This document shows, in pieces, positions 1 to 11,574 of a stretch of DNA of 11,574 nucleotides. This DNA is from Gloeobacterales cyanobacterium (lineage in GTDB: Bacteria > Cyanobacteriota > Cyanobacteriia > Gloeobacterales > PMM-0068): positions 1 to 11,574 of the forward strand of contig JBBRSB010000055.1 in assembly GCA_038245785.1 (NCBI GenBank), in the 5' to 3' direction. The notes under the pieces were generated by a model that saw only the letters and a program-made list of their open reading frames with translations, did not search any database and was not told the DNA's origin. Numbering within the stretch: the first letter of the stretch is position 1; each line of letters begins with the position of its first letter. A program made the translations under genes and the position numbers.

Positions 1-1773
1 CAGATCCTCCATTGCGCGAACTAAGTGCAGATGATCCTCATGGGTGCGGACGGCTAACCGAAAAAAGGCACCTTCGCCCTTAAAGCGACTAGAGACATCT
101 TTAATATAGATAGAGCGGTTGGTAAGGAGCGTTTCCGCCAGGGCTTGGGCAGAACTCCGGTTCAGATGCAGTTTGACGAGCAGAAAGTTACCACCACTGG
201 CAAACACCTTAGCGACAAAGGGTAGGGTCTCTAGCATCTCAGCAAATTGCACTCGATCTCTGGCTGTGGATTGGAACGAAGTAGCGATCGCTTCCCGATG
301 TTTGAGGATGATTTCCAGAAAATGTTCAGCAAGGGAGTTGAGATTCCAGATCGGAAGATGACGGTGCATGAAGAGATTAAACTCAGCATTCAAGGAGTAG
401 GTATAGCCGAGGCGAAGTCCTGGAACCCCAAGCGTTTTGCTCAGACTTTTAAGCAGAATGACATTGGCTAAGGGCCGCTCTTCTAGCAACACCATCACGC
501 TGGGCTGATCGGCAAAGTCAATAAACGATTCGTCTACTATCAGCCATTTCTCTGGATGGTTTTCGGCAAAGTTATAGATCCAGTCCGAGGGCAAGAGCGT
601 ACCGGTTGGATTATTGGGGTTTACGAAGACAATTACCTCGGCATCCTGTGCCAGGGGTAGAAATAGATCGAGATCGAAGCCGATTTCATCCCAGTATTCA
701 GATGCTGTCGGAAACATACGCTGATATTCGCCAAAGGTCGGGCAAGGAATCAGTACCCGTCGGCCTGCAAAAAACTGTTTTAACACCGGAAATGCTTGGG
801 AGGCCCCATTTAAAGCTATACAGCGTTCGGGTTGGCAGAGGAGATAGTACGAAAGTTTTCGATCGAGCAGGGTTTGCGTTGACCCATAGTTATGGAGGAG
901 AGATGGTAATGCATTCCGTAATTCTGAAAGAACACTTCCGGTCGGAAAGTACATATTGCGAAGAAAACAAAAGTCTAGAACTTCATAGTTCCAATAGCTC
1001 CCCTGCGAACGCTGGAGTGAAGAATAGCGTTGATCGGCTTCGAATGTATAGCGAGCGGAATCTAGATCATTGGGGTCGTCCAGCTCTGCCCAGCGCTCAT
1101 TCTGGAGAATGGCGGCATGGATCACCTCTTGTTGCATGGTAATAATAATGCCGAGGATTGCCTCGTAGTAACAGTTTGAATCGATTGCCTTGGCATAGTA
1201 GGTAATCAATCGTTTAAAGGAACCCGAACAAAATGCCTGAGAGAATTTATAGATATTCAGCGTTTTATATTTGTCCGCAAAATTAAAGTCAGATCCCTGC
1301 AGATGAGGCGGAATCACACTCCTAACGACGCCATCTACGACCGTGACAACCGTACCATCCATACCACTCCGATAGCGATCGAGGAGCGCAACATTGGGAT
1401 CGGGCGATGCAAATAATCTGTTAAATACCGATCGCTCAACGACTAAATCACTCTCAATCAACACAATATCGCCATCCATGGGCACTTGTTCCAGGGCTAA
1501 GGCCAGGGAATAGATGTTGTTGGTTTCCGCATAGCGATCGTTATGGACAAATAAGAAATCCAGGTCGGGATAAAGCTCAAGCGCATGCTGGCGGATTTCT
1601 TCAGCCCGATAGCCTGTGACGATTGCAACGTTTGTGACGCCGTGGGCAATCAACATATCAATTAATCGTCCTAGCAACGTGCGGTCGCCAATTTTCAGGA
1701 GTGATTTATGGGTTGTAAGCGTCAAGGGGCGCATGCGTCGCCCAATACCTGCTGCCAAGATAATTGCTCGCAT
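1..1773 (-). CDS. Bifunctional nucleotidyltransferase (LicC/phosphocholine cytidylyltransferase-like) plus class I/II PLP enzyme (CobD/HisC-like); 3' end lies just outside the window
   Basis: Translated by hand from ATG 1773, with no stop found before base 1. N-terminal NTP-transferase motifs: MRAIILAAGIGRRMRPLT..HKSLLKIG, YAETNNIYSL, IESDLV, WAELDDPNDL. PLP-domain motifs: PTFGEY, VNPNNPTG, VDESFIDF, KSLSKTLGVPGLRLGY (PLP lysine), PIWNLNS, FRLAVRT. Confidence 0.9.
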   Translation of the reverse strand, partial: MRAIILAAGIGRRMRPLTLTTHKSLLKIGDRTLLGRLIDMLIAHGVTNVAIVTGYRAEEIRQHALELYPDLDFLFVHNDRYAETNNIYSLALALEQVPMDGDIVLIESDLVVERSVFNRLFASPDPNVALLDRYRSGMDGTVVTVVDGVVRSVIPPHLQGSDFNFADKYKTLNIYKFSQAFCSGSFKRLITYYAKAIDSNCYYEAILGIIITMQQEVIHAAILQNERWAELDDPNDLDSARYTFEADQRYSSLQRSQGSYWNYEVLDFCFLRNMYFPTGSVLSELRNALPSLLHNYGSTQTLLDRKLSYYLLCQPERCIALNGASQAFPVLKQFFAGRRVLIPCPTFGEYQRMFPTASEYWDEIGFDLDLFLPLAQDAEVIVFVNPNNPTGTLLPSDWIYNFAENHPEKWLIVDESFIDFADQPSVMVLLEERPLANVILLKSLSKTLGVPGLRLGYTYSLNAEFNLFMHRHLPIWNLNSLAEHFLEIILKHREAIATSFQSTARDRVQFAEMLETLPFVAKVFASGGNFLLVKLHLNRSSAQALAETLLTNRSIYIKDVSSRFKGEGAFFRLAVRTHEDHLHLVRAMEDL

Positions 1774-1779
1774 CGGTAA

Positions 1780-2663
<884 letters not shown>

Positions 2664-2756
2664 AATTTTCCCATGGTGAAGAAGGATACAAGCAATCTGA
2701 CTGGATTGCCGATCTGCTCAATAATTTAGTTATTCTTCCCCCTCTAACTTTGGTAC

Positions 2757-3767
2757 ATGATGGCGATCATTCAATTAACTTCAGCTCCCTCTATGGATAG
2801 CGTGATATTTCCTAGAACGCGCACTTCACTGCGAGATCTAGCTGTCTGGATTAAAGAAGGAATTCTACTCGGCAATACTTTTCATTATCGCAAAAAGAAT
2901 CGCTGGATTCATAACTTCATTAATCTTTCCGTTCTAAGTTTAATTGGATTGGGCATTATCCAGTTGTCTTTACTTTCGGTAATTTTGCCGTTAGCAATTT
3001 ATTTGCCTATCGCTATTTTTTGCTTTGGAATTCTTCAGTTCATGCTGTTCATTCTCGTTGTGCATGAAGCCTCCCATAACATGTTTATCCTATCAAAAAG
3101 CAGCAAGCGATCGCTATTTTGGAATCGCCTGTTTGGATGGACTATCGCCACCTTTTATGGCTTGGAGTACGGTAAGCATTGGGAAGTCGGACACCAGGTG
3201 CATCACTATGACACGATCGAAGACAACGATCCTCAAAACTGCTCGAATACCATCTATTCGGGTCCAGCTTTGTTTGCCTATACCTTCAAAGTTTTATTAA
3301 TGCCTGGTTATTGCCAGTTTTTTCGTAAGTATGATCAGTGTGACGCACCCAAATATTATGGTCTGAATCCAACGTTACTGGCTGGACAAGTCATGCTCTG
3401 GGTATTATTTATTGCGGTTTCAATTTTGTATTTAAGTTGGGCAGTTCCGGTGGCCGTATTTTGGGGTATTCAAGTTGTTTCAGCCCTGAATCAATTCAAG
3501 ATTGCGATGGAGCATGGGGGTGAAATCGGTCGGCGCGAGCAGCCATTTTTGCGATCGTGCAGTTCCTTCTTTCCTTTGCGCTGGCTGTTGATGCCGTTGA
3601 ACATCTCGCTTCACTTCGAGCATCATCTTAATTATTGCGTTCCTTGGTACGATCTCATGAACTATCACCATGCATTAGAGAAAATTGTTCCCCGAGAAAT
3701 ACGCTCTCAAGTCTTCCATTATGACTTTGAAGTTTGGCAGCAAATCAACGAAAATAAACAGATATAG
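2757..3767 (+). CDS. Membrane fatty acid desaturase family protein
   Basis: Three His boxes (HEASH, HQVHH, HFEHH) and two long hydrophobic segments. The start could also be 2760 or the later Met (MDSVIF). Confidence 0.85.
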   Translation: MMAIIQLTSAPSMDSVIFPRTRTSLRDLAVWIKEGILLGNTFHYRKKNRWIHNFINLSVLSLIGLGIIQLSLLSVILPLAIYLPIAIFCFGILQFMLFILVVHEASHNMFILSKSSKRSLFWNRLFGWTIATFYGLEYGKHWEVGHQVHHYDTIEDNDPQNCSNTIYSGPALFAYTFKVLLMPGYCQFFRKYDQCDAPKYYGLNPTLLAGQVMLWVLFIAVSILYLSWAVPVAVFWGIQVVSALNQFKIAMEHGGEIGRREQPFLRSCSSFFPLRWLLMPLNISLHFEHHLNYCVPWYDLMNYHHALEKIVPREIRSQVFHYDFEVWQQINENKQI

Positions 3768-3778
3768 CGGTCAGCAAG

Positions 3779-3881
3779 ATAGCAGTCGCCAAGAACATGA
3801 GGACCTATGTGTCGGAGATGTTCCAACAGTTTAAACTCTCAACATGTAACGGTCTTAACAGCTCTGTCCATGGCTATAACT
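3779..3881. repeat. Degenerate ~100-bp repeat, copy 1 (MITE-like, decayed terminal inverted repeats)
   Basis: Aligns end to end with 4009-4107: ATAGCAGTCGCyAAGAACATkAGGA...ATGTAACGGTCTTA...TCTGTCCATkGCTAwAACT. Confidence 0.75.
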
Positions 3882-4008
3882 TTTTTTCTGCACCTGCTCA
3901 TGTTCTGAAACAATTTTCAAAATGTTCACAAGTGATACATTCTGAAACCTGCTCAGGGAGGGGGTTTAGTTTGTCGTCATAACGAAAAAACCTGTCGAAG
4001 TTATAAAT

Positions 4009-4107
4009 ATAGCAGTCGCTAAGAACATTAGGATCTATTTGTTGTGAGATATTCTGGCAGCTCAAGCACTTAAGATGTAACGGTCTTATCTGTCCATTGC
4101 TAAAACT
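4009..4107. repeat. Degenerate ~100-bp repeat, copy 2 (5-bp deletion relative to copy 1)
   Basis: Direct repeat of 3779-3881, starting 230 bp downstream of it. Confidence 0.75.
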
Positions 4108-4297
4108 ATCAGGTATAAAAGGTGAAAGAAGACCCATGGGTATTACAGCTTTTGTCTTAGGGATATTTACCTAGGTAATTAACGGAAGTAAGAGTGAATT
4201 CATCTATTTCGTTAAGGTAATCTTCAAGACGTTCTGCAGATGTTTAGTTTTAGTTGAATCCCTATGATGAAACCATATTGAATTTGTCTCAATCCTA

Positions 4298-4492
4298 ATG
4301 AAATCCTTAGCAAGAGAATTAATTATAGAGAAAATCTATAGTGAGCTTACTACTCGACCCCGTTCTATCCTGCAGTTGAGCCGGGACCTCAACCACGCCC
4401 CCTGGCAAATTTTTCGGGCCGTACATGAACTGAATCAGGTTGGCAGAATTGCTTACTTACCAACGCGGGGACACTGGATTGTCATAGATTAG
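4298..4492 (+). CDS. Small winged helix-turn-helix-like protein (64 aa)
   Basis: The pattern helix (IIEKIYSEL), turn, helix (SILQLSRDL), helix (PWQIFRAVHELNQVGRI), beta wing ending in GHWIV fits a wHTH fold. ATG start follows an AT-rich region. Confidence 0.55.
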   Translation: MKSLARELIIEKIYSELTTRPRSILQLSRDLNHAPWQIFRAVHELNQVGRIAYLPTRGHWIVID

Positions 4493-4621
4493 AGGCCTGT
4501 TTGGGGATTAAGGCTGAAAAGTGGTGACTATGGGGATGACCTGACTTAACGGATATTCCTCTGTCAATGCTTATGCGAAGCACATTTGTCTTCTGCGGTA
4601 TAACCCTAACCTGCCTTAACT

Positions 4622-5281
4622 TTATACTAAAGGAGAATGATCGTACTGGGCCAATAAATCAGCTGGATCGTCAAAAATTGCCAGTGCGCCCTTTAATATA
4701 TCGTCGTCAAATCCCCCGCATCGCAGGGCAATCACACCTACACCCGCTTTGCTGGCAGATTCAATGTCATAGGGAGAATCTCCAATCATTACGGCTTGGT
4801 CTGGCTTTAGGCCTGCTTTGCTCAGGGCCGCTTCAACAATATCAGGAGCAGGCTTGGAGGCTTGTGCATCGCTGGAAGTGGTTTTTTCTTGGAGCAAATC
4901 GTCTACCTGTGCTGCTTTGAGCAGCACTTTCAACTCTTGATCACTAGCGGAGCTAGCAACAATTAGCTTCAGTCCAGAGGCGAGCAGCTTCAGTAAAAGA
5001 TCCCGTGAGCCCTTAGTGGGAAGAAGCTGTGGACCAAACTGGTTGAGGATTAACTCCTTACGAAAGTCCGTAATCGCCTTTCCATCTCCCTCCTGATCAT
5101 CGAGACTGGGAACCATTTTTGGGATAACCTGGTCCCCCCCCATACCCATCAGCGGTCGCACTTTGACAAAGGGCACATCATAGCCGAAAGCAGAAAAGGC
5201 CTTTACCCATGCATGAGCATGAGCGTCGTTGCTTAGAACCAACGTCCCGTCAACATCTAAAATAACGCCCTCTAATGCCAT
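4622..5281 (-). CDS. HAD-superfamily hydrolase (class IA; phosphoglycolate phosphatase/beta-phosphoglucomutase-like)
   Basis: Motif I ILDVDGTL, motif II VASSA, motif III SKPAPDI, motif IV IGDSPYD. The start was moved to ATG 5281, which has GAGG upstream, rather than 5356. Confidence 0.9.
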   Translation of the reverse strand: MALEGVILDVDGTLVLSNDAHAHAWVKAFSAFGYDVPFVKVRPLMGMGGDQVIPKMVPSLDDQEGDGKAITDFRKELILNQFGPQLLPTKGSRDLLLKLLASGLKLIVASSASDQELKVLLKAAQVDDLLQEKTTSSDAQASKPAPDIVEAALSKAGLKPDQAVMIGDSPYDIESASKAGVGVIALRCGGFDDDILKGALAIFDDPADLLAQYDHSPLV

Positions 5282-5384
5282 GTTCAGCCTCTCTACCGTT
5301 TGGTGCCTTATAGTCTCTCGATGCTGGCATGAGACCAAGGCAAGTTCATCAGCCAATTGGCAGAAAAGCGTGAATTCACGGCTT

Positions 5385-5419
5385 AAAAAGAAAAAAGCTT
5401 GGTCTTACGGGACCAAGCT
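5385..5419 (-). terminator. Rho-independent terminator downstream of the APC permease
   Basis: Minus strand reads AGCTTGGTC-CCGTAA-GACCAAGCT followed by TTTTTCTTTTT, about 23 bp after the permease stop. Confidence 0.85.
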
Positions 5420-5442
5420 AGCGATAGGCAAGGAGAACACTG

Positions 5443-6876
5443 TCAAACTTTTCTAAGCTCTGTGAACTTAAGATCTATCGCTTCTAAGTCTCGTTCCATC
5501 TCCTCAACCATCTGAGGGGAACGACTGCGCAGAAAGAGAAACCAGCCTACGCCAATCGCCATATAGACCAAGAATAGGTAGGGAAAAACGTTGTAGGGAG
5601 CAGCAGGTACAGGATAAACACTGCCGACGACCGGAACCATCATGAAAAGAACGGCTAGAGCAGAAACAGCGATGTCCCAGGGCTTAAGACTACTTTCACG
5701 CTTGAGGTAGACCGGAGCCGCTACAGAAATCAAGATATAGCAGACCAAGAAACCATAGGTGGCAATCGTTCCGGTATAGCCATAAATATCAAGAACCTTG
5801 ATTCCAGCCAGCGATAGCAAGGCCGGAAGAGAGAAGACCATCAGGGCTGCAACCGTTGCGGCAATATGGGGCGTTTCATTGACGGTATGGGCGGACCCCA
5901 TAGAGTTGGGGAAAATGCCATGACGACTCATAGAGAACAAGACCCGTGAAGCAGCATTGATACTAGCGAGGGTACAGGCGAACAAACTGACCATAGCTGC
6001 GACAGAAATGACGACTCCGAGGAAGCCTGCTCCCGCAATAGAGGAGAGCACATTTAGAGGGGCTTCCGTTTTATCTAAAGTGGTTTTATAGCCTTGGAAT
6101 CCAAGCACCATCACATAGGACATAACAATGAAAAAAGAACCAGAAATGACCGTGCTCAAAATTACAGACCGAGGGATGAATTTGAGAGGCTCTTTCGCTT
6201 CATCGCCTAAAGCGGTAGCACTTTCAAATCCGACATAGCTAAAGACAGCCAGCACCAATCCCAAGCCTAAACCACTGGGGGTAACTCCTTGGAGCGTAAG
6301 CTGAGCCGTATCAACGGCGAAGTTCTTATTCGTGAGCACAAATGCCGCTAGGATTAGAATCAGTCCAACGGCCCCTGCTTCAATGCCCAGCATCAAGACG
6401 GTAGATAAGCGAATATCTTTATAGGCACAAAACCAGGCAGCGCTGATACAGACAAGAAGCAGCAAAATTGCGGGGGCTTGGATACCGACCAGCCCCAATA
6501 AGATATTGCCATAGTTGGCAAAACCAGAAGCTACGGCCATAGCGGTGAAGAGATAGCCGAGAACCAATCCCCACCCGGCAGTCACTCCAGCCATTGGTCC
6601 CAGTCCTCTAGAAGTGTAGGCATAGAGAGAACCAGGAGAAGCAGAACGTTGAGCAAACTGATTGATATTTAAACTCACAAAGACCAAGCCAATAGTCGCA
6701 ATTACATAGGCAAGCCAGCTACCGTTTCCCGTGCTGGCATAGACCAAGGCTAAGTTCACCGTTGGCGTGAGAGTCGGCGCAATATTAGCAATCGATTGGG
6801 CTAAGACTTCTGGAAAAGGAAGACATTGAGATCTAAGTCCAGATTTCGTAGGTTTAGGAGTTGTTGTAATAGTCAT
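5443..6876 (-). CDS. APC-family amino acid/amine permease
   Basis: About 12 hydrophobic segments, with LAQSIANIAPT in TM1, GSLYAY, FSYVGFESATALGDEAKEP in TM6, and SRVLFSMSRHG..P. Confidence 0.92.
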   Translation of the reverse strand: MTITTTPKPTKSGLRSQCLPFPEVLAQSIANIAPTLTPTVNLALVYASTGNGSWLAYVIATIGLVFVSLNINQFAQRSASPGSLYAYTSRGLGPMAGVTAGWGLVLGYLFTAMAVASGFANYGNILLGLVGIQAPAILLLLVCISAAWFCAYKDIRLSTVLMLGIEAGAVGLILILAAFVLTNKNFAVDTAQLTLQGVTPSGLGLGLVLAVFSYVGFESATALGDEAKEPLKFIPRSVILSTVISGSFFIVMSYVMVLGFQGYKTTLDKTEAPLNVLSSIAGAGFLGVVISVAAMVSLFACTLASINAASRVLFSMSRHGIFPNSMGSAHTVNETPHIAATVAALMVFSLPALLSLAGIKVLDIYGYTGTIATYGFLVCYILISVAAPVYLKRESSLKPWDIAVSALAVLFMMVPVVGSVYPVPAAPYNVFPYLFLVYMAIGVGWFLFLRSRSPQMVEEMERDLEAIDLKFTELRKV

Positions 6877-6900
6877 CGCTAAGCCCTTAGTAACGGGTAA

Positions 6901-6934
6901 AGAGGTAACCGCAGAAGCAAGCTGCGATTACTCT
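6901..6934 (-). other. Intergenic RNA hairpin between the amine oxidase and permease genes
   Basis: mRNA reads AGAGUAAUCGCAG-cuugcuu-CUGCGGUUACCUCU. It has one U-G wobble that pairs only on the minus strand and one bulge. Confidence 0.55.
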
Positions 6935-6971
6935 ATTTCACTTGTAATAACAAGCATGTAGCGAATGTTAC
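6930..6971 (-). promoter_or_regulatory. NtcA-type promoter of the permease: NtcA box 6958-6971, palindrome 6941-6954, -10 TAGAGT 6935-6930
   Basis: Minus strand reads GTAACATTCGCTAC ATG CTTGTTATTACAAG TGAAA TAGAGT, an exact match to GTA-N8-TAC-N22-TAN3T. Confidence 0.8.
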
Positions 6972-8911
6972 GAATGGCTATGGCAGTTGCTCTTTTTGTG
7001 CATAGAAGGAGGCACATCGGTGGCCGGACTGCTATCAAAAAAGCCTACGGGTTTGAGCATAAAACCGATATAGGCCGTAGGCATCACGGGCCAATCTTCT
7101 GGACGGGGAACATGGTGATGGCCAAAGGTGTACCAAACCACTACGTTGGTGTCTGTAATTGGGCGGTTGGCTTGGGTCCAAGCGGGTAATCCTTGGCCCC
7201 CAGGACTCTGGTTCGGATATTCTCCAGCGGGATAGCGCTCATCGGCACTGTAGGGGGTTGCCCAGAGGTGTTTGGTCATGAAACCTGCCCGCTTGAGCAC
7301 GCTGGATTCGGGATGGGCAAAGGGCAGAATATTCTCCCCAGGCATCAACTTATAAGCGACGGGTTGGCCGACCGCGTTAAGCACGGAAGGATTGACGATT
7401 TTCCAGTATCGGGCGGACATCGGATCAATCGTGCGCTGGGCTTGGGATTCTGTCGCTAAAAGAGTGGATTTCGCAAAAAAGGCATTGCCATGAGGATTTT
7501 CTGGCCCCATTGGTTCTGCTTCCGTATTCACTTCGTACACCGAGTTCTGCAGGCCCTCCACGCTCATATCCAAACGAACATTGAAGAAATGTTGGTGTAC
7601 TGGGGCATTGAGCTGAGGAGCAATGAGGGAGCCATACTTAGGCGTTTCACCGGGCATCATCGCTCCAGTATTGAGCATGCCCGTTAGTTTTACTTCGTAC
7701 TGGATCGTTCCATCCTGATAGAAGTACCAGAAAAAACCATACTCATAGTTGCCGACGGTAGAAACGAAGGAAACCACCAAGCGCCGAGAACGCCTCACTT
7801 CCGTCTGTTCTGTGCGCCAGTCCATATGCTTCCAGAGAATACCGTAGTCTTCTTCATGCATACAGACCGCATTTTCAATCGTCACAACCTGGCCGCGACT
7901 GTTCGTCATCACCGCATCAAAGTAGCGGATCACGCCCAGGCAATCGCATCCCAGTTTGAGGGAGTTTGCCAAGGTGCCAATGCCGTACTCCCCGACATCA
8001 AAGGCATTTTTGCGGAAGTGAAAGGGCCTGGGGTCACCATAGGGCACCACCATTTCTGCCAGAGAAGCGCGGTAGAGGATTGGGCGCAGGCGGCCCTGGT
8101 CTGCGTAGCCAATCGTATAGAGCACCAAACCTTCGCGGGGGGTGAAGCCAAGGCGAAACTGCCATTTTTGCCAGCGGACCTGATGGCCTTGCACCTCGAA
8201 GCTCGGACCTTCGGGCTGGACAATTTCTAGGGGTTGAACGTCTGTACGCAGGTCCTGGATAAATTCGGGGGTATAGTTCCCAGGATTGGGCGGCAGGGGC
8301 ACGACGCCATAGTCTTCGACCCTGAGCACCTGCATCGTATTCAGATCTACGACCGGGACCACGCCTTCAATCGGTCGCGCATAGCCATTGTCCGTAGGGC
8401 TAGAACGGACCCAGCAGAGGGCTCGGCTCAAACGCTTTCCCTCCTCATCCTCAAAACCAAAGTTTCCGGCAGACCAGGGGTCTACCATCACCAGGTCTGG
8501 ATTGGTAATGCCCCGTCGTTCCAGGGCAGCACGGAAGTCAGGATTGGCTTTGACAGCATTCTCACATTCAATAAATTCATCGAGCATGATTGGAGGCTGC
8601 ACCCCGTCCACTTTTTTCCAAGAGGTAACCGTACCGTCTGTCAGAGAAACAATCGCTTCGTAGGTGGTGGCTGTGGCGTTGTCCAAGAGAATGGCAAAAG
8701 CCTCGCGCTGGATAGCCTCTTCCTGTTCAAAATTTAGGACCACGGACTTTGGCGGCTCATGCAGGACGACGGTGGCAAAGCGCACGCGCCCACTAAGCGG
8801 ATAATCGGCCCGCAGAACACGTACCGCTCTGGCAATTTCTTCTGCCGTAAGCGGGTCAAGCGGATGCTGGGCTAAGGTCACGTTGGTGGGAGGAATGCGT
8901 ACGCTCGTCAT
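6968..8911 (-). CDS. tynA: Copper-containing (TPQ) primary amine oxidase
   Basis: TPQ consensus STVGNYEY, catalytic Asp in NAFDVGEYG, GCDCLG, Cu ligands HQH and HVPRPEDWPVMP, N-terminal HPLDPLT. No obvious signal peptide. Confidence 0.95.
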   Translation of the reverse strand: MTSVRIPPTNVTLAQHPLDPLTAEEIARAVRVLRADYPLSGRVRFATVVLHEPPKSVVLNFEQEEAIQREAFAILLDNATATTYEAIVSLTDGTVTSWKKVDGVQPPIMLDEFIECENAVKANPDFRAALERRGITNPDLVMVDPWSAGNFGFEDEEGKRLSRALCWVRSSPTDNGYARPIEGVVPVVDLNTMQVLRVEDYGVVPLPPNPGNYTPEFIQDLRTDVQPLEIVQPEGPSFEVQGHQVRWQKWQFRLGFTPREGLVLYTIGYADQGRLRPILYRASLAEMVVPYGDPRPFHFRKNAFDVGEYGIGTLANSLKLGCDCLGVIRYFDAVMTNSRGQVVTIENAVCMHEEDYGILWKHMDWRTEQTEVRRSRRLVVSFVSTVGNYEYGFFWYFYQDGTIQYEVKLTGMLNTGAMMPGETPKYGSLIAPQLNAPVHQHFFNVRLDMSVEGLQNSVYEVNTEAEPMGPENPHGNAFFAKSTLLATESQAQRTIDPMSARYWKIVNPSVLNAVGQPVAYKLMPGENILPFAHPESSVLKRAGFMTKHLWATPYSADERYPAGEYPNQSPGGQGLPAWTQANRPITDTNVVVWYTFGHHHVPRPEDWPVMPTAYIGFMLKPVGFFDSSPATDVPPSMHKKSNCHSHS

Positions 8912-8944
8912 CGATAGGCCCCTAAAGTGAGTACGGTAGGCTGC

Positions 8945-8986
8945 ATTCTCACCTTCCTGTCATAACAAGTTAGTAGAAAATGCTAC
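8945..8986 (-). promoter_or_regulatory. NtcA-type promoter of the amine oxidase: NtcA box 8973-8986, palindrome 8956-8969, weak -10 GAGAAT 8950-8945
   Basis: Minus strand reads GTAGCATTTTCTAC TAA CTTGTTATGACAGG AAGGT GAGAAT. Confidence 0.72.
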
Positions 8987-8999
8987 GGAATCTTAGCGA

Positions 9000-10328
9000 T
9001 TAACAGTTCAGGTAGTGTTCCATCTCCCAGGGCGTCACCTGGACATGATGTTGAGCCAATTCTTGATACTTCAAATCTAGATAGGTCTTCGCGCCCATCT
9101 CACTTAGCATCGCCATCAGCAGAGGGTCCTGCTCCAGGCAACGCAGGGCTTCTCCTAAACTGGTCGGCAGCGTTTGCAGGTCAGAAAATTCTGCGCCTCG
9201 GACAAACATATTTTCATCCAGCCGCTCACCCGGATGCAGGTGTTCTTTCATTCCTTCCAGACCCGCCGCCAGCATCCCTGCTTCTGCTAAGTAGAGATTG
9301 ACAGCACCATCGACCAAGCGGCACTCAAAGCGTCCCCCTTCTGGAATACGAATCATGTGCGTACGGTTGTTACCCCCGTAGGAGATATAGCGAGGGCTCC
9401 ACGTACTTCCAGAGTGCGTCATCGTCGCATCCAGCCGCTTATAGGAATTCACCGTCGGGCTACAGAGGGAAGTAAGTCCCCGCCCATGGGCCAAGAGACC
9501 GCCCAGGAATTCATAGGCCAGGGGTGAGAGGCCCATTTCATCGCTATCCTCGGCAAAAGCATTCTGCCCCCGCTTATCCCAAAGACTCATGTGCACATGC
9601 GCCCCATTGCCGGTCAGATGGCTAAAGGGTTTGGGCATGAAGGTGGCGGTCAGCCCCCGTTGCTCAGCCAGGGTTTTAACCATGTATTTGAAGAACACAT
9701 GGCGATCGGCGGTGACCAGAGCATCGTTGTAGGTCCAGTTGAGTTCAAACTGGCCGTTGGCATCTTCATGGTCGCACTGGTACGGCTCCCAACCCAGTTC
9801 TTCCATATAGCGGACTATGGTGGAAATGAAGTCAAACTGACGCATCAAATTCAGTTGGTCGTAGCAAGGACGGGCCGCCGTATCCAGTTCATCGGCCACC
9901 TGATAGCTCTGCCCCTGCTTCTTGACCAGCAGAAATTCGGCTTCTACTCCAGTTTTGTAGGCATAGCCCAGGGCTTCACAGCGACGAAGCACTTGTTTCA
10001 GCATCATCCGGGGCGCACTGGCAAAAGGTTTGCCTTCTAAATAAACTTCGCTGGCTACCCAGCCGACATTCGGTTGCCAGGGCAACACGATCAGGGAATT
10101 AGGGTCTGGTATGGCGGCAATATCAGGAGCATCTGGCCCCAGACCGAGATTGGAGGCAAAGGGAGCAAAAAAGGCACCAGCGGATTCAACGGCGCTGATT
10201 TTAGCGGCAGGAACCAACTTGGCACGAGTTCCACCTAAGAGATCGGTATAGGAAACAAGAAAAAAGTTAAGCTTTAGCTCCTTGGCCAACTCGGCCAGGG
10301 TACTGCCCTTGGTTAATGTGCTGACCAT
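9000..10328 (-). CDS. glnT: Type III glutamate--ammonia ligase family (GlnT / gamma-glutamylmethylamide synthetase GmaS-like)
   Basis: SYTDLLGGTRAKLVP, KTGVEAEFLL, PCYDQ, PYQCDHEDANGQFELNW, ALVTADRH.FFK, ATFMPKPF..LTGNG.H.H.S.W, NNRTHMIRIP, RFECRLVDG are characteristic of the GlnT/GmaS clade. Confidence 0.9.
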   Translation of the reverse strand: MVSTLTKGSTLAELAKELKLNFFLVSYTDLLGGTRAKLVPAAKISAVESAGAFFAPFASNLGLGPDAPDIAAIPDPNSLIVLPWQPNVGWVASEVYLEGKPFASAPRMMLKQVLRRCEALGYAYKTGVEAEFLLVKKQGQSYQVADELDTAARPCYDQLNLMRQFDFISTIVRYMEELGWEPYQCDHEDANGQFELNWTYNDALVTADRHVFFKYMVKTLAEQRGLTATFMPKPFSHLTGNGAHVHMSLWDKRGQNAFAEDSDEMGLSPLAYEFLGGLLAHGRGLTSLCSPTVNSYKRLDATMTHSGSTWSPRYISYGGNNRTHMIRIPEGGRFECRLVDGAVNLYLAEAGMLAAGLEGMKEHLHPGERLDENMFVRGAEFSDLQTLPTSLGEALRCLEQDPLLMAMLSEMGAKTYLDLKYQELAQHHVQVTPWEMEHYLNC

Positions 10329-10362
10329 CCCTATGACGCTCCGTCTGCTTCTGTCTGCTTTG

Positions 10363-10404
10363 AGTAAACCAAGCTTGTTATGACGAGTTTGTATCTAGAG
10401 ATAC
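10363..10404 (-). promoter_or_regulatory. NtcA-type promoter of glnT/gmaS: NtcA box 10391-10404, palindrome 10374-10387, weak -10 TTTACT 10368-10363
   Basis: Minus strand reads GTATCTCTAGATAC AAA CTCGTCATAACAAG CTTGG TTTACT. Confidence 0.72.
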
Positions 10405-10443
10405 GGGGGAGGCATATTGGAAAGAAGTATGGAGCAACCAGCC

Positions 10444-11424
10444 ATGGAAAAGCGACAGTTAGGCAAAGGCGGTCCATCGGTTTCCGCAATTGGACTGGGA
10501 TGTATGGGTATGTCGGATTTCTATGGTCCAGCAGATGACCAGGAGAGCATTGCGACAGTCAAAGCAGCGTTGGAAGAGGGAGTTACCTTTCTGGATACAG
10601 GGGATTTCTACGGCATGGGGCACAATGAGATGCTGCTGCGCGAGGCCCTAGGAGGACAGCGTGAGCAAGCATTTCTGTCTGTCAAGTTTGGTGCTCAACG
10701 TACCCCTAAGGGCGAGTTCATTGGCTTTGATGGACGACCCGCCGCTGTCAAGACCTCTCTGGCCTACAGTTTGCAGCGTCTAGGCACAGACTATATCGAT
10801 CTCTACCAGCCAGCCCGCATCGATCCGACGGTACCGATTGAAGAAACGATTGGGGCGATTGCTGAGATGGTTCAAGCAGGCTACGTCCGCCATATCGGCC
10901 TATCGGAAGCGTCTGTCCAGACTATTCGCCGTGCCCATGCGGTTCATCCAATTACGGCGTTGCAAATTGAGTACTCGCTGCTCTCCCGTGACATCGAGGC
11001 AGAGGTCTTACCGACCCTTCGCGAGTTGGGCATTGGCCTTGTCGCCTATGGAGTTCTCTCCCGTGGTTTGCTGAGTGATAGAAGCCATACTAACCCCGCT
11101 GCTGGAGACTTTCGGGCTTATCTGCCACGTTTTGCCGGGGATAACCTGAAGTCTAATCTGGCCCTGGTAGACGCGCTCAGGTCATTAGCGACCCAGAAGG
11201 GGGTAACTGTTGCCCAGATTGCCATTGCCTGGGTACTTGCCCGTGGAGAAGATATTGTGCCCCTAGTCGGTGCCCGTAAACGAGAGCGCCTGAGCGAGTC
11301 CCTGGCTGCTACCCAGATTCATCTGACCCCAGAGGAGATGACCCAAATCGAGGCTACCGTATCCCCGACAGCAGTGGCCGGAACACGCTACAGTGCAGAA
11401 CAGATGGCCATGCTGGATGGTTGA
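10444..11424 (+). CDS. Aldo/keto reductase
   Basis: [73 protein letters not shown] 10444 has GGAG upstream; alternative starts are 10429 and 10417. Confidence 0.92.
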
Positions 11425-11447
11425 GAGATCCCCCTCCTGAGTCTTGA

Positions 11448-11487
11448 ACCCCTCAGGCCCTACGGGCCAGCTCCCCTTAAGGGGAGC
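11448..11487. repeat. REP-like double hairpin downstream of the aldo/keto reductase
   Basis: ACCCCTCA, then GGCCC-TAC-GGGCC (11456-11468), A, then the perfect 18-bp palindrome GCTCCCCTTAAGGGGAGC (11470-11487). Confidence 0.65.
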
Positions 11488-11574
11488 CTCCTCTGGGGGC
11501 AGAAAGATAGTTTGGATTTGGGTGCAAACACTACCCAAGCGATAGTCCACGCTATCTACTGCTTGGATGCCTAA

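Follow-up and report, generated by a model that had tools for sequence, protein, structure and literature searches.

The window, positions 1 to 11,574 of contig JBBRSB010000055.1 (assembly GCA_038245785.1), belongs to a 98% complete genome in which psaA and psaB are present and NtcA scores above its cut-off, identifying the host as a cyanobacterium. Three co-oriented minus-strand open reading frames, encoding a ligase, a copper amine oxidase (CAO) and an APC-family permease, lie at the coordinates that an earlier note on this DNA had given, accompanied by the following features:

10328-9000, minus strand: gmaS/glnT, gamma-glutamylmethylamide synthetase-type ligase of cyanobacterial clade A, 442 aa (TIGR03105, PDB match, residues, tree)
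8911-6968, minus strand: copper/TPQ amine oxidase, 647 aa (NF008559, Pfam domains, catalytic residues)
6876-5443, minus strand: APC-family permease, probable amine importer, 477 aa (Pfam AA_permease; orthologues after CAO elsewhere)
10417..11424, plus strand: aldo/keto reductase divergent from gmaS, a doubtful member and possible aldehyde sink (profile match)
6905..6931, minus strand: GC-rich hairpin between oxidase and permease, possibly the 3' end of the oxidase transcript
5419-5396, minus strand: intrinsic-terminator-like hairpin of 9 bp with a U-run, 24 nt past the permease stop

The earlier note had described three co-oriented genes closed by a terminator, and the reading frames, their orientation and the 9-bp hairpin were all recovered; profile scores and domains likewise bear out the identities it had assigned to the three products. 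The hairpin behind the permease tops the list of terminator candidates there, while the terminator-like class is not enriched in the window (12 observed vs 11.7 expected). A HAD hydrolase was rejected as a cluster member, as it sits past the terminator and has no match in 80 gmaS loci. An orthologue of the aldo/keto reductase (69%) lies inside the cluster in only one of these 80 loci (L045).

Ligase, oxidase and permease

The ligase passes the TIGR03105 (glnT) profile with 587 bits against a cut-off of 469.6, and falls below the cut-offs of both the GlnA (GSI) profile (286 bits; 429) and the gamma-glutamylputrescine synthetase profile NF045547 (234 bits; 650). Its best PDB match is 7CQL (518 bits), and all 23 RhGmaS residues named in PMC7948447, comprising the amine pocket and the catalytic set, are kept when mapped by hand via the 7CQL alignment with its 20-residue tag offset. 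Ala and Trp replace the ammonia-binding Asp (Asp50') and the flap Glu of glutamine synthetase (GS). The phylogeny that the earlier note had proposed as a check (31 rows, four redundant rows left out, long outgroup branches) contains a 100/97 branch on which three proteobacterial GmaS join clades A and B, to the exclusion of GlnA and PuuA; identity to PuuA is 29%, with a different amine pocket. By family membership, the enzyme is a GmaS-type ligase rather than PuuA or GlnA.

The oxidase scores 1017 bits against the primary-amine oxidase profile NF008559 (cut-off 651), and the Pfam N2, N3 and catalytic domains are present. The base Asp305, the TPQ precursor Tyr389 within the N-Y-D/E-Y motif and the copper-binding His439, His441 and His600 were located, as were the channel residues Trp146, Ala303 and Tyr309. 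No signal peptide is visible in the sequence, and the enzyme is by prediction cytoplasmic. At full length its best solved match is phenylethylamine oxidase (565 bits), ahead of yeast methylamine oxidase HPAO-1 (418 bits). The base loop nonetheless follows the yeast pattern, with Ala two residues before the Asp and Tyr four after, unlike the Tyr-gated phenylethylamine oxidase and the Cys-bearing 3LOY; we take these loop residues to be markers of substrate subtype, the methylamine oxidase subtype being characterized by a narrow channel that favors small aliphatic amines. The position of Trp146 could not be aligned with yeast HPAO-1. Among the 30 closest CAOs, 21 of the 23 genomes with the Tyr subtype also have clade-A gmaS, compared with one of the seven with the His subtype.

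The permease lies above the Pfam AA_permease cut-off and reaches no specific NCBIfam family; its orthologues follow the CAO gene in two other genomes, G057 (64% identity) and G238 (62%).

Promoter elements and the second contig

At NtcA-activated promoters the consensus GTA-N8-TAC is followed, after 22-23 nt, by a -10 box. Predicted promoter elements, and the mgs genes on contig C35, were located as follows:

10391..10404: NtcA-type box GTA-N8-TAC before gmaS
10374..10387: palindromic operator before gmaS, 3 nt past the NtcA box; matrix rank 3
10363..10368, minus strand: hexamer TTTACT, 22 nt past the gmaS NtcA box, a probable non-canonical -10
8973..8986: NtcA-type box before the oxidase
8956..8969: operator before the oxidase; matrix rank 1
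6958..6971: NtcA-type box before the permease, overlapping the oxidase stop codon
6941..6954: operator before the permease; matrix rank 7
C35:7172-4181: mgsABC (37/40/63% identity to Aminobacter MgsA/B/C; GATase, GXGXG and Glu_synthase domains)

A separate NtcA-type box thus precedes each of the three window genes, and the palindrome CTTGTnATnACAAG comes 3 nt after it; this composite occurs three times among 699 boxes genome-wide, and the predicted arrangement at each gene is a new observation. The permease alone has a canonical -10 candidate (TAGAGT, 6935-6930, downstream of the operator), TTTACT and GAGAAT each being off at one position, and 52 of 62 promoters of related gmaS genes show TTTACT at equal spacing. 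Among related gmaS genes, 58 of 74 have an NtcA-type box upstream, compared with 55 of 770 other open reading frames; this finding, with the boxes before each gene here, supports the earlier proposal of amine-nitrogen scavenging. The two top results of an unseeded dyad search were GTAT-N6-ATAC (29/108 vs 10/770) and TTGT-N4-ACAA (22/108 vs 9/770).

That mgs and mgd genes are missing had been stated for the window, where it holds true; the genome encodes mgsABC on contig C35, together with a GntR/UTRA regulator (gntR) and, divergent from it, a stand-alone sarcosine-oxidase-like flavoprotein. The genome search that had been suggested recovered mgsABC but not mgdABCD: in the 98% complete genome nothing soxA-like matches at full length, the delta and gamma subunits have no match, and the beta match is at 22%. 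The palindrome CTTGTnATnACAAG also lies upstream of mgsA and of gntR/flavoprotein, with no NtcA box at these C35 sites. An operator matrix built from relatives and seeded with the three window sites placed mgsA second and gntR/flavoprotein fifth over 5.0 million positions; the ranks of the window sites are partly circular owing to the seeding, while those on C35 are not. The composite precedes CAO in four further genomes, all with close mgsC (5/30 loci including this one). Palindrome sites precede gntR in five of ten loci and all 12 genomes with the closest GntR hold close mgsC, so the GntR/UTRA protein is the putative reader of the palindrome; in G057 the nearest GntR is just 52% identical, and G069 has none at threshold.

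The C35 flavoprotein (401 aa) is 22% identical to MgdA, and its fold matches 1Y56_B and 1VRQ_B with a TM score of 0.86. It falls below every soxB and MSOX cut-off, with 20-26% identity to sarcosine oxidase beta, L-proline dehydrogenase beta and monomeric sarcosine oxidase, and no alpha, gamma or delta partner subunits were found in the genome. Its own clade is tight, with 60-95% identity inside and then a fall to about 40%.

Among 251 cyanobacterial genomes, clade-A gmaS occurs in 38, close mgsC in 17 and the flavoprotein in 12, the latter two exclusively in clade-A gmaS genomes (17/17 and 12/12); close CAO is present in 16 of the 17 close-mgsC genomes, and the flavoprotein was not found in five of them. 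The 80 gmaS loci include mgsABC in four and the flavoprotein (60-70%) in eight. Direct adjacency of gmaS and CAO was seen at none of the 80 loci and in one of 37 other clade-A genomes. As the genomes are kin, these tallies are not independent. In G057, an operator, mgsA, mgsB, mgsC, gmaS, CAO, APC and Amt form one co-oriented run.

A predicted regulon for small amines and its alternatives

The reading that we favor, and consider probable from sequence comparisons, is a regulon controlled by nitrogen starvation and substrate that serves methylamine and other small primary amines through an N-methylglutamate route, in which the flavoprotein probably catalyzes the last step, with parallel direct deamination by the CAO. 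The three window genes are probably the uptake-and-entry half of a split set for methylamine-type amine nitrogen under scarcity, and the set is probably a known bacterial route that here finishes with another enzyme, is supplemented by a copper oxidase and has a two-part switch of its own. Under nitrogen shortage, NtcA would activate each promoter, and the GntR/UTRA repressor encoded on C35 would block the -35 region and be released by an effector derived from the amine, which may be the gamma-glutamyl amide. The permease would import the amine for GmaS to convert into gamma-glutamylmethylamide. MgsABC, recognized by homology and gene order, would carry out its known reaction, in which gamma-glutamylmethylamide yields N-methylglutamate and ammonium is freed. 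The stand-alone FAD enzyme would then probably oxidize N-methylglutamate to glutamate and formaldehyde, replacing MgdABCD. In parallel, the CAO could convert free amine into aldehyde, ammonia and H2O2 without ATP, so that further small amines would come within reach. Unlinked FrmA and FrmB, both above cut-offs, could clear formaldehyde and a catalase-peroxidase-like gene product H2O2, while GlnA would take up the released ammonium; as possible formate sinks, formate-THF ligase and NAD formate dehydrogenase were sought in the genome, and neither scored above cut-off. The bolder proposition, that some cyanobacteria natively use methylamine nitrogen through a GntR-gated NtcA regulon with a new single-subunit, formaldehyde-freeing N-methylglutamate oxidase and a co-regulated copper methylamine oxidase as an ATP-free second route, we advance tentatively, at somewhat less than even confidence.

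Within one regulon, the CAO and permease might instead be devoted to another amine (ethylamine, ethanolamine, aminoacetone, an aromatic amine, or an N-methylated diamine later yielding methylamine), leaving methylamine to GmaS-MgsABC alone. The full-length match to phenylethylamine oxidase and the separate promoter for each gene are consistent with this, as is the broad, channel-dependent substrate range of CAOs described in PMC3382800; the yeast-type base loop and the co-occurrence of the Tyr subtype with clade-A gmaS argue against it, and we regard it as unlikely. Other uses of the CAO are nevertheless indicated, since the operator is absent at 25 of 30 CAO loci and, of 213 genomes that lack clade-A gmaS, 40 have a close CAO. 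Nor is the ligase methylamine-exclusive: clade-A relatives with an almost identical pocket adjoin Fe-ADH or ALDH genes, and 15 of 38 clade-A genomes have no mgsC match. Fe-ADH, ALDH and class-I amidotransferase genes neighbor 31, 25 and 23 of the 80 clade-A loci, respectively, and RhGmaS accepts ethylamine (Km 58 µM), so that an amino alcohol or longer alkylamine could be envisaged as the main substrate, its amide being oxidized and hydrolyzed in a GlnA4/Ipu-like manner with mgsABC as a side branch. We judge this highly improbable here, where the partner orthologues are absent from the genome (best Fe-ADH 29%, best ALDH 38%, no amidotransferase match) and no such gene appears among the top operator sites.

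The earlier note had also entertained a Puu-like route, in which one end of a diamine receives the glutamyl group and the CAO oxidizes the other. The adjoining ligase, oxidase and permease, and unlinked PuuD-like (33%) and PuuC/PuuE-like (36-40%) genes, would suit such a route; the distance from PuuA in identity, pocket and NF045547 score, the absence of a PuuB match from the genome, a PuuD-like gene outside the top 40 operator sites and the predicted co-regulation of mgsABC with the window genes render its likelihood very remote. A gamma-glutamyl amide kept as a storage or detoxification end product, or a ligase acting as a spare glutamine synthetase, is barely credible: clade-A genomes without mgsC and the ability of RhGmaS to take ammonium (Km 8.7 mM) speak for it, but mgsABC is present with an operator, GlnA and a 729-aa GS are already encoded separately, and the ammonia-binding residues are substituted. 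What had been deduced from missing mgs genes fails in the same way, and an orphan ligase without Mgs was rejected. Since mgsABC shares the operator on C35 and in G057 immediately precedes the gmaS, CAO and permease genes, the likeliest role of the gamma-glutamyl amide is that of a pathway intermediate rather than a store.

Known systems and origin of the cassette

The favored methylamine regulon most resembles the proteobacterial N-methylglutamate pathway, gmaS-mgsABC-mgdABCD (Rhodovulum, Ruegeria, Aminobacter, Methylobacterium), with which it shares the full GmaS catalytic set and three mgs genes in identical order. It differs in its cyanobacterial host, a ligase in a separate clade at 50% identity to proteobacterial GmaS, the single flavoprotein in place of mgdABCD, the added CAO and permease, and genes spread over two contigs; its predicted control is by NtcA and GntR/UTRA, in place of the AraC-type activator TmaR (PMC13390433). 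PMC5023228 describes the pathway as a nitrogen source in non-methylotrophs. Direct methylamine oxidation by CAO (Arthrobacter; yeast HPAO-1, PDB 1A2V), with which the oxidase shares all Cu/TPQ catalytic residues and an HPAO-1-like base loop, is confined to methylotrophs according to PMC7948447; here the host is a phototroph, and for this putative methylamine oxidase co-regulation with the glutamate route is predicted. Sarcosine oxidase beta, L-proline dehydrogenase beta and monomeric sarcosine oxidase, which oxidize N-alkyl amino acids, have the fold of the C35 flavoprotein, which stands apart in identity, cut-offs, partner subunits and clade. The E. coli Puu system and the glutamylation of ethanolamine by Streptomyces GlnA4 also place an amine gamma-glutamylation gene beside a permease and an oxidizing enzyme, whereas the ligase here is GmaS-type, with no linked hydrolase or aldehyde dehydrogenase and no PuuB match.

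Methylamine use has so far been credited to heterotrophs and methylotrophs, and work on cyanobacteria has long employed it as an analogue of ammonium that the cells supposedly do not metabolize. Our literature search found no description of such a system in cyanobacteria; a Trichodesmium study mentions possible Tmm and GmaS homologues only and credits associated bacteria (10.1101/2021.03.10.434842). If the reading is true, some cyanobacteria compete directly for methylamine nitrogen, 17 of 251 sampled having close mgsC and this ligase. The analysis also names a candidate one-protein N-methylglutamate oxidase, a predicted operator and a predicted regulator, and carriers are available in culture: Iningainema tapete BLCC-T55, Oculatella sp. 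LEGE 06141 and Pleurocapsales LEGE 10410.

Joining the window contig (C55) to C35 through their common terminal repeat was rejected, as this repeat closes the two contigs in one and the same orientation. The window contig is unlikely to be a contaminant: copies of its end repeat on C35, C38, C24 and C6 match at 98-100%, and C35 fits the genome in tetranucleotide composition (r 0.95), while the 6-kb cassette is atypical (r 0.67; 5th percentile 0.72). Thirteen genomes of the same order have no match to clade-A gmaS, mgsC, the flavoprotein or GntR, which suggests that the cassette was acquired by transfer from other cyanobacteria.

The window ligase and oxidase

The earlier note had described three co-oriented genes ending at a terminator; this arrangement was confirmed, and the three-gene unit is real and non-random:

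10328-9000, minus strand: glnT-type ligase, 442 aa (TIGR03105 score 587, above 469.6)
8911-6968, minus strand: primary-amine oxidase (CAO), 647 aa (profile score 1017, above 651)
6876-5443, minus strand: APC permease, 477 aa (profile search)
5419-5396: terminator-like hairpin after the permease gene

The GmaS-like identity proposed for the ligase was borne out by phylogeny. In a 31-row tree, the ligase fell inside a cyanobacterial clade A (support 100/99), whose sister group comprises clade B, also cyanobacterial, and three proteobacterial GmaS (joint support 100/97). The ligase shares 50% identity with proteobacterial GmaS, against 30% with the host's GlnA and 29% with PuuA. The top solved structure was 7CQL (518 bits), followed by 9QUR, 'glutamate-methylamine ligase' (352 bits), with true glutamine synthetases (GS) at 232 bits or less. 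The accessible part of PMC7948447, whose enzyme is likely 7CQL judging by length and numbering, names 23 residues that bind ATP, Mg, glutamate or methylamine, and every one of them maps onto the window ligase; among them, Ala and Trp occupy the positions of the GS ammonia-binding Asp and flap Glu. A second GmaS-like gene (about 40%; G000:C92:378-3438), truncated by its contig end, follows two solute-binding protein genes.

The CAO possesses the full catalytic residue set. Its base loop has the pattern of the 1A2V methylamine oxidase (Ala, Asp, Tyr), from which phenylethylamine oxidase differs by a Tyr gate and 3LOY by a Cys. These loop residues are presumably tied to small-amine preference; the overall alignment score is higher for phenylethylamine oxidase. 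The accessible part of PMC3382800 has channel shape setting CAO substrate choice, and nothing further. Of the 30 cyanobacterial CAOs most similar to it, those of the Tyr subtype accompanied clade-A gmaS in 21/23 genomes and those of a His subtype in 1/7.

The host genome (98% complete) carries psaA/psaB and ntcA; kaiC had no match genome-wide, and the earliest-branching cyanobacteria are not known to carry it either. The same-order genomes searched were without this amine module. Elsewhere in the window, an acyltransferase gene (1780-2529, minus), with its first 40 residues similar to a fatty acyl-AMP ligase fragment, precedes a nucleotidyltransferase fused to a CobD/HisC-like aminotransferase (1-1773, minus; open at the contig end). 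An AT-rich gene of the fatty-acid-desaturase family (2757-3767, plus) did not match the regulon's desaturase-like protein and is not its orthologue. A stretch of ~105 bp occurs twice in AT-rich intergenic DNA (3776-3881 and 4006-4107, 78% identical), with related sequence on contig C54.

Partner genes on contig C35

The absence of mgs genes noted earlier is true of the window but not of the genome: mgsABC lies on another contig, C35. MgdB and MgdD queries returned zero matches in the host genome.

C35 7172-6198: mgsA, 37% to the canonical Aminobacter cluster
C35 6201-5470: mgsB, 40% to that cluster
C35 5497-4181: mgsC, 63% to that cluster
C35 8063-7326: GntR-family regulator gene
C35 8272-9477, divergent: FAD enzyme, 401 aa

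In the same genome search, MgdC matched a GcvT-like gene only, and MgdA shares just 22% identity with the C35 flavoprotein. The latter forms a tight clade with its relatives, and its structure model (pLDDT 94) fits the proline dehydrogenase/sarcosine oxidase beta fold (TM 0.86). A dispersed repeat with hairpins (window 11434-11574, C35:3636-3799, C35:49657-49797; 98-100% copies on C35, C38, C24 and C6) has a degenerate copy directly downstream of mgsC, which may have helped split the gene set.

Taken together, the window genes are probably, as read from sequence, the entry module of a split methylamine-nitrogen regulon under NtcA/GntR control. The protein families and residues, the order and co-occurrence of the genes and the layout of their promoters are the established part; for the reaction steps, we infer a route in which the permease would import amine, GmaS would convert methylamine to gamma-glutamylmethylamide, MgsABC, which yields N-methylglutamate and ammonium, would act on this amide, and the C35 flavoprotein would convert N-methylglutamate to glutamate and formaldehyde. 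The CAO would deaminate amine in parallel, and clean-up would fall to FrmA (632, profile cut-off 544), FrmB (476, cut-off 282) and a two-domain peroxidase of 749 aa. A search of the host genome gave no formate sink. A urea carboxylase cluster (G000:C2:110633-120728) lies a few kb from frmA/frmB. The set would work like the N-methylglutamate pathway, but MgdABCD was not found in the host genome, and it is thus classed as a variant. The Ruegeria pathway is run by an AraC-type activator, TmaR, responsive to a methylamine catabolite (PMC13390433, in part). Literature searches gave no description of such a regulon in cyanobacteria, nor did the accessible parts of 10.1101/2021.03.10.434842, PMC12588301, PMC5023228, PMC9397018, PMC6345859, PMC13595746 and 10.1101/365627; an earlier mention may exist in older physiology work, in journals behind subscription or in supplements such as the Trichodesmium study's bioRxiv tables.

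Shared promoter architecture

Upstream of each of the three genes lies the palindrome CTTGTnATnACAAG (10374, 8956, 6941). Every copy is separated by 3 nt from a preceding GTA-N8-TAC box (10391, 8973, 6958), which, with its spacing, we take to be the NtcA consensus; a canonical -10 is present at the permease promoter only. With at most one mismatch, this composite accompanies 3 of the genome's 699 boxes, the next best having four mismatches. It also precedes the CAO in genomes G088, G221, G155 and G081 (5/30 CAO loci, including the window's). In relatives' loci, the palindrome lies ahead of 18/86 gmaS-like, 5/8 flavoprotein, 5/10 gntR and 3/4 mgsA genes, as compared to 16/689 other ORFs, and before none of three CAO and two APC genes. 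An unseeded dyad search returned the NtcA-type dyad first and the palindrome dyad second; NtcA-type boxes precede 58/74 gmaS genes versus 55/770 other genes in relatives. The palindrome is predicted to be the site of the C35 GntR.

A matrix of this operator, built on 55 sites from relatives, ranked CAO 1, mgsA 2, gmaS 3, gntR/flavoprotein 5 and APC 7 in 5.0 million positions, with unrelated sites at ranks 4 and 6. Because the matrix was seeded with window sequence, only the C35 site ranks are independent. A weaker operator (rank 23; G000:C35:9591) lies upstream of a SomB-type porin gene adjoining the flavoprotein gene.

Gene context in relatives

Across 80 gmaS loci, mgsABC was present in 4, a flavoprotein orthologue in 8 (a ninth match, at 23%, was left out), GntR in 9 and the permease in 2; CAO lay within 10 kb in 5 and directly adjoined gmaS in none. 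Genome G057 has a single co-oriented run of operator, mgsA, mgsB, mgsC, gmaS, CAO, APC and an Amt-like gene, and G238 a CAO-APC pair.

In 251 genomes of the class, a gmaS-like match occurred in 110 (38 clade A, 72 at 49-55%). The 17 genomes with mgsC at 83% or above all have clade-A gmaS and include all 12 with the flavoprotein and 16 of the 70 with CAO at 58% or above; such a CAO also occurs in 40/213 genomes without clade-A gmaS. These counts are descriptions, not tests, because the genomes are kin. Counting against exclusivity for methylamine, Fe-ADH and ALDH occur in 31 and 25 of the 80 loci, and mgsC had no match in 15/38 clade-A genomes; orthologues of these Fe-ADH/ALDH-type ligase partners were not found in the host genome.

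Loci L044-L094 place the clade-A ligase with Fe-ADH, ALDH, a class-I amidotransferase, a second GS-like gene, Amt-like and 151-aa unknown proteins. The operator there also marks a 500-aa GS-like gene, a solute-binding protein gene and a PhyH dioxygenase gene, and the regulon is therefore wider elsewhere. In the contig of L045, gntR is broken by a frameshift with its operator sites kept (L155:6620-7412).

Clade B (L168-L179, L117, L118) is the commoner second GmaS-like clade (72/251 genomes, mostly without mgsC); in 7 of 11 regions fetched, and on both plasmids, its ligase adjoins a desaturase-like di-iron protein, a PRK07581 alpha/beta hydrolase or both, and it once occurs with GntR and the same operator as in the window (L173:4875). 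Locus L176 (G024:C74:220000-239999) is a cyanobacterial cluster of sarcosine-oxidase-like (mgd-type) genes, gmaS and mgsABC, with an mgsC type (67-71%) present in 21/251 genomes.

Follow-up and report, generated by a model that had tools for sequence, protein, structure and literature searches.

Genes and composite promoters of the window

The window, which is the whole stretch of 11,574 nucleotides analysed here, carries genes of a gamma-glutamylmethylamide synthetase type (gmaS), a copper amine oxidase and a permease, each located downstream of a composite promoter. The features, with the basis of each assignment in brackets, are as follows.

5396..5419, minus strand: terminator-like hairpin and T run, 3' of the permease (pattern scan only)
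5443..6876, minus strand: APC-superfamily amino acid/amine permease, 477 aa (PF00324, PF13520)
6930..6935, minus strand: predicted -10 of the permease, TAGAGT, a perfect TAN3T (sequence)
6941..6954, minus strand: predicted operator CTTGTTATTACAAG, permease promoter (sequence and matrix)
6958..6971, minus strand: NtcA consensus box, permease promoter, overlapping the amine oxidase stop codon (exact match)
6968..8911, minus strand: copper/topaquinone primary amine oxidase, 647 aa (PRK11504, motifs)
8945..8950, minus strand: predicted -10 of the amine oxidase, GAGAAT, non-consensus at -12 (sequence)
8956..8969, minus strand: predicted operator CTTGTTATGACAGG, amine oxidase promoter (sequence and matrix)
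8973..8986, minus strand: NtcA consensus box, amine oxidase promoter (exact match)
9000..10328, minus strand: gmaS/glnT, gamma-glutamylmethylamide synthetase-type, 442 aa (TIGR03105, PDB match)
10363..10368, minus strand: predicted -10 of gmaS, TTTACT, with TG upstream in the manner of an extended -10, although position -11 is not A (orthologue conservation)
10374..10387, minus strand: predicted GntR (HutC/UTRA) operator CTCGTCATAACAAG, gmaS promoter (sequence and matrix)
10391..10404, minus strand: NtcA consensus box GTA-N8-TAC, gmaS promoter (exact match)
10417..11424, plus strand: aldo/keto reductase, divergent from gmaS (PF00248)

The gene that an earlier note on this DNA had called glnT does follow a composite promoter, but its product, as judged from TIGR03105 (587 bits, cut-off 469.6) and from its best PDB match, RhGmaS (7CQL, E 2e-154), is a GmaS-type enzyme. 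It keeps the RhGmaS residues Tyr147, Gln175, Asp177, Glu179, Glu186, Asn188, Lys30 and Arg312, and has an alanine at the position of GS Asp50, as read by eye from the PDB-match alignment after correction for the 20 residues by which the PDB chain is shifted; the methylamine-site residues of RhGmaS are those defined in PMC7948447. The amine oxidase scores 1017 bits against PRK11504 (cut-off 651), contains the motifs TVGNYEY (at residue 385), HQH and GHHH, and finds its best PDB matches among the phenylethylamine oxidases, while no NCBIfam family scores above its cut-off for the permease. The membership of the aldo/keto reductase in the regulon is uncertain, although a homologue with 69% identity lies inside the dao-gntR-mgs cluster of a relative genome (L056). 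The desaturase of the window (2757-3767) was rejected as a regulon gene, since it shares just 23% identity with the desaturase-like gene of the regulon and has no operator. The terminator scan, which found 6 patterns overall against 5.6 expected, returned no hairpin of comparable strength between the three genes.

A direct sequence check confirmed all three promoter strings at the positions that the earlier note had given for them, with an identical spacing of 14-3-14-5-6. The composite consists of an NtcA box, 3 bp, CTyGT-yATn-ACArG, 5 bp and a hexamer, and occurs exactly three times in the 5.0 Mb genome, always in the window. A scan for the strict pattern GTA-N8-TAC-N3-CTYGT-N4-ACARG likewise gave three matches in 5,008,344 bases, every one of them in the window, where the numbers of the two elements taken singly (1398 NtcA cores and 52 loose palindromes) would lead one to expect approximately 0.007, a figure which is not a clean p-value, because the pattern was drawn from the same three sites. 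The palindrome itself stands as it was described, except that its centre is not a free N4, but is yATr in most sites, with the consensus CTTGTYATRACAAG. The three operators share 10/14, 11/14 and 12/14 positions, whereas the 40-bp flanks share just 8-14/40 and the 5-bp spacers 0-1/5, which, in keeping with the earlier note, shows that the copies are no recent duplication.

In the accessible text of PMC3898017, the class II NtcA-activated promoter is defined as GTA-N8-TAC followed, after 22 nt, by TAN3T. The geometry found here agrees with this definition: the box is exact in all three promoters, the hexamer begins 22 nt after it, and ntcA scores over its cut-off in this genome. Only the permease hexamer is a perfect TAN3T, as the earlier note had remarked, those of gmaS and the amine oxidase being deviant. 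A sigma-70 scan recovered none of the three promoters, as would be expected of promoters that have no -35 element.

A HutC-subfamily GntR gene and the distribution of the motif

The sole UTRA match in the genome is a HutC-subfamily GntR on another contig, C35 (7326-8063; wHTH and UTRA domains, PF00392 and PF07702), where the gene lies between a DAO-family flavin oxidase (dao) and three adjacent genes with PF13522, PF01493 and PF01645 (GATase II, GXGXG and FMN glutamate synthase subunits), for which domains and gene order suggest the name mgsABC. Two further copies of the palindrome are found on C35, one before mgsA and the other in the gap between gntR and dao (approximately 8165-8178). The copy before mgsA is separated by a gap of 17 from an NtcA box with one mismatch and covers the -10 predicted there, a position that speaks for repression. 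The three-gene amine cluster, each member of which carries the composite, would be part of a larger regulon that also takes in the mgsABC-like genes, the flavin oxidase and the regulator. In this genome, which is 98% complete, no soxA-family (MgdC-like; TIGR01372) match exceeded its cut-off and no mgdABCD set (a heterotetrameric dehydrogenase of the sarcosine-oxidase type) was found; a single DAO-family gene adjoins gntR. A 141-bp sequence common to the ends of contigs C55 and C35 proved to be a dispersed repeat, and the contigs were not joined on its account.

A matrix built from 61 sites of other genomes gives its five highest scores in this genome to the two sites of C35 and the three of the window, although matrix and pattern derive partly from the same sites and genomes. 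The lower-scoring matches, most of them within coding sequence or in unrelated regions, were not counted. A site before a porin gene of C35 (9591-9604) fits the loose pattern with a matrix score below 11.

The distribution of this GntR is patchy (46/201 cyanobacterial genomes). Of the 46 GntR-positive genomes, 26 contain the exact motif ACTTGTYATRACAAG, as opposed to one of the 155 GntR-negative genomes, counts which overstate independence because the genomes are related; the reversed motif, used as a control, occurs in 2/201. In the lone GntR-negative genome that has it, the motif is part of a gmaS/dao composite promoter, and the exact 15-bp pattern is absent from 20 of the 46 GntR-positive genomes, this one included. 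A HutC/UTRA GntR gene, flanked by copies of the motif and co-occurring with it in the genomes compared, bears out the earlier suggestion of a GntR-like site. In two relatives (L045 and L056), gmaS, dao, gntR and mgsABC form a single locus. A quick tree of the GntR proteins contains a clade of 37 rows, with the helix SEHQL..VSRIT(V/A/I)R and operators adjacent in most rows, and a paralogue clade of seven rows, with the helix SEFDL..VSRTT and no adjacent operators.

The conservation of the palindrome in orthologous promoters, which the earlier note had proposed as a check, holds for some of the loci, but not for most. Upstream of gmaS (five of 80 loci, L042, L055, L058, L070 and L101, were dropped for short upstream sequence), an NtcA-like box is found in 71/75 orthologues and the operator slot, with up to two mismatches, in 18/75, while TTTACT with its upstream TG hardly varies at its position 22-23 bp behind the NtcA box, box and hexamer being kept unchanged in the promoters that have lost the palindrome. 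The slot lacks the operator in five of the 19 genomes with a close GntR, and keeps it in four of the 16 in which GntR was not found, where the missing gene may reflect incompleteness, because all but one of these genomes are MAGs; the 0/40 for the distant GntR clade represents essentially one or two tree events. The composite precedes the amine oxidase at 4/30 loci (absent in 26/30) and the permease homologue at 1/29 loci with enough upstream sequence (absent in 28/29), and all five of these orthologues (four amine oxidases and one permease) have a perfect TAN3T in the same slot.

The 3-bp register recurs in relatives before gmaS, a GS-like gene, the amine oxidase and the permease. Among 110 distinct sites, an exact NtcA box is found at gap 3 in 27 and at gap 17 in four (nine with a relaxed box), the operator covering the predicted -10 at the gap-17 sites. 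Of 13 composites in metagenomes, nine stand before a gmaS, a GS-like or an amine oxidase gene.

Proposed regulation and its alternatives

The odds are good that the palindrome belongs to the HutC-subfamily GntR of C35, and it probably represents an operator from which this protein would repress the three predicted class II NtcA promoters, within the spacer that separates the -10 from the box. When nitrogen is limiting, NtcA would occupy a position approximately 41.5 bp upstream of the start, as is established for NtcA in general, with the three starts predicted near positions 10356, 8938 and 6923 of the window, while a GntR repressor dimer, spanning roughly -31 to -18, would keep out the RNA polymerase until an amine-derived ligand on the UTRA domain lifted the block. 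Judging from the content of the regulon, the likeliest ligand would be gamma-glutamylmethylamide or N-methylglutamate. The permease would import amines, the copper oxidase would free ammonia from primary amines, and methylamine would pass through GmaS and then MgsABC, possibly with the flavin oxidase in place of Mgd. As in an AND gate, the genes would be on just when a shortage of nitrogen coincides with a supply of a suitable amine.

The complete reading, to which we give a probability of roughly 0.5, is that a cyanobacterial HutC-type repressor, not described in the literature searched and found in about one fifth of the sampled genomes, senses a glutamylated amine and occupies operators set repeatedly in NtcA promoters in two fixed registers (spacer or -10), forming a 42-bp gate for nitrogen starvation AND amine. 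In the same reading, these phototrophs would draw nitrogen from methylamine by a variant of the N-methylglutamate pathway, with one flavin oxidase in place of MgdABCD.

A different ligand is a possible, more tentative reading, which departs from the preferred one in this respect alone: the GntR would still repress, but would respond to some other amine or N-substituted compound that is processed by gamma-glutamylation, and the methylamine genes would have been recruited in one clade. In a more distant GntR clade, the operator lies mostly before a pair of genes, one desaturase-like and one for a MetX-like hydrolase, a GS-like gene (500 aa), a class I GATase and PhyH/SBP genes, so that methylamine itself may not be the signal, and the phenylethylamine oxidases related to the window's enzyme and the several amines accepted by RhGmaS (PMC7948447) point in the same direction. 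In this genome and the close clade, by contrast, the operator is found before gmaS, mgsA and dao, and before a soxA-like gene in two genomes.

It is improbable that another cyanobacterial factor binds the palindrome, with the GntR gene merely travelling with the cluster. Co-occurrence by itself cannot show binding, and the four gmaS promoters that retain the motif where GntR was not found would fit such a factor, but in the distant clade most rows have the motif immediately ahead of gntR, it has HutC spacing, it agrees with the prediction made for GntRs that share the helix, and it is almost missing from GntR-negative genomes.

At the nir promoters, NtcB acts as a co-activator with NtcA. A similar role for the same GntR, which would sit on the palindrome as an NtcA co-activator and offset the weak -10 boxes, is quite improbable: the fixed 3-bp register could permit contact between the two proteins, and the hexamers of gmaS and the amine oxidase depart from the consensus, but the site in mgsA promoters overlaps the predicted -10, the gmaS promoters without the palindrome retain the same NtcA box and TTTACT, and NagR/YvoA and DasR, the nearest relatives with solved structures, carry the label of repressors. 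Promoter duplication or chance, which the location of the three sites within 3.5 kb might suggest, is effectively refuted by the conservation data, given the unrelated flanks, the maintenance of the motif across many genera and different genes, and its correlation with GntR.

Repression by the C35 GntR, as the preferred reading, would give a name to the regulator, operator and regulon of cyanobacterial amine nitrogen use, and makes the use of methylamine and other amines testable in cultured strains with such a promoter, among them Gloeocapsopsis crepidinum LEGE 06123 (L032) and Oculatella sp. LEGE 06141 (L051). A pathway-specific repressor site inside the class II NtcA spacer could also provide a compact two-input promoter for cyanobacterial engineering.

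Comparison with known systems

The NtcA promoter, the HutC operator and the N-methylglutamate pathway are each of a known kind, while their combination and the host are new. In the literature searched (with most subscription papers, bioRxiv supplements and RegPrecise outside its reach), no report was found of a cyanobacterial amine regulon, or of the motif in cyanobacteria or nested in NtcA promoters. By comparison with the class II promoters in the accessible text of PMC3898017, the exact boxes 22 nt before the hexamer, ahead of nitrogen-scavenging genes, are the same, whereas the conserved 14-bp palindrome fixed in the spacer, and the two of three hexamers that are not TAN3T, are different.

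The 4-nt spacing of the palindrome CTTGT-YATR-ACAAG is that of typical HutC operators (GT-N4-AC), but its centre is unlike the HutC consensus GTMTAKAC and equals that predicted for PhnR2 and GamR. The earlier note had not recognised the operator from described cyanobacterial regulons, in keeping with the literature searched, but the motif predicted computationally for the proteobacterial PhnR2 group, ACTTGTYATRACAAGT, is essentially identical; among the relevant papers, as far as their main text was accessible, it appears just in the supplement of PMC4494728. PhnR2 is a HutC-subfamily GntR group comprising PA2299, PP_0204 and BCAL2048 (Suvorova et al. 2015, PMC4494728), and its HutC wHTH and, as compared by eye in the accessible material, its recognition helix, VSRITVR, are common to the cyanobacterial GntR, although the PhnR2 rows given there are all proteobacterial (19/19). 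According to the available part of bioRxiv 2022.01.11.475908, PP_0204 is a local regulator of an oxidoreductase and a ferredoxin, tied to a sulfur iModulon, and as described there the system involves neither NtcA nor amine genes, whereas the targets here are amine and gamma-glutamyl genes, with no oxidoreductase/ferredoxin operon of the PhnR2 type found among them. A tblastn search of plasmids with the C35 GntR returned two Bacillales matches at 31%, and nothing else.

The best solved relatives of the C35 GntR are the HutC-subfamily repressors NagR/YvoA, DasR and GamR (4U0V, E 8e-31), and the core of the predicted GamR motif, TTGTTATAACAA (in the accessible part of PMC4494728), is shared with the operator described here, but these proteins control amino-sugar regulons of Firmicutes and Actinobacteria, and are distant in sequence. 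PlmA and PMM1637, the characterised cyanobacterial GntRs in the accounts available, have the GntR wHTH in common with the C35 protein; PlmA forms a subfamily of its own, and the C35 protein differs from it in its UTRA domain and patchy distribution.

In Ruegeria pomeroyi, the regulators of the N-methylglutamate pathway are TmaR (AraC) and TmoR (GntR). In the accessible part of that account (PMC13390433), the AraC protein activates gmaS-mgs and TmoR represses only tmm, and neither NtcA nor a copper amine oxidase is described, in contrast with the present system, but the targets, gmaS-mgsABC, are the same, and the effector there, too, is thought to be a downstream catabolite.

Composite promoters of the amine genes

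The palindrome between the NtcA box and the predicted -10 of the amine genes is, on the sequence evidence, probably (at roughly 0.8) a real, conserved operator with a likely cognate repressor. HutC-type operators and NtcA promoters are each known by themselves; what is apparently new is a HutC-type operator built into the NtcA promoters of a cyanobacterial amine regulon, itself apparently undescribed. The features of the window are as follows.

1-3767: nucleotidyltransferase-aminotransferase fusion, acyltransferase and desaturase-family gene, no operator
5443-6876, minus strand: APC permease
6968-8911, minus strand: copper amine oxidase (PRK11504 over cut-off)
9000-10328, minus strand: gmaS-type gene (passes TIGR03105; best solved relative RhGmaS, 7CQL)
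11434-11574: 141-bp repeat, at the contig end

The three composites lie where the earlier note placed them, with identical spacing (14-bp NtcA box, 3 bp, 14-bp palindrome, 5 bp, hexamer), and the strict pattern has three matches in the 5,008,344 bases of the genome (G000), all inside the window, which is the whole of contig C55; the chance expectation is about 0.007, from separate counts of the two halves of a pattern drawn from these same sites. The operator copies agree at 10-12 of 14 positions and the flanks at just 8-14 of 40, which rules out recent duplication of the promoters, as had been argued. The class II NtcA reading is also supported: the geometry is canonical in the accessible part of PMC3898017, and the genome carries ntcA.

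In gmaS and glutamine synthetase (GS)-like promoters (for example, window 10363-10371; L032, from Gloeocapsopsis crepidinum LEGE 06123; L085 and L086), TTTACT/TTwACT is conserved as the predicted -10; it has no A at -11, where one is usual, and follows TG or, failing that, a -14 G. It persists in promoters that have lost the operator, and might reflect strict dependence on NtcA or a preference for a group 2 sigma factor.

In the alignment with 7CQL, inspected by eye, the gmaS product conserves the methylamine-pocket and catalytic residues given in the accessible part of PMC7948447, and keeps Ala in place of the ammonia-binding Asp of glutamine synthetase. A terminator-like hairpin lies 3' of the permease, and the genes of 1-3767 are apparently unconnected with the amine cluster. 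Two diverged direct copies of about 105 bp (3776-4107; 78% identical, with a relative on contig C54) look like decayed small ORFs. The 141-bp repeat has identical or near-identical copies at the end of contig C35 and on C38, C24 and C6; a diverged copy directly follows the mgsC-like gene (C35 3636-3799), and shorter relatives are numerous. Probably it is a mobile or REP-like element of small size, at which the assembly broke.

The regulator and its distribution

Four GntR domains pass the cut-off in G000, but UTRA is matched in one protein only, a 245-aa wHTH+UTRA protein of C35 (hereafter GntR). A GntR-family gene, which the earlier note proposed to look for, was found with palindrome copies nearby, one upstream of mgsA (CTTGTTACAACAAG) and one in the gap between gntR and a divergent DAO-family flavoprotein gene (dao). 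These two sites and the three of the window rank as the top five of the genome in a matrix of 61 intergenic sites from other genomes, a result informative only for the two C35 hits and the absence of other strong ones, because the training consensus was partly window-derived. Downstream of gntR, three genes encode GATase II, GXGXG and FMN-glutamate-synthase domains, from which they would be mgsABC. A search of G000 for a soxA-type Mgd subunit found none; its place might be taken by the DAO protein. Just past dao, a weaker palindrome (TTGTAATAACAA core; C35 9591-9604) precedes an OprB/SomB-type porin, a possible regulon member.

Among 201 genomes, some of which helped to define the pattern and the related ones not independent, GntR (E<=1e-40) is present in 46, and the exact pattern ACTTGTYATRACAAG in 27, against 2 for the reversed control. 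The pattern occurs in 26 of the 46 GntR-positive genomes (unmatched in G000 and 19 others) and in 1 of the 155 GntR-negative ones, at a gmaS/dao composite promoter. In a quick tree of 44 GntRs, the operator adjoins the gene in most rows of a 37-row clade (helix SEHQL..VSRIT(V/A/I)R), and in none of seven paralogues (SEFDL..VSRTT; L128-L130, L133-L136), which adjoin a different DAO/sarcosine-oxidase-like gene.

The 13 other sampled genomes of the order all lack GntR, and the identity of their gmaS-like genes to that of the window does not exceed 54%, against 81% in Symplocastrum, which suggests horizontal acquisition, although misbinning may instead be responsible. A second TIGR03105-like clade (G002-G030; 49-54% identity) occurs widely among cyanobacteria, this order included, in genomes without this GntR.

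Target genes and a possible mechanism

The palindrome also recurs in orthologous gmaS promoters, a check that the earlier note had suggested. Among the 75 (of 80) cyanobacterial gmaS loci with sufficient upstream DNA, an NtcA-like box is present in 71, mostly with TG-n-TTTACT 22-23 nt past it. The palindrome (at most two mismatches) fills the slot 3 bp past NtcA in 14 of the 19 genomes whose GntR is close (at least 57% identity, a cut set after the data were seen, with identities for the split or broken gntR genes of G048, G069 and G099 assigned by hand), in none of the 40 whose GntR is more distant, and in 4 of the 16 with none found. In the gmaS tree, the distant-GntR group is largely one clade, and operator losses elsewhere are scattered. 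Nine of the 80 loci contain a gntR gene, and two (L045, L056) unite gmaS, dao, gntR and mgsABC.

The composite stands upstream of amine oxidase loci in 4 of 30 cases and of permease loci in 1 of 29; in all five, the hexamer at the predicted position matches TAN3T perfectly. Of 13 metagenome composites, nine precede gmaS, GS-like or amine oxidase genes, and four have no assigned gene. The same composite promoter stands before members of the GS-like family (L032:2298-3800 and relatives; about 500 aa, uncharacterised, under every NCBIfam cut-off), whose neighbours are genes for a family-3 solute-binding protein and a PhyH dioxygenase. Operator sites of the distant clade lie upstream of gntR, in the space that separates it from a desaturase-like and MetX-like pair, and also before GS-like, GATase and PhyH/SBP genes; in L137-L151, L156-L158, L164 and L168-L179, GntR is divergent from the fatty-acid-desaturase-family gene, often with two operators, and a MetX-like alpha/beta hydrolase (PRK07581-like) follows. 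In L154 and L155 (two genomes), a perfect operator precedes a gene for the N-terminal half of a sarcosine oxidase alpha-like protein (MgdB/C-like).

Among 110 distinct operator sites, an exact NtcA box stands ahead of the operator at a gap of 3 bp in 27 and of 17 bp in four (nine with a relaxed box), with at most two exact boxes at any other gap. The 29 gap-3 cases with a relaxed box comprise 16 gmaS, six GS-like, four amine oxidase, one permease and two others. The operator covers the predicted -10 at gap 17, a register mostly of mgsA; at gap 3 its predicted span is about -31 to -18. Because both registers would fall within the footprint of RNA polymerase, and the NtcA box and -10 stay intact in promoters from which the operator has been lost, GntR would be a repressor, released by a ligand on UTRA. 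Expression would then require both nitrogen shortage, via NtcA, and an amine-derived inducer. The inducer might, as a guess, be gamma-glutamylmethylamide or N-methylglutamate, which fits the close clade; some other amine may be the inducer instead, given the target genes of the distant clade and the resemblance of the oxidase's best hits to phenylethylamine oxidase.

Comparison with known systems

The GntR-like shape noted earlier can be refined, as GT-N4-AC is the usual HutC spacing in the accessible part of PMC4494728. The view of the operator as undescribed apparently stands for cyanobacterial regulons, but not for the motif, which the supplement of that paper predicts for 19 rows of proteobacterial PhnR2 regulators, whose VSRITVR helix is also that of the cyanobacterial GntR; the predicted core of Bacillus GamR is similar. 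The literature within reach, which did not include RegPrecise, bioRxiv supplements or most subscription papers, showed neither an amine regulon in cyanobacteria nor a GntR operator nested in NtcA promoters, and the part of PMC5023230 available adds nothing on regulation. The targets of PhnR2 differ, since PP_0204 is described, in the portion consulted of bioRxiv 2022.01.11.475908, as a local regulator with links to sulfur genes. In Ruegeria, according to the accessible part of PMC13390433, the AraC protein TmaR activates gmaS-mgs, and the GntR protein TmoR represses tmm only, in contrast with the GntR repressor of amine genes proposed here.
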